Shown here: piece after piece, positions 1 to 64,000 of the stretch
Layout of the letters: each line of letters opens with the position of its first letter
Numbering within the stretch: position 1 is the stretch's first letter
Assembly (NCBI GenBank): GCA_963665095.1
Contig: OY762069.1
Location: 4,320,001-4,384,000, forward strand
DNA from: an uncultured Desulfobacter sp.
Lineage (GTDB): Bacteria > Desulfobacterota > Desulfobacteria > Desulfobacterales > Desulfobacteraceae
DNA: 64,000 nucleotides
Direction: 5' to 3'
Notes under the pieces: generated by a model
What the model was told of the DNA's origin: nothing
What the model saw: only the letters and a program-made list of their open reading frames with translations
The model's database searches: none
Position numbers and translations under genes: made by a program

Positions 1-103
1 TGAAAGGCTTTTTCTTTCAGCCGAAAAACAATTTCTCTAAAGGAAAGGGAAAACAGTTTATTTATTTTTAAAATCAGAGGATTCATGACGCTTTGTTCAA
101 ACC

Positions 104-1066
104 CTAATTAAACAGGCTTTTAATCCTTAGATTCAGCTTGTAAAAATTATCCCCCCAATACTTGGGTATCATCATCTGCCTTAACTGGTTGTCCAGATAC
201 CACTTCATTTTTTCCATTGAGTCAAACTGCCTTGGTTCATCAACAATGGTCTCATAACCATGGCCCTGAAGGATGTCTGCTGCGACGTTCTCATACAGCA
301 ACCGCTCCTTTTTGGATAACTGGGTTTTCCATTTGTTGAAATTAGTGGATTTCAGATCAGACCCGATATTGTCAGAAATGTGGTTGATTAATTCACCATT
401 GGCATCATCAATTCTTAGATATCTAATCAGGTCAGAAAAAATTTTAACCGGATCTGTTAAGAAGTCTTCATACCGGAATTCGAGAAACTGGGTTGAATCA
501 AAATCCTTTGCAAATTTATTTACATTCATCACGCTCTCTTTCCATTGACTGGCGGCCATGTACATATTCTGCACACCCATGAGCCCATGCTTGAATGAAG
601 AAGAGGCCACATCCCTGCCGTCCCTGACGATATGGATGTATTGTGCGTCCGGATACAATTCCTTGAGCACATGCAGGTTATGGACGTATTCAGGGGTTTT
701 ATCTCCCCATCGTTCCATCTTCTGATGTCTTGCAAGCTGGAGAAATGCGGCATCAAGCACCCCTCTGTAGGTCCGCTCTTTGACATCATTATAAAACTGC
801 TGGGGATCCAGTTTAAAATTATTGAACTTTTGAGACCTTCGAAAGAAACGTTCTTCAGAAATATTATCCACCAGGCGCTTTAGATTTTCATCCTTTTTCA
901 GATCTCCATATTTCCCAAGCTGTCTGTAGTAGCGCACAATAAACTGGCTCTCCGTACCAAAGCTTATCTGGAAGTATTTCCGCATTAAAATGCAAAGAAT
1001 GCTTGTGCCGGACCGACCATGACCGATGACATGAACTGGCAACAGTTCTCTGTGTTTTACTTTCAT
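104..1066 (-). CDS. Sulfotransferase family protein (Sulfotransfer_3-like)
   Basis: 5'-PSB-like motif VIGHGRSGTS, RWGDKTP and 3'-PB-like HIVRDGRDVASS; RYED motif; lies in EPS locus. Confidence 0.85.
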   Translation of the reverse strand: MKVKHRELLPVHVIGHGRSGTSILCILMRKYFQISFGTESQFIVRYYRQLGKYGDLKKDENLKRLVDNISEERFFRRSQKFNNFKLDPQQFYNDVKERTYRGVLDAAFLQLARHQKMERWGDKTPEYVHNLHVLKELYPDAQYIHIVRDGRDVASSSFKHGLMGVQNMYMAASQWKESVMNVNKFAKDFDSTQFLEFRYEDFLTDPVKIFSDLIRYLRIDDANGELINHISDNIGSDLKSTNFNKWKTQLSKKERLLYENVAADILQGHGYETIVDEPRQFDSMEKMKWYLDNQLRQMMIPKYWGDNFYKLNLRIKSLFN

Positions 1067-1145
1067 TTATTGGCCTCTTTATTTAAGTATACCTAAATAG
1101 TTACTATGGAAAAAACCGATTTTTATTGCCTGAATTCTACCGGAA

Positions 1146-3323
1146 CTAAATAAACTCGGATAGATTCAGCGGCAAGGTTGCCCCTTCTTTCATACTTTCC
1201 CAAATTTTCAGGCAGCCAACAGTCCCCCTGATGCCGTCAATGTAGGAAATATCTGATGGCGTTTTACCAAGAAGCGCGTCTGTAAAGTGGTTCAATTCTG
1301 TTACATGCCCTTTATCTCCTTTGCGGTTGACGGTATCAAGCCGCCGTTTCCCGCGAATGGTCAGTTTGACATAATCATCCAGGGAAATGGAGGTGCCGTC
1401 TGCAAATATTTCCAGCCGCTCTTTTGAAAAGGAGGACGAACCAATTGCCGTATAGACCACTGTTCCCACAGATCCGTCCATGAAATCAAAGGTGGCCTGG
1501 ATATTTTCAAGCTCAGACAAAGACTGACTCTCCCCGATTGCATGGGTTTTTACCCGGACAGGTTCTGCCCCGATCAAATGGGTCATCAAATCAATAAAGT
1601 GGCATACTTCACCCACCACCCTGCCGGCAGCAAATTTAGAATCATACACCCAGTTGTCCCTTGGCATAGGCCCTGCATTGACCCGGTATATGATCATTTT
1701 GGGCCCTATACAGGCCCCTAGGACCTCCTTGACCGGTTTCATCAAAGGGGCATACCGGCGGTTATATCCCACCATGCAGATCCGGCTTGCATCTTTGGCA
1801 GCTTCTTTTATCAAGTCACACTCTTCATAACTTGTTGCCAGCGGTTTTTCGCAAAATACATGTTTCCCGCTTTTCAGTGCTGAGGCAGTCAGGCTTGCAT
1901 GGGAATTATCCCTTGTAAAAATATATACAGCATCAATATCCTGATCATTGAGAACACTTGCTACATCGGTTGTGGAGTTTGATGCGCCATATCGTTCGGC
2001 CATCTCTTTTGCACTCTGTCCGCTGGATGCAGCCAGGGTTTTAAAAACAAGCGCCTTGTTTGATCTGATATAGGGCAGGTGAAACTGCCGGGCAAAAGCG
2101 CCGCAGCCCACAACCGCGATATTTGCCGTACTCTTTTTCCCTGCCACTTCGATCCTGGGTACTTTAAGGAGCACCTCCCTGTTAAGCAGTTCTTCTTTAT
2201 GCTCATGTTCGTAGCGCAGAACAATGGCCAGGCACTCGTTTGGTTTTTCCATTAAAACCTTGTAGGCCTCCGCAGCATCAGACAATTTAAATTCATGGGT
2301 TATGAGCGCTTCAACATCCACTTTTTTGGTCTGGATCAGCCTTAAAAACTCCTCCATGTTCTTTTTTTCCGTCCAGCGGACATAACCGATGGGATAATCA
2401 ACCCCATGTTCTTCATACTGGGCGTCATACCGCCCGGGTCCATATGAGCGGGAACTGACAAGGTCCAGCTCTTTGGCATAGAACGCTTCAAAGGGCATGT
2501 TGAAGTCAATCATTCCAACCACAGTGATCCTTGCCCGATCCCTTGCCATTGCAATTGCCTGTTCAATAACCAAAGAACCTGAACCGCCGGCACAAACCAG
2601 AACGTGATCAACACCAATGCCTTTTGTATATCTGACAATGTTCTCAGACAACTTGTCATCTGCCATATACGCTTTTTCCATGCCAAGGGACTCTGCAAGC
2701 TCCAGGCGTTGTTTGATAATATCAGAACCAACTACCCTTGCACCTGCAGCCTGGAGCATCTGACTGACCAGTTGGCCCACCAGTCCAAGCCCTATAACGG
2801 CTGTAATTTCTCCCACCCTGACATCTGCACGGCGGACCGCCTGCAATGCAATACTTCCCACGGCCACAAAAGAGGCCGCTTTTGCACTCACCCCTTCAGG
2901 AACTTTTACGCACAAATTTTTTGAGGATCGGATATATTCTGCGTGACCCTGACCACCGTAGGCCACCGGATCTCCGGCTGCAACTGCGTTGATTTCCTCC
3001 CCAACATCGACCGCTACGCCGGCTCCGGAATAGCCCATGGGCGTCCATTTAGTGGTTTCATAATTCACCCTGTCCGCAGTTTTCACAATGCCATCTTTTA
3101 AGATCATGTCTTTTAAACTGTCCCGCAGTTCAGGGTCAGACAGCACTTTAACCACCATATCTTTCATATTTCTTTTAACAGATGAAGTTTCTGTACCGGC
3201 ACTGATCAATGAATATGAGTTGCTCAGTAAAACGCTTCCTTTTCCGCATTTTGGGACAGGAACTTCCTCAATAACCAAATCCGCACTGGTTAAGGGATTT
3301 TTCTTCATGAATAGCTGTTTCAT
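1146..3323 (-). CDS. Bi-domain oxidoreductase (MDR/Zn-ADH-like plus Gfo/Idh/MocA)
   Basis: SLISAGTE, GLGLVGQL Rossmann, SRSYGPGRYD; C-terminal half VVGCGAFA, HVFCEKP, GYNRRY, GEVCHFID. Confidence 0.85.
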   Translation of the reverse strand: MKQLFMKKNPLTSADLVIEEVPVPKCGKGSVLLSNSYSLISAGTETSSVKRNMKDMVVKVLSDPELRDSLKDMILKDGIVKTADRVNYETTKWTPMGYSGAGVAVDVGEEINAVAAGDPVAYGGQGHAEYIRSSKNLCVKVPEGVSAKAASFVAVGSIALQAVRRADVRVGEITAVIGLGLVGQLVSQMLQAAGARVVGSDIIKQRLELAESLGMEKAYMADDKLSENIVRYTKGIGVDHVLVCAGGSGSLVIEQAIAMARDRARITVVGMIDFNMPFEAFYAKELDLVSSRSYGPGRYDAQYEEHGVDYPIGYVRWTEKKNMEEFLRLIQTKKVDVEALITHEFKLSDAAEAYKVLMEKPNECLAIVLRYEHEHKEELLNREVLLKVPRIEVAGKKSTANIAVVGCGAFARQFHLPYIRSNKALVFKTLAASSGQSAKEMAERYGASNSTTDVASVLNDQDIDAVYIFTRDNSHASLTASALKSGKHVFCEKPLATSYEECDLIKEAAKDASRICMVGYNRRYAPLMKPVKEVLGACIGPKMIIYRVNAGPMPRDNWVYDSKFAAGRVVGEVCHFIDLMTHLIGAEPVRVKTHAIGESQSLSELENIQATFDFMDGSVGTVVYTAIGSSSFSKERLEIFADGTSISLDDYVKLTIRGKRRLDTVNRKGDKGHVTELNHFTDALLGKTPSDISYIDGIRGTVGCLKIWESMKEGATLPLNLSEFI

Positions 3324-3342
3324 CGCAATTTGCCCTGTGTTT

Positions 3343-4560
3343 CTAGTATTTATTGAAATTGTTGAGCACCTGGTTAAAAACCTTATTTACCTTTCCTGCA
3401 ACGTTCTGCCAGGAATTATCTAATGCAAATCTTCTTATCCTGCTTTTGTCCCAATCAGTTGAAAGGGCCTTTATAATCCCTTTGGCAGCGTCATCTGCGG
3501 TACGTTCTTTTAATAAAACGCCCAGATCCGGATTATCGAGAATCTGGGGGATACCGCCCACAGGGGTCGCCACTGAAGGAAGACCGCAGGAAAGTGCCTC
3601 CATCAATACGTTGGGGCTGCCTTCTCTGGAAGTCATCAATGCGAAAATATCCCCTGCGCTGTACCACCGTAACAACCGCTCCGGCGGGCAGGCCCCGGCC
3701 AGTAGAACATTATCCCGAAGGCCGTATCTGTCGATGCGTTCCTTTATCACAGAGGTATAGTCCTGTCCCCAGCGTGCAACCCCACCCACAAAGACCAGAT
3801 AAACATCTGGAAAATGCTTTTTAACCTCAGGCAACGCATCAACCAGAAGGTGAAACCCTTTTCTTTCAAGTCGATACCCTACTGACACAATTATTTTCTT
3901 ACTCAAAGGAAGATTGAGCTCTTTCCTGGCTGCCTCCTGATCCAAAGGCTTAAACTTGGAGCTGTCCACACCATTTGGAATAATCGTAATTTTCTTTTCG
4001 GATGCGCCATGTTTTATCATAGCCTCAGCAATCTCCCCGCTAAGGGCAACAAGGGCATCAGCCTCTTTCAGCGCCCAACGAATCTGATTTCCCACCACTG
4101 GTAAATCTGGAAAACTTAAAATATCCTCCCCCCTGCCGGTGATAACCAAAGGGCGGTTTAACCGTCTTTTGGCAAAAGCGGCAGCCACACCATCTGGATA
4201 AACAAAATGGGCGTCGATCAAATCAAAATCCATAGAGACCTTCACTTTGAATATCGCTCTTTTGGAAAAAAGGGCCATGGAATAGGCATGCATAACAGAG
4301 CCAATTTTGGGCAATAGCAGGTATTTGGGGCGAAGGACATCCAGCCCGTCAATTGTTTCATAATTTGGTATCTGTGAAAAAGAGTACCATCTCTGAAAGG
4401 ACTTGATGGGGGGAAAATAGGGAACCGGGGAGATCACCTTGACCTGACAGTCCTCTCTTAAGGAGACATGCTTTACCCTTTCTTTAACAAAAACCCCGTG
4501 AATGGGGTGAATTGAAGAGGGAAAGGTGGAGCCGAATGCTAAAATTTTTTTCATTTCCAA
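3343..4560 (-). CDS. GT4 glycosyltransferase (TuaC-like)
   Basis: DLIDAHFVYPDG, IPNGVD, REGSPNVLMEALSCGLPSV (EX7E). Confidence 0.85.
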   Translation of the reverse strand: MEMKKILAFGSTFPSSIHPIHGVFVKERVKHVSLREDCQVKVISPVPYFPPIKSFQRWYSFSQIPNYETIDGLDVLRPKYLLLPKIGSVMHAYSMALFSKRAIFKVKVSMDFDLIDAHFVYPDGVAAAFAKRRLNRPLVITGRGEDILSFPDLPVVGNQIRWALKEADALVALSGEIAEAMIKHGASEKKITIIPNGVDSSKFKPLDQEAARKELNLPLSKKIIVSVGYRLERKGFHLLVDALPEVKKHFPDVYLVFVGGVARWGQDYTSVIKERIDRYGLRDNVLLAGACPPERLLRWYSAGDIFALMTSREGSPNVLMEALSCGLPSVATPVGGIPQILDNPDLGVLLKERTADDAAKGIIKALSTDWDKSRIRRFALDNSWQNVAGKVNKVFNQVLNNFNKY

Positions 4561-4570
4561 AGTAGGATTT

Positions 4571-5914
4571 TTATGTTTGTTTTAAGATATTTTCAGGATT
4601 GTCTGTTTTCTGTTCCAGATTGAACTGACCTTCCTGGACAAGCTTTGTATATGAATACATCAGGGCCAGCATCCAGATGGCCCATTCATCATCCAAAGTA
4701 TTGCTGAAAATTCCATCAATTAAAAAACCGACAAAGCCTGCCATCATGGCCTTGCCGAAAAAGGATTCCTGGTACAGGCCTTTCCTATTTAAAATATATT
4801 TACTCGACGACCGGCAGGAAAAAAAGATAATCAGGCAAAGCGAATAAAAAAGAAAACTCCCCTGGACGCCCCAATTGATGGCATAGGCCAGATGGCCATT
4901 ATGAACAGCTTTGTATTTCCCAAAATAGGCAAGGGAGTGCAACCCTTTAAAGCCATCCCCTCCGCTGCCTAAAGGATGATCCACCAAGACTTTCATACCA
5001 GCCTGCCAAAGGTCAAGCCGGCCTGCGGCAGACTGGTCACGGTCTTCTTCGGCAGCAAAGGTTGTCATAAATCGGTCGATAATTCTTACATCGCCAAGCA
5101 AAGCAAATGCGGCTGAAATTGAAAGTACAATGGCGACCAAAAGTATTTTCCACTCTTTTTTTCTTGCCGAAGCGGCAAGATATAATCCCGCACCAATAAT
5201 CCCAAGAAAGGCACTTCGGCTGCCGCATAAAAACAGTAGGTTGGCTATAAAAGGATAGAAAAACAGGCAGATAAGCTTATACAATGTATTTTTAGTGAAA
5301 AAAAAGAAGGCGCCTAAACAGGGCATCAAACATACAAGCATACTGGCCAGGAAATTTGATGTTTCCGCAGAGGGTAAAGGTATACGCTCCAACCGACCCT
5401 GTACCAGCGCCCCAACCCCATTCATCTGGACCTGATACCCCAGATAACCTAATCCGACGATAAAACATAAAAGCACTAGCATAAAATCATCTACAGATTT
5501 GATTGCTGCACGCATCAGTATAAACAGCAGGATGAATTTAACCCCTAAGCCAAACAGGGTAATACTGACATCCGAGCCGCCGGCCAGAACAATATGAACA
5601 AATATGTAATTGATGACAATTGCACCCAATAAAAAATTGATAAGATTTTCTTTTAGGAACAACACTTCAATGGGGCCAGTGTTTATCCGGGGTCTTCCAT
5701 AGCGATTGATCAAATACACAACTATACAGACCAATCCCACAAGAAGACTCCACCGGACCCCACGGATTCTCAAAGAATATCCCCACCACCAATAATAGGG
5801 GAAGAAAAAATAAATCATCATGTATAGTGCAATTGACCAGACTGGCTTGCGCATAAATGACAGGCAGGTCAGAGTCAGGAACCCGATGACCCAGAGCAGT
5901 GAAGAAACAGACAT
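4571..5914 (-). CDS. O-antigen ligase/polymerase (Wzy_C) family membrane protein
   Basis: Multi-TM; SRSAFLG, GRLDLW, HPLGSG, HNGHL motifs. Confidence 0.75.
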   Translation of the reverse strand: MSVSSLLWVIGFLTLTCLSFMRKPVWSIALYMMIYFFFPYYWWWGYSLRIRGVRWSLLVGLVCIVVYLINRYGRPRINTGPIEVLFLKENLINFLLGAIVINYIFVHIVLAGGSDVSITLFGLGVKFILLFILMRAAIKSVDDFMLVLLCFIVGLGYLGYQVQMNGVGALVQGRLERIPLPSAETSNFLASMLVCLMPCLGAFFFFTKNTLYKLICLFFYPFIANLLFLCGSRSAFLGIIGAGLYLAASARKKEWKILLVAIVLSISAAFALLGDVRIIDRFMTTFAAEEDRDQSAAGRLDLWQAGMKVLVDHPLGSGGDGFKGLHSLAYFGKYKAVHNGHLAYAINWGVQGSFLFYSLCLIIFFSCRSSSKYILNRKGLYQESFFGKAMMAGFVGFLIDGIFSNTLDDEWAIWMLALMYSYTKLVQEGQFNLEQKTDNPENILKQT

Positions 5915-5956
5915 GTGTAATAATGAGGCTTGTTTTTATTTAATATTTATGAAAAC

Positions 5957-8056
5957 TCAGTTAAGCATATATATCTGAGTTTCATTTTCATCGTAAACCA
6001 ATGAAAAAAAATGATTGGCTTTCTTAAATTTTTGTAAAGTATCGGGATATTTTTTCTTTTCCCTCTGACCGATATAAACATAGTCAATCCCCAGGTTTTT
6101 GCAAACACTGGCAGCGTGCTCAATATCGTCAGTCAGGAACATTTGTTTGATCTTTGAAGACCTTTTTTTAATATCCTCTTTCCTGGCAGGAAATAGGCGC
6201 GTTGCAAACGCAATACGCCCTAAACTCATTTTTCTGTCGGCAAAGCAGGGGAATAATGAATACTGGTGATTATACCCAAGCATCCGATTTGTATTTTCAG
6301 TATAATAATGGGGCAGTCCCTGGATAACAGCCTCTTGTTCTGTATTATGTTTAACCCAATTTGCTGCCTGCATATCGCTTTGCAGAACATAGGCGGTATT
6401 ATGGTAATTACTGACATTTGAACCAATATATATATCTAAAAGATATGAAGGTACTGCACTTAAAATTAACACCCCGAATATCAACTTAATCTTTTTACGG
6501 GAAAACCCATCTGAGAATTCATCAATAAAATATGCTGACATGAATAAAAATGCTAATGGAAAAAATCTCATAAGCTTTATAGGACCAGTAATTCGCGAAG
6601 GTAACGAGAATAACAATAAGCAAGAAAACAGCATTATTAAAGCAAAGTCATCGCAAAAAAACCGCTTTCTTTTCCACAGCAGGAGAACGCCGCAAAATGA
6701 AAGAATAGTAGCGGGTCCGTATTCAACAGGAATATACACCGGTGCTGTAATAAGATTTCTTATGGTTCTATCTGGATTTTTATTAAAAATTTTTATAGTT
6801 CCCTCAGGTCTGTTTTGCTTACTATACATCCCCAACGGAGTCAGAACAATTAATAAAAGGCTTAATCCTATCCCAAAAACTATAGCCCGCTTAAAATAAG
6901 ATGCCCGCTGCCCCTGGCGTAAAAGGAACTGTATAAAGACATAGTTTAATATAATAGCGGCTGAAATCAGTCCAATTGATAATTCAAACCCCCATATAAT
7001 GCCTATCAATGCCCCAGAAGAAAAATATTTTTTTAATGATTGCTCATCTGAATTAACCAAAATAAAACATATGGATAGAAGAAATAGGCTTAACCCGACT
7101 AAAACATGAGGCTGGACTAAAATAAAGCGATAAAAAGTATGAGAGTGCCCTGAGCTTTGAACTATATCCGGTAGCCATCTCAGGTCCATAATTCTATTAA
7201 ACAAAGAATCGTTGGTATGTTCCAGCATAATTACAGCATGCTTAAAGACATAAAAAATCCAACTATAGCTGTATGCCCCAACCCCTGCAAGCATGATAAA
7301 AAGCAATGAAGATGTTTTTTTACAGACAACTCTAAAGCAGGCAAATAAAACTGACACAAAATAAATGCCTAAAAACACCTGTACCAAAATCATTATTGAT
7401 ACCATCGAAGCATTGCTGTTCAACAACTTATAGGAAAACGCTGGCAAGGTATAAAATAGAACATAATACTTCATTGGCTCGCCGCCAAAATCAAAACATT
7501 CTGCTGGAAGACCGCGCGCGACCGAAAATGCAACGGAAACGCGCCACAGAAAATCCTGCCCGATAAGCCATGTGTATCCATAGCCCTGATCAGTCAGTTT
7601 ACCGATATTCAAAAAAGGTAAAACAACAGCTATCAGCATAATGAGTATTGATAACACCAATAGGAAATAGTGAAAACTTGACCATTGGGGAAAAGATGGT
7701 CCTGTGAAATTATTTCTTCTTTTTTTTTGATAACCGAACCACCCAAAAAGGAATGAAGTCGTTAAGAAAAGAGCTATGATAGCAAGTATGTTCCACCCAA
7801 ATGCTAACACAAACAGCGTTACAAACAAAGACCCCCCCCCCATACCAATAACAGAGCCAAATATGAGCAAATCCGGCAGATCATAATTCGTAAATGCTTT
7901 TAAGATAAAAGGACCTGGCAGAAAAAAGAGCATAAAGGAAAACAACACGGAGGAGGTTTCAAAGAGGGTTGCCTTGTGAAAACACAAAAAGGCAACTATT
8001 GAAATGATAATTGATAGAAGAAGTATATTACTCTTCATACCTATTCTACTATTCAT
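5957..8056 (-). CDS. Large polytopic membrane protein, GT-C-like (DUF2298/YYY-like)
   Basis: Many TM segments; MKYY, DMQAANWVKHNT and IDYVYIGQRE in a C-terminal soluble domain; family inferred from motifs. Confidence 0.5.
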   Translation of the reverse strand: MNSRIGMKSNILLLSIIISIVAFLCFHKATLFETSSVLFSFMLFFLPGPFILKAFTNYDLPDLLIFGSVIGMGGGSLFVTLFVLAFGWNILAIIALFLTTSFLFGWFGYQKKRRNNFTGPSFPQWSSFHYFLLVLSILIMLIAVVLPFLNIGKLTDQGYGYTWLIGQDFLWRVSVAFSVARGLPAECFDFGGEPMKYYVLFYTLPAFSYKLLNSNASMVSIMILVQVFLGIYFVSVLFACFRVVCKKTSSLLFIMLAGVGAYSYSWIFYVFKHAVIMLEHTNDSLFNRIMDLRWLPDIVQSSGHSHTFYRFILVQPHVLVGLSLFLLSICFILVNSDEQSLKKYFSSGALIGIIWGFELSIGLISAAIILNYVFIQFLLRQGQRASYFKRAIVFGIGLSLLLIVLTPLGMYSKQNRPEGTIKIFNKNPDRTIRNLITAPVYIPVEYGPATILSFCGVLLLWKRKRFFCDDFALIMLFSCLLLFSLPSRITGPIKLMRFFPLAFLFMSAYFIDEFSDGFSRKKIKLIFGVLILSAVPSYLLDIYIGSNVSNYHNTAYVLQSDMQAANWVKHNTEQEAVIQGLPHYYTENTNRMLGYNHQYSLFPCFADRKMSLGRIAFATRLFPARKEDIKKRSSKIKQMFLTDDIEHAASVCKNLGIDYVYIGQREKKKYPDTLQKFKKANHFFSLVYDENETQIYMLN

Positions 8057-8073
8057 AGAACAAAACCCAATTA

Positions 8074-8886
8074 TTAATTAACTTCTAAATTTATATGTTT
8101 TTCTATTGAGATCAACACTTTTTTTTGAAACCGATTTGAAATACTAAAGAGTATTACAGAGCCGATTCCTGAAAGGATAAATGAAAACACAAAACATATG
8201 ACCGCAGAGAGTCTTAATACTTTTATACTAAACAGCAAAACGCCTCCATGTAACAAAAAAAAGCAATAACAATAATTCTGCACGAAAAACAGCATTTCAC
8301 TTAGTTTACTACCATTACCCCTTTTAGGGGCGGCACCTTTTAAAAGAACCCTCGACTTATAGACGCAACCGGCATTGAAAGCTAAAAAATAAAACTCCTT
8401 ATGAAATACAAGACTTATGGCTAACCCAAACACAAAAACCAGACTTTTAATTTCCTTTTTTTTTACTACCTGAATTAAAAATATATAAAAATAAAGCCAC
8501 AAAATTAATGTTATAAACCATGAAATTACATATACTGGGTTATCTAAAAACATGCTACCGCCAAGAATGATAATCAAATATTCCCCAAATCCTGTTTCTT
8601 TATATTGATATAATTCATTAAAAAATATTACCAAGGCAATGACAGGCCAGTAAGGGATCATAATGGCCAGCCCCCTTTTTAATAACCACACAACAAAATC
8701 CTTAAAGGACTTGGTTTGTGCGTCAACCGAAAAATATCCGGATAAAAATACAAAAATTAGAATAGCAAAAAAGTCTATAGGGCTTAAATCTTTTCCATAT
8801 AGACTCCCGTAATGGTAAATATAAATCACAATACAGGAGAATATCCTGGATGTGCTAGCCCAAAGCTCGGGATTTTTTTGGTGCAT
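8074..8886 (-). CDS. Acyltransferase family 3 (OafA-like, short)
   Basis: Hydrophobic; R..S....YIYH, FVFLSGY, KR...IMIPYW, SWFI. Confidence 0.6.
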   Translation of the reverse strand: MHQKNPELWASTSRIFSCIVIYIYHYGSLYGKDLSPIDFFAILIFVFLSGYFSVDAQTKSFKDFVVWLLKRGLAIMIPYWPVIALVIFFNELYQYKETGFGEYLIIILGGSMFLDNPVYVISWFITLILWLYFYIFLIQVVKKKEIKSLVFVFGLAISLVFHKEFYFLAFNAGCVYKSRVLLKGAAPKRGNGSKLSEMLFFVQNYCYCFFLLHGGVLLFSIKVLRLSAVICFVFSFILSGIGSVILFSISNRFQKKVLISIEKHINLEVN

Positions 8887-8918
8887 TTTAGATATAATTT
8901 CTCACCTCGTGCTTAGGC

Positions 8919-9031
8919 CATGAAAATTATAAAGGCCACAAAGTGGGAGCAGAATTTTTGCCCGTATTCAAGGCGCATCAATGGAAGCATATTGAAAAAT
9001 ATGTGCCCATTGATGCAACGAAGAAGACAGG
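8919..9031. repeat. Left part of a palindromic REP/MITE-like element split by IS21
   Basis: Nested arms gcatcaatgg/ccattgatgc and catatt/aatatg; contains caaggcgca and gcaacg as in the repeats at 51.1, 60.9 and 61.8 kb; outer arms pair with 12384-12429. Confidence 0.6.
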
Positions 9032-9130
9032 TGTCAGGCGGGGCGTGAACATGTCATAAATCTCCCGGTTTAAAAATGTAGGCGATTAAAGGGCCGGCCT
9101 CCAGATGCATGTAGACCGGCCTCGGCTTTG

Positions 9131-9865
9131 TTATTCTTCCGTCACATCTTTCATTCTAAAACTCTTACCCTCAATGACCACAGGCTCGGTGTGGTGAAGA
9201 AGCCTGTCCAGCAAAGCTGATGTTAATGTCATGTCATTGTTGAAGATCTCCGGCCAATCTTTGAACACCCGGTTTGTGGTTATTATGATGGCTCCTTGCT
9301 CATAGCGCTGACTGATAATTTGGAACAACAGGTCTGCCCCAATCTTGTCAATGGGCAGGTAGCCCAGTTCATCCATGATCAACAAAGTTGGCTTGAGGTA
9401 TTTTCTCAGTTCCTGCTTTAACTGACCCGCCTTCTGGGCTGCCACCAGATTGTTGACGATATCAATGGCAGAAGAGAACAGAACCGTATGGTTTTTCAGG
9501 CAGGCCTGGTAACCTAAAGCAGTCGCAATATGTGTTTTCCCAACACCGACCGGGCCGATCACGATAATGTTACCCTTTTCTTCAATGAACTTGAGTCTGA
9601 ACAGATTCTGGGTCTGAGCCTGATTGATTTTTCTGGGCCATGACCAGTTGAACTGGTCCAGGGTTTTGATTACCGGGAACTTGGCCATACGGATACGGCG
9701 CTGGATGGTTTTATCATGGCGCAGTAGTGATTCATGCCTGGCAAGCTCTGATAGATATTGAACGTGGCTCCATTGCTTCTGGGCAGCCAGGGTAGCCACT
9801 GACTCATAGTTTTCCCTGATATAAGGTAGTTTTAAGTGGGACAGGCATTTCTCAAGATCAGGCAT
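9131..9865 (-). CDS. istB: IS21 helper AAA+ ATPase IstB
   Basis: Walker A GPVGVGKT, Walker B LLIMDELGYLP, ALLDRLLHH; overlaps istA end by 8 bp. Confidence 0.95.
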   Translation of the reverse strand: MPDLEKCLSHLKLPYIRENYESVATLAAQKQWSHVQYLSELARHESLLRHDKTIQRRIRMAKFPVIKTLDQFNWSWPRKINQAQTQNLFRLKFIEEKGNIIVIGPVGVGKTHIATALGYQACLKNHTVLFSSAIDIVNNLVAAQKAGQLKQELRKYLKPTLLIMDELGYLPIDKIGADLLFQIISQRYEQGAIIITTNRVFKDWPEIFNNDMTLTSALLDRLLHHTEPVVIEGKSFRMKDVTEE

Positions 9866-11333
9866 TTTTATCTCCTATGGCGGTATAAATATTAAGATCA
9901 GGCTCCTGGATTGTCAGGTTCAGTAAATCTGCTTTATGTGTAACATGCAGGGCTCCGGGCTCCTGGGGAGACCGAACCCGCTGCTCAAGGAGGTTGGCGA
10001 TGTATTCACATGAGAATGCAGAGAACTTAAAGGCATCTTCAATGGCCATGGCAACTTGTTCCCGGGAGTAGATTTCACTCAAGGCCACGATTTGCCGTAC
10101 ATGATGGGAGGCGTTAAGCCGCCTGTTCTGCAATTGCCTGTAATACTCCCGGGCCTTGTCAGAGAGGCTTAAAAAACGCATATAAATTGCCTGGTCTCTG
10201 GCCTTTTTGCGCTGGCTCAAAAGGATTTTAGAGTGATCAGGATCTTCAAGGTCGTTTTTGCGGCCATAGGATCTGACATGGCGGGCAACCAACTTGTCTT
10301 CATGGTAAAAGCAGATCCGATCAGGGTAAAGCTTGGCAGTCAAAGCCACCCCTGCCAGCTGGGCGGGTACTGTGTAAGCATTTGTATCGATGACTACCCT
10401 GTACTGTCTTGAAGCCCGTACCTGCTTTACCACACCGATATCATAGGGTTCTGACGGCAGAGGGTATAGGTGGGGCAATTCCAGGGCATACATCTCTGCG
10501 GGCTTTTGACCGGTCTCTCCGTGGGTTCTGACATTGGCGACAGTATCAAGCCAGTGTTTGCAGGTGGGCTCCATGATCTTAAAATCAGGGATTTCAAGAC
10601 CGTTGAGCAGATTCTTTTTGACATAGCCCACAGCATTTTCAACCCGGCCTTTTTCATTACCCTTGCGCACATTACAGGGAACAATTGTAAATCCGTAATA
10701 ATCTGCAAAATCAAGGTATCTGGGGTTGAAGACCGGGGCTTTCCCCAGCAGTCTTTTTAGAACAGCGGATTTGAGATTGTCCACCATGACCTTTTCCGGC
10801 ACCTTTCCAAAAAACTCAAATGCATTCTGGTGGCAGCCTAAAAAATGCTCCATGGTCTGGGAGACCGTGAACTCAACGTACATCATGCGGCTGTGGCACA
10901 TCACCATCACAAAAAAGCTCAACCGCCGGGTCGTGTTGCCCACCCTTACTGTACTATAAGAACCCCAGTCCACCTGGGCAGCTTCACCCGGAGCAAAACT
11001 CAGTTTCAAATACGCCTTTGTTTTGGGCGGCCGCACCTTCCTGACATAATCCTCAACAATGGTGATGCCCCCGGCAAAACCATCCTGGGTGATTCGTTGA
11101 AATATCTGGCGGGAACTGTAGGGATGTTTTTCAAGCATATGCAGGATGGCGTTCTTATACGGATCAAGCTTGCTTTCTCTGGGGGCTGACTGTCTGGGCT
11201 GGTACCTTTTCAGGTTGGCCCACCTGGCAACTGTCCTGGGGTCCAGATCAAGGGCATTGGCAATCTGGCTGTATGTCAGGCCGTCTCGGGTAAAGTAATT
11301 TCTGATTTGAACATAGGTTTCGTAATCAATCAT
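9858..11333 (-). CDS. istA: IS21 DDE transposase IstA
   Basis: N-terminal HTH, SKLDPY, PGEAAQVDWG, VMVDNLKS, KGRVEN. Confidence 0.95.
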   Translation of the reverse strand: MIDYETYVQIRNYFTRDGLTYSQIANALDLDPRTVARWANLKRYQPRQSAPRESKLDPYKNAILHMLEKHPYSSRQIFQRITQDGFAGGITIVEDYVRKVRPPKTKAYLKLSFAPGEAAQVDWGSYSTVRVGNTTRRLSFFVMVMCHSRMMYVEFTVSQTMEHFLGCHQNAFEFFGKVPEKVMVDNLKSAVLKRLLGKAPVFNPRYLDFADYYGFTIVPCNVRKGNEKGRVENAVGYVKKNLLNGLEIPDFKIMEPTCKHWLDTVANVRTHGETGQKPAEMYALELPHLYPLPSEPYDIGVVKQVRASRQYRVVIDTNAYTVPAQLAGVALTAKLYPDRICFYHEDKLVARHVRSYGRKNDLEDPDHSKILLSQRKKARDQAIYMRFLSLSDKAREYYRQLQNRRLNASHHVRQIVALSEIYSREQVAMAIEDAFKFSAFSCEYIANLLEQRVRSPQEPGALHVTHKADLLNLTIQEPDLNIYTAIGDKNA

Positions 11334-11712
11334 GGTTGCCCTCCGCTGCTGCTTTTAGAATATCTGAAAGACGCAGCATGGAGCCGTGCCGTTTTGATTT
11401 ACCAGGAGCAGGGTCAAGGGCAAGCACCTGGTAAATAGGTCTCTGCCAGGCAATCAGCCCATTCTGTATTAACCCGGAACGTGCTGTCTTCAGGCCATCA
11501 GAATCCATGCACAGCCGATCCATGATCGCCTTATCTCCATAGTAGCTGATGCCTTGACTGTCGGCCACACACACCAGAAACAGATATAGGGCGGACTGGG
11601 AGTGTGTACACCTGTCAATGTGCCGTTCACGCACCAGGCGATGATCGATCCAACTGAAGCTTTGGGGTGTTTTTCGAACCCTGGATGGTAAAATGGGGGC
11701 CTTTGCAATCAT
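11326..11712 (-). CDS. IS21 accessory protein, predicted winged helix-turn-helix
   Basis: ATG with AAGGAG SD; overlaps istA start by 8 bp; FSWIDHRL, LYLFL..VAD..GISYY, L...GLI pattern resembles wHTH domains of replication-initiator type. Confidence 0.65.
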   Translation of the reverse strand: MIAKAPILPSRVRKTPQSFSWIDHRLVRERHIDRCTHSQSALYLFLVCVADSQGISYYGDKAIMDRLCMDSDGLKTARSGLIQNGLIAWQRPIYQVLALDPAPGKSKRHGSMLRLSDILKAAAEGNHD

Positions 11713-12193
11713 TTTGCTCTCCTTCTTTTTGGGGTTGTGAACATAAAATGTCTTGCCCGTATTTTTTCATACGAAGGAGCGTGGAAGCGATGTCATCTTG
11801 TAACGCACTGCCTGTAAAGTTGGCGATTAACCCTATAATGACAGGAGGTTGCGCCCGTAAGAAATCTTGTAACGCATTGTCCATGAATTGCGTTGAATCC
11901 TGTTTATTTTCAGCCTGTTGGGGCAATATCGAGTCTTGTAACGTATCTGGGCTTTTGGTCTTCTTCCAATATCCGGGATTCTTCTTTCTCCATTCCTGAA
12001 CACGTTCAACATGGGCAGGCCCACAAAAGTAGTTTCGATTTTCAGGCTTGTTCAGCCATTTTTTCTGGCTGCACCTTTTGCTGGCTTTTCTGCACTCAGA
12101 TCTGGAACAGTATTTTTGAGAGTCTATATTTCTTGGATTAGGAGCGAATAATCTTCTACAATTTCGGCACCTTCTTTTCTTGAGTAGTCCCAT
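11627..12193 (-). CDS. IS21 accessory protein, Cys-rich putative Zn-binding
   Basis: CRNC...YCSRSEC, basic N-terminus, VQEWRKKNPGYW, three (A/T)LQD repeats; GGAGG upstream; inside the IS ends. Confidence 0.65.
   Translation of the reverse strand: MGLLKKRRCRNCRRLFAPNPRNIDSQKYCSRSECRKASKRCSQKKWLNKPENRNYFCGPAHVERVQEWRKKNPGYWKKTKSPDTLQDSILPQQAENKQDSTQFMDNALQDFLRAQPPVIIGLIANFTGSALQDDIASTLLRMKKYGQDILCSQPQKEGEQNDCKGPHFTIQGSKNTPKLQLDRSSPGA
11796..11945. repeat. Three direct repeats TCTTGTAACG(C/T)A at 69-bp period
   Basis: Copies start at 11796, 11865 and 11934. Confidence 0.85.
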
Positions 12194-12559
12194 CTACATA
12201 TTGCCTCCGATTCAAATCAGACATGAATAAGATCAGTATGTACGGAAAAAAGCAGAGGGCAAAGAAAGGAAAAAAATGAAGAAGACGAAATTTTTAAATT
12301 TGATTTTTAAGAGAAGAAAAACCAGCTAAGAACATACATTTTCAAACCGGGGATTTGGCTGCATTTTCAAGACGGCCCTGACAGACAGGTAAAAAAAACA
12401 AGCCGTATTGTGGTTTTATTGTTTCTATGACCCTTATTGTAGACGATTTTTCGTGGCTTTAATCCCGTTTTGTGCATTACCCACAAAGACATGGTCAGAA
12501 TCGTCACTTTTTACGCATATATCCTGGAAGCTAAAATTTTTATCCGGGAATAACGTGAC

Positions 12560-13990
12560 TTATATATTTAAACGAATTTTGTAATTTTTGACCATTATAT
12601 AAAGCCCGCATAACAAAAAAATAAAAGATGAAATTGAAGCAAAACTGCTGCCCCCCCAAAAACATATTAATCTATAAATCGCTATTGATATAAGAATAAA
12701 AACAAGAGGGATTCCCAAAGTAAAACAAAGTCGCAAACCAGATGTTCTTGCTAAAAGCATCATTCCTATGATCATCCAACTATAGACACTTAGCAAAACA
12801 GATCCTACGCCCCCTTTCAAGCCATAAGTATGAATTAAGAAGCCAAAACTCAAATACAAAACCAATATCGCCAATACTCCTACCAAAGCAATACTCCAAT
12901 TTTTTCTTCGCGCAAGGAGCGTTTGATAGCAAGCACTTCCTGCGGCAAAAGGTGCCGAAATAGCAACAGCAAGTGGCAATAATTCTGCTGCGGGAAGGTA
13001 TCTCTCGCCGAATACCATACGAATTATAGGCGCGGCTATTGGCAGCATGAGAAAGCCCAGCGCCGTGCCAGCCAACAGGTAAATGCCACTGAGTACGCTA
13101 ACAAATTGTAAATCCTTTCCATCATTACGGTTAGATGCTCTAGCCAAAGCTGGAAGAGCCGCCCTTCCAATGACAGAAGGCAATGTCCCAGAAAGTACAA
13201 CGCATTGCATCGCTAACCCGAAGTGACCACCGGCATCCCCAACAGTGTTCAGATGGCGGGAGAGTACCAATGGCATTTGTAGCAACCAGGCATAGGTCGC
13301 CTGCGCTATAACTAAAGGAATAGCTGATATGATCAAAGTTATAACCTTATTGACTGGTAGCAGAAGAGGTACAAGACCCAAATATCGGTACAAATAAATG
13401 AGCCCATATACACCCTGCAAAATCCATACTGACGCGTGAACAATTGCAATACTAATAGCTCCGCCTCCTGAAAACAGAACTAAGATTAAAGCTACTATTT
13501 CAATCGGTCGAAAAATAACCTCCTGAACGAGAGTATGTTTTGCTTGCTCTCTGGCAACAAATACCTCCTGTACCCAATACGCAGTGCTTCGTCCTAGAAG
13601 GGCGACCGAAAACACGGCGAGTAATATCTGATTTTCTATGTTCGGATTTAGAATCACACCAATACATAGGCACAAAAATCCAGCAACGAGCGTAGTTCTA
13701 AATCTCAAAGAGAATGTTTCATTAACGGTCTTTTTTGCACTAAAACGGCTGGTGCCGATCTCCCGGCTAAGAATAATACCTGTCGCGAAAGAAGCAAAAC
13801 TTAAAAATGACAAATACCAAGCTTGACCATATACAATTAAACCAAATAAGTCTGGCCCAAGTTGTCTTGCTACAAAGATAACATAAAAGGCTCTCATAGA
13901 CAGCGTCACGGATTGCGCACCAAAAAGGTGAACTGCATTCCTGATCACAGAGTATATTCCTGAGCGATTGTGAACCAGACCTAATTTCAC
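12560..13990 (-). CDS. wzx: Wzx-type flippase (MOP superfamily)
   Basis: ARQLGPDLFG, ILSREIG, many TM helices, FGERYLPAA. Confidence 0.8.
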   Translation of the reverse strand: MKLGLVHNRSGIYSVIRNAVHLFGAQSVTLSMRAFYVIFVARQLGPDLFGLIVYGQAWYLSFLSFASFATGIILSREIGTSRFSAKKTVNETFSLRFRTTLVAGFLCLCIGVILNPNIENQILLAVFSVALLGRSTAYWVQEVFVAREQAKHTLVQEVIFRPIEIVALILVLFSGGGAISIAIVHASVWILQGVYGLIYLYRYLGLVPLLLPVNKVITLIISAIPLVIAQATYAWLLQMPLVLSRHLNTVGDAGGHFGLAMQCVVLSGTLPSVIGRAALPALARASNRNDGKDLQFVSVLSGIYLLAGTALGFLMLPIAAPIIRMVFGERYLPAAELLPLAVAISAPFAAGSACYQTLLARRKNWSIALVGVLAILVLYLSFGFLIHTYGLKGGVGSVLLSVYSWMIIGMMLLARTSGLRLCFTLGIPLVFILISIAIYRLICFWGGSSFASISSFIFLLCGLYIMVKNYKIRLNI

Positions 13991-14056
13991 TATTCCTCTG
14001 CCATTTTTTTATCCGATTGCCTGTTTCTTGATTTTATTGTTTATCCACAGGGGAGT

Positions 14057-15520
14057 CAATGTCATAAAGTTAAGAGCGCTCATGTAAAAGCTTTGTAAAT
14101 ACAAGAGATTATGATACAATTACCCTTAATAATAACCCTAAATATTGTTTGTGAAAGGAGAATAAAATGTCTGAAAAATTCAATCAACTTGGCATGGAAC
14201 CTGCTATCCAAAATATGTGCCGAGCTAATCGACTATCTTAAAAATATTCTGCATTCCCCGGAATTTATCGACAGACACAAAAAAAACAAGAAAGATTTCG
14301 CACGCAAACGAACACTAACATTCCAGACGCTTTTTTTATATTTCATGAACTTTATAAAAGGCTCATATCAAGACGACTCGATCATTATTTTAAGGCGTTG
14401 TTTCGACTGGATGTTCCAGTTACACTTGTCCCCAAAATGGCTTTATCTCTGGCGCGCAAAAAACTTGAATATGACGTCTTTATAGAGTTTAATCACCATT
14501 TTGAGTTCTTCTATAACCGTTTTCGCAGCATAAAAACCTGGAAGGGTTTTAATCTCCTTGCTATCGACGATAGTACGCTAAAATTGTTTAAGTACAAAGA
14601 AATCAGGGAACATTTCGGTGTGTTGAAACCGAATAAAGGACCTGCTTGTGTAATGGCACGGGTTTCTCAAATGTTCGATGTACTCAATAAGGTTACAATT
14701 GATGCCATTATCAGCCCTTTTAAAGTCGGAGAACGCGAGCTGTTCCATAATCATATGCTTAATCTGCTCCCGAATGATTTGCTTTTATTAGATCGCGGCT
14801 ATCCGGCTTATTGGATTTTTAATCTGATTATGTCTTTGGATAGCAACTTTTGCGCAAGAATTTCAAAACAGTGGAAAATCGTTCAAAATTTCATTAAATC
14901 GGGTGCCCAGGAAGCCATAATTGATCTTCATGCTTCGTACCAATCAAAAAAAAATGAATGTGAAGAAATGGGCCTTGACGATTCTCCCTTGTGTTTGCGC
15001 CTTATACGAGTCGAACTCGATAGCGGTGAAATCGAAGTTCTCATCACATCACTGATTGATGAACAAAAATTTCCTTATGAAATCTTTATGGACTTATATC
15101 ATAAACGCTGGCCGGTGGAAGTTGATTATCTTTTCATGAAACAACGCATTGAAATTGGAAATTCTTCCGGTACAACAGTATTGTCTGTCTATCAAGATTT
15201 CCATTCAAAAGTCCTGGCAAAAAATCTTACGTGGGTACTGGCCTCCCCAGCTCAGGAGACAGTTGAGAAGGAAGACCATGAGAAAAAGTTTGAATATCAG
15301 CTGAATATGACACAGGCAATTTCAAAATCTAAAGACACACTCTTTTTGCTTTTTGAAAGACTGCGTGAAATTACCGCACAGTTGATTAAGGACCTTCATG
15401 CTATTTTCATGGCTGCGACAGAACCCATTAGGCCCGGGCGTAAATTTAAACGGAAACATAAGATCAACAAGCGTGAGCACTAGATGAATTATAAGCCTTG
15501 TCGTTAACTTTATGACATTG
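14057..15520 (+). mobile_element. IS4-family element, 1,464 bp, degenerate
   Basis: 17-bp perfect IRs CAATGTCATAAAGTTAA; 10-bp target duplication ACAGGGGAGT at 14047-14056 and 15521-15530. Confidence 0.92.
14111..15483 (+). pseudogene. IS4 transposase pseudogene
   Basis: N-terminal part (DFARKRTLTF...SYQD) and DDE part (LLAIDDST, LLLLDRGY, LYHKRWPVE) are in different frames, with the shift near 14378; TAG at 15481 is followed in-frame by MNYKPCR ending in the IR. Confidence 0.8.
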
Positions 15521-15696
15521 ACAGGGGAGTAATATTAGCAAAAACACAAGAAATGAACAAATTTTTAGCTTTAGTTTTTATAACCCCAATAAATAAAAAG
15601 CATATTATTTGGAATAGCGCAACATGTGGTTCGAGGACAATTTACGTTAACATTTCTTAAATTTCCTGTTAGTTTTGCACCAACTTTTCAAAGTAC

Positions 15697-16938
15697 CTAT
15701 GAAATTGTACTGTTCCCATTGCTAAGCATCCCTTGATAAACATCAAGGTATCTTTTTGCAACATTATCAAAATCAAAACGGTAGGCAAGTTTAGGGGCTG
15801 CGCGTGCAAAAACAGTTCGCAGATTATTATCTTTTAATAATTTTATAATAGCATCTTGTAATTCATTTTCACTGTGTCCTGCCAGCACAACTCCAGCCGT
15901 CCCTTCAAGTCCAAGCGAAGGAACAACCCCAACGGGAGTTGTAACCACGGGTAGCCCACAGGCTAAAGCCTCGATTATTACGTTCCCGAATGCTTCAAAG
16001 TGTGATGGAAGAACCAATACATCGGCTGCCTGCATAAGTTTAGAAACATCTTTTTGCAAACCGAGTGGCAAAATGCTATGGCAATTTTTTGCAGCCGTCC
16101 TGACCGCTTTGTCCATGTCTCCAGTTCCTGCGACAACTAATGTCACATTGGGAATTGATGAATGAATAAAGGGCCAAATATTAAGAAGATTCTTTATGCC
16201 TTTGGATTCAACGACCCTTCCTACAAATAATACGATTAGTTTACCATTGAGCCCGAAATATTGCATGACTTTATCCTTTTGAAAATTTTCAAGAGGGTAA
16301 AATCTACGCAAATCAACCCCGTTTATAACCTTTATCAACTGGTCACCCCGAAAACCGCATCGAAGAGACTCTTTAACGATATTATCGTTAAGTACAGCAA
16401 GCTTGTTAACATTTAAAAGTAGGGGCATCAGTAAGTACCGAAAACCGCTTTGATAAATTTTTTGAATTTCCCCTTTAGGCCCACCAACACTTGGTTTCAT
16501 AATCATAGGGATGCCAAACAACTGAGATATCATCAACGCACCAAGCCCCGTTGCCGACAAAGTATGGCTATGAATTACATCATACTCTGCTGCATGTGCG
16601 TATAAATAGTTAGCGGCTGCAAAAAATTGAGAGACACTTTGCACCCGCCCCCCAAAAGTACGAACACGAGTAACTGAAATGCCATCAACTTGATCATGTA
16701 AGGGCATATGCGCTTCATGTCGGGTACTAAGGACATGGACTTCTATCCCAAGCTTCATCAAAGATTTGGATAATTCTAAAGCTTGAAGTTCAGCACCAGC
16801 GAAATGATATGGTGGGAATCTTTGACAAATCATCAAAATTCTCATAGTTGGTGAATTGATAGCCTTTAACTTTTTTCTATGTCTTAATACTTGGCGTACT
16901 TTTGTAAAAAAATTAGTTTTTAGCATAAAAATCACCAT
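15697..16938 (-). CDS. GT4 glycosyltransferase (probable start MRILM at 16845)
   Basis: AGAE, NGVD, LFVGRV, EAFGNVIIEALACGLPVV. Confidence 0.85.
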   Translation of the reverse strand: MVIFMLKTNFFTKVRQVLRHRKKLKAINSPTMRILMICQRFPPYHFAGAELQALELSKSLMKLGIEVHVLSTRHEAHMPLHDQVDGISVTRVRTFGGRVQSVSQFFAAANYLYAHAAEYDVIHSHTLSATGLGALMISQLFGIPMIMKPSVGGPKGEIQKIYQSGFRYLLMPLLLNVNKLAVLNDNIVKESLRCGFRGDQLIKVINGVDLRRFYPLENFQKDKVMQYFGLNGKLIVLFVGRVVESKGIKNLLNIWPFIHSSIPNVTLVVAGTGDMDKAVRTAAKNCHSILPLGLQKDVSKLMQAADVLVLPSHFEAFGNVIIEALACGLPVVTTPVGVVPSLGLEGTAGVVLAGHSENELQDAIIKLLKDNNLRTVFARAAPKLAYRFDFDNVAKRYLDVYQGMLSNGNSTIS

Positions 16939-17071
16939 TTCTGCACAATAATCACAACTTTTTAATCCATCATTTTAGAATAGCGTCAGAAAAGTCACAT
17001 TATTTAATAATTTATGTGATAAATAATAGAGATGTTCTCATTTTATTCTCTCAGCAATGAAACAACATGAA

Positions 17072-18190
17072 TTAAAAAAAATTCTCGACACATGTTACCA
17101 AATAATTCCATGAAAACTTCTCATTGGCTTTAGCGATGTTTTTCTGCATGCATTCAACATCGGTTTCAGTAAAATAGTGATTTACACTTTGGGCAATCTG
17201 GGTGCAGTTTGATGGCTCTACAAGGAATCCGGTTTTTCCATGTTCGATCACCTCGGGCAGGCAGCCGACGCTGGTTGCAATAACAGGCTTATTAAATGCA
17301 AATGCCGTCTGGATAACCCCGCTGCCAGTTGCCGAAACATAGGGCTGAATCACCAGATCTGCAGAACTGAAATAGCTCCCCACCGCTTCATTGGGAACAT
17401 ATTCATCCACAATCACAATGTGCTGCTCAAGCCCAAGAGCTTTAATCATGGATATATATTCCGCTTTGTCCTTCCAGAACTCTCCGACAATCATCAGGGT
17501 AGCATCATTATGCTTGATGATCTCGGGCATGGCCTGAATTAAATACTTCAATCCCTTGTATGGTCTTACAAAACCAAAAAAAAGAAGAATTTTTCCTGTG
17601 ATCTTGTATTTGGACCGTACTGCCTGGGGGGTGCAATTAGCCATGTTAAACACATCATAGGTTGGATGAAAGGTCTTTTGGACCCTGGCTCCGGGAAGGA
17701 TGTGCAGTAAATTATTCAGATCCTCATCAGAGTGAACAATAAATCCGGTACCTCGTTTAAGAACAATTCCGGTCAAAAGCTTGTCCAGGGCTTTGGATTC
17801 ATGTTCCACAACATTGTGGCATAAAAAGATGAGCCTGGCGTTTGAGAAACGCTTAATTATAAAACTGATGGTCCAGAACTGGGGCGTCCAGAACGAAACC
17901 CACCACGGAATGATGACAAGATCGGGCTTGTGTTTTACAATTTTGAGGGCAGACCGAATCCAGGTGGCCGGGTTCATGGAATCCAAAATCTTGTGCACCC
18001 CCGGTTCGGAAATATGAGAAGTACTGGGGTCAATATCGGTTTTTCCCGGAAAGAGCCACTTGGGATATTGCCTTGAAAAAGCAATGAACAATGTATCATG
18101 CTGTTTGCGCAAGTGTCTGTACAACAGCGTTGTATAGTGAGAGATCCCCCCCCGAAACGGGTGGGTAGGACCGATCAGACAAATTTTCAT
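17072..18190 (-). CDS. GT4 glycosyltransferase
   Basis: GPTHPFRGGISHY, LFFGFVRPYKGL, SATGSGV, KPVIATSVGCLPE. Confidence 0.85.
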   Translation of the reverse strand: MKICLIGPTHPFRGGISHYTTLLYRHLRKQHDTLFIAFSRQYPKWLFPGKTDIDPSTSHISEPGVHKILDSMNPATWIRSALKIVKHKPDLVIIPWWVSFWTPQFWTISFIIKRFSNARLIFLCHNVVEHESKALDKLLTGIVLKRGTGFIVHSDEDLNNLLHILPGARVQKTFHPTYDVFNMANCTPQAVRSKYKITGKILLFFGFVRPYKGLKYLIQAMPEIIKHNDATLMIVGEFWKDKAEYISMIKALGLEQHIVIVDEYVPNEAVGSYFSSADLVIQPYVSATGSGVIQTAFAFNKPVIATSVGCLPEVIEHGKTGFLVEPSNCTQIAQSVNHYFTETDVECMQKNIAKANEKFSWNYLVTCVENFF

Positions 18191-19149
18191 TTGCCCTTTT
18201 CCCTGTTATCAGCATTAAGTTCAAGCATTTTTACCCTGAGCAGTGTCTCTTCAATCAGCTTCCGGTTAAAGCCGATAACGTCCGCGACAAGCCCGATCAT
18301 TAGAACCTGAAAACCAGTGATGAACATAATCGCAGCAAAAATTAACGACTGGATATGTCCTGCACCAGCCCCTGCCAGAAAATAGTAAATAAACCTTATA
18401 GAGGGAATTAAGCCTAATAAAATCATCAGACTTCCGACATAAAAGAACACCCTTAAAGGCTGGTACATGGTATACATCCGGACGATTGTTGTTATCTGAT
18501 TTTTGACGAATTGAGGAATGCTTTTAAACAGGCGGGAGTCCCTGGTTTTGGCATTTGTACCTATAGGCACTGAGTCCACAGCTAAATGCTTTTTACCTGC
18601 CTGGATCACGGTTTCAATTGTATAGGAAAATGGAGAGACGATATTCATCTGCATAGCTGCAGACCGCTCAAAAGCCCTGAACCCGCTGACTACGTCCGGA
18701 ACCGTTGTCTCAGAAAGGACTCTGACAATAAAACTGCCGATTTTCTGCATTTTTTTTTTTGATTTACTGAAATGTGGAATCTTATCAGTCTGCCGGTCAC
18801 CAATCACAATTTCAGCTTTCCCGGCCAGAATGGGCTGAATTAATTTGGAGATATCCTCACCTCTATACTGGTTATCTCCGTCTGTATTAACGATAATATC
18901 GGCCCCAAGCCTGAGACAGGCATCAATTCCGGCCTGGAATGTTCGTGCAAGGCCTTTGTTTTTGCTGTTTCTGACAATATGATTCACTCCGATTCTTTTG
19001 GCGACTTCAACAGTTTTATCGGTTGATCCGTCATCAATAATAAGCACCTCTACCTCATCAATGCCCTCAATTTGTTTGGGAATATCAGCAAAGGTCTGGG
19101 GAAGTGTCTCTTCTTCATTATAGCAAGGGATCTGTACAATCAGTTTCAT
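18187..19149 (-). CDS. GT2 glycosyltransferase (DPM1-like with C-terminal TM hairpin)
   Basis: IPCYNEE, IDDGSTD, NTDGDNQY, DVVSGFRA. Confidence 0.88.
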   Translation of the reverse strand: MKLIVQIPCYNEEETLPQTFADIPKQIEGIDEVEVLIIDDGSTDKTVEVAKRIGVNHIVRNSKNKGLARTFQAGIDACLRLGADIIVNTDGDNQYRGEDISKLIQPILAGKAEIVIGDRQTDKIPHFSKSKKKMQKIGSFIVRVLSETTVPDVVSGFRAFERSAAMQMNIVSPFSYTIETVIQAGKKHLAVDSVPIGTNAKTRDSRLFKSIPQFVKNQITTIVRMYTMYQPLRVFFYVGSLMILLGLIPSIRFIYYFLAGAGAGHIQSLIFAAIMFITGFQVLMIGLVADVIGFNRKLIEETLLRVKMLELNADNREKGK

Positions 19150-19895
19150 TTTATGGAATCCTTGTTTTTACGCTGGAAGATTGATTGGGCGCTATTCTTC
19201 ACAAGGCTTGCCGCATACCTCATTTGAAATTTTAAGTCAGACTCCTTTTTGGTAATGCCCTCTCTTCTTATATGAGTATAGTCTTCCGGTGTTATTTCAA
19301 TCCTTAGATAATCATTAATGATATGGATGACATCCCGGGACTTTAGCTGGGCATAATCAATATGCAAAAAGGGAATATTATTTTCGCTTAAATACCTGTC
19401 AACAGCCAGATTTTCCAGATGATAGGTCTGGACAACATCTTTCAGGGTAAAATTTATGTGGTGTTTGGCATGGCTGCGAAATACAAGATATGGATCCCTT
19501 GTTATTTTGATGAATGATATATCATCCTTTGTTAAAAACTGATCCCAGAAATGAATAGTATAACACAGTCTTGGATCTTTCCATAGCCAAGGGGATTTTC
19601 CCCCGCAATGCTTTACAAAATCAGCACACTCATTGTGCAGATTATCATTATTGACAGCTTTGATCCGGTTGATATCTGCAAATTCAGACTTTACAATATG
19701 TGGATGATTGTACCCGGCTGCATGCAGGATCTTTTTATTTAACGCTTTTAATTCCGGGTTTTCATAGTCTCCGTCCGGATAACTGTTCCGCGATTGAATG
19801 GACTGTTGTTCAATGTAATATCTTCTGTATGATATGAGTCCTGACAAAAATGATGATCCTGTCCGGCCTGCGCCAAGAATAATTACGTTTTTCAT
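19146..19895 (-). CDS. Sulfotransferase-like protein
   Basis: ILGAGRTGSSFL, WLWKDPRLC, ITRDP...FRS. Confidence 0.65.
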   Translation of the reverse strand: MKNVIILGAGRTGSSFLSGLISYRRYYIEQQSIQSRNSYPDGDYENPELKALNKKILHAAGYNHPHIVKSEFADINRIKAVNNDNLHNECADFVKHCGGKSPWLWKDPRLCYTIHFWDQFLTKDDISFIKITRDPYLVFRSHAKHHINFTLKDVVQTYHLENLAVDRYLSENNIPFLHIDYAQLKSRDVIHIINDYLRIEITPEDYTHIRREGITKKESDLKFQMRYAASLVKNSAQSIFQRKNKDSIK

Positions 19896-19909
19896 TGTAA
19901 CCTAAACTC

Positions 19910-21388
19910 TCATGATATTTGAAATTTAATTTTCCCCTTGCTCAGCCTGACCTCTTTCCAGACAAAAAGATAAAAAACAATGAAGTATTCAAGACCTACC
20001 AGAGGTGCAAACCACAAATTGTCTCCAAGATTCTTATTTATCAGGTACAATGCCGATAATAAAAAAACAGGCTTGATGATTACGTTATAGTAATAACGTG
20101 TCTTCTCAATCTCAAGTTTTGTCAATGCATACCAAGGTGTGATGACAAGGCTTGTAATGATAAAAACAAATATAGAACTCACAGCAATCCCGTAAAAATC
20201 GAACATACGTAGGAAAATCAAGCTTGTAACCAACTTCAATACAGCTTCGGCAATACCTAAATATCCAAAAAATTTATTTTCCCCAATACCAATCAATACA
20301 TGAATAAGTATGCTCTGGCTCATAAACAGAATCTGAGAGAATAAAAGCAGCATCAAAATCTGCCAGGAGACATCATAACCGGGTCCCATCCACAACTCGA
20401 TAACCAGTCTGCCAAAAACCCCCATGAAAAGCAAAAAACCAAGCAGGAAGCTGATGGTGTATTTTGGCAGAAGCATACCCATTTTCTGAAGGCTTTCCAT
20501 CTCATTTTGTGCGTGCAGTTTGCTGGCAAAAGGCAGGATTGTTCCCCGGACCCCCTTTGGTATCATCTTGGCATATCTGCATAACGATTCACCAATGGAG
20601 TATAAAGTTACAACACGCATGTCAAAAAAAATCCCGACCAGAATCAGATCGGTCTTTTCCAGCAACCGCATTGATACCATTCTGATAAAATTGTAGAGGG
20701 TAAACATATAACTGCTTTTAATTGATTTCAAATCAAGGTTTTTAAATGAAATTTTAAAAAACGGTGCTATTTTCAATACGATAAATACATAAACCAGATT
20801 CCTTAACGCATCAATCCCCAGAACAAAAAGACCCGCGCCAATAATTCCATAGTTCATCTTCAAAACAACAATGATTCCTATGGATTTGATAATTGAAAAT
20901 ACAGTCAGGATTGCATTTCTTAAAACGAATTTTCGGTAGCAAAGGACAACGGACCGAAACGTATTGCAGACAAGTTCTATACCAAAATTTACCGCAGTAA
21001 TTATAAAAAGAATCTTTGTCTCAGAAACCTGATCCGACGGGATATTAAAAATAACTTCCAGTTTCCAAACCAGGCATGAAACGATAATCATCAGCAGACA
21101 GAAAACACACAAATAAAGAAAAAAAGCTGCTGTAATGATAGCGTTGGCTAAAGAAAAATCTTTCTGCTCTATGTATTGTGTAAAAAATTTCTGAATTGAT
21201 GAACTTATGCCAAAATCAAGCATCCCGTAATAAGCCGTAAATGACATTGCAAGAGACCAGATACCGTATCTTATATCTCCAAAACTGCTGACAATAATCG
21301 GTGTTGCAAAAAACGCGATAATATAGGCGAAAAAAGAGCCTGCCCAATTAGCAGCCGTTGCAATGCCAATCTCTTTTTTTAAGCTCAT
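19910..21388 (-). CDS. wzx: Wzx-type flippase / polysaccharide biosynthesis protein
   Basis: TPIIV..FG..RYGIW, LDFGIS, multi-TM, LWMGPGY. Confidence 0.82.
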   Translation of the reverse strand: MSLKKEIGIATAANWAGSFFAYIIAFFATPIIVSSFGDIRYGIWSLAMSFTAYYGMLDFGISSSIQKFFTQYIEQKDFSLANAIITAAFFLYLCVFCLLMIIVSCLVWKLEVIFNIPSDQVSETKILFIITAVNFGIELVCNTFRSVVLCYRKFVLRNAILTVFSIIKSIGIIVVLKMNYGIIGAGLFVLGIDALRNLVYVFIVLKIAPFFKISFKNLDLKSIKSSYMFTLYNFIRMVSMRLLEKTDLILVGIFFDMRVVTLYSIGESLCRYAKMIPKGVRGTILPFASKLHAQNEMESLQKMGMLLPKYTISFLLGFLLFMGVFGRLVIELWMGPGYDVSWQILMLLLFSQILFMSQSILIHVLIGIGENKFFGYLGIAEAVLKLVTSLIFLRMFDFYGIAVSSIFVFIITSLVITPWYALTKLEIEKTRYYYNVIIKPVFLLSALYLINKNLGDNLWFAPLVGLEYFIVFYLFVWKEVRLSKGKIKFQIS

Positions 21389-21399
21389 GATTCTATAAT

Positions 21400-22500
21400 T
21401 TAACTTTCAATAGAAGTGCGATACAGCTTTTCATAGTTATGAACCATGGATGAGATGCTGAACTGATGTTCCATCTTTTGCCTTGCCTTCATTCCGAACG
21501 CCCGTCTTTTAGCTTTGTCTTTTATCAGAATATCTAATTTTTCTGTTAACTGGGGGACAGCGCCCGAATCTATTATGAAGCCATTCTCCCCGTTATTAAT
21601 CAATCTGAAATTATCACCGACATCTGTGCCTATTACAGGTAAACCGCTGCTCATCGCCTCAAGAACCGTGTTGGACATCCCCTCGCTTAAAGACGGCAGA
21701 ACAAACACATCCATTTTCTTGTACATTTTTTCAATGTTGAACTGCTGCCCTGTAAATATCACCTGGTTTTCGATGCCAAGAGATTTTACCTGGTTTTTAA
21801 GCTCAGGCATGAGCGAGCCGTCTCCAACCAGCATTAATTTGATTTTTCTGTGATTGTTGAGAAGCTGATATGCAGCATCAATGAGAAGTTTCTGGTTTTT
21901 AACCGGTTCCATCCGTCCTACGGTTCCAATAACAACTTCGGTTTTCAAGCCATTTGATTGAAACTTGCCGGTATCCTGCAAGGGGCTAAATTTAGCTGTA
22001 TCAACGCCGTTGTCGATCACTTCTATTTTTGACTCAGGGAATCCGATTGTTTTTGCAAGGCGCGCTTTATGCTCCATGGATACTGACAATATCTGGTCTG
22101 CCAGGTAAAAAAACAGCTTCTGAATAATCCTTTGCTTTGGTTTGGCCTGGATGGTTCCATGCTCACCGTGAATTCTAACAGGCACACCTGCAACCATTGA
22201 AGGCAAAAACCCTTCAAGCAAGGTGCCCCATGAATGGGTATGCACGATGTCCGGCTGCCAATCTCTTATTACCCTGTAAACCTCAAAGGGGATACGGATG
22301 TCATTGCCATTACGCTTGGCTAACTCGAAAACAGTGACATCCTCATGCAGCCTTGGTACAAGCAGGCCCTCTTTTTGAAAGGTGCAAATGGATATATCAA
22401 AGGCCTTCTTATCAATGCCGTTTGCAATATTGACAACACCGTTCTCCGCACCACCGGGATTTAGCTGGTGGATCAAATGCATGACCCTGATCTTTTTCAT
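21400..22500 (-). CDS. GT4 glycosyltransferase (PEP-CTERM system-associated type)
   Basis: GGAENGVVN, IHGEHG, NGVDT, GTVGRMEPVKN, SEGMSNTVLEAM. Confidence 0.88.
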   Translation of the reverse strand: MKKIRVMHLIHQLNPGGAENGVVNIANGIDKKAFDISICTFQKEGLLVPRLHEDVTVFELAKRNGNDIRIPFEVYRVIRDWQPDIVHTHSWGTLLEGFLPSMVAGVPVRIHGEHGTIQAKPKQRIIQKLFFYLADQILSVSMEHKARLAKTIGFPESKIEVIDNGVDTAKFSPLQDTGKFQSNGLKTEVVIGTVGRMEPVKNQKLLIDAAYQLLNNHRKIKLMLVGDGSLMPELKNQVKSLGIENQVIFTGQQFNIEKMYKKMDVFVLPSLSEGMSNTVLEAMSSGLPVIGTDVGDNFRLINNGENGFIIDSGAVPQLTEKLDILIKDKAKRRAFGMKARQKMEHQFSISSMVHNYEKLYRTSIES

Positions 22501-22506
22501 TGTTAG

Positions 22507-23832
22507 CTACCAGCAGACCCCGTCATACTGATCCGGCAGGCCGTCAAGATTTTTTTGGAGGCGGACCAGGTCTACTATTTTTTTGTCATTTCCCATGATG
22601 CTTAATGCGTTAACGAATTCCTCGGCTTTGTTACCTATGACCACCACATCGGCATGGGAAACAACCGATTCAAGATTGTCAGTCATAAGGGATGATATAT
22701 GCGGAATTTCCTTTTCAATATACTCCTTGTTTGCGCCAAACAGGCTGGCAAGGGAGACGTTTTTGTCGTAAACTTTGATATCAAATCCCTTACCTATCAA
22801 GGCTTCTGTCAGAATAACGATTGGAGATTCCCTTAAATCATCCGTACCGGCTTTAAAGCTAAGCCCTAAAATGCCAACCTTTTTTAATCCTGTTTTGACT
22901 ATCTGATTAATGACTCTGTTTATATGGATCATATTGGTTTTCATGATCGAATTAAGTACAGGCGCCTCAATATCCAGGTTTTTTGCTTTGTAAGTTATTG
23001 CCCGCAGATCCTTTGGCAGGCATGATCCGCCAAATGCAAAGCCAGGCTTGAGATAGTAGGGAGAAAGATTGAGTTTGGTATCCATGCAGAAAATATTCAT
23101 TACCTGGTGACTGTCAATGCCCATGGCCTTGCATATCACCCCGATCTCATTGGCAAAACTGACCTTTAGTGCATGGTAGGTATTATTGGCATACTTTACC
23201 ATTTCAGCCGTTTTGATATCTGTCCTGACAATGGGCGCATCAAGAAACGCATACATTTTTTCAAGAAGATCCCCAGTCCTCTCATCTATTTGTCCAATTA
23301 CTGTCACCGGAGGATTATAAAAATCTTCAATGGATGTGCTTTCCCTTAAAAATTCAGGGTTCATGGCCACGCCAAAATCAAGAGCTGCCTTTTTGCCGGA
23401 AACAGCTTCGATCTCTTTTACAATTACATCTTCCACAGATCCTGGAAGCATGGTGCTTCGAGCCACAACAACATGATAATCTGTTTTTGATTTCAGACTG
23501 TTCCCAATATCTGCGGCACACCTTTTTACATAATCAAGGCGCAAACTGCCATTTTCATTGCTGGGCGTTCCAACACAAATCAAAGAAATCTCAGTGTCCA
23601 TGACTGCTGTTTGCACATCTGCCGTGGCATAAAGAGATCCACCGGTTTTTGATCCAACAACCTCTTTAAGCAGTTGATCCAGTCCCTTTTCAATAATGGG
23701 ACTTTTGGCCGCATTTATTATATCAACCTTATTGTGACTGATATCAACTCCGACAACGTAATGGCCCTGTTTTGCAAGACAAGCCGCAGATACACAGCCA
23801 ACATATCCTAACCCAAACACTGAAATTCTCAT
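22507..23832 (-). CDS. Nucleotide-sugar 6-dehydrogenase, GDP-mannose dehydrogenase (AlgD)-like
   Basis: FGLGYVG, ICVGTPS, NPEFLRE, YLKPGFAFGGSCLPKD, GLSFKAGTDDLRESP. Confidence 0.85.
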   Translation of the reverse strand: MRISVFGLGYVGCVSAACLAKQGHYVVGVDISHNKVDIINAAKSPIIEKGLDQLLKEVVGSKTGGSLYATADVQTAVMDTEISLICVGTPSNENGSLRLDYVKRCAADIGNSLKSKTDYHVVVARSTMLPGSVEDVIVKEIEAVSGKKAALDFGVAMNPEFLRESTSIEDFYNPPVTVIGQIDERTGDLLEKMYAFLDAPIVRTDIKTAEMVKYANNTYHALKVSFANEIGVICKAMGIDSHQVMNIFCMDTKLNLSPYYLKPGFAFGGSCLPKDLRAITYKAKNLDIEAPVLNSIMKTNMIHINRVINQIVKTGLKKVGILGLSFKAGTDDLRESPIVILTEALIGKGFDIKVYDKNVSLASLFGANKEYIEKEIPHISSLMTDNLESVVSHADVVVIGNKAEEFVNALSIMGNDKKIVDLVRLQKNLDGLPDQYDGVCW

Positions 23833-23865
23833 TTATTTCTCCATCTTTTGAATTTCAAAAAATAT

Positions 23866-24858
23866 TTATTCGAAGCATACCTGATACATTATTTCAGACA
23901 GGGCTTTGGTCACACGGATCCTTTTTAATGTAAAAGGGTCACTTAAGGTATTTGCGGTTCCGTTATTTGAGGTTGTTGCCGTATGAAATCCCGCCTTTTT
24001 TACCATCCCAATGATTTCGTCATTGTAATAATCATACTTTCCCCCGTTGGGATAAGAGAAATGATGGGTTGGCTTACCTGTTGCTTCAAAGATCCTGGTC
24101 TTGCACGTCTCAATTTCCCTAAAAGCGTCAATAGGGGAGGCATTGGGAAGGTTCAAATGGGTGGCGGTATGTCCGCCAATTGTCATCCCGTTATCAGACA
24201 TTTCCTTTACCTGCTCCCAGGAAAGCATGACTTGCGATGATTTTTCACTAAAATCATGCACATCTGTTGTCTGCAAACGAATTTGATGCCTGATCTCCTC
24301 CCTTAAGGCAAGATCATTGGACTTAATCAGTGCTATGACTGTTCTTGTTGCCTTCTGCTTTTCGTCTGCGCCAGACAAAGAAATCAGCATTTCTTTACCC
24401 TTTGTGTTTAAAACGATTTTTGAAGCATTGGTCTGGGTGAGCAGATAAATAACCTCAAATAGCCACAAAGGCTCCTGGTTTCCTATACATGCAGTGGCTA
24501 TATAAAAGGTGCCAGTGGCATTATATTTTTTTAATATCCTGTATGCCTGGTAGTTATCCTGGTACCCGTCATCAAAGGTGAACACGACCGCTCTTTCAGG
24601 GAATTTTTCATGATTATCCAGACATTTTTTAACCATATCCAGTGATATGATATTAAAATGTTTTGCAAAATATTGAACATGGGACTCAAATATTTTAGGA
24701 TCCAGGCCTATATTGGGCTGGCAATAATAATTCTTTTCAGGTTCAATTATGGAATGGTATCGTAAAATAGCCAGGGTTTTCCCATTTCTGAACTTGACCC
24801 CTAACTTTAACAAGCCCGCCCTTTGAAGCGCATTTTTTATTACTTTTGAATATCTCAT
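23866..24858 (-). CDS. Polysaccharide deacetylase (CE4/NodB)
   Basis: LRYHS, FTFDDGY, GGHTATH, FSYPNG. Confidence 0.85.
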   Translation of the reverse strand: MRYSKVIKNALQRAGLLKLGVKFRNGKTLAILRYHSIIEPEKNYYCQPNIGLDPKIFESHVQYFAKHFNIISLDMVKKCLDNHEKFPERAVVFTFDDGYQDNYQAYRILKKYNATGTFYIATACIGNQEPLWLFEVIYLLTQTNASKIVLNTKGKEMLISLSGADEKQKATRTVIALIKSNDLALREEIRHQIRLQTTDVHDFSEKSSQVMLSWEQVKEMSDNGMTIGGHTATHLNLPNASPIDAFREIETCKTRIFEATGKPTHHFSYPNGGKYDYYNDEIIGMVKKAGFHTATTSNNGTANTLSDPFTLKRIRVTKALSEIMYQVCFE

Positions 24859-24864
24859 AACTGT

Positions 24865-26070
24865 CTAATCAACCGTTTTCATACAAATATCGGAAAAAAT
24901 ATTTGCGACAACCGGCCATCCGAAGTTAGCTTCGACATAGATTCTGGCATTTTTCCCTAAAGATTCCCGCGTCTGTGCCTCATTGAACAGCTTTATAATC
25001 TGTTTTGCAAAATCTTCCGCCGGGTCGGCAAGGATGAGATGCGTACCATTTTCAACAGGTAACCCTTCTGCCCCGACTACTGTTGAAACAATGGGTTTAC
25101 CCATGGCCATTGCCTCGTAAATTTTCATTCGGGTACCGCCGCCGATCCGTATCGGGACAATAAACACCTGGCCTTTTTCTATATAAGGCCTGGTATCATC
25201 CACCCATCCGGTAAGGGTCACTTCAGGTGTGTTGCCAACTATTTTTGATAAAGAGCCCGAAGGATTTCGGCCAATTACAGTTAACGTTATGTCCGGGACG
25301 CTCTTTTTTATCTCTGGCAAAATGTCATTGATAAAGAAAAATACCGCATCCTCATTGGGCAACCAGTCCATGGAGCCGCAGAATACCAAACTGGATTTAA
25401 TTTCCTTGCGGTCGGTACTAACATTGTAATAGTCTAAATCCACACCTGTGGGAATAGTACTGACATTGTCAGCGCCGTACAACTTCTGAAACAGCCGCTT
25501 ATCATCTTCGGATACAGCGATGACTGAATTAAATTTTTTGCAGGCCGCTTTTTCAAAAAACGACATTTTTTTCCACTGCAGCCACCAGAACATTCTGGCC
25601 AGGATTCCGCTGTTTTGTTCAACATGCCTTTTGGCAATCATGGCTTCAACATTATGCTGGAACAACAGGGTGGGCAGCTTGCTGACCTCTTTAAACAAAA
25701 GGGCGGACTGGACAAAATCGCAGATGGCAATATCGTAGCTATTTTTATCCAGTTCATCTTCCACCGCATTCTTTAACATAGTGGAATAATCATTGAGCGC
25801 GCTGACCGGGTATTTTGAAAACATCTGGAAAAACAACCGGATAAAAAACAGAGCCGATCCTTTCCGGATCTCTTTCCAGTTAACCGCTATAAATTTATTA
25901 CAAAACTGATCTACTTCTTTTATCCATTTATCATCTTTAGGTGACTCAACATTGGATATCAAAGTAATCTCATGTTTTTTTGACAAATGCCTAAGGATAT
26001 TTCCTGTTCTGATTTTTCCGCCCGTATCCATGGGCAACAAAAAACGTTGTGATAAAAATAGTATCTTCAA
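24865..26070 (-). CDS. GT4 glycosyltransferase
   Basis: DTGGKIRT, FQHNVE, FCGSMDWLPNED, GGGTRMKIYEAMAMG. Confidence 0.88.
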   Translation of the reverse strand: MKILFLSQRFLLPMDTGGKIRTGNILRHLSKKHEITLISNVESPKDDKWIKEVDQFCNKFIAVNWKEIRKGSALFFIRLFFQMFSKYPVSALNDYSTMLKNAVEDELDKNSYDIAICDFVQSALLFKEVSKLPTLLFQHNVEAMIAKRHVEQNSGILARMFWWLQWKKMSFFEKAACKKFNSVIAVSEDDKRLFQKLYGADNVSTIPTGVDLDYYNVSTDRKEIKSSLVFCGSMDWLPNEDAVFFFINDILPEIKKSVPDITLTVIGRNPSGSLSKIVGNTPEVTLTGWVDDTRPYIEKGQVFIVPIRIGGGTRMKIYEAMAMGKPIVSTVVGAEGLPVENGTHLILADPAEDFAKQIIKLFNEAQTRESLGKNARIYVEANFGWPVVANIFSDICMKTVD

Positions 26071-26864
26071 TCCAAATCCCTAACTTTCGGCCTTCTAAAA
26101 CAGTATTTATGTTTCGTGAAATAGTATAACAACCCTGCAATATGGTTAATTAGTGCCTGATTTATTTTAAAGCCCCTGGAAATTTCCTGTGTATGATGAA
26201 TAATTTTAAACAACGGGGTGTAGATCACCTCAAAGCCTGCCTTCCAGACCCTAAGGCAATAGTCGACATCCTCCGGCGCATAAAAAATTTTTTCATCAAG
26301 CAATCCTACGGTTTTAAGCACTGTTCTATCCATCATCCAGCATGCAGAAATAGCGTAATCCACCTTGACAGGGCCTTTGGGCACAATCAAATGTTCTTTT
26401 GCCTCCATTTTTCTTAAAAAAAAATATCGCATAAATTTTCTGGTCACCGTCGGGAACTGATCTGTTGACTTCTGTAAATTTCCGTTGGGATAATAAATCC
26501 GGGGGACAGCAATGCCTGATTTCCTGTTTTGTTTTAATGTTGAAACCAGCCCTTCAATACTCCCTGGGAAAAATTCGATATCAGAATCTGATATGCAAAC
26601 ATAGGTTCCGGCGGCTTTTTTTAATGCAATGTTCCTTGAGACAGTTGTGCCTTTGTTTTCATTCAGAAAAACCGTTATAAGATTTAAAGATTCTTTCTTT
26701 TTATACTCATTTAAAATTGTCAATGTTTTGTCTGAAGAGCCATTATCAACCACAAATATTTCAAATTCATAGCAACTGCCCTCCATGGTTTTGCAAATGG
26801 AATTCAGGCAGTTGCTAATATATTGTTCAGAGTTCCAGGTCAATATAACAAAGGAAATGTCCAT
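26067..26864 (-). CDS. GT2 glycosyltransferase (rhamnosyltransferase-like)
   Basis: VILTWNS, VVDNGSSD, DSD, FYAPEDVDYCLR. Confidence 0.85.
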   Translation of the reverse strand: MDISFVILTWNSEQYISNCLNSICKTMEGSCYEFEIFVVDNGSSDKTLTILNEYKKKESLNLITVFLNENKGTTVSRNIALKKAAGTYVCISDSDIEFFPGSIEGLVSTLKQNRKSGIAVPRIYYPNGNLQKSTDQFPTVTRKFMRYFFLRKMEAKEHLIVPKGPVKVDYAISACWMMDRTVLKTVGLLDEKIFYAPEDVDYCLRVWKAGFEVIYTPLFKIIHHTQEISRGFKINQALINHIAGLLYYFTKHKYCFRRPKVRDLD

Positions 26865-27032
26865 TATAGTTTTATATACCGCCTTGCAATCCGGCGGGTC
26901 TCCTTAAATATCGGCTCTGTTGGTTTTTGTAGACCTGACAAATTAACTTAATTGTTGAAACTGTGAGTAAATAACCGCGATTTTAGGCACTTAATGTAGC
27001 CATTTTATGCCCGAAAATGCCGGTTAAAAAAT

Positions 27033-28124
27033 TCACAAGGAAATATATTTTCTGGTCATGCTACCGAACACTTTAAAGACGGATACCGGCATTTTCATGA
27101 TCAGGCTTTCTGCTTTTTCTCTATTTCCAGAGACCGTAGATCTATCGGGCCGGGCTAAAGGCTGCAGCCGGCGATTGTGGTTCCACGCTGCGGGCTTAAA
27201 ATTCGCCCAATGCAAGGGAGATGGTTCCGCCCCCCATTGTTTTTTAAAACTGTAAGTGCCTTCCCCAAGGGTGGACCTGCCAAAATCAAACATGGGATAG
27301 TGGTGGTCTGCTGCAAATTTCAAAAATGCCCAGTACAGCATCATGTTGGGGTTCCATCGGTTGTACCGGCGAAGGGAGGATGCCCAGGGCACGGACACCA
27401 TGCGGGGATGGCACAGCAGGATCCCGCCGGCAGCCGGGGTGCGGTCCGGCATCCGCACAACGAACAACACTGCCCTGTTTTTAAACTGTAAGAGTATCTG
27501 GCGGATCCATTCTCTGGTATGCACGGGAGAGCCCAGATCCCGCATATTTTCGGCAAACAGTGGATAGAACGCATCCAGGAGCTCTCGTCCGCCTGACTGG
27601 ACGGTCAGGCCGTCCCTGAGGGGTTTTTTCGCCTGGCTTCGAACCTTGGCTTTGAGGCCACCCATCAGGGTGTCCGCACTGTCCGGCAGGGGCAGCAGCA
27701 TACGGACTTTGCCTGGGTTGACAGTCGTTTCAGGAGGCAGCCCGGCCATGGGGTGGGCCGACCGGATGGACACTGAGTGGATATGCAGTGTCCGGGCAAG
27801 ATCCAGAGCCCGAAATATCAGGTCCCGTTCTATCTCCGGGGTGTCGGCCAGGGGGCCTGCAGCATCGCAGTAGGGCGCTGAAACCAGGGTGCCGGGCATC
27901 AGGGGCGGATGGATGTGCACCAAGGGCAGGATTCCGCGGATGCAGTCTCGGGTTCCGGCGGTCAAATAGAAGCCTTTGAATCCATATGCCGCCGCCACCG
28001 CCTTTTGCCAGGCGGACAAATGGTATGCAAGGCCTCGGGGATGTTTCAGCACATAGCTGTCAATTAATGACGCGGGCATTGTCAAAGAAAGCACCCCTGA
28101 ATCCGATTTTTTCCGGTTAGCCAA
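27033..28124 (-). CDS. FemAB-related GNAT protein, PEP-CTERM system-associated
   Basis: NMRDLGSPVH, PNMMLYW, FDFGRST, FKKQWGAEP; exact start uncertain. Confidence 0.85.
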   Translation of the reverse strand: MANRKKSDSGVLSLTMPASLIDSYVLKHPRGLAYHLSAWQKAVAAAYGFKGFYLTAGTRDCIRGILPLVHIHPPLMPGTLVSAPYCDAAGPLADTPEIERDLIFRALDLARTLHIHSVSIRSAHPMAGLPPETTVNPGKVRMLLPLPDSADTLMGGLKAKVRSQAKKPLRDGLTVQSGGRELLDAFYPLFAENMRDLGSPVHTREWIRQILLQFKNRAVLFVVRMPDRTPAAGGILLCHPRMVSVPWASSLRRYNRWNPNMMLYWAFLKFAADHHYPMFDFGRSTLGEGTYSFKKQWGAEPSPLHWANFKPAAWNHNRRLQPLARPDRSTVSGNREKAESLIMKMPVSVFKVFGSMTRKYISL

Positions 28125-28175
28125 CTACAAGCCATAATTTTTCAAATGCATCAAAAATTTTATCATCCGTTCTCC

Positions 28176-29465
28176 TTACAGCCGCCAGAACGGGATGCCG
28201 ACCTGTTTGACCTGATTTGGGTCCAGCATGCATTTGACATCTATCAGGCCACCCATTGGGTTTAATTTCCCAGTAAAAGCACCCAGGGGTTTATTCCGGT
28301 ACCAGCCATGGGGGACGGCCAGAATCAATGCGCCAAGATCCGTCAGTTCTTCCCATGGTTTGAGATCCACATTGTAATACTGTTTTGCTTCTTCAGGGGC
28401 AGCCATGGGATCGTGGACCAGGACCTCGCAGCCGTATGACTTCAATTCAGAGATAATATCCACAACACGGGTGTTTCTTAAATCCGGGCAGTCTTCCTTA
28501 AATGTAAGTCCCAGGACACCGACCTTGGCACCTTTGATCAGTTGAGATGAGGAGATCATCATTTTAATGGTTTTTTCCACCACGAATTTGCCCATGTTGT
28601 CATTGATTCTCCGGCCGGCCAGGATGACTTCGGGATGATAGCCTTCGCTCTGGGCTTTATATGTCAGGTAGTACGGATCTACGCCGATGCAGTGGCCGCC
28701 AACCAGGCCGGGGAAAAATTTCAGAAAATTCCATTTGGAGCCTGCTGCTTCCAGTACATTTTTGGTATCAATGCCCAGACGGTCAAAAATCAGGGCCAGC
28801 TCGTTCATCAATGCAATGTTAAGGTCGCGCTGTGTATTTTCGATAACTTTTGCGGCTTCAGCCTCTTTAATTGTTTTTGTCCGGTGAACACCTGCTTCTA
28901 CAATAGATTCATATAGAGCCGCCACTTTTCCAAGGGTCTCTTCATTGTCACCGGAAACCACCTTAACTATCTTTGTAAGGGTATGTTCCTTATCCCCGGG
29001 ATTGATTCTTTCCGGGGAATATCCTACATGGAACTCTTCTTTCCAGGTCATGCCGGACTCTTTTTCCAGAATGGGCACGCAGATCTCCTCGGTGACACCG
29101 GGATATACTGTAGATTCAAATACGACAATACAGCCCTTCTTCATCACTTTCCCCACTGTGCGAGACGCACTTTCAACCGGAAAAAGATCAGGCTGTCTTG
29201 CATTGTCTATGGGTGTAGGAACGGCCACCACAATAATATCAGCCTCCGACATGCGTTCTGGATCAGTGGTCGGTGTGAACTTTACTGCCTTCTCAAACTC
29301 CTCTGTTGAAACTTCCCCGGTGGGATCCTTATGGGCCAGGCTGTTGTCTACAATGGCCTGTTTTAGATCAAAACCGATGGTTTGATATTTTGTACCAAAA
29401 TGTATGGCAAGAGGAAGGCCGACATAACCAAGGCCAACAACAGCTATTTTCGTATCTTTTTCCAA
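28176..29465 (-). CDS. UDP-N-acetylhexosamine 6-dehydrogenase (TviB/WbpO-like)
   Basis: VGLGYVGLPLA, ESTVYPG, YSPERINPGD, PGLVGGHCIGVDPYY, GLTFKEDCPDLRN. Confidence 0.9.
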   Translation of the reverse strand: MEKDTKIAVVGLGYVGLPLAIHFGTKYQTIGFDLKQAIVDNSLAHKDPTGEVSTEEFEKAVKFTPTTDPERMSEADIIVVAVPTPIDNARQPDLFPVESASRTVGKVMKKGCIVVFESTVYPGVTEEICVPILEKESGMTWKEEFHVGYSPERINPGDKEHTLTKIVKVVSGDNEETLGKVAALYESIVEAGVHRTKTIKEAEAAKVIENTQRDLNIALMNELALIFDRLGIDTKNVLEAAGSKWNFLKFFPGLVGGHCIGVDPYYLTYKAQSEGYHPEVILAGRRINDNMGKFVVEKTIKMMISSSQLIKGAKVGVLGLTFKEDCPDLRNTRVVDIISELKSYGCEVLVHDPMAAPEEAKQYYNVDLKPWEELTDLGALILAVPHGWYRNKPLGAFTGKLNPMGGLIDVKCMLDPNQVKQVGIPFWRL

Positions 29466-29513
29466 TCTATTTTATCCTCGGTATTATAATTTAAATATTA
29501 ATGGCGGAATCGT

Positions 29514-30881
29514 TTAGCTCGGATAGTAACCGCCTGTCTTTGGCGATCCTTTAAATATAACCTTTTCTTCTTTACGAAGTATTCGCACCTGCCGTTCGAG
29601 TGTTTTTACAGGAATTTTCAAAATGGTTGAATATTCAGGAAGCCTTAAGCCTGGGTTGTTTTGAATACATTTGTAAAGAGAACTTACTCCCTCACTTACT
29701 CCCTCACTTACTCCCTCACTTACTCCCTCACTTACTCCCTCACTGTTTTTTTGCTGGACATAGAAAGTGGCAAGAATGCCGCCACCAGTCTCTTCAATTT
29801 TAAAAGCCAATTCAGGATAACTTTCAAGTTCCTGCCGGATACGGATCATACCGCTGCCATACTTTTCTATATTTCCGGTAAGATAGAATGCTTCTGCGAT
29901 CAATTTATTACGCAGTTGGGACGGATAGAGATCTGTTTTCAATGCTTCAATGGTCAGACCTCCGTATAAACCACCCGGACTAAAAAATGTTAGTCGATCG
30001 TCAAATATTTTAATTTGGATATCAGACGCATTCTTATAATCCCTGTGTACAACAGCATTAAGCAGAGCCTCTCTCAATGCAGGCAGGGGGTATGCAAATC
30101 GTTCCTTACGCTGCAAGCCGCCGTCAAACTCAAAGGAAACGCTGACGTGGGAGATAATAAATGTCATTGCCTTTTCCACTGCTTCAAACAGGGTATCTGT
30201 AATTTGTCTGTCATCAATAATGGTAACCGGAGTTTTAAAACGACCGATATGTATGTGGTGGCGCATCGGCTCTTTTGAAAAAAGAAGCAGAGACGCCCAG
30301 GTTGGTAAATCCTGTGCAACAAGTTTTAATTTCTGTAACGCCTGCAATGGCTCCAGATCAAGCATGAAACGCCCGCGATCGTTCACAGTCTCAATAAAAG
30401 TCTCTATTTTTTCAACATCCAGGTCATCAAGAGAAGCCTTGCCTCCTGCATGTGCATCCCATGAGGTTTGCAGAGACTGCATGTAAAAATCATTTATTTC
30501 CGTCAGAGAGAGCTGCTGATTAGTGTTTGCCACCCGTTTAAAATACCGGCCCCGGGTACTGACTGGCTTTACTGGGTATTCAGAAACATGGATTGCCACA
30601 ATTGATAGCCCGGCTTGGGAATATGCCTTTATTTCAGGGATAATGGAAGGGCTTGTGGTAGATTTAATCTGACCCAACCATTGATTTAAAGATTCTTTCC
30701 CAATCGTTATGCCGCAGAGAGCGGCATTGTCAGTTACCCCGACAAGCACCGTTCCACCACAAGTGTTGGCAAAAGCGACCAAGCTTTCGACGACTTCTCG
30801 GCCAAATGAAGTTTTGAATTCAACGTTCTCTGACTCGCCGGATTTCAATAACCCGGCAATGTAATCATTTTCCTGCGTCAT
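29514..30881 (-). CDS. AlbA_2 (Schlafen-like) + HATPase_c_4 (RecG C-terminal-like) + wHTH protein
   Basis: ESENVEFK, AFAN..GG.VLVGV.D; YP..ALREALLNAVVHRDY; LRNKLIA..F; IEKYGSG; GSPKTGGY. Confidence 0.85.
   Translation of the reverse strand: MTQENDYIAGLLKSGESENVEFKTSFGREVVESLVAFANTCGGTVLVGVTDNAALCGITIGKESLNQWLGQIKSTTSPSIIPEIKAYSQAGLSIVAIHVSEYPVKPVSTRGRYFKRVANTNQQLSLTEINDFYMQSLQTSWDAHAGGKASLDDLDVEKIETFIETVNDRGRFMLDLEPLQALQKLKLVAQDLPTWASLLLFSKEPMRHHIHIGRFKTPVTIIDDRQITDTLFEAVEKAMTFIISHVSVSFEFDGGLQRKERFAYPLPALREALLNAVVHRDYKNASDIQIKIFDDRLTFFSPGGLYGGLTIEALKTDLYPSQLRNKLIAEAFYLTGNIEKYGSGMIRIRQELESYPELAFKIEETGGGILATFYVQQKNSEGVSEGVSEGVSEGVSEGVSSLYKCIQNNPGLRLPEYSTILKIPVKTLERQVRILRKEEKVIFKGSPKTGGYYPS
29682..29744. 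repeat. 12-bp tandem repeat x5.25 (ACTTACTCCCTC) encoding (SEGV)n
   Basis: Directly visible perfect tandem array. Confidence 0.95.
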
Positions 30882-31765
30882 ACAAAACCCTGGATATCAG
30901 CCAATTGATTCAAGGAGTCCAGATAGCTGTTACATGAGATAAAATTGCAATCTGAAAAAAAACTGATCATCCGTTTTAATTTATTCTCTGTTTTATCCAG
31001 ATTGATATAATGCCTGAACTTGAATCCCCGGGATGCCTGGTGGACTCTTGGCTGAGCTGGATCAAATTCCCATGGATGAGCGTAGAAAACAAAGGCGTTT
31101 TCCTCTTTAAAAACAGCTTTAATCCCCTGCTGGAAAAAAGAGGTGGGATACAATCTAAAATATCCCCCACCACCCAAAGGAATGGTTTTGCCGGCAAGGC
31201 GCAGATTGCTGATGGGCAGTTCAAAAAACTGGTTATCCAGCTGATAGCATCCGTCTATTTTATGTGCCTTTGACAGATCTATGGAGCCGTAACGACCATG
31301 GGCAGAAAAAGAATTGAAACTTGAATCGTAAAGGTAACCGGCCTGCTTGATCCTTTCCAGGATCTGGTCGTTGATGGCAAAGCTTGGGGCACGATATCCA
31401 ATTACAGACTGGCCAATTATATCTTCAAGTCTTTTTTTGCTGGATGACAGGTCGGAAGCCAGCTGATTTTTGTCCAGGGCTGTACACAGATGGTGGCCGG
31501 CTCCGTGGGATGCCACTTCATGGCCCCTGTCCCGGATTTGCCTGACCAGTCCGGGCAGTCTTTCTGCAATCCAGCCAAGAATGAAAAAGGTGGCTTTGGG
31601 TTTAAAAGGAAATGCATCCAGCAGATCCAGGATCAGATGCGTATTCTTTTCCACCCGGAGTTCAAAAGAATTCCAGGAGGAAAATTCAATATACGACTTG
31701 AAATTTTCAACCTGGAACCAGTCTTCTACATCAATTGTCAGTAGTATTGCGGGCTTTTTTGCCAA
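30878..31765 (-). CDS. XrtA/PEP-CTERM system polysaccharide deacetylase
   Basis: TIDVEDWFQV, ATFFILGWIAE, HEVASHG, GYRAPSF, GGGGYFRL, YAHPWEFDP.QPR. Confidence 0.9.
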   Translation of the reverse strand: MAKKPAILLTIDVEDWFQVENFKSYIEFSSWNSFELRVEKNTHLILDLLDAFPFKPKATFFILGWIAERLPGLVRQIRDRGHEVASHGAGHHLCTALDKNQLASDLSSSKKRLEDIIGQSVIGYRAPSFAINDQILERIKQAGYLYDSSFNSFSAHGRYGSIDLSKAHKIDGCYQLDNQFFELPISNLRLAGKTIPLGGGGYFRLYPTSFFQQGIKAVFKEENAFVFYAHPWEFDPAQPRVHQASRGFKFRHYINLDKTENKLKRMISFFSDCNFISCNSYLDSLNQLADIQGFV

Positions 31766-32576
31766 TTTTTGTCAACAAAATGAATAATAGATATACCAGG
31801 ACAAGCGCTGTGCCAAAGACGATTAAACCGGACATGTCATGAAGAAATCCGTGGGCCGCTTCCGGGCCTACCCAGGCTGCCAGCATTCCAGTGATGGTCA
31901 GGCGGACAACATTCACGGCAACGGCTATTGGGATGGCGGATAAAAATATCATCCATTTTTTCCACTGGCTGAGATGGGATAAGAATGCAAATGCTCCGGT
32001 CAGGGCCAGCAGGGAGGTTAATGACCGAATGCCTGAACAGGCGTCCACAACCTCCAGGGAGGTGTTGGCCAGGTGAAGAATATTGCCTTCCCTAAACACC
32101 GGGATGCCGATCATGCTGATTGTTTCCGATGAGATCCGGGCGGCAAACAGCTGAAGGGGGAAAGCGATTCTATTCCAGATAATGGCTGGAATGGGGATCA
32201 TCATGATCAGATAGCACAACGGCACAGCAAGTTCTTTGAGCATGGCCACCCCAAAGCTGAAGGCAATGATGCCGGCCAGGGTAATGATCATGGATGTCCG
32301 CATCAAGAACAGCTCTGCACCGAGGTTCCCGGCCATATATACCATGATGCCAAAAACAATAATAAAGATGCCGTATATTGAGGGGCGGCATTCAATCTGT
32401 CGAAGGTGATTCTGTCTGTACCAGACCATATAGGCAGCCACAAATGGAATTAAGAACCCGTGGGAAAAATTGGGATCTATGGTCCAGTCGGCAATTAAAT
32501 CTGCCAGGGTTGTCCAATACAGAATGAGAAAAGCACCTGTAATTAAAACGAGTTGAATTATCAGCGTTGGTTTCAT
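31731..32576 (-). CDS. Exosortase (EpsH family), not fused to EpsI
   Basis: FSHGFLIP; catalytic triad candidates VVDACSGIRS (Cys), NVVRL (Arg), FLHD (His); multi-TM. Confidence 0.92.
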   Translation of the reverse strand: MKPTLIIQLVLITGAFLILYWTTLADLIADWTIDPNFSHGFLIPFVAAYMVWYRQNHLRQIECRPSIYGIFIIVFGIMVYMAGNLGAELFLMRTSMIITLAGIIAFSFGVAMLKELAVPLCYLIMMIPIPAIIWNRIAFPLQLFAARISSETISMIGIPVFREGNILHLANTSLEVVDACSGIRSLTSLLALTGAFAFLSHLSQWKKWMIFLSAIPIAVAVNVVRLTITGMLAAWVGPEAAHGFLHDMSGLIVFGTALVLVYLLFILLTKIGKKARNTTDN

Positions 32577-32600
32577 AAGTGGATAGAAATTTAAAAGGGG

Positions 32601-33236
32601 TCAGTCCGGGATATGCTGTTTAAGAATGGGATAAATCTCGCCGGCAAACTCTTTCAAAATATTATCCGCATCTTTTTCATTCGTTATCACCGGTGTGATA
32701 AGGCGAACAAAAGAGCCATCCGTACGGTTTTTCATGATTGAATCCAGCACCAGCCAGATTTTCTGCATATATTCAGAGCAGATGATCCTGCCTCGAGACT
32801 GGAACCAGTAATATACCACCTGCTTTTGCCCGCCTTTGGCCAGCAGCAGCCTTGCTATTTTAACTGGCGTTTTATTTTGGGGCGGATCAATGGGGACAAT
32901 TGAGCTGTGTACAATATTCCACCCGGCACCAGGCATGCAGTTTTTAGGAGAATGGATCAGATCGCCTTTGCTCTGGCTCTGATAAAACCCCACATAAAGG
33001 TTAACAGATTGACGGGGGCCTTTATGGAAATCGGCCATAATATAATCTTCAACACCCAGGATATTATAAACCCTTTCATCCATCTCACTGGTTGTACCTT
33101 GCCAGGGACCGACCTCAAGGGGAAACAAACTAAAGGAACGGTTTGGTTTGATGCGCTCTGAGTGCGAAAACAGCGCCGTCATACCAGTGGCTGCAAGTAG
33201 CATAAAGACAATAATCAGGGTATGTTTTAACGACAA
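32601..33236 (-). CDS. epsI: EpsI family protein
   Basis: LYVGFY.SQ, IHSPKNCMPGAGW, VYYWFQSRGR, RTDGSFVR. Confidence 0.9.
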   Translation of the reverse strand: MSLKHTLIIVFMLLAATGMTALFSHSERIKPNRSFSLFPLEVGPWQGTTSEMDERVYNILGVEDYIMADFHKGPRQSVNLYVGFYQSQSKGDLIHSPKNCMPGAGWNIVHSSIVPIDPPQNKTPVKIARLLLAKGGQKQVVYYWFQSRGRIICSEYMQKIWLVLDSIMKNRTDGSFVRLITPVITNEKDADNILKEFAGEIYPILKQHIPD

Positions 33237-33262
33237 GCTTAACTTAGTCCTGTTTGTTTAAA

Positions 33263-34696
33263 TCAAAAAATTTCTTTCTCAAGCGATGATCTGCTCGGCT
33301 CTTTATCCGGTCGTATGGGTTTTTCCGGTATCAACCGGACAAAAACAGTAACTGTATTTTCTTCGTAATCGTGTCTTAGGGCATCATCGGTTTTAAAATC
33401 AACATGACTCACATTGGCTCTCACCTGCAGCCATTTTAAAGGGCTCCATGTCAGGCCGCCGCCTACTTCAAAGGTATCGTCCTGTCGATCCACATCCTCC
33501 TCTTTAAAATCCTGAAGCTTGTAAGATGCAAACAGGCTCGAGGACAAGCGCTTTGCAATCATGTAGTTCAAGGAAAAACCTGCCTGGTAATTAATGGTGT
33601 ATCCCAGGCTTGCCGCCTCATCATCAGACTCCTCATATGAGCTGCTTCCAGTGATGGACAAAGACCCTTTTCGACTGAAATTAAATACTTTGTATGCGTT
33701 AATATCAAAAAACGGCTCTTCTGAGTCCTCGTTTGTGTCGTCGTCCCATCTATCGAAAAGAACGCCGGCACCCAGTGAAATACCGGAATCTTCCGTTATG
33801 TCCCAGTCGAAACCGATGGATGGATGATAAATAACATGATCCCCGTCTTCGCGCTCAGATAAATAGTGACGATATTTGATATACCCGTCCAGATGTTTTG
33901 TAAATTGCCTTATGTACCGTATATCCCCGGCATAGGTTTCGTAATCATTGGTGGAAAGGGTATCGAATTTTTTATTTGTATACTCCAGATTTGTTTCCAC
34001 AGCATCCAGGCGGGTAAACCAGTAAGTCAAAAAAGCTGTGGGCTCATAGCTTTCATACTCATCTGCATCTGAATCTTTATACCTGATAGTTTCGTAGGAA
34101 CAATCTGCGCCCATACTGCTTTTAGCACCAAAGGTTTTCCGTATGGCAACGTTACCGTTATGAACCGTATTTTCCTTGTATTCACCGGTTCTGAGCTGCT
34201 CAGTAAAGCTGTTGGAATAATCATAAGCAAGGGATGTGTTAACGGTCTTTGTCAACTGGCTGTCCACCGATGCATTTGCAGAATGCTCCCATGAATCCCC
34301 GTCATGGTTGCCGTCATGGCCGTCATAGACAATATCGGCCTTGGCTGTGGTGTGTTTTGTTGCCTGGATTGTTCCAGAAAGGCTGCCGTTCTGATCCAGA
34401 CTATCCCTGTCACTCAAATTTTTATAATCATTATATTCCGGATTATAGTTCAGATAGATTTGACTTCTTTTGCTTAAAAAGCCAATTGAAAAGCCGAGCT
34501 CATATGTGGTCACCCACTCCTCTTCATCCTCGACCCCTTCTCCAGTCTGAAAATAATTATCCTTATATTCTTCCGTCACCGTGAGCGTAGGTGTAAGCTG
34601 GGTGACCATTCCGGCAGATGCAACGGACGCCGGCATAAACAAGCACAATAAAAAAGTCATTAGCCTGTTACATGCTTTTTGCCAAAACGGTTTCAT
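33263..34696 (-). CDS. Outer-membrane beta-barrel protein (BBP2-like), EPS export-associated
   Basis: Signal peptide; PTLTVTEEY.DN; alternating beta-strand pattern, Tyr/Asp-rich; located next to wza. Confidence 0.72.
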   Translation of the reverse strand: MKPFWQKACNRLMTFLLCLFMPASVASAGMVTQLTPTLTVTEEYKDNYFQTGEGVEDEEEWVTTYELGFSIGFLSKRSQIYLNYNPEYNDYKNLSDRDSLDQNGSLSGTIQATKHTTAKADIVYDGHDGNHDGDSWEHSANASVDSQLTKTVNTSLAYDYSNSFTEQLRTGEYKENTVHNGNVAIRKTFGAKSSMGADCSYETIRYKDSDADEYESYEPTAFLTYWFTRLDAVETNLEYTNKKFDTLSTNDYETYAGDIRYIRQFTKHLDGYIKYRHYLSEREDGDHVIYHPSIGFDWDITEDSGISLGAGVLFDRWDDDTNEDSEEPFFDINAYKVFNFSRKGSLSITGSSSYEESDDEAASLGYTINYQAGFSLNYMIAKRLSSSLFASYKLQDFKEEDVDRQDDTFEVGGGLTWSPLKWLQVRANVSHVDFKTDDALRHDYEENTVTVFVRLIPEKPIRPDKEPSRSSLEKEIF

Positions 34697-34724
34697 ATCC
34701 CCCCCCTGATTAATTGAACAGCTG

Positions 34725-35330
34725 TTACGGAACGATAATAATATCGTCTGCCTTAAGCTGAATATCTTTTTCCAGTTTGCCTTTGGTGATATCTTTATAA
34801 TCGATTTTAATCATCTGTTCTTTTCCATTGTCCCTGCGGAAAAGAATAATCTCATCTTTGGAGGCCCATTCGGTAAATCCCTTGGCCAGGGCAAATGCCT
34901 GGACAACTGTCAGCTTTTTTACCAGGGGATATTCCCCAACCATCTGGACTTCACCAAGAATGTAATACCTCTGGCTACCCGGGCTGGCCAGAGTAACGGT
35001 AACTGTAGGGGCTTCTACAAACTCGGAAAGCCTTTTCTGGATCTCTTCTTTCAACTCCATTGTGGTCCGGCCGGACGCCTGTATATCATCCAGCAACGGA
35101 ATGGTAATCTTTCCATCATTCCGGACAAACACTTTTTCAAAGGAGAGATCCTCTTCTTTCCAGGTGGTTACCTGCAAGACATCCCCGACACCAATTTTAT
35201 AATCTTGTTTATAATCTGGGCTACCTTTGGTAGAAGAATCTGCGGCCGCCGCAGCGCCGGTCAAACCTGAAAAAAAGGCAAAACCCAGCAAAAAAGAAAT
35301 AACCAATTTGACCATATTATTTTTAAACAT
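34725..35330 (-). CDS. Polysaccharide export protein (short Wza/OPX)
   Basis: YKIGVGDVLQV, VRNDGKITIPL, GEV..VG.Y SLBB; ATG at 35330 with GGAG SD preferred over the TTG at 35387. Confidence 0.85.
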   Translation of the reverse strand: MFKNNMVKLVISFLLGFAFFSGLTGAAAAADSSTKGSPDYKQDYKIGVGDVLQVTTWKEEDLSFEKVFVRNDGKITIPLLDDIQASGRTTMELKEEIQKRLSEFVEAPTVTVTLASPGSQRYYILGEVQMVGEYPLVKKLTVVQAFALAKGFTEWASKDEIILFRRDNGKEQMIKIDYKDITKGKLEKDIQLKADDIIIVP

Positions 35331-35440
35331 AGCTCCGCCCCCTCGATTACATCGACTAATCCGGATAAAGATTTGTTTATACTTCAAAGCGTTCCTGAAT
35401 TTACCAAATCCGATCAGACCGGGTACTAAATCGGTCTGGC

Positions 35441-36835
35441 TTATCTTGCACCTTTGCCGAAAAGAACTGTTTTAACAGTTTTTAAAAGCACTACCATATC
35501 CAGAGCAAAGGACATATTCTTAATGTAAAAAAGATCGTAATTGAGTTTTTCCACGGCATCTTCAACGGTTGCACCATAATCATAACAGACCTGTGCCCAC
35601 CCTGTAAGTCCCGGTTTTACATTGAACCGCTGGTTGTAAAAAGGAATCTGTTTCTCAAGCTGATCTGTGAAATATTTACGTTCCGGGCGAGGCCCCACAA
35701 GGCTCATGGTTCCCATAAGAACCTCCCATAACTGGGGCAGTTCGTCAATCCTGTATTTCCTTATAATCCGGCCCACCCGTGTAATGCGGTTATCATTGTC
35801 TCCTGCCCATACCGGCCCTGTAAGCTTTTCCGCGTCCTGCACCATGGAACGAAATTTATGCATCATATACTCTTTGTTACTCCGGCCCACCCGGTCCTGG
35901 GCAAAAAGGACCGGCCCTTTTGAATCAATCTTGATCAGCACCACCACGACCAGCAGCAAAGGAGACAGCAGGGTAAGAAGAATTGAAGCCAGAACAATAT
36001 CCTGCAACCGCTTCAGCACGGTTTTAAGCCAGGATTTTTGAAAACCGCTGGAAAAGATAAGCCAGGAAGGCTCAATTTCCCTGACCAGGACCTTTCCTGT
36101 CAGCATTTCAAAAAAGGAGCTTCCGGTTATCACATCAACGCCTTTGGTCCTGCACTGAATTAGCTCCTGGGAGGGGAACCGCCCTCTTTTTTCCTTAAGC
36201 GCCACAATGATTTTATCTATGTTATATGCATCACAAAGCTCCGAAAGAGTGTTACTCTTTTCACGAATAAGGATATCTTCAGGCAAAATACTTTCGAATT
36301 CCGAATCAGGACAATCTGGCAAAACAGCGCATACTGTATACCCGCAGTCAATGGTCTTGACGATGTTGGTATATATATCCATGGCCAGCTTGCTGGCACC
36401 AAGAATAATGACACGCTGATTAAACATGCCCTTACGGAGTATGTGAAGATATCCGAGTCGCCAGAAAACAATAAAGACTATTAAAAATATAATACTTATT
36501 ACGTAAATTTTTTGATCTATAATGACCAGCGGAAACAAGAAATAGACACCGGCTAAAAAAATGGATGCCACGCCAAGGGCCTGAAGAAGGCGAATCATGA
36601 TTTCCGGAATATTTGAAACAACATCAAAATCGTACAGATCATTGTAATACAGACAGGTTTGAAGAATAATAGTAACAAAAGTAATTCTTAAAACCAGCAT
36701 GAAATCAAACCAATATGAATTGGAAAATGTAACAAGAGCCGTTGAAAAGAGAAAGCAGCTGAAAATCACCCATCCTTCAACAAGAAAAAAGAGCATGTTT
36801 CTGATAGGGAAATATTGGCGCAAAATGCTGAGCAT
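35441..36835 (-). CDS. Priming sugar transferase (polyprenyl-phosphate glycosylphosphotransferase), PEP-CTERM type
   Basis: KRLQDI, DSKGPV, KFRSM, RIDELPQL, MSLVGPRPER, VKPGLTGWAQV. Confidence 0.92.
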   Translation of the reverse strand: MLSILRQYFPIRNMLFFLVEGWVIFSCFLFSTALVTFSNSYWFDFMLVLRITFVTIILQTCLYYNDLYDFDVVSNIPEIMIRLLQALGVASIFLAGVYFLFPLVIIDQKIYVISIIFLIVFIVFWRLGYLHILRKGMFNQRVIILGASKLAMDIYTNIVKTIDCGYTVCAVLPDCPDSEFESILPEDILIREKSNTLSELCDAYNIDKIIVALKEKRGRFPSQELIQCRTKGVDVITGSSFFEMLTGKVLVREIEPSWLIFSSGFQKSWLKTVLKRLQDIVLASILLTLLSPLLLVVVVLIKIDSKGPVLFAQDRVGRSNKEYMMHKFRSMVQDAEKLTGPVWAGDNDNRITRVGRIIRKYRIDELPQLWEVLMGTMSLVGPRPERKYFTDQLEKQIPFYNQRFNVKPGLTGWAQVCYDYGATVEDAVEKLNYDLFYIKNMSFALDMVVLLKTVKTVLFGKGAR

Positions 36836-36860
36836 TTTCAGAAAACCCCTCTTTTAAAAA

Positions 36861-37715
36861 TCACCGTCGCTGTTGATGCCCATATCCATAACCAGTTTTA
36901 TGATACCCATACCCATAGCCAACGCTTTTTCTTGAATAATTAGTAACCACGCCTAACACTTTTTCCCGGCCGTAGATTTCCAGGATATCCGCCACTTCCT
37001 TAATCCGTGTTTTTCCCTGGCGAACAACAAGAATAATCCCGTCTACAAACCTGGCAATGGCATTGGTCTCTGAGGTCAGATAAGGCGGCGGGGTATCAAT
37101 AATGATATACCTGTCACTATACCGGAGCTTGACCTCATGGAGCAGACGGCGCATCTGATCTGAAGAGAGAAGTTCGGACGGATTGGATGGAATCTGCCCG
37201 GCCGTTAAAACAGTCAGCTTGTTGATGTGCGTTTTTTTGAGGACATCGAACAGCGGCATGGTATTTGAGAGATAATCACTTAAGCCTTCCTCATTCCCGC
37301 CAAACCCAAAAAAAGTATGAATGGTGGGGGCCCTTAAATCGCAGTCCATGAGCAGAACATATTCATCTATGCTCTGGGCAATGCTCACAGCAAGATTGGC
37401 CGCCACAAAAGACTTCCCCTCATGGGGGGAAGCACTGGTCACCATGATGGTTTTTGGAGGCTCTCCATGTTCCGGGAACAGGATATTGTTTTTCAAAAGG
37501 CGAAATTGTTCCGAAGCCGGCGAATGGGGTTTTGTCGCTGTGATCAGTTCAGGCCTCGGCCTTTGGGATCGGGATACCGCGGCGTCCCCTGATCCGTTGG
37601 AAGCCGTGTTGTCAGCCTTATCCTGGTCGTTGCCGCCATCCTTTACCGATGCAACCCCGCTTCCTTGTATGTCTGTATTTCCCGCTTTTTCCAGTGCGCT
37701 GAATATTTTTCCCAA
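36861..37715 (-). CDS. BY-kinase (CpsD/CapB-like tyrosine autokinase)
   Basis: SEQFRLL, Walker A EGKS, DCDLRAP, IIDTPP, C-terminal Tyr cluster YGYGYHKTGYGY. Confidence 0.9.
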   Translation of the reverse strand: MGKIFSALEKAGNTDIQGSGVASVKDGGNDQDKADNTASNGSGDAAVSRSQRPRPELITATKPHSPASEQFRLLKNNILFPEHGEPPKTIMVTSASPHEGKSFVAANLAVSIAQSIDEYVLLMDCDLRAPTIHTFFGFGGNEEGLSDYLSNTMPLFDVLKKTHINKLTVLTAGQIPSNPSELLSSDQMRRLLHEVKLRYSDRYIIIDTPPPYLTSETNAIARFVDGIILVVRQGKTRIKEVADILEIYGREKVLGVVTNYSRKSVGYGYGYHKTGYGYGHQQRR

Positions 37716-37735
37716 AATCCTATATCCTAAAGGTA

Positions 37736-39373
37736 TTACAAGTTAAGGGTCGTTTTAATAAAATTGATTGTTCTGTCCAGACCTTTATGGTTCAGTATGG
37801 CAAAGAATGCCAGAAACACCCCCCCATAACAACAACAGCTGGCAAACATGGCCCGCTCGACACGCTTCTTCATCCTGTCCCCGGGCTTTTCCAGAGAGGG
37901 AATTGATGCCAGAATAGGCAAATCTAAAAGGGTTTCGATTTGATCATCTCTCTGGATAACAGAAAAATTTATAAACTCTTTCAAAAAAATAATACCGGCA
38001 CCGATTCCAAGCCCGCCAGCCACGGACATCAAAAACATCAATTTAACATTAGGAGAAATAGGCTTTTCAGGTAACCGGGCATGATCAAGGATCCTGAACT
38101 GCTCCCCTTTTTGCTTTTTCTCCATATTCACAGAGAGCTCCGCCTCAAGCTTTCTGTCCAGAAGCGAATTATAAATACCCTGTATATTACCATAATCTCG
38201 CTTAAGAGACTGCATCTCCAGTTCGCGCTTTGGCGTATCTTCAACGCGTTGCTGATAGACTTTCATCTGATCCTGCAGCCTGGCAATCTCAGATTGAAGC
38301 ATATTTACCTCCACTGCAAGTTGCGCACGCTGGGCTTTCATGGGCGCGGAGGCATCCTTTGAGATATCTGGTGGGTCAGCCTTGGCAGATTGAACTTCAG
38401 GTGGATTTAGCTCAGTCTCAGCCATTTTAGTTTTTAATTTCTCAATTGTTTTTTTTACTTTTTTAACATCCGGGTGCTTATCCGTATACCGGAGTAACAG
38501 TTGGTCGTACTTTGCCTGGGCAACCTCAAGGGCAGCTTTGTCTTCTGAACCACCCAAGCCTTCATCAAAACTTGAAGAATCATCCCCCCCTGACCCAAGA
38601 CCGTCAGCAACGTCAGAAGAGGTTCTGGCCATCTGGGAAATTTGAGTATCAAGGGAAGCAATGGAATTATTAAGATCGCGCAAAGTAGCTGCTTTGTCGG
38701 TAAGTTCCCTTTGCATACGATCCAATGTTCGAAGATTTGTTTCAAGTTCATCAGGCAGGCCGCCAAGGTACTTAGCCCTGAACGCTGCAAGTTTCTGTTC
38801 TCTTTCCTCAAGGCGGTTCTTGGTTTTCTCAAGCTCGGCATCCAGGAATTCGCTGGTACCGATGGCCTGGGCTTCCCTGACCTTCAGGTTCTCATCCATG
38901 AAATAAGAGGCCAGGGTGTTGGCAATTCGCATGACCCGCTGGGGTTCACTGCCACTAAAGGAGATGGAAAAGGCTTCCGCCCCATGCCGGGATCTTTCAA
39001 TTCTCACCTTAATTCGCTTCCTCAATTCTGCAATCTTATCTTCCAGATACATACTGGCAGTGTCCTCATATAAACCGAACTGCTCAATGATCTGCTCAAG
39101 ATTGCTCCGGCTTAATATCTGCTGTGAAATGGTACTGATCCGCTCACCAATACTGGAGGAGACAACAGATCTGACATAATTTGTGGGCACCCGCTGGGGC
39201 TGAACAAGGATCAACGTACTGGCTTCATAGGTCTTTTTCGCCGTCAACGTAATCCCAAGCCCTATGGTTAAAGTGATGCACAAAGGAACAATTAGAAACC
39301 AGCGTCCCCGTAGAAGGACATCAATAATATACTCGGGTTTAATCTGGGTTGGTGCCTGAAACGGATCTGCCAT
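37736..39373 (-). CDS. Polysaccharide chain-length determinant (Wzc N-terminal/GumC-like)
   Basis: Two TM segments flanking a coiled coil; YTDKHPDV, FRILDHARLPEKP, LPILASIP. Confidence 0.9.
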   Translation of the reverse strand: MADPFQAPTQIKPEYIIDVLLRGRWFLIVPLCITLTIGLGITLTAKKTYEASTLILVQPQRVPTNYVRSVVSSSIGERISTISQQILSRSNLEQIIEQFGLYEDTASMYLEDKIAELRKRIKVRIERSRHGAEAFSISFSGSEPQRVMRIANTLASYFMDENLKVREAQAIGTSEFLDAELEKTKNRLEEREQKLAAFRAKYLGGLPDELETNLRTLDRMQRELTDKAATLRDLNNSIASLDTQISQMARTSSDVADGLGSGGDDSSSFDEGLGGSEDKAALEVAQAKYDQLLLRYTDKHPDVKKVKKTIEKLKTKMAETELNPPEVQSAKADPPDISKDASAPMKAQRAQLAVEVNMLQSEIARLQDQMKVYQQRVEDTPKRELEMQSLKRDYGNIQGIYNSLLDRKLEAELSVNMEKKQKGEQFRILDHARLPEKPISPNVKLMFLMSVAGGLGIGAGIIFLKEFINFSVIQRDDQIETLLDLPILASIPSLEKPGDRMKKRVERAMFASCCCYGGVFLAFFAILNHKGLDRTINFIKTTLNL

Positions 39374-39528
39374 ATTTTTCCCTGAATAAAATTCTGAAAC
39401 AATTTTTATCTAAAAACAGAAAATTAATACTTATCAGCTCTTGTTTTTTTGTCAATGGTTAAAAAACGCAAAAAGTACATTTAATGCTGGTTTAACAATA
39501 ATATTGGGAATCCGATCTGAGTGAATCT

Positions 39529-39564
39529 AAACAGGCTGTGCCTGATTTCAAGCACAGCCTGTTT
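39529..39564 (-). terminator. Hairpin downstream of the PEP-CTERM gene
   Basis: 13-bp inverted repeat aaacaggctgtgc / gcacagcctgttt. Confidence 0.6.
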
Positions 39565-39598
39565 TCTTTTCCTGAGAAGATAAAAGAGGGGGGGGGGG

Positions 39599-40531
39599 TT
39601 AGCTTTTTTTCTGCAGTTGCTGACGCCGACGCTCAAAGAATCCGGCTCCCAAGAGCCCAAGCCCTAGTAAAAAGAAGGTAGCTGGTTCTGGGATTTGAGA
39701 CGTCTCATAGTCAATAGTGGATGCTGTGTAAAGGACATCATTGCCACAACTCATCTGCCAGTGCATCTGGGCATAATCGCTGTTGGCAAAAAGGCTTTGC
39801 AAATCGGTATCCAGAGAGGCCAGAGAAATGGCAAGTTCAAGGGTGTATGTGCCATTATCATAGCTAAATCCATATGAACCCCAATCCGTAGATCCTGAAT
39901 TTCCATAAGATCTGCAGGAATTCCAAGAATTTGACAGCGTTGCAACTGCGCTATCTGAATTTTCTGAATCAGCACTGTATACCAAGCCTGTGTTGGTAAA
40001 ATTATAGCTATTATCCGTATATTCTTTACTAAGATTACCCCAATAAAAATCCAGACCGGTCAGCTTGTCGCAACGATTAAAATTAAAACTCAGAGCAAGA
40101 TTAGACGCCTCGTTAAGCGCTGTTACAGACTCAGGAGTAGCACTATCCCCAAGCTGGAATATAAAGTCGCCGGTATTGATTCTATTGGCTCCTGATTGAG
40201 TAAAATCATAGGTTGTCTGCAAACCGATATAAAGGTAACCGTCATTAATATAAAGGCCTAAATTTTGTGCATCATAACCGCTCCCCGAATTTCCTCCATA
40301 CTCCACATGGGTGTTTCCTCTGGAATTAAGAAACGGGTTTATATTATTATGAGGTGGATTAGAAGTAACTCTGGTTGACAGCCCAGTCTGCCACTCTTGC
40401 GACCCAGAGTAATAATACATAACGCCATCCATAGAACTCGTAGAAGGCGCAGCCAAAGCCGGTCCACAAAAGAAACAGGAAAAAGATAACATTATACAGG
40501 CAAAACTTCCAAAAATTGATTTCATGATCAC
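39599..40531 (-). CDS. PEP-CTERM sorting domain surface protein
   Basis: Signal peptide; S/T/N/G/Y-rich body; HWQMSCGNDV; C-terminal IPEPATFFLLGLGLLGAGFFERRR. Confidence 0.95.
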   Translation of the reverse strand: MIMKSIFGSFACIMLSFSCFFCGPALAAPSTSSMDGVMYYYSGSQEWQTGLSTRVTSNPPHNNINPFLNSRGNTHVEYGGNSGSGYDAQNLGLYINDGYLYIGLQTTYDFTQSGANRINTGDFIFQLGDSATPESVTALNEASNLALSFNFNRCDKLTGLDFYWGNLSKEYTDNSYNFTNTGLVYSADSENSDSAVATLSNSWNSCRSYGNSGSTDWGSYGFSYDNGTYTLELAISLASLDTDLQSLFANSDYAQMHWQMSCGNDVLYTASTIDYETSQIPEPATFFLLGLGLLGAGFFERRRQQLQKKS

Positions 40532-40580
40532 ATATCCTTATATAAATGAATAAACTGTCACAAACGTGAAATATTCAACT

Positions 40581-40596
40581 TGCAATCATAGTGCCA
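40581..40596 (-). promoter_or_regulatory. Sigma-54 (-24/-12) promoter of the PEP-CTERM gene
   Basis: Minus strand TGGCACTATGATTGCA matches TGGCAC-N5-TTGCW, ~50 bp upstream of the start. Confidence 0.85.
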
Positions 40597-40661
40597 TAGA
40601 TCGATTTAAATCATACAAAACGAGCATTTTTTATTAATTACCCAGTATTTTTGATCTTTCC

Positions 40662-40689
40662 TTAGCACCAAAGAACGCTTTGGTGCTAA
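40662..40689. promoter_or_regulatory. Perfect 12-bp inverted repeat (terminator of prsT or activator site)
   Basis: TTAGCACCAAAG-aacg-CTTTGGTGCTAA. Confidence 0.5.
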
Positions 40690-40800
40690 AATTTTCTGAA
40701 ACAGTAGACCTCTCACAAAGAGATATGGTTATAAAAGCCATAACACTATGAAAAAAAAGTAATAGCCCTGGAATAATTTTACCATAATCATCAAACAGAT

Positions 40801-43149
40801 TTAATTCAGCATCTGCCTGGCAGTCTCCGCATCCTTAAATTCAGGATCAAGCTCAAGAGCTTTTTTCAGATATCTCCTTGCCTTTTCAAACTCCCTGTTC
40901 CTATATAAGGCCATTCCGTAGTGAAACCAGGCAAGCGCACTGTCCGACTTTATTTTCAGACTCTCTTCAAACTCCGACAGAGCATTGAGATAATTACCCT
41001 TTTGATAATATATCCAGCCCAGTGTATCCATGACATCTGCATTTTTTGGAGCCTTTTCACGGGCTTTTGTAGCATAAAGCAGGGCCTCATCTGTGCCACC
41101 CTTCTTTTCCGACAAAATAAAAGCAAGGTTGTTAGCAGCGTCCACATGATCCGGCGTCTCACCCAGAACCTTTCGATAATATATTTCGGCTTTCTCTATG
41201 TTTCCTTTCTGGTGGTGAATTGTTCCTATGGCAAACAGAGCAGGAACATATCTTGGATTAATGGACTCAACTTCTTTCAATAATTCAAGCCCCATTTTAT
41301 AGTCGCGACGGCCTAAATATACCGCAGCCATATGCATACGCGGCATAATATATTTTGGATTCATATCAGCCGATTTGACAAAATGTTCAAAGGCTTTCTC
41401 TGCCTGGCCGCTGGCCATAAAGACCTCACCCTTCAAATTGGCAAAAAACGCGGCAGAATCATCAGGCGCCTTGACTGACATAGCGTTAATTGTTTCAAGG
41501 GCCATATCGAATTGTTTTTGGACTATAAAAATATTAGTCATCAGCTTGATTAAACCGGGTTTGCTCTGATTCGGCATTATATCAAAGGCTTCCCGATAAT
41601 ATTCCAGAGCCTGGTCATACTCCCTGTTGTTTTCATGCAGCTTTCCCAATCTAACATAAGCAGGGAAATAGTCGGGCCTGTCTTTGATAATGGCCATAAG
41701 GATCTGCCTGGCAGCGTCAATATCACCTTCTATAAGTTTGAGACCTGACATCAGAGACATGGTTTTAATATCTGTCGGTGCCAGCCCTAAAATATCATTC
41801 ATCTGCTTCCTGGCTTCAATAACATTTCCCTCAAGCAGATAAATTTCTAACAGCTTGCGTCTGGCCTCCAGGTGCCGGGGGTTAATTGTGACGACAGCCA
41901 GAAGATTGGTTTTAACCTGGTCCTTTTCAAACGCAGCCGGATCATCCAGCATTCCGGCTGCGGCACGGAAAATTTTTTGTTCCGGCCGATCAGAAGCACC
42001 CCTTGCCTCTATGCATTCAGCCCTATAGTAATATGCTTGCGCATTAACTTTATCCTGTGCCACAACCTGATCAAACAGATCAAGTGCCCCACTGAAATCT
42101 CCCTTAGCCATAAGCACCCGACCTTTCTGGAACAGGGCACCTACATATTCATTATCCGCTGTCAGTGCTTTTTCAATAAACGTGCTTGCTTCTTCCACCC
42201 GGTTAAAATGGAGAAACACTTGAGCCAGATTGGTTAGTACCTGTGGGGAGTCCGGCTTTTTCGCCATTGCGTTTTTCATGGTAATAACAGCCTTGCTCTC
42301 CTGGTTCATTCTGGTATAGAACTCCGCCAGATTCATCAAAGATCCGACGTTTCCGGGGTCGATATCCACTGCCTTTTGAAAATATGTCTCGGCCTTGTCA
42401 AATTGACGGCAGCTCTGGTAAAACATTGCCATGTCCGAATTTTTCTCTATTTTTGAACCAGGCGTCTCAAGCACGCTTTTTAACAACGTTTCGGCATCGT
42501 CCCATTTTTTCTGGGCAATATAAAGGCGGACCAGGCCCATATATGCAGTTCGAGATTCGCTATCGGCATTAATTGCATGTTTGTATGCCTGCTCAGCTTT
42601 TCCAGGGTTGTTATTCTGAATATATAATGAAGCCAGAGAAATATAGGTTTTAATATTTTTATCGTCTATATTGGCCGCCTTTTCCAGGGTCTCAATAGCA
42701 GCCTTGATATCCCTCTCTTTCACCTGGATGCCGGAAAGGATGTGATGCGCTGAAACCGAATCAGGAGAGACTTTTAACGCATTTGTAATATCATGTCTTG
42801 CCTCCAACAGGGCTCCTGTCTGCATATGTATCTGGGCAAGACGAAGGTAGGCAAGTATACTGTCTGGATCGGCCTTAGCAGCCAAATTATAATATCTAAC
42901 GGCATTGCTGATTTCTTTGTTGAGGACATACGCCTCGGCAAGCTCGAACAGAATCCCACCGTTATTCGGATCCAGATTCACGGCATTTCTGTATTCAATG
43001 ATAGCAGTCTGTACTTTTCGCTGGGCCAGGAACTTACGCGCACTTTCCACATGTCCCTGGGCCAGTTTTTGATCATTATCTGCACACCCAATCATGAGTA
43101 TTAAAAAACAGCCTGAAATTAACCGAAACAAGGGGCTGTATCGAGACAT
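40801..43149 (-). CDS. prsT: TPR-repeat lipoprotein PrsT-like
   Basis: Lipobox-like MIGC; many TPRs; AANNLAFIL...DTLGWIYY; PEP-CTERM context. Confidence 0.8.
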   Translation of the reverse strand: MSRYSPLFRLISGCFLILMIGCADNDQKLAQGHVESARKFLAQRKVQTAIIEYRNAVNLDPNNGGILFELAEAYVLNKEISNAVRYYNLAAKADPDSILAYLRLAQIHMQTGALLEARHDITNALKVSPDSVSAHHILSGIQVKERDIKAAIETLEKAANIDDKNIKTYISLASLYIQNNNPGKAEQAYKHAINADSESRTAYMGLVRLYIAQKKWDDAETLLKSVLETPGSKIEKNSDMAMFYQSCRQFDKAETYFQKAVDIDPGNVGSLMNLAEFYTRMNQESKAVITMKNAMAKKPDSPQVLTNLAQVFLHFNRVEEASTFIEKALTADNEYVGALFQKGRVLMAKGDFSGALDLFDQVVAQDKVNAQAYYYRAECIEARGASDRPEQKIFRAAAGMLDDPAAFEKDQVKTNLLAVVTINPRHLEARRKLLEIYLLEGNVIEARKQMNDILGLAPTDIKTMSLMSGLKLIEGDIDAARQILMAIIKDRPDYFPAYVRLGKLHENNREYDQALEYYREAFDIMPNQSKPGLIKLMTNIFIVQKQFDMALETINAMSVKAPDDSAAFFANLKGEVFMASGQAEKAFEHFVKSADMNPKYIMPRMHMAAVYLGRRDYKMGLELLKEVESINPRYVPALFAIGTIHHQKGNIEKAEIYYRKVLGETPDHVDAANNLAFILSEKKGGTDEALLYATKAREKAPKNADVMDTLGWIYYQKGNYLNALSEFEESLKIKSDSALAWFHYGMALYRNREFEKARRYLKKALELDPEFKDAETARQMLN

Positions 43150-43210
43150 TTAAACATCCTTTCGCAACTATCTTGAATTCATTTTTGACTGGAAGCCTAT
43201 ATACCTTTTT

Positions 43211-44440
43211 TTATTCAGAAAGGCCATTAATTTTAACTCGGTAAAGGGGATCTCCCACAAGGACCTGCTTCCATGAGAGGTATGGCAGACTGACCAAATA
43301 AGATTCCGCCAGCGTCAGTCTTTCCTTAATCAGAAAATCGAAAAAAATTTCAGGAAGAGGGAAGGACTGAACATAGGGTTCGCCTACGGGACCAATGGTT
43401 GCAGCAACGCCTTTATCCAGCATTTTTTTGCACCAGACGTTGCTTGATTTACTTTTAAGGGTCGCACATTCCGAACTTGCGATATGATATCCCACTGACC
43501 CTTTTTCCCAGGTAAAGGCGTCCACGTAATTGGCCAGGCTGTACCACCCGCAGTAAAGAGCTGTGTTCGGGCAATCCCCGGGCTGGAACAGCTCCTGTTT
43601 GTCATCCAGCACCACGTTAAGCCCGACTTTTTTCAGCCGGCCCGCTGCGTTATGGATGGATTTATCATAGAGTCCGTATCCGGACACTTTCTTTTTTCCC
43701 GGGTCTTTCCATCTTGCGTCAAAATATGCAGTCCCGGACAGGCCTTTATTTTCAGCCTCCATGCTGTCATTAACGATTCTTTTAACAATATCCGGGGCTG
43801 CGCCGTCCAGCCGGCTGACCATGATTACCTCAGCCTTGTCAATGGCTGTCTTTTGTGACTGCCACGGCAAAAAAAAGGGATTGGGCAACCAGAAATTAAG
43901 ATTGTAATCTTTTTTCTTTACAAGCATTAACTCAGAGTCCAGTGACGCTGCTTTATCTGTGGTAGTTTTCAGCTGACTGATTCTTTTATTCACCCGGTCA
44001 AGCTGCTTTTTATCATCCTCAGACAACTGCCCGTTTTTCTCTTCAAGGTCGTTAAACTTTTTTTTCTCAGCCTCCAGGCGGTCCATTTGTGCCTGTTCGC
44101 TTTTTGTCATACCGGGAGGGGAAATTTTTAACGGCATGCCGTATATGGTAACTATGGCATTAATCTTTCTGTTTTTTTCCAGAGCTCTTCTGACCGGGGG
44201 CACTATCTTTTTGACATAATCCTCACGCGAACAGCCCTCCTTATCTGTGACAAACACCAGTTGTAAATTTTCTTTGGGAATGCCTCTTTTTTTCATGTAC
44301 CAGGCAGCAAGCCCCTTACTGCTTCCTGCATTTCGGTTTGCAAGGACAAGCACTTCATCCGGAGATAAGGCAAACGCCGGCAGGATTGAAAAAATAAACA
44401 CTAAAATCAGGGCCGAAAAAAAATTAACCCACAAACGCAT
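43211..44440 (-). CDS. TIGR03790-like exported protein
   Basis: Signal peptide; VLVLAN, ASLDSEL, MVSRLDG, LYCGWYS, GYHIASSE, ATIGPVGEPY, VGDPLY. Confidence 0.75.
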   Translation of the reverse strand: MRLWVNFFSALILVFIFSILPAFALSPDEVLVLANRNAGSSKGLAAWYMKKRGIPKENLQLVFVTDKEGCSREDYVKKIVPPVRRALEKNRKINAIVTIYGMPLKISPPGMTKSEQAQMDRLEAEKKKFNDLEEKNGQLSEDDKKQLDRVNKRISQLKTTTDKAASLDSELMLVKKKDYNLNFWLPNPFFLPWQSQKTAIDKAEVIMVSRLDGAAPDIVKRIVNDSMEAENKGLSGTAYFDARWKDPGKKKVSGYGLYDKSIHNAAGRLKKVGLNVVLDDKQELFQPGDCPNTALYCGWYSLANYVDAFTWEKGSVGYHIASSECATLKSKSSNVWCKKMLDKGVAATIGPVGEPYVQSFPLPEIFFDFLIKERLTLAESYLVSLPYLSWKQVLVGDPLYRVKINGLSE

Positions 44441-45477
44441 TATGTCTCCCCCTGCCTGTTCAGGTGGTTCATATACCAGAGGGCCGCTTCATCCAGTCCG
44501 TCCTGAACTGAGTAATGAGGGCTGTATCCCAAAAGCTTCCTGGCTTTTGAGATGTCTGCCAGGGAGTGGCGGACATCGCCGGGCCTGAAATCCCTGTGTT
44601 CGGGGACGGCACCGGCCCGGTCTGGGAGCGTGGCCGCCACCCTGTCACGGATCATGCCAAAAAGCTGGTTCAGGGTGGTGCGCTGTCCAAAGGCAACATT
44701 ATATATATGGTCTGCCGCCTCTTCCCCGGCAGTGGCCGCAAGCAGGTTTGCCTGGACGCAATTGTCAATAAAACAGAAATCCCGACTGGTCTCACCGTCA
44801 CCATTTATATATACGGTATTTTTGCGGATCAATGCGCCAAACCACAGTGGAATTACCGCAGCATAGGCACCATTGGGGTCCTGCCGGCGGCCAAATACGT
44901 TGAAATACCGAAGCCCGATACTTTTAAACCCGTAGGTGGCGGAAAAAACTTTTGCGTACAGCTCATTTACCAGCTTTGTCACAGCATATGGAGACAGGGG
45001 ATTGCCGATTTTATCTTCCTGTTTGGGAAGATCCGGGTGATCCCCATAGGTAGAACTTGAGGCGGCATAGACAAATCGTTTCACCCCGGCATCCCGGGCT
45101 GCCGTCAGCATGTTTAAAAACCCGGTTATATTGTTTTCATTGGTGGTCAACGGATCGGCAACAGACCGGGGAACGGAGCCCAGGGCGGCCTGATGCAGGA
45201 CATAATCCTGGTTTTTGCAGGTCATCACGCAGGTATCGGCATTGGTGATATCCCCTTCAATAAAGGAAAAATTCTGCCATGCATCAGCGCCAACCGCCTC
45301 TTTGACCTGGTCCAGATTGTGCTGAAACCCCGTTGAAAAATTATCCAGTCCGGTCACTTTCTGCCCGAGATCAAGCAAGGTTTCCAGAAGGTTTGAACCA
45401 ATGAAACCGGCACACCCGGTAACCAGCCATGCCCGGGGGCTTTTTTTCAACGCCTCAATTGTTTGGGAATATTTCAT
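44440..45477 (-). CDS. UDP-GlcNAc(A) 4-epimerase (WbpP/TviC-like SDR)
   Basis: [46 protein letters not shown]. Confidence 0.9.
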
Positions 45478-45510
45478 CTTAATAGAGTTCTCCTTAAAAA
45501 GCTGAGCTAA

Positions 45511-46230
45511 TTACCACAGTTCCCAGTGGCCGGAATAATAGACATAAAGAGCCAGACCGATATTGGTTGTCCCATGGGCAATGATGCAGGAGATCAGATC
45601 TTTTCTCCATATCCACAAAAAAACCATCAACGCCCCATAAGCAATGGCCGCCGGCCACTCACCAACCAGATGGCCGGCGGCAAATATAACCGTTGAAATA
45701 ATCACCGCATACGAGGTCCACTGGCCTGGTGCCACATCAAAGATACTGGCATCATCCAGGGCCGCAGAAAAGGGCTTTACCGTTCCTTTCCTGCGCAAAA
45801 GATCCCACTGCAGGGCAACCCGGAAAACAAATCCGCGCATGAACAGCTCTTCAAACACCGGCACCACAAAACCGGCTGTCACCAGTCTGAGGGTAAACGC
45901 TGTGTTGGACCACGGTTCGCTCTCTTCCGGCGTCGTAAAAGGGGCATACAGTCCGCACCAGACTACCAGGCCGATGATGCCGAAAACAATGCCCCACAAA
46001 CTGGAAACCCATCTGTTTTTCGGACCGGTTAATGGAACGTACCATTTCCAGGCCCAGAACAAAAGCCCGGGCACAATGACCAGCTTCATGATATAAATCA
46101 TTTCCTCCGGCAGCTTGTTGTGCAACACTGAAGAAAGGGCGACATAAGCAAAATAGGGCGCTATATAGGGGATAAGCAGATCCATATTTTTCCACTGTTC
46201 CCGGGATGAAGCTGTGCCGGATGCGTTCAC
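45511..46230 (-). CDS. CAAX prenyl protease-related (CPBP) protein, PEP-CTERM system-associated
   Basis: VVPVFEELFMRGF, FAAGH, CIIAHGTTN; start may be the ATG at 46185. Confidence 0.85.
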   Translation of the reverse strand: MNASGTASSREQWKNMDLLIPYIAPYFAYVALSSVLHNKLPEEMIYIMKLVIVPGLLFWAWKWYVPLTGPKNRWVSSLWGIVFGIIGLVVWCGLYAPFTTPEESEPWSNTAFTLRLVTAGFVVPVFEELFMRGFVFRVALQWDLLRRKGTVKPFSAALDDASIFDVAPGQWTSYAVIISTVIFAAGHLVGEWPAAIAYGALMVFLWIWRKDLISCIIAHGTTNIGLALYVYYSGHWELW

Positions 46231-46422
46231 AGGAATTCCTTTTTATGGCCTGAGTGAAAACCAAACAGATAAACTAAAGTTAGAATTTATATTTCTTTTT
46301 TACTGCAAATCAAGGAAAAATCCCTTGAAGATTAATAAAGAAATGTTAGGTTAGTGCCCTGCAATAATTTAAAATGCTGTATACCACAAGAGCGGGGTCC
46401 AGCACCAGGAGAGATAGGCAAA

Positions 46423-47373
46423 ATGTTTTTTCAGGCAGGTATCACCGTATTCAACGCCATTTTTCAACTGTTCCTCATTGCCTTTATTGCTGTGATCTGC
46501 GTTAGAGCCGAACTGGTCTCTGCCCCTCAGATCAAGGCGTTGTCCGGTGTGACGGTGAACATTTTTCTGCCCTGCATGATCATGGCAAAAACAGTGACCA
46601 GTTTTCACCCCGGGCAGCTGCATTTCTGGTGGACCCTGCCTCTGTCGGGCATCGCCATTGTAATAAGCGGATTGATTTTCAGCGCTCTGCTGTTCCGGTT
46701 CAATGCAGAAAAAAAACACTTTATGGTCCTGGCAGGCATGCAGAACGCCTTATATATTGTTCTGCCCATCGGCCACCTTCTGTTTCCGGATCAGTTTGAC
46801 CTGTTTGCCCTTTATTGTTTCCTTCTGGTGCTGGGCCTGAACCCCATTATGTGGAGCCTGGGCAAAGTCATGCTGGCCAAAGAGGCGCCCGTCCGGCTCA
46901 ATTTAAAAAGTATAATCACCCCGCCGTTGAGCGCTATTTTTATCTCGGTTGCACTGGTGCTTTTTCACCTGGCGCCCATGATCCCCCGGCCGGTTATTGC
47001 GGCCATGGATCTTCTTGGCGGCGCCACCATCCCCTTAGCGGTCTTCATACTTGGCGGAACCATCGGGGCCATCTCTTTTAAGGACTTACCCTGCATGAAA
47101 GATATCATCACAGTTGCCGTTGTAAAATTTATCCTTGTGCCCGGATGTACCTTTGCCGTGCTCGGCTTTTCAGGGCACTGCACTGCCAGTCCGCTTATCT
47201 GCAGCATGCTTATGATTCAGGCATCGTCACCGCCGGCGACCAACCTGGCGCTTATCGCAGAGAACTACGGCGGAGATACCCGGGCGGTCTCTTCCATGAT
47301 GCTGGTGCAATACCTGATTGCCATTGTCATGATGCCTGCATGGATTGCCTTGTGGCAGTATTATAAGTCTTGA
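46423..47373 (+). CDS. AEC (auxin efflux carrier/malate permease) family transporter
   Basis: ~10 TM; IFLPC, QNA.Y..LP, IITPPL, VKFILVP, SPPATN; ATG at 46423 after AGGAGA. Confidence 0.85.
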   Translation: MFFQAGITVFNAIFQLFLIAFIAVICVRAELVSAPQIKALSGVTVNIFLPCMIMAKTVTSFHPGQLHFWWTLPLSGIAIVISGLIFSALLFRFNAEKKHFMVLAGMQNALYIVLPIGHLLFPDQFDLFALYCFLLVLGLNPIMWSLGKVMLAKEAPVRLNLKSIITPPLSAIFISVALVLFHLAPMIPRPVIAAMDLLGGATIPLAVFILGGTIGAISFKDLPCMKDIITVAVVKFILVPGCTFAVLGFSGHCTASPLICSMLMIQASSPPATNLALIAENYGGDTRAVSSMMLVQYLIAIVMMPAWIALWQYYKS

Positions 47374-47579
47374 CCTGCCCTGTCAGGTATGGGATATAAG
47401 AATTTTTAAAAAAGCAATAGATTGCTTATTTATTAGCTAAAACAGATTTACCCATTGAATATTCTTCAATATAAGAAGGCGGTTTGCCAGATTCTTTACA
47501 AGCCCGCTCTTTTGTTATATTGTTCAAACGTTTATATATTGGGATTAAATCCGCTTCTCATTACCATTCAACGAGGTGA

Positions 47580-51098
<3,519 letters not shown>

Positions 51099-51101
<3 letters not shown>

Positions 51102-51252
51102 TGTTTGAACGAAAAGTCACCCACCTGCGGCGTTGCTGCACAAAGCTGCAATCCTCACGTACTTTAGTACGCTCCGGTTGCAGCTTTGCTTGCGCCTTGC
51201 ATCTGGGCAACTTTTCGTCCAAACACCCCAAACGGGGTTTTCGTTCAGACTA
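51099..51252 (+). repeat. Structured REP/MITE-like repeat, copy 1
   Basis: GTGTTTGAACGAAAA...CTGCGGCGTTGCTGCACAAAGCTG...CGTACTTTAGTACG...CAGCTTTGCTTGCGCCTTGCATCTGGGCAA...CCAAACAC; overlaps the nifJ TAG. Confidence 0.9.
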
Positions 51253-51306
51253 TCGATAACAGACCGCCGGTTTTCCGGCAGTCGCTCTCACCGACATGAC
51301 AGATAT

Positions 51307-51346
51307 AAAGGGGTGGTGCATGGTTGCACTACCCCTTTTATTTTTT
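51307..51346 (+). terminator. Intrinsic terminator after nifJ
   Basis: aaaggggtggtgca / tgcactacccctttt followed by a T-rich tail. Confidence 0.75.
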
Positions 51347-51446
51347 GTGAAAAGGCCTGCAACGGCGAGATTAACTGCTTGATCCGAAAGTTTGCTCATG
51401 TTAAACTTTTTTTCATTTTATTAAAAAACCAGCAGGAAAAACGCCG

Positions 51447-52055
51447 ATGCCCCCACGCATGGAAGTCAAAGTCAAAGAGGAAGTGGCCGCCCTGAATCTG
51501 GGTAACAAAATCAGAAACCTTCGGAAACAAAGGGCGCTGACCCTTCAGGAGGTTTCGGAGTTGACAGGGCTTTCCAAACCGTTGCTCTCCCAGATTGAAA
51601 ATAATATTGCGGCCCCTCCCATTGCCACCCTGATTAAAATTTCCACAGCTTTAGGGGTAAAAATCTCCCACTTTTTCCAGGACCAGAACATGGATGACCG
51701 TATCGTGGTGGTCAGACAAGAGGACAGGTACAGTGTTAAAAAACTGTTCCACCACAAGGAAGAATCCCAGGTGGGGTACCGGTGGGAATCCCTGGCCTAT
51801 CCCATGGTGGGGAAACAGATGGAGCCCTTTGTTGTAGAGATCCAGCCCCGGGAGGAGGAAGACCTGCTGTATAACGACCACCAGGGAGAAGAGTTTCATT
51901 TTATTCTGGACGGCATTGTGGAATTCCGGACTGCTGACCAGATTCACCGTCTTAATAAGGGAGACAGCCTTTATTTTGACTCCAGCATCCCCCATGCCCT
52001 TCGGGGAATCGACGGCAGGGCCACCTCCCTGATCGTAATTTTTACCCCGAAATAG
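51447..52055 (+). CDS. XRE-family HTH-cupin transcriptional regulator (PuuR-like)
   Basis: LGNKIRNLR...LSQIEN HTH; MEPF, HQGEEF, GDSLYFDS.IPH cupin. Confidence 0.9.
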   Translation: MPPRMEVKVKEEVAALNLGNKIRNLRKQRALTLQEVSELTGLSKPLLSQIENNIAAPPIATLIKISTALGVKISHFFQDQNMDDRIVVVRQEDRYSVKKLFHHKEESQVGYRWESLAYPMVGKQMEPFVVEIQPREEEDLLYNDHQGEEFHFILDGIVEFRTADQIHRLNKGDSLYFDSSIPHALRGIDGRATSLIVIFTPK

Positions 52056-52075
52056 TCCCCAACCAGAGCAAAAAC

Positions 52076-53782
52076 ATGAAAAAATATATTTTACTCATTA
52101 TTTCCGCATGCATTATTTTGCCCTATGTGGCTGCAGCACAATCAGATCCATCCCAGGCACTGCCCGGGGAGATTATGGAAACCCAGGCATCAGAGGCCCC
52201 GGAACAACAGGTAAATACAACCGGCATTCCCCAAAATACCATTGAAATGCTCAAATCCATTGTCCGACTGAAAAACACCTTAAGACAGCGTATGGATGAA
52301 AAAAAGCTGGCCATGGACAGAGCCGGTTCCGAAACCGAAAAAAAATATCTGGAAGCAGAACTGGCTAACCTGGATAAGCAGATGGCAGACGCTGTCTCAG
52401 ATTTTGAACAGATTGCCACAGGCGTGGACACCGGCTTGTTTATTGCCAAAAAAAATGAGCGGTTTGACTGGAAAGAGGAAGTTCTTTCCCTGGCCGAACC
52501 CGGTATTATGGAGCTTAAACGCCTCACTGTCAAAGCCAGGCACAAATCAAAACTAAATGATGAGCTGGACAGTTACGAAGAACTGCTTCCCGTGGCAGTT
52601 AAGGCCAGAGCCCGCATTGAGGACCTGGTTTCCCGGGCTGAAGACCCGGTTCTGGTATCATCTTTAAAAGACCTTTTGCCTGAATACAAAGGGATTGAAA
52701 GTCAGATCAAAAACAAGGCAGACCTGATCCGCATGCAGCTTAACGAAATTAAGCGGGAAGAGGCATCAGTCATAGACAGCACCCAGAGCTCTGTTAAAAA
52801 ATTTTTCAAGACACGGGGGCTGTATCTGGTTTTTGCCGTTCTGGCCTGCTTTGGCGTGGTACTGATCCTCAAATTTCTCTACCAGAGCCTGATCCGTCTT
52901 GTTCCCGGATACAAGCTTGCATACAGGCCGTTCCATATTCGATTGCTGGAGCTGATGTATCGGCTCATGATGCTTATACTGACCGTACTGGCAGTTATTG
53001 CGGTTTTTTATCTTGTTGAGGACTGGGTCCTGCTCTCGTTGGCCATTATCTTCATCATGGGAGTGGTCTGGGCTGCCAAGCACACCCTTCCGGTGTATAT
53101 GGAGCAAAGTCGGCTGATGCTCAACATCGGGCCCGTCAGAGAAGGCGAACGAATGATTTACCAGGGTGTGCCCTGGCTGGTTAAGCATATCAATTTCTAT
53201 TCCCTGCTGGAAAATCCCACCCTTGGGATTACCCTCAGGGTACCCATTTCAGAGCTGATGGATAAAACATCCAGGTCATTTCATCCTGACGAACCCTGGT
53301 TTCCGTGCCGGAAAAATGACTGGGTGATCCTGTCTGACGGCACAAGGGGCGGCGTGACCCAGATGACCCATGACACCGTGGAACTGGTTTTAAGGGGGGG
53401 CGCAAAAAAAACATATCAGACAGCAGACTTTCTGGGCATGAATCCCTTGAACCTGTCAGTGAACTTCAGGCTGAAGGTGCCTTTCGGCATTGGTTACGGG
53501 CACCAGAAAGATGCCACAACGGCTATACCGGACCTGTTGTCCGCCTTTATCCGGGAACAGATTGAAAAAGAAGGATATGCCGAAGAACTGCTCAACCTGC
53601 GGGTGGAATTTGCCGAAGCCGGGGCGTCATCTTTGGATCTTGTGGTGATCGCAGATTTCAAAGGCAGTCAGGCGCCCATATACAACCGTTTGAATCGCAG
53701 CATTCAAAGATGGTGTGTGGATGCCGCGACCCGTCACGGCTGGGATATTCCCTTTCCACAGGTTACGGTCCATCAGGCCTGA
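52076..53782 (+). CDS. MscS-like mechanosensitive channel with periplasmic coiled coil
   Basis: Signal peptide, coiled coil, TM helices, FAEAGASSLD, IPFPQVTVH C-terminus. Confidence 0.6.
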   Translation: MKKYILLIISACIILPYVAAAQSDPSQALPGEIMETQASEAPEQQVNTTGIPQNTIEMLKSIVRLKNTLRQRMDEKKLAMDRAGSETEKKYLEAELANLDKQMADAVSDFEQIATGVDTGLFIAKKNERFDWKEEVLSLAEPGIMELKRLTVKARHKSKLNDELDSYEELLPVAVKARARIEDLVSRAEDPVLVSSLKDLLPEYKGIESQIKNKADLIRMQLNEIKREEASVIDSTQSSVKKFFKTRGLYLVFAVLACFGVVLILKFLYQSLIRLVPGYKLAYRPFHIRLLELMYRLMMLILTVLAVIAVFYLVEDWVLLSLAIIFIMGVVWAAKHTLPVYMEQSRLMLNIGPVREGERMIYQGVPWLVKHINFYSLLENPTLGITLRVPISELMDKTSRSFHPDEPWFPCRKNDWVILSDGTRGGVTQMTHDTVELVLRGGAKKTYQTADFLGMNPLNLSVNFRLKVPFGIGYGHQKDATTAIPDLLSAFIREQIEKEGYAEELLNLRVEFAEAGASSLDLVVIADFKGSQAPIYNRLNRSIQRWCVDAATRHGWDIPFPQVTVHQA

Positions 53783-54243
53783 TCCGGCTCAACGCTCTGG
53801 ATCATGTCAGAAATTTTGTCAACATGGGCCATCTCCTCCCGGACGATCCTGTTCAGCCCCTGTTTAACGGTTTCCGATTCTACAAAGGCTTCCAGAAACT
53901 GGTAAAACAGGATCGTGTCTTTTTCAAACATAAGGAAGATCCTGAGCATCTGGACCGGTGTGGAGACAGTGGAAAAATCCACGTCGTTCAGGGAAAGAGA
54001 GTTCTCTCCCATCATCTCCTTTAAAACACCGGGAAGCTGGACTGTCAGATCGCCGTCACTTGCAGACAGATTTTTTTTCTGCTGCAGAAACCACCGCCGG
54101 TGGCGATCTTCCTCATCCGCCATCCACTCAAGAAGCTCAGCCGCTGCTTTGCTCTTTACCGAATCAAGTGCGTTAAGATAAGTGACCCGGCCATTTTCTT
54201 CCATTTTTGCCGCAATATCAAACAGGTCGTTGAGGGTAAACAT
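53773..54243 (-). CDS. Ferritin-like/rubrerythrin-domain protein
   Basis: MEENG..Y, DEEDRH, FEKDTILFY, EEMAH di-iron pattern. Confidence 0.8.
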   Translation of the reverse strand: MFTLNDLFDIAAKMEENGRVTYLNALDSVKSKAAAELLEWMADEEDRHRRWFLQQKKNLSASDGDLTVQLPGVLKEMMGENSLSLNDVDFSTVSTPVQMLRIFLMFEKDTILFYQFLEAFVESETVKQGLNRIVREEMAHVDKISDMIQSVEPDQA

Positions 54244-54454
54244 AAAAATTTCCTTTCTTTATTCCGGGTCATACCATATCGAATTTCAGCGTAAAAGGCT
54301 ACCAACAAGCTGTTTTAAAAGGTTGATCTTGATTTATCACCTCAAAACCCCTATACATTTTATAGAATGTTTAAACACGGGTTTTCATTCAGACACGATA
54401 TAACATACCGAATAGTGAGATGATCATTCATAAGCCGTTATGGCATGATCCGTT

Positions 54455-56620
54455 ATGGAAAATATTTTTGACAAAATAAAAAAATCCGGCCCCCTTCCCC
54501 AACTGCCCCAGGTCATGGTCCAGCTGATCCGGGCCTGCGGCAGTGACAGTACCAATGTTGATGAGCTGACAAGAATTATCTCTTCAGATGCCGGACTGAC
54601 AACCAGGCTGATTTCAATCATGTCATCGGCGTATCTGAACCTTGCCTCAAAACAGGTCGACACCATAAAATCCGCAGTCATGTATCTCGGGCTGGATACC
54701 ATCCGGAATATCGCTATCAGTTCCTCAGCCATGCAGTTTTTCAGCACGCCCCAAAAGGCTGCCGGGTTCGACCTCGACCGGTTCTGGTACCAGTCCTACA
54801 AATGCGCGGTACTGGCCCAGCAGATCGCCATTGAGGAAAACCAGGTCAATCCGGATGAATTTTTTCTGGCAGGACTGCTCCATGATATCGGCAGCCTTGT
54901 ACTCATGAATACCTTTCCCAAAGAGTATGAATCGGTTTTAAAAGACATTCACCAGGGAAAAGATCTATTTGAAGCGCAAACAAAAGTTTTCAATATTGAC
55001 AGCCCCAGGGTCAGTGCCTGGCTGTTTAATCAGTGGCACCTGAACCCGGTCACCTCTGATTCGGTCCAGTTCTTAAACCAGCCCCTTGAACGGATTCAGG
55101 AAGAGCTGCCCCATGTGAAAATCCTTTACATGGCAAGGACCATGGCCAGTGCTCAAAACGCGGACCACGCCTCTGTTCCCTTTGAAACAATGCTGACGCT
55201 GACGGATCTGCCTGAATTTCGTCTGGAAAAAATAGTTTCCCAGGCAGAAAAAGAGGTCCGGAAAATGGCAGGCAGCCTGAGCCTGAATTTAAACAAAAGC
55301 AGCAACGCAGACGCCGGCTTGAATCAGAATCAGGAAGACGATGCGCTTCTGGCCGGCGGGATTAAGGATTTTTCCCTGTTTTTTGGCACGCTTGACAGTC
55401 TGCTCAAGGCCAGGGATCTGACGGCTGTACTGGAGACTGTTCACCGGGGCCTGGAGATCATTTTTAATATTCCCCGGATCTTTTTCTTTCTCATGGACAA
55501 AGATAAGGATCTTTTGACAGGCGCCTGTATCAAAGAGGACCGCTACCACAACATAGTCAGAAGCATGGCCCTTGCCATGGACAGCCGGGCCAGCCTGGTG
55601 GTAAAGGCCGTATACACCTGCACCGTCCAGTCCAGTACCGGCCGTAATGACCTTGCCGTCCCTGATACACAGATTCTGCGTTTCCTTGAGACCCCTGCTT
55701 TCTACGCCATCCCCATTGCAGGGCGTGACCGGAGCCTGGGCGCCATTGTACTGGGCGTGGACAGCACAATGGCCAGAACACTGGACGAGAACAAGGGGAT
55801 TGTGGACCTGTTCTCCAGGCAGACCGGCATCTGCCTGGAGAATATTGACTTTCACCAGGCGTATGCCAGAGATCTGAATGATAAAAAAATGGAGGCCTAT
55901 GCCTCCCTCACAGACAAGGTCGTTCACGAAATCAACAACCCCATTGCCATTATCCGAAATTACCTGGAGTCCCTAAAACTCAAGCTGCCGGACAAGCACC
56001 CGGCCCAGGAGGAACTCATGGTGGTGGGAGAAGAGATGATCCGGGTATCATCACTGCTGGAAGGGCTGACCTCATTTTCAAAGCCCAAGATCGGGGGACT
56101 TGAAACCATTGACCTCAATCAGGTATGCCGGCGCGTGCTGGAGGTGTTGAAAAAATCCATGCTCCTGCCCAGACAGATTCAGATACAGGCCGACCTGGAT
56201 CCGGACATATCGTCTGCCGTTATGGACAGCAACGGATTAAAACAGGTGATTATCAACCTGGTTAAAAACGCTGCGGAAGCCCTGGGAAAAGGAGGGGAAA
56301 TTGTGTTTACAACCCGGCTTCTGCCAGGCTCCACAAAAGTACTTATAGACAAAAAAAAGAAAATTCCGGGATTTGTACAAATTACCATAAAGGACAATGG
56401 TCCGGGAATCCCTGCAAAGATCAGGGAGCGGCTTTTCGAGCCCTACAACTCCGGCAAGGAGAGCAGCACAAACTCAGGCTTAGGCCTTGCCATTGTTCAC
56501 TCCATTGTCAAAGAAATGCAGGGGCGCATTACCTGCGACAGCCGGCAGGGGCAAGGTACCTCTTTTACCGTTCTTCTTCCTCTGGCCCCTGGCAGCGTTC
56601 GCACCAGCCCCCGAAGATGA
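54455..56620 (+). CDS. HDOD-GAF histidine kinase
   Basis: LPQLPQV, AGLLHDIG (HDOD); VHEINNP H-box; NLVKNAAEA, DNGPGI, GLGLAIV. Confidence 0.9.
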   Translation: MENIFDKIKKSGPLPQLPQVMVQLIRACGSDSTNVDELTRIISSDAGLTTRLISIMSSAYLNLASKQVDTIKSAVMYLGLDTIRNIAISSSAMQFFSTPQKAAGFDLDRFWYQSYKCAVLAQQIAIEENQVNPDEFFLAGLLHDIGSLVLMNTFPKEYESVLKDIHQGKDLFEAQTKVFNIDSPRVSAWLFNQWHLNPVTSDSVQFLNQPLERIQEELPHVKILYMARTMASAQNADHASVPFETMLTLTDLPEFRLEKIVSQAEKEVRKMAGSLSLNLNKSSNADAGLNQNQEDDALLAGGIKDFSLFFGTLDSLLKARDLTAVLETVHRGLEIIFNIPRIFFFLMDKDKDLLTGACIKEDRYHNIVRSMALAMDSRASLVVKAVYTCTVQSSTGRNDLAVPDTQILRFLETPAFYAIPIAGRDRSLGAIVLGVDSTMARTLDENKGIVDLFSRQTGICLENIDFHQAYARDLNDKKMEAYASLTDKVVHEINNPIAIIRNYLESLKLKLPDKHPAQEELMVVGEEMIRVSSLLEGLTSFSKPKIGGLETIDLNQVCRRVLEVLKKSMLLPRQIQIQADLDPDISSAVMDSNGLKQVIINLVKNAAEALGKGGEIVFTTRLLPGSTKVLIDKKKKIPGFVQITIKDNGPGIPAKIRERLFEPYNSGKESSTNSGLGLAIVHSIVKEMQGRITCDSRQGQGTSFTVLLPLAPGSVRTSPRR

Positions 56621-56630
56621 GGTCAAACGC

Positions 56631-57638
56631 ATGATAAAAAGCGGAGAAATTATGATTGAACAAGGCCTGGTTACGCCTGGTAACGTAGACATGGCCCTGT
56701 CCATCCAGAAAAAAAACAGAGATAAATCTGTTGACGGCCGTACCCTTTTTCTGGGTATGATCCTGTGTAAACTCAATCTGATCACACCTGTGGAAAACTA
56801 TTATGTGCTGAAAAAGCATGATAAACTTGTCTCCATTATTACACGGCTGTCTGAAAAAAGAATTGTTTCCGACACACGGCTCAAAGAGATCAGGGCTGAA
56901 GCTGAAAACCAGACGATTCCTTTCATCTCCCACCTTCTTGAAAAACAGGTATTGTCAAAGGCCCAGCTCCAGGAGGTCCTTTTTGAGCTGTTTGGTATTC
57001 CTTCAAGATCTGTCTCCGACATTGCCTTTGATGAGCTGAACAAAAAACAGCTGGCCGCCATCATAGACCGGGAACAGGCCCTAAAATACGGACTGATTCC
57101 TCTACAGCTCTCCGGCAACACCTTAACCATAGGCATTACGGACCCCGATGGCCTGATTTTTATACGCAACCTGGACCAGCGCTTTCCCCAGTACAGATTT
57201 TATCCGGTATTTATCCCCTATCCCGGTTTTAAATGGTTTTATCCCATCCTCTACCCCGGGGACCAGGCCATTGCAAAAAAACCGGCAGGGTTCTCCCCCC
57301 CTGAAAAAAAGGAAGTCAAAGACAAAACAAAAGAATCCGCCAGCGTTGAACCCGTGCCTGAAACCATCCGTGACCCACGAATGGAAATGCATGCAGTGGC
57401 ACGGCTGTTCAAACAATATGAACGGCTGCGTCTTGGGCATGACAGCCAGAACAACCATGAGGCGTACAGCCAGCGCATGACCCAGTTCGCAGACTTTATC
57501 TGTGACAGTTATGACGAAATAACCCGCCAGTACGGTTGCCGCAGCATTCAGTTTTTTGCCCATAAAAAGGACGGCAGGACCATGGTGATGGCCAAGCCTG
57601 CCGATGGAAGTCAAAAGGGAAAGGACAGATTCATATGA
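56631..57638 (+). CDS. MshEN/T2SSE N-terminal-like domain protein lacking an ATPase
   Basis: GEIMIEQGLVT...ALSIQ, FLGMILCKLNLIT, LLEKQVLSKAQLQEVL; ALKYGLIPL...LTIGITDP; ATG at 56631 after GAGG. Confidence 0.6.
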   Translation: MIKSGEIMIEQGLVTPGNVDMALSIQKKNRDKSVDGRTLFLGMILCKLNLITPVENYYVLKKHDKLVSIITRLSEKRIVSDTRLKEIRAEAENQTIPFISHLLEKQVLSKAQLQEVLFELFGIPSRSVSDIAFDELNKKQLAAIIDREQALKYGLIPLQLSGNTLTIGITDPDGLIFIRNLDQRFPQYRFYPVFIPYPGFKWFYPILYPGDQAIAKKPAGFSPPEKKEVKDKTKESASVEPVPETIRDPRMEMHAVARLFKQYERLRLGHDSQNNHEAYSQRMTQFADFICDSYDEITRQYGCRSIQFFAHKKDGRTMVMAKPADGSQKGKDRFI

Positions 57639-58852
57639 CAAAGGTGCTTACCATTGCTTCGGGAAAAGGCGGGGCCGGAAAAACCAGTATCAGCCTGAAC
57701 CTGTCTCTGGCCCTGGCAAGTATAGGCTACCGGGTCTGCCTGTTTGATGCCGACCTGGGCCTTGCCAATGTAAATATTCTCACCGGATTTTATCCGGAGC
57801 ATGGCCTGGCAGAGGTGCTGGAAGGCAGTCACACCCTGTCGGACATCATGATCCGCAATTTCAACGGCATTGATATTATTCCGGGAAGTTCCGGTGTTGA
57901 AAAACTGGCCGATCTGACCAGCTCAGAAGCCGGGGGATTAATCCACGCGTTTCTGGATCTTCCCGATTATGACTACTTTATTCTGGACACCTCTGCAGGT
58001 ATTTCGTCGCAGGTTCTCTCCTTTTGCCGGGCATCCCAGGAAATGGTCCTGGTGGTCACGCCGGAGCCGACATCCCTGACCGATGCCTATTCCCTGCTCA
58101 AGGTACTGTCAAAAAAGGGTGCCATGCCCAGAATCCGGGTAGTGGTCAATCAGGTTCGCAAGGCAGATGAGGCCAGGAGATCCTATGCAAAACTTAAAAA
58201 AACTGCGGGACGTTTTTTGTCTGTGGACCTGGCACCCCTTGGCATTGTGGCCCGGGACCCCAATGTCTCCAATGCCGTTATCACCCAGGTGCCCTTCCTT
58301 ATACAGTATCCGGATACCCAGGCTTCCAGGTGTATCCGCTCCCTGGTTCTCAAGCTGATCAAGGCCCCGGGCCAGGATATGCCCATTGAAGCGTTCTGGG
58401 ACCAGTGCCTGGAGCTGTTAGGCGGGAAGCCGCCCCAGATTCAGGCAAAGGGGCAAAATATGCCATTTCCCGGAGCCAATGAAAAGGAAGATGCAGACCG
58501 AACCGCTGATAAAGTCAGCCAGCCCAGCGCTGTAACTGCAGCGGAGAATACCGGCGAGGCAACCGCACGCAGGCTGTCTGAAATCGAAGAAAAACTGGAC
58601 CGGCTGCTGCAGGAAATGGCAGATCTGAAGAAGATGGTCAGCAAACCGGAACAGCTGCGCCAGGAGCCGGAGCAGGTCACATCACAGCCGGAAATGCAGC
58701 CCTCACAGCCGGATCAGCCCCTTGATCCGTTTTTCCCAACGCCTGAGGTGCCGTCACCGGAGCCGGCACCCCTGGTTCATGATCAGATTCATGATCCCAA
58801 TGAACCGGAACCGGTAGCCCTGGATTTTGAGGCCTGGCTCGCTGCGCAATAA
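57635..58852 (+). CDS. MinD/FlhG-like ATPase with long C-terminal extension
   Basis: IASGKGGAGKT, DADLGLAN, LDTSAGIS, TPEPTSLTDAY; coiled-coil and Pro-rich tail; ATGA overlap with the upstream gene. Confidence 0.85.
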   Translation: MTKVLTIASGKGGAGKTSISLNLSLALASIGYRVCLFDADLGLANVNILTGFYPEHGLAEVLEGSHTLSDIMIRNFNGIDIIPGSSGVEKLADLTSSEAGGLIHAFLDLPDYDYFILDTSAGISSQVLSFCRASQEMVLVVTPEPTSLTDAYSLLKVLSKKGAMPRIRVVVNQVRKADEARRSYAKLKKTAGRFLSVDLAPLGIVARDPNVSNAVITQVPFLIQYPDTQASRCIRSLVLKLIKAPGQDMPIEAFWDQCLELLGGKPPQIQAKGQNMPFPGANEKEDADRTADKVSQPSAVTAAENTGEATARRLSEIEEKLDRLLQEMADLKKMVSKPEQLRQEPEQVTSQPEMQPSQPDQPLDPFFPTPEVPSPEPAPLVHDQIHDPNEPEPVALDFEAWLAAQ

Positions 58853-58854
58853 AT

Positions 58855-60018
58855 TTAAAGGCCAAGTACCCTTAAACAGCTATCCATCTCCTGCCGGTCA
58901 CCTGTGCGCTTCCCCGGATCGTCTGACAGTTTGACGGTGGCAGATCCTTCCATGTCGGGCTCAGGCCGGGCCCAGGCCAGCTTTATCACAATATTTAAGG
59001 CTGGCGTGCCCACATCATTGGTCAGATGCGTACCAATGCCGTAGGAATCCTTTACCTTCCCCCTGCATAAATTATGTATGTCAATCGCCCTGTCCGTATC
59101 CAGACCGTTTGAAAACACGATGACTTTGGCAGCCGGATCAATCCCTTTTTCCCGGTAATGGGCAGTGATATTCCGGATAAAACGTTCAGGGTCTCCGGAA
59201 TCATGGCGGACACCGGAAAATTTTTCAGCCCGCTCTTTGCTGAAAGCATCAAGGAAAACCCCGGTGGTAAAGGTGTCAGTCAGGGCAATGCCCAGTACAT
59301 CCGGATACACCGTCAGCCAGGCATCCATGGCAGCGGCATTGGCTCTGTGATAATCGGTCAGTGCGGCATGGAACATGATCCACTCATGGGCCAGGGTACC
59401 CACCGGTGCAATGTTATATACGCGTGCGAAATGGACATTGGAGGTCCCGGCCATCCGGTGTTCATCCAGCGCCAGGATATCTTCAAGCAGCCGTGCCTGA
59501 TTGGCAAAGGAAAATCTGCGCCGGGTGCCGAACTCCGAAAACGTCAGGCCGGCATCGGACATCTTCCGGGCTTTGGCCTGGTTTCGTGCCTTTATCTCCT
59601 GTCCGGATAAAATCTTTGGGGACGTCAGCTCATAATAGGTCTCACATATCGCCGCCATCAAAGGCACTTCCCACAAAATGGTCCGGCACCAGGGGCCGTC
59701 AATTTTTACGGAAAGGGTCTTCCCCTGCTGAACAATCTGTACCTGCCCCGGATCATACCGGTATGCATACAGGTATTCCAGGTATTCTGGCATAAAATAT
59801 GGGCAGGTGGATTCAAGCCATGACTTTTCATCCCGGGTCAGGCATAAGTCCGCCATAAGCGCCACCCGGTTTTTTAAAACTCTTGCAAAGCCTTCAGGAA
59901 AAGAGGTTTTGCCCCGGTTGGTGAATTCATACTGCACCCGGGCGTCAGGATAAAGCCGGCACACAGCCTGCTGCATGGTAAACTTATATAAATCATTGTC
60001 TAATATGCTCTCAATCAT
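58855..60018 (-). CDS. pncB: Nicotinate phosphoribosyltransferase
   Basis: LDNDLYKFTMQQA, EFGTRRRFS, GTSNV, GTLAHEW, ALTDTF, GVRHDSGDP, GIGTHLTND. Confidence 0.95.
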   Translation of the reverse strand: MIESILDNDLYKFTMQQAVCRLYPDARVQYEFTNRGKTSFPEGFARVLKNRVALMADLCLTRDEKSWLESTCPYFMPEYLEYLYAYRYDPGQVQIVQQGKTLSVKIDGPWCRTILWEVPLMAAICETYYELTSPKILSGQEIKARNQAKARKMSDAGLTFSEFGTRRRFSFANQARLLEDILALDEHRMAGTSNVHFARVYNIAPVGTLAHEWIMFHAALTDYHRANAAAMDAWLTVYPDVLGIALTDTFTTGVFLDAFSKERAEKFSGVRHDSGDPERFIRNITAHYREKGIDPAAKVIVFSNGLDTDRAIDIHNLCRGKVKDSYGIGTHLTNDVGTPALNIVIKLAWARPEPDMEGSATVKLSDDPGKRTGDRQEMDSCLRVLGL

Positions 60019-60204
60019 AGTGGGTATAATATATTCAGATCCGATTTTTGTATATGAATAATGGCGCTAATTTTTTTACACTTGCAACACAGAAAAACTG
60101 GTTTTAAGTTAGACAGAATTTTTACCGGCAGATTTAATATGTTTATCCGCCAACACCAGCCAGGCATTTGGGAACAATGCCTGTGGCAAGGAATATATAC
60201 CCGC

Positions 60205-60831
60205 ATGCAGATTGATAAAAAACAGGATCAGACCGCAGTGATCGTCGTGGATATTCAGGGCGATTTTACCCAGGCTTACCAGGGCAGCCTGGCAGTTGAG
60301 GGCACCGGCCAGGCATACCTTGATGCAGCAGAGGCAGGGACCAGACACTTAAAAACGCTGGGATATCCCATCTATGCCACCCAGGACTGGCACCCGGCCA
60401 CACATGTCTCCTTTTTCTCCAACCACAAAGACACCAATCCCCTTGACCTCATTGAAATTGACGGCAGAACCCAGGTGCTTTGGCCCTCCCACTGTGTCCA
60501 GAACGCCCCGAATGCAGAACTCCTGCTGGACAAAACCCTTTTTGACGCCATCATAAAAAAAGGCCAGGACCCGGCATATGACTCCTATTCCGGCTTTTTT
60601 GACGACGGGAAAAAACCCACAGGTCTTGAGGATATACTGAAGGAAAAAGGGATAACCAACCTGATCATTTATGGCCTTGCAACGGATTATTGCGTCAAAG
60701 CCACAGCAATGGATGCACGAAGCTTAGGATTTGAAGTGACATTAATCGAAGAATTGTGCCGGGGCGTTGCACCAGACACCACCCAGACAGCAATAAAAGA
60801 AATGAAAGCAGCCGGCGTAACAATTTCCTGA
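60205..60831 (+). CDS. pncA: Nicotinamidase/pyrazinamidase
   Basis: VVDIQGDF, TQDWHP..H.SF, LWPSHCVQ, DSYSGF, GLATDYCVKAT; ATG at 60205 chosen. Confidence 0.93.
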   Translation: MQIDKKQDQTAVIVVDIQGDFTQAYQGSLAVEGTGQAYLDAAEAGTRHLKTLGYPIYATQDWHPATHVSFFSNHKDTNPLDLIEIDGRTQVLWPSHCVQNAPNAELLLDKTLFDAIIKKGQDPAYDSYSGFFDDGKKPTGLEDILKEKGITNLIIYGLATDYCVKATAMDARSLGFEVTLIEELCRGVAPDTTQTAIKEMKAAGVTIS

Positions 60832-60903
60832 TCCCGGACTGAACTATGACATAGCCCTCCCGACGCTCAGATTTTTTTGCATATTAAATTGTTACGTTAT
60901 GGT

Positions 60904-61043
60904 GTGTTTGGATAAAAACTTGCCCAGATGCAAGGCGCAAGCAAAGCTGAGACCGGAGCGTACTTTAGTACGTGAGGCCCGATTATATGATTTGGCAGCT
61001 TTGTGCAGCAACGCCGCAGGTGGGTAAGTTTTTATTCAAACAC
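60904..61043 (-). repeat. Structured REP/MITE-like repeat, copy 2
   Basis: Same core as copy 1, inverted, with an extra CAAATCATATAATCGGG segment; abuts the TAA at 61044. Confidence 0.9.
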
Positions 61044-61595
61044 TTATTTGAAGCTTCTGGCGAACAGGTCTTCCAGGGCAGCGGCCGCATCCTCAGTAAG
61101 ATTACGCGTACCCGTTCCCGCAAAGGTCTTATGATGAATCACCGGCGTAACCATCTGCCAGTCATTACCCACCCAGGAAAACCAGGCCTTTCTGTCCTGT
61201 TCATACACAAACACAGGCCGGTTGAACAGCTTGCCCAGCTCCACGCCCCACCCGGTACCGCCTTTAACGGTTTTATCCGGCAGAATCCAGCCCACGGCAA
61301 ACACCTGGTATCCATTATTCACCATATGAAAAATGGATTGGATGACCTTTCTGATTTTGTTGCCTTTGGAAAAGGATCTTCCCAGACGGGTAGAAACAAT
61401 ATCCATTGAGATATTCCCCTTTTCAAGGGCCTCCTGATTCAGGACGGTAACCCCGGTATCCCTGTCAATGGTATGGCCCTCAAAAGAAAAATTAACCTCC
61501 TTGACCCCATACTTTTCCGCAAGTTTTCCAAACTCAGCTTCGGCACCTCTGTGTCCCCCGCTGTAAAGTGTAAACTGGGACGGATCATTATTCAT
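61044..61595 (-). CDS. Conserved hypothetical protein, SLOG-like nucleotide-binding fold
   Basis: LYSGGHRGAE, GGTGWGV...RPVFVY, FAGTGTR; ATG at 61595 with AAGGAG SD; fold inferred. Confidence 0.55.
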   Translation of the reverse strand: MNNDPSQFTLYSGGHRGAEAEFGKLAEKYGVKEVNFSFEGHTIDRDTGVTVLNQEALEKGNISMDIVSTRLGRSFSKGNKIRKVIQSIFHMVNNGYQVFAVGWILPDKTVKGGTGWGVELGKLFNRPVFVYEQDRKAWFSWVGNDWQMVTPVIHHKTFAGTGTRNLTEDAAAALEDLFARSFK

Positions 61596-61761
61596 CTTAT
61601 TCACTCCTTTAAATTAAATGGTCACCAACTTAAAAAACCTTTTATAGATTCTTATGCTTAATTGAATGTGGCTCTGATAGAAAATTGACGCTTCATCGTA
61701 TTAAAAAGATCTAAAATAAGCAAGTTCCAACACGTGTCAAGGCAGGGATAATAATTAATTC

Positions 61762-61974
61762 GTGTTTGGACAGCTCCAGCTCCACAGAGAAACCCCGTGT
61801 TTGGTGCTTGGTGTTTGGACAAAAAGTTGCCCAGATGCAAGGCGCAAGCAAAGCTGCAACCTTAAGCGTACTTCAGTACGTGAGGCCCGATTATATGATT
61901 TGGCAGCTTTGTGCAGCAACGCCGCAAGTAAATGATTTTTTGAGCTGAAGCTCCTCTTCGAGCCGTTCAAACAC
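61762..61974 (-). repeat. Structured REP/MITE-like repeat, copy 3 (extended)
   Basis: Same core at ~61811-61930 with extended arms; begins at the TAG at 61974-61976. Confidence 0.88.
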
Positions 61975-62977
61975 TAATTATCTGTCAGAAAACTGGTCGA
62001 TTTAAAGCAATTACGGCCTGAATCCTTTGCCCGGTAAAGCGCTTCATCAGCAGCCTTGATAAGCACGGTGGGAAGGGTGTTCTGGGCCGGAACCATGTGG
62101 CCACCCCCACACTGATGGTAACATGGTCGGCAGTGCGGGATGACTCATGGGGAACATCCAGATCCGAAACTGCATCCAGCATTCGAACAGCAATGTTTTC
62201 CCCTCCCGAAACATTGGTATCCGGCAGAATCGCCCCAAACTCTTCCCCTCCGTAACGTGCGATGTTGTCCACATCCCGCAGAATGGATTTTCCCAGCGCC
62301 CTTGCTACCCTTCTGAGACAGTCGTCCCCGGCGACATGACCGTAGGTGTCATTAAAGGCTTTAAAGTGATCAATATCAGCGATAATCAGGGTTACAGGGG
62401 TCTTCTGACGCAATCCCCGTTGCCACTCCCTGTCCATGGCTTCATCAAAAAACCGCCGGTTCAGAAGACCGGTCAATCCGTCCTGGGAAGAGAGCTGGAC
62501 AAGCAGATCATTAGACTTCTCAAGTTCCTGCTTTACCGCTTCCAACTCAGCAACTTTGGCATCCAGTTCCTTTGTTTTCTGTTCAAGCAGGCAGCGCTGA
62601 AGATGAAGCTCAAGAAAAATCTTTACCTTGGATGTCAGCACATCCGGGGCAATGGGTTTAAACAGATAATCCACGGCACCGGAGCCGTATCCCCTGAACA
62701 CATGGGCGTCCTCTTTATTTGCAGCGGTGATAAAAATAATGGGAATGTTTTTGGTCCGGCTGTTGCCGCGAAGCAGGGTGGCGGTCTCATAACCGTCCAT
62801 CTCCGGCATCTGAACATCCAAAAGAATCAGGGCAAATTCATAATCAAGGTTTTTTTCCAGGGCTTCCTGTCCGGAACCTGCCCGGATAATATCCAGTTCA
62901 GGAGACTCAAGCAGCTGCTCAAGGGATAAAAGATTCTCCGGCCGGTCATCAACGATCAGAATACAGGGGTTTGCCAT
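61974..62977 (-). pseudogene. REC-GGDEF diguanylate cyclase with a C-terminal frameshift
   Basis: REC (LIVDD, LLDVQMP, KP); DGLTGLLNRR, DIDHFK, ARYGGEEF; after ISVGVAT the conserved ADEALYRAKDSGRN continues in another frame (shift near 62096). Confidence 0.75.
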
Positions 62978-63134
62978 TTACACCTACTTTTCTTTTGCCG
63001 CTGCCGCTGGCAGACAGTGTATCATTTTCATAGCCCGGAACACATGTATCGATGAATTTTGTTAAGGATTCTTTTACCCTGAGCCCGGATGGTTTGTAAA
63101 GTATTGAATAAAAAACCTGTTTCAAAGCTGCCTG

Positions 63135-64000
63135 TCAGGTATACAGCCATACCTTGAGCATGGATAACAGCTTATCCGTATCAATGGGTTTGGCCAGATA
63201 ATCGCTGGCCCCCGCATCAATACATTTATCCCGGTCTCCCTTCATAGCCTTGGCCGTCAAGGCAATTATCGGCAGTTCCTCATGGGTTTTGCGGATCTCT
63301 TTCATGGCCTGGTACCCGTCCATTTTAGGCATCATAATATCCATCAGAACAATATCAATCTCCTGGCGGGCCAGCACCTTTTCAACACCCTCCTCCCCAT
63401 CCCTGGCAATGATAATTTTCATGTTTTTATCTTCAAGTACAGAGGAGAGGGCAAATACATTCCTCATATCGTCATCCACCAGCAGCACTGTTTTATCTGT
63501 CAGAACGTTATTGCCTGGATGGGCCTTTTTCATCACGTTATGCTTTTCTTTAGGCAGATCCGCCTCCACCCGGTGGAGAAACAGGGCAGATTCTTCAATC
63601 AGACGCTCCGGTGAACGAACACCTTTAAGAATAATGCTGTCCGTGTATTTTCGAAGCTGTCTGTCCTCGTCCCGGGTCAGTTCCCTGCCCGTATAAATAA
63701 TTATCGGCAACTCCTTACAGAACGGCTCTTTTCTGATTCGGCCGAGCAGTTCAAACCCGGACATGTCATCCAGGCCGAGATCCAGAATCATACAGTCAAA
63801 CCGGTGTGCGGCCAGCTGCTCACAGGCACTGGCCCCGGTGGTGGCAATATCAACGTCAATGTCTTTTCCGGCAATCAGTTCGCGGATGCTTTTTGCCTGG
63901 GTTTTATCATCTTCCACTATCAGCAGCCGGCGAACGGGGCGGGTGATAATATTTTCAATTTTTTTAAAGGTCTCCTCCACCTTTTCAATGGTGACCGGCT
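63135..64000 (-). CDS. C-terminal tandem receiver domains of a hybrid sensor kinase (partial, runs off the window)
   Basis: LLIVEDD...ILDLGL; LLVDDDMRNVFAL...LMDIMMP, ALTAKAMKGDR, DYLAKP. Confidence 0.85.
   Translation of the reverse strand, partial: PVTIEKVEETFKKIENIITRPVRRLLIVEDDKTQAKSIRELIAGKDIDVDIATTGASACEQLAAHRFDCMILDLGLDDMSGFELLGRIRKEPFCKELPIIIYTGRELTRDEDRQLRKYTDSIILKGVRSPERLIEESALFLHRVEADLPKEKHNVMKKAHPGNNVLTDKTVLLVDDDMRNVFALSSVLEDKNMKIIIARDGEEGVEKVLARQEIDIVLMDIMMPKMDGYQAMKEIRKTHEELPIIALTAKAMKGDRDKCIDAGASDYLAKPIDTDKLLSMLKVWLYT

Follow-up and report, generated by a model that had tools for sequence, protein, structure and literature searches.

The locus studied here raises the question of why an insertion sequence carries a 12-bp sequence three times at a fixed period inside one of its genes, i.e., whether these repeats are DNA sites or a repeat in the encoded protein and, if they are DNA sites, which protein reads them. 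In the window, meaning the whole 64,000-nucleotide stretch of Desulfobacter sp. DNA that we analyzed, TCTTGTAACGCA is present at positions 11796 and 11865 and TCTTGTAACGTA at position 11934, an exact 69-bp period, and these are the sole zero-mismatch matches. This agrees with a sequence-only reading of the same DNA, as does the observation that all three copies, on the minus strand and within orfA (11627-12193), encode (A/A/T)LQD with the codons TTA CAA GA. We refer to these repeats as R1 (11934-11945, minus strand), which is promoter-distal, R2 (11865-11876, minus strand) and R3 (11796-11807, minus strand), which lies at about -53 to -42 of a predicted orfB promoter. The array is found ~440-590 bp inside the element, counted from its left end. 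The 12-mer occurs 41 times in this 6.9-Mb genome, with 39 occurrences in copies of the same element and 2 in one other element containing an orfA homolog. In homologs, conservation extends over more than 12 bp, and the unit reads tGCGTTACAAGAT.yCTTaa.....CAA in the first two copies and tGCGTTACAAGATGACAT in the promoter-proximal copy.

The element containing the repeats belongs to the IS21 family (9032-12383, minus strand; 3,352 bp), with TGTCAGG...CCTGACA ends that we read off the flanks of all copies, and contains four genes, orfA, orfB, istA and istB, with orfA the first of these. Ten full-length copies are present in the genome, and 13 copies of orfA. The 6-bp target-site duplication on the right (9026-9031) is identical to its partner on the left (12384-12389), and 5 of the 10 full-length copies have a target duplication of 5-7 bp, with none in the other 5. 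Typical IS21 members contain istA and istB only, and TG...CA ends, repeated terminal sites and a short target duplication are features of the family. Our element has these ends, sites and duplications in common with the family, together with IstA and IstB proteins that score above the NCBIfam cut-offs: istA (9858-11333, minus strand) encodes a DDE transposase of 491 aa (NF033546, 275 bits, cut-off 160), and istB (9131-9865, minus strand), located directly downstream of istA as in the family, encodes an AAA+ helper ATPase of 244 aa (NF038214, 268 bits, cut-off 200; PF01695). Two terminal repeats of the IstA type (consensus T.AAA.TG / TGAA..TG, 25-bp period), which from IS21 biology we take to be sites bound by IstA, are located at the left end (12333-12383, minus strand) and conserved in 47 aligned homologous left ends; the right end (9032-9082, plus strand) also contains two terminal repeats, and has no TTCTTC array. 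What sets it apart from the family are the two genes in front, the internal repeat array, a further array near the left end, and an internal promoter that we predict. In short, it is an IS21 element to which a cassette has been added.

A circular or joined-end intermediate is a feature of the IS21 family, and the corresponding end-to-end joint was not found in the contigs of four sequencing runs, contigs being assemblies that drop rare forms; no RNA run was among those listed as containing the element. Contig depth over the element was ~9-16x that of the flanks in runs X1 and X4, which agrees with the chromosomal copy number, with the proviso that contig depth is not a copy number and that the flanks were barely covered in runs X5 and X14. 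The element is housed in a low-GC polysaccharide cluster (window 5957-21388), with a flippase-type gene (12560-13990) on one side and an acyltransferase gene (8074-8886) on the other, and a 76-bp palindromic sequence (window 8953-9028), with two copies elsewhere in the genome that are 76-79% identical, adjoins its right end. A second insertion sequence (window 14055-15522) encodes a DDE_Tnp_1 transposase that is apparently frameshifted, and has a terminal inverted repeat of 19 bp without mismatch; the genome contains partial copies of this insertion sequence elsewhere.

The repeats are DNA sites under sequence-level constraint

We examined codon usage at the repeats in aligned homologs, starting from 124 loci, of which 99 cover orfA residues 25-150 at ≥40% identity, and 63 remained after dereplication at <85% nucleotide identity (mean 67%). 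Among these 63, the Gln codon is CAA in 62 of 62 sequences at each repeat (186 of 186 in total), and the Leu codon is TTA in 59, 60 and 58 of 62 at the three repeats. The codon before Leu keeps its last two bases while the residue alternates between Ala, Thr, Pro and Ser. As a control, two conserved Gln columns in the N-terminal part of orfA contain 72 CAA vs 50 CAG, and the N-terminal codons in general vary synonymously, with the Cys residues invariant. Among 60 columns with a conserved Leu in IstA, IstB and OrfB, the share of the top codon ranges from 0.25 to 0.88. Conserved columns where one codon accounts for at least 94% number 9 of 246 in IstA, 1 of 120 in IstB and 0 of 41 in OrfB, vs 15 of 55 in orfA, and 11 of these 15 are located in the repeat region, the rest being in the orfB ribosome site and the orfA-orfB overlap. 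The spacing is likewise conserved, at 69/69 in 55 of 63 homologs.

An antisense or other overlapping reading frame and an RNA structure were both considered and rejected, since no alternative frame is open in more than 22 of 61 homologs, and the consensus fold over the repeats has an energy of -1.4 kcal/mol with 3 pairs (window z-score +0.6). Distant orfA homologs contain other motifs in the same layout, TTGCAAAGATGGAC in class B, CTTGATATACAAG in class C and TTTTAAGAGG(T/C)GAT in class D, in addition to classes E and F, with the motif present in our element designated class A. Of 38 dereplicated class-B arrays, 24 have the spacing (69,59), which puts the last copy out of frame, and in class B this copy usually lies beyond the orfA stop codon. 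The frozen codons, the lack of any other conserved frame or of RNA structure, and the presence in relatives of copies with other motifs and out of frame demonstrate that the repeats are DNA sites under sequence-level constraint and not a protein repeat, as the sequence-only reading had proposed in describing them as DNA sites embedded in a coding sequence. The alternative that it had left standing, a 23-aa protein repeat, together with an overlapping ORF or RNA structure as the source of the conservation, is scarcely credible: class A does have LQD at 23-aa intervals, and most of 150 distant representatives show 23 aa as their last spacing, but the synonymous freeze, the out-of-frame and non-coding copies in sister clades, and the frame and fold results stand against it.

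The spacings also show some helical phasing (p ~0.002 at 10.5 bp and 0.16 at 11 bp), a result that is suggestive only, as the test used 46 spacings from related proteins, with 69 excluded. The number of repeats varies from 1 to at least 5, via deletion or duplication between repeats (loci L012, L102, L139 and L217; proteins P0125, P0131, P0154, P0239 and P0241). By eye, the repeats resemble the left terminal repeat in this copy of the element; we rejected them as IstA sites, since the terminal consensus differs and the motif occurs without IstA. Resemblances to Xer/dif, integron and IHF sites were also weighed, and dropped.

Candidate readers of the two arrays

Two proteins encoded by the cassette could be considered as readers of these sites. 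The gene orfB (11326-11712, minus strand) encodes a 128-aa winged helix-turn-helix (wHTH) protein of the replication-initiator N-terminal type, an assignment that had been made from the sequence and that a structure model (pLDDT 84) and a fold search confirmed; its Shine-Dalgarno sequence, AAGGAG (11719-11724, minus strand), is evident in the sequence, and the GGAG is conserved. The best PDB match of OrfB is the RepA_N initiator 4PTA (Z 8.3, rmsd 2.9, 84 residues aligned), tied with generic wHTH proteins, and OrfB also matches phage replisome-organizer/GpO-N/RepL proteins and, separately, PHROG 428 (E 0.004); an Atlas search returned HTH_36 on 11% of one cluster. It is these best matches, i.e., to RepA_N and phage replication initiators, that make the idea of iterons attractive.

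The other protein, OrfA (188 aa; minus strand), contains an N-terminal CX2CX16CX4C (Cys4) zinc finger followed by two helices, with the repeats located in the half of the gene encoding the C-terminus, and its structure model is confident for residues 1-80 only. OrfA had no match in Pfam, NCBIfam or PHROG, no fold match exceeded Z 4.2 or fell below E 0.06, solved structures yielded no match by sequence, and an Atlas search returned unnamed clusters only; known activators were not matched by sequence or by fold. Among 44 OrfA N-termini, 13 weakly match HNH-endonuclease PHROG families.

Comparison of protein trees separates these two candidates. On trees of the OrfA N-terminus (OrfA-N), changes of motif class are at the minimum (5 of 5 possible, and 3 of 3), vs 7 and 6 changes on OrfB trees (minimum 3). 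In these OrfA-N and OrfB trees, class A is represented by a subsample of 10-11 rows, and the support for many forks is weak. Identity to the nearest class-B OrfB is 66-78% for class-D OrfBs, with only 38-41% identity between the corresponding OrfA N-termini, and the distance of class-D OrfBs to class-B OrfBs equals that among themselves. In addition, orfB is missing in 18 of 147 dereplicated orfA loci, with arrays kept in 6 of these 18 and 0-1 repeats present in the other 12, several of which are visibly truncated; in all 5 genomes tested that carry orfB-less elements (61-98% complete), no orfB was found anywhere. In a further 11 loci, the gene accompanying orfB encodes a distant relative of OrfA and lacks the triple repeat. 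Part of the co-variation between motif and OrfA can be explained by linkage, because the repeats lie in or beside orfA. On these comparisons, motif class follows OrfA, OrfB is clearly not required for the arrays, and we regard OrfA as the likely binder of the 69-bp repeats. The earlier proposal that the wHTH protein reads them is not supported, since the OrfB tree mixes the motif classes and the arrays are retained in elements that lack OrfB or have another gene in its place.

A second array, of the TTTTCTTC type, is located round an AT-rich core at about 12230-12325 (minus strand; bounds approximate), between the left terminal repeats and orfA, with 77% AT at 12265-12325, and is missing from the right end. 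At least two copies of the repeat of this left-end array are present in 122 of 129 loci with orfB vs 3 of 18 without, and the mean copy number is 4.1 with orfB (n = 129) vs 0.8 without (n = 18). Linkage does not explain this association, because orfA separates the array from orfB. The array type (TTCTTC or TAATTC) changes 3 times on the OrfB tree vs 4 times on the OrfA tree, a small difference on trees with many weak forks; classes B and D have their left-end-array type in common, and the array becomes ACCCCGCC in 6 of 6 loci where orfA is followed by a CHC2 zinc-finger gene. These observations suggest that the left-end array, which covers the presumed region of the orfA promoter, is likely the site of the second protein of the cassette, OrfB. 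The analogy with lambda O that was drawn from the sequence, which we extend to RepA_N, fits the fold of OrfB, but not the repeats to which it was applied, since the likely OrfB sites are those of the other array, near the left end.

The distant OrfA-like zinc-finger gene noted above (hhalign 81%) lies upstream of orfB, without a triple repeat, at loci L167, L169, L170, L175-L177, L189, L195, L198, L203 and L208. A conserved GC hairpin precedes this gene, with a second long stem near the ribosome site, and these stems are possibly a cis-acting RNA that has taken over control.

A predicted promoter and the proposed expression switch

We analyzed the region between the last repeat and orfB for promoter elements. 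A plain consensus promoter scan found nothing in the window, and a search for orfA's own promoter located none; alignment by distance from the last repeat identified a putative extended -10 at 11761-11769 (minus strand), TG-n-AAAAAT here and TG-C-AACAAT in the family, with a predicted start near 11754. In class A, TG-n-nAnAAT is found at offset 37 from the last repeat and is conserved also at synonymous positions; across 50 dereplicated loci, TG is present in 49, A(-11) in 50 and T(-7) in 44. The class-A -10 lies in coding sequence, and in matrix scoring a rival candidate at offset 53 scores equally. The stretch after the last repeat is mostly non-coding in class B, and here TA is found at offset 41 in 28 of 38 arrays (34 at offsets 40-41), vs a median of 2 at other offsets and 1 of 38 after the previous copy. 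This TA is often preceded by TG, with a GAC-containing -35-like word 17-18 bp upstream, and T is present at -7 in only 10 of 30. All four class-D arrays have TA at offset 37 (TCGAC/ATGAC-18-TA), and in the two class-C arrays neither offset shows TA. In most class-A loci, the last repeat starts ~94 bp before orfB, a distance that is ~65-83 bp in class B; relative to the predicted start, the last repeat is located at about -53 to -40 in classes A, B and D (about -51 to -36 in class D). Taken from alignments, this pattern predicts a weak sigma70 promoter before orfB-istA-istB in classes A, B and D, with the last repeat touching the -35 region.

What the comparisons show is constraint at the DNA level, a fixed geometry, motifs that co-vary with OrfA, and independence from OrfB and from recombinase type. 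We infer, with a probability of roughly 0.6, that OrfA is an element-encoded activator of the predicted orfB-istA-istB promoter, binding R1-R3 and activating from R3, and that OrfB likely represses orfA. OrfA, made from a promoter at the left end, would bind R1-R3, and R3 would recruit RNA polymerase, in a class II-type arrangement, to the promoter with the extended -10 at 11769-11761. R1 and R2, with spacings in ~10-bp steps, might aid by cooperative binding, or may be sinks or roadblocks in the path of the orfA transcript. In what is the weakest step, OrfB, as the first gene product of the activated operon, would bind the left-end array over the orfA promoter region and shut orfA off, and the outcome would be a self-limiting, short pulse of transposase.

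The same binder could act with the opposite sign, i.e., OrfA may be a repressor, either by occluding polymerase at R3 beside the -35 region or by acting as a roadblock at R1 and R2 that stops transcription entering from the left end or a host promoter. This is equally compatible with all of the evidence that links the motif with OrfA and the promoter, and sites inside the regulator's own coding sequence suit a roadblock. CapR of the phage satellite PLE, a zinc finger derived from the DNA-binding domain of a homing endonuclease and since domesticated, is a repressor (PMC8096241), which the weak HNH-endonuclease matches of the 13 OrfA N-termini call to mind. R3 is upstream of the -35/-10 core, however, rather than over it, and the promoter is off-consensus (class D and the CHC2 type have an 18-bp spacer, and class A has A at -12), as in activator-dependent promoters (PMC4542580), so we consider repression unlikely, although it is the main rival of our model.

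Activation by OrfA also compares favorably with a role of the repeats in recombination, as a recombinational or transpositional enhancer of the Mu IAS or Hin/Gin type that aids assembly of the synaptic complex. Their internal position and phased spacings of 59, 69-70 and 78-81 bp would suit such an enhancer, but these motif classes are found alike in front of DDE transposases, tyrosine-recombinase trios and a serine recombinase, and what stays fixed (the ~94 bp of most class-A loci) is the distance to the following start codon and -10-like sequence. We find this quite improbable.

In lambda O, the origin repeats lie inside the gene. This is the basis of the iteron proposal, where the repeats would be iterons of a replication origin read by OrfB, with IstB, which belongs to the DnaC/DnaA ATPase group, as a DnaC-like loader. 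Origins of both the RepA_N and lambda types lie within coding sequence, for example, in pSK41 the origin repeats are inside rep (PMC5703833), and our repeats share with these systems direct repeats in a coding linker under DNA-level constraint and, in OrfB, the same wHTH fold; the ~10-bp phasing of the spacings would also fit. They differ in that our repeats are outside the wHTH gene and do not co-vary with OrfB, with arrays persisting without it; in that no AT-rich unwinding zone lies beside them (57% AT in the repeat region vs 53% for the element), the last copy instead abutting the predicted promoter; in that OrfB does not contain the C-terminal, primase/helicase-binding domain of an initiator; and in that the cassette also precedes recombinase trios without IstB. 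Iterons read by OrfB, which the sequence-only reading had suggested beside operator-like sites, are therefore very improbable here.

SetCD, AcaCD and FlhDC act at off-consensus promoters with a site touching the -35 region (PMC4542580), and the likeness to our locus lies in a site that abuts the -35 of a weak predicted promoter in classes A, B and D, though not seen in the two class-C arrays. If OrfA and OrfB formed a two-subunit activator of this kind on the repeats, the zinc-binding and wHTH proteins, the overlapping genes and the sites beside the -35 region would all be accounted for. Against this, elements that lack OrfB, or have the CHC2 finger in its place, keep the sites and the promoter geometry, and OrfB tracks the other array, making the chance of such a complex slight. 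In contrast to SetCD and AcaCD, which are master activators in ICEs and IncA/C plasmids, and to FlhDC, the likely reader here is one small zinc-finger protein, with three phased repeats in its own gene and within a 3-kb insertion sequence. No FlhC or FlhD match was found in Pfam, NCBIfam, PDB or fold searches, an absence from match lists that is compatible with homology.

For OrfA as a regulator, a comparison with Ogr of P2 and Delta of P4 is also instructive. Ogr has the Cys spacing CX2CX22CX4C, different from that of OrfA, and Ogr/Delta targets are phage late promoters, whereas the predicted target of OrfA is the transposase operon of its own element; no Ogr/Delta Pfam match was found among 44 OrfA members at E 0.1. 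The likeness is that Ogr/Delta and CapR, like OrfA as we predict it, are small Cys4 zinc-finger transcription regulators on mobile elements (PMC8096241).

Spread of the cassette and its sister elements

Our survey identified the cassette in front of IS21 istA, ParB plus IS21, tandem tyrosine recombinases of the RIT type, and a serine recombinase, based on a scan of 46 proteins encoded downstream, 3 of which had no match. Matches to orfB are present in 72 of 301 genomes of the order, orfA is present in 110 of 401 genomes of the class, and OrfA-like proteins form 2,228 clusters at 50% identity. For example, Caballeronia plasmids carry the cassette with the same class-A motif. Scans of viral contigs found 0, 1 and 1 loci only. 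A ParB-type gene, downstream of orfB, precedes an IS21-like transposase at loci L207, L209, L167, L189, L192, L198 and L200. We found no description of the cassette in the open-access literature, and a two-regulator cassette common to unrelated mobile elements apparently has not been described.

RIT elements are described as three recombinase genes flanked by inverted repeats, and these descriptions mention no regulatory cassette (PMC3414803, PMC10214605). Two or three tyrosine recombinase genes in tandem follow many of the sister cassettes, one of which is in this genome, at ~6.186 Mb (G000:C1:6183500-6187200; L265). This element contains a class-A OrfA, 42% identical to that of the IS21 element, a CHC2 zinc-finger gene in the place of orfB, and tyrosine recombinases. 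It also contains the same three repeats at 69/69, with the CHC2-type left-end array upstream and TTGATG-18-TAAAGT at the same offset from the last repeat, and OrfB is available to it in trans from elsewhere in the genome, a caveat to its use as evidence that the arrays do without OrfB. Of 30 CHC2 loci that we fetched, 6 have orfA upstream, and 5 of these 6 show class A or D arrays by pattern search. The small CHC2 zinc-finger gene has no orfA match upstream in the other 24 (within L296-L325), and some genomes hold 16 matches.

To our knowledge, insertion sequences are usually regarded as lacking transcription factors of their own. This cassette appears to equip IS21, RIT-type and serine-recombinase elements with a two-protein expression switch, made up of two unannotated and predicted DNA-binding families with predicted sites, and offering several orthogonal activator-site classes. 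A more doubtful extension is that it forms a portable trigger and replication module, where OrfA would fire a pulse via the 69-bp repeats and the second protein, in both cases a replication-derived domain (the initiator-type OrfB or the primase-type CHC2), would recruit the host primosome at the left-end array, with IS21 and RIT elements driving their own copy-out replication and not relying on host fork repair. As stated in a 2023 paper, transposition of RIT elements had yet to be reproduced in the laboratory, and supplying OrfA is a direct route to testing their mobility. As this genome contains both a class-A IS21 element and a class-A RIT element with a common motif, cross-activation between unrelated elements can be tested here, and the RIT-type element at ~6.186 Mb could be cross-activated by the OrfA of the IS21 element.
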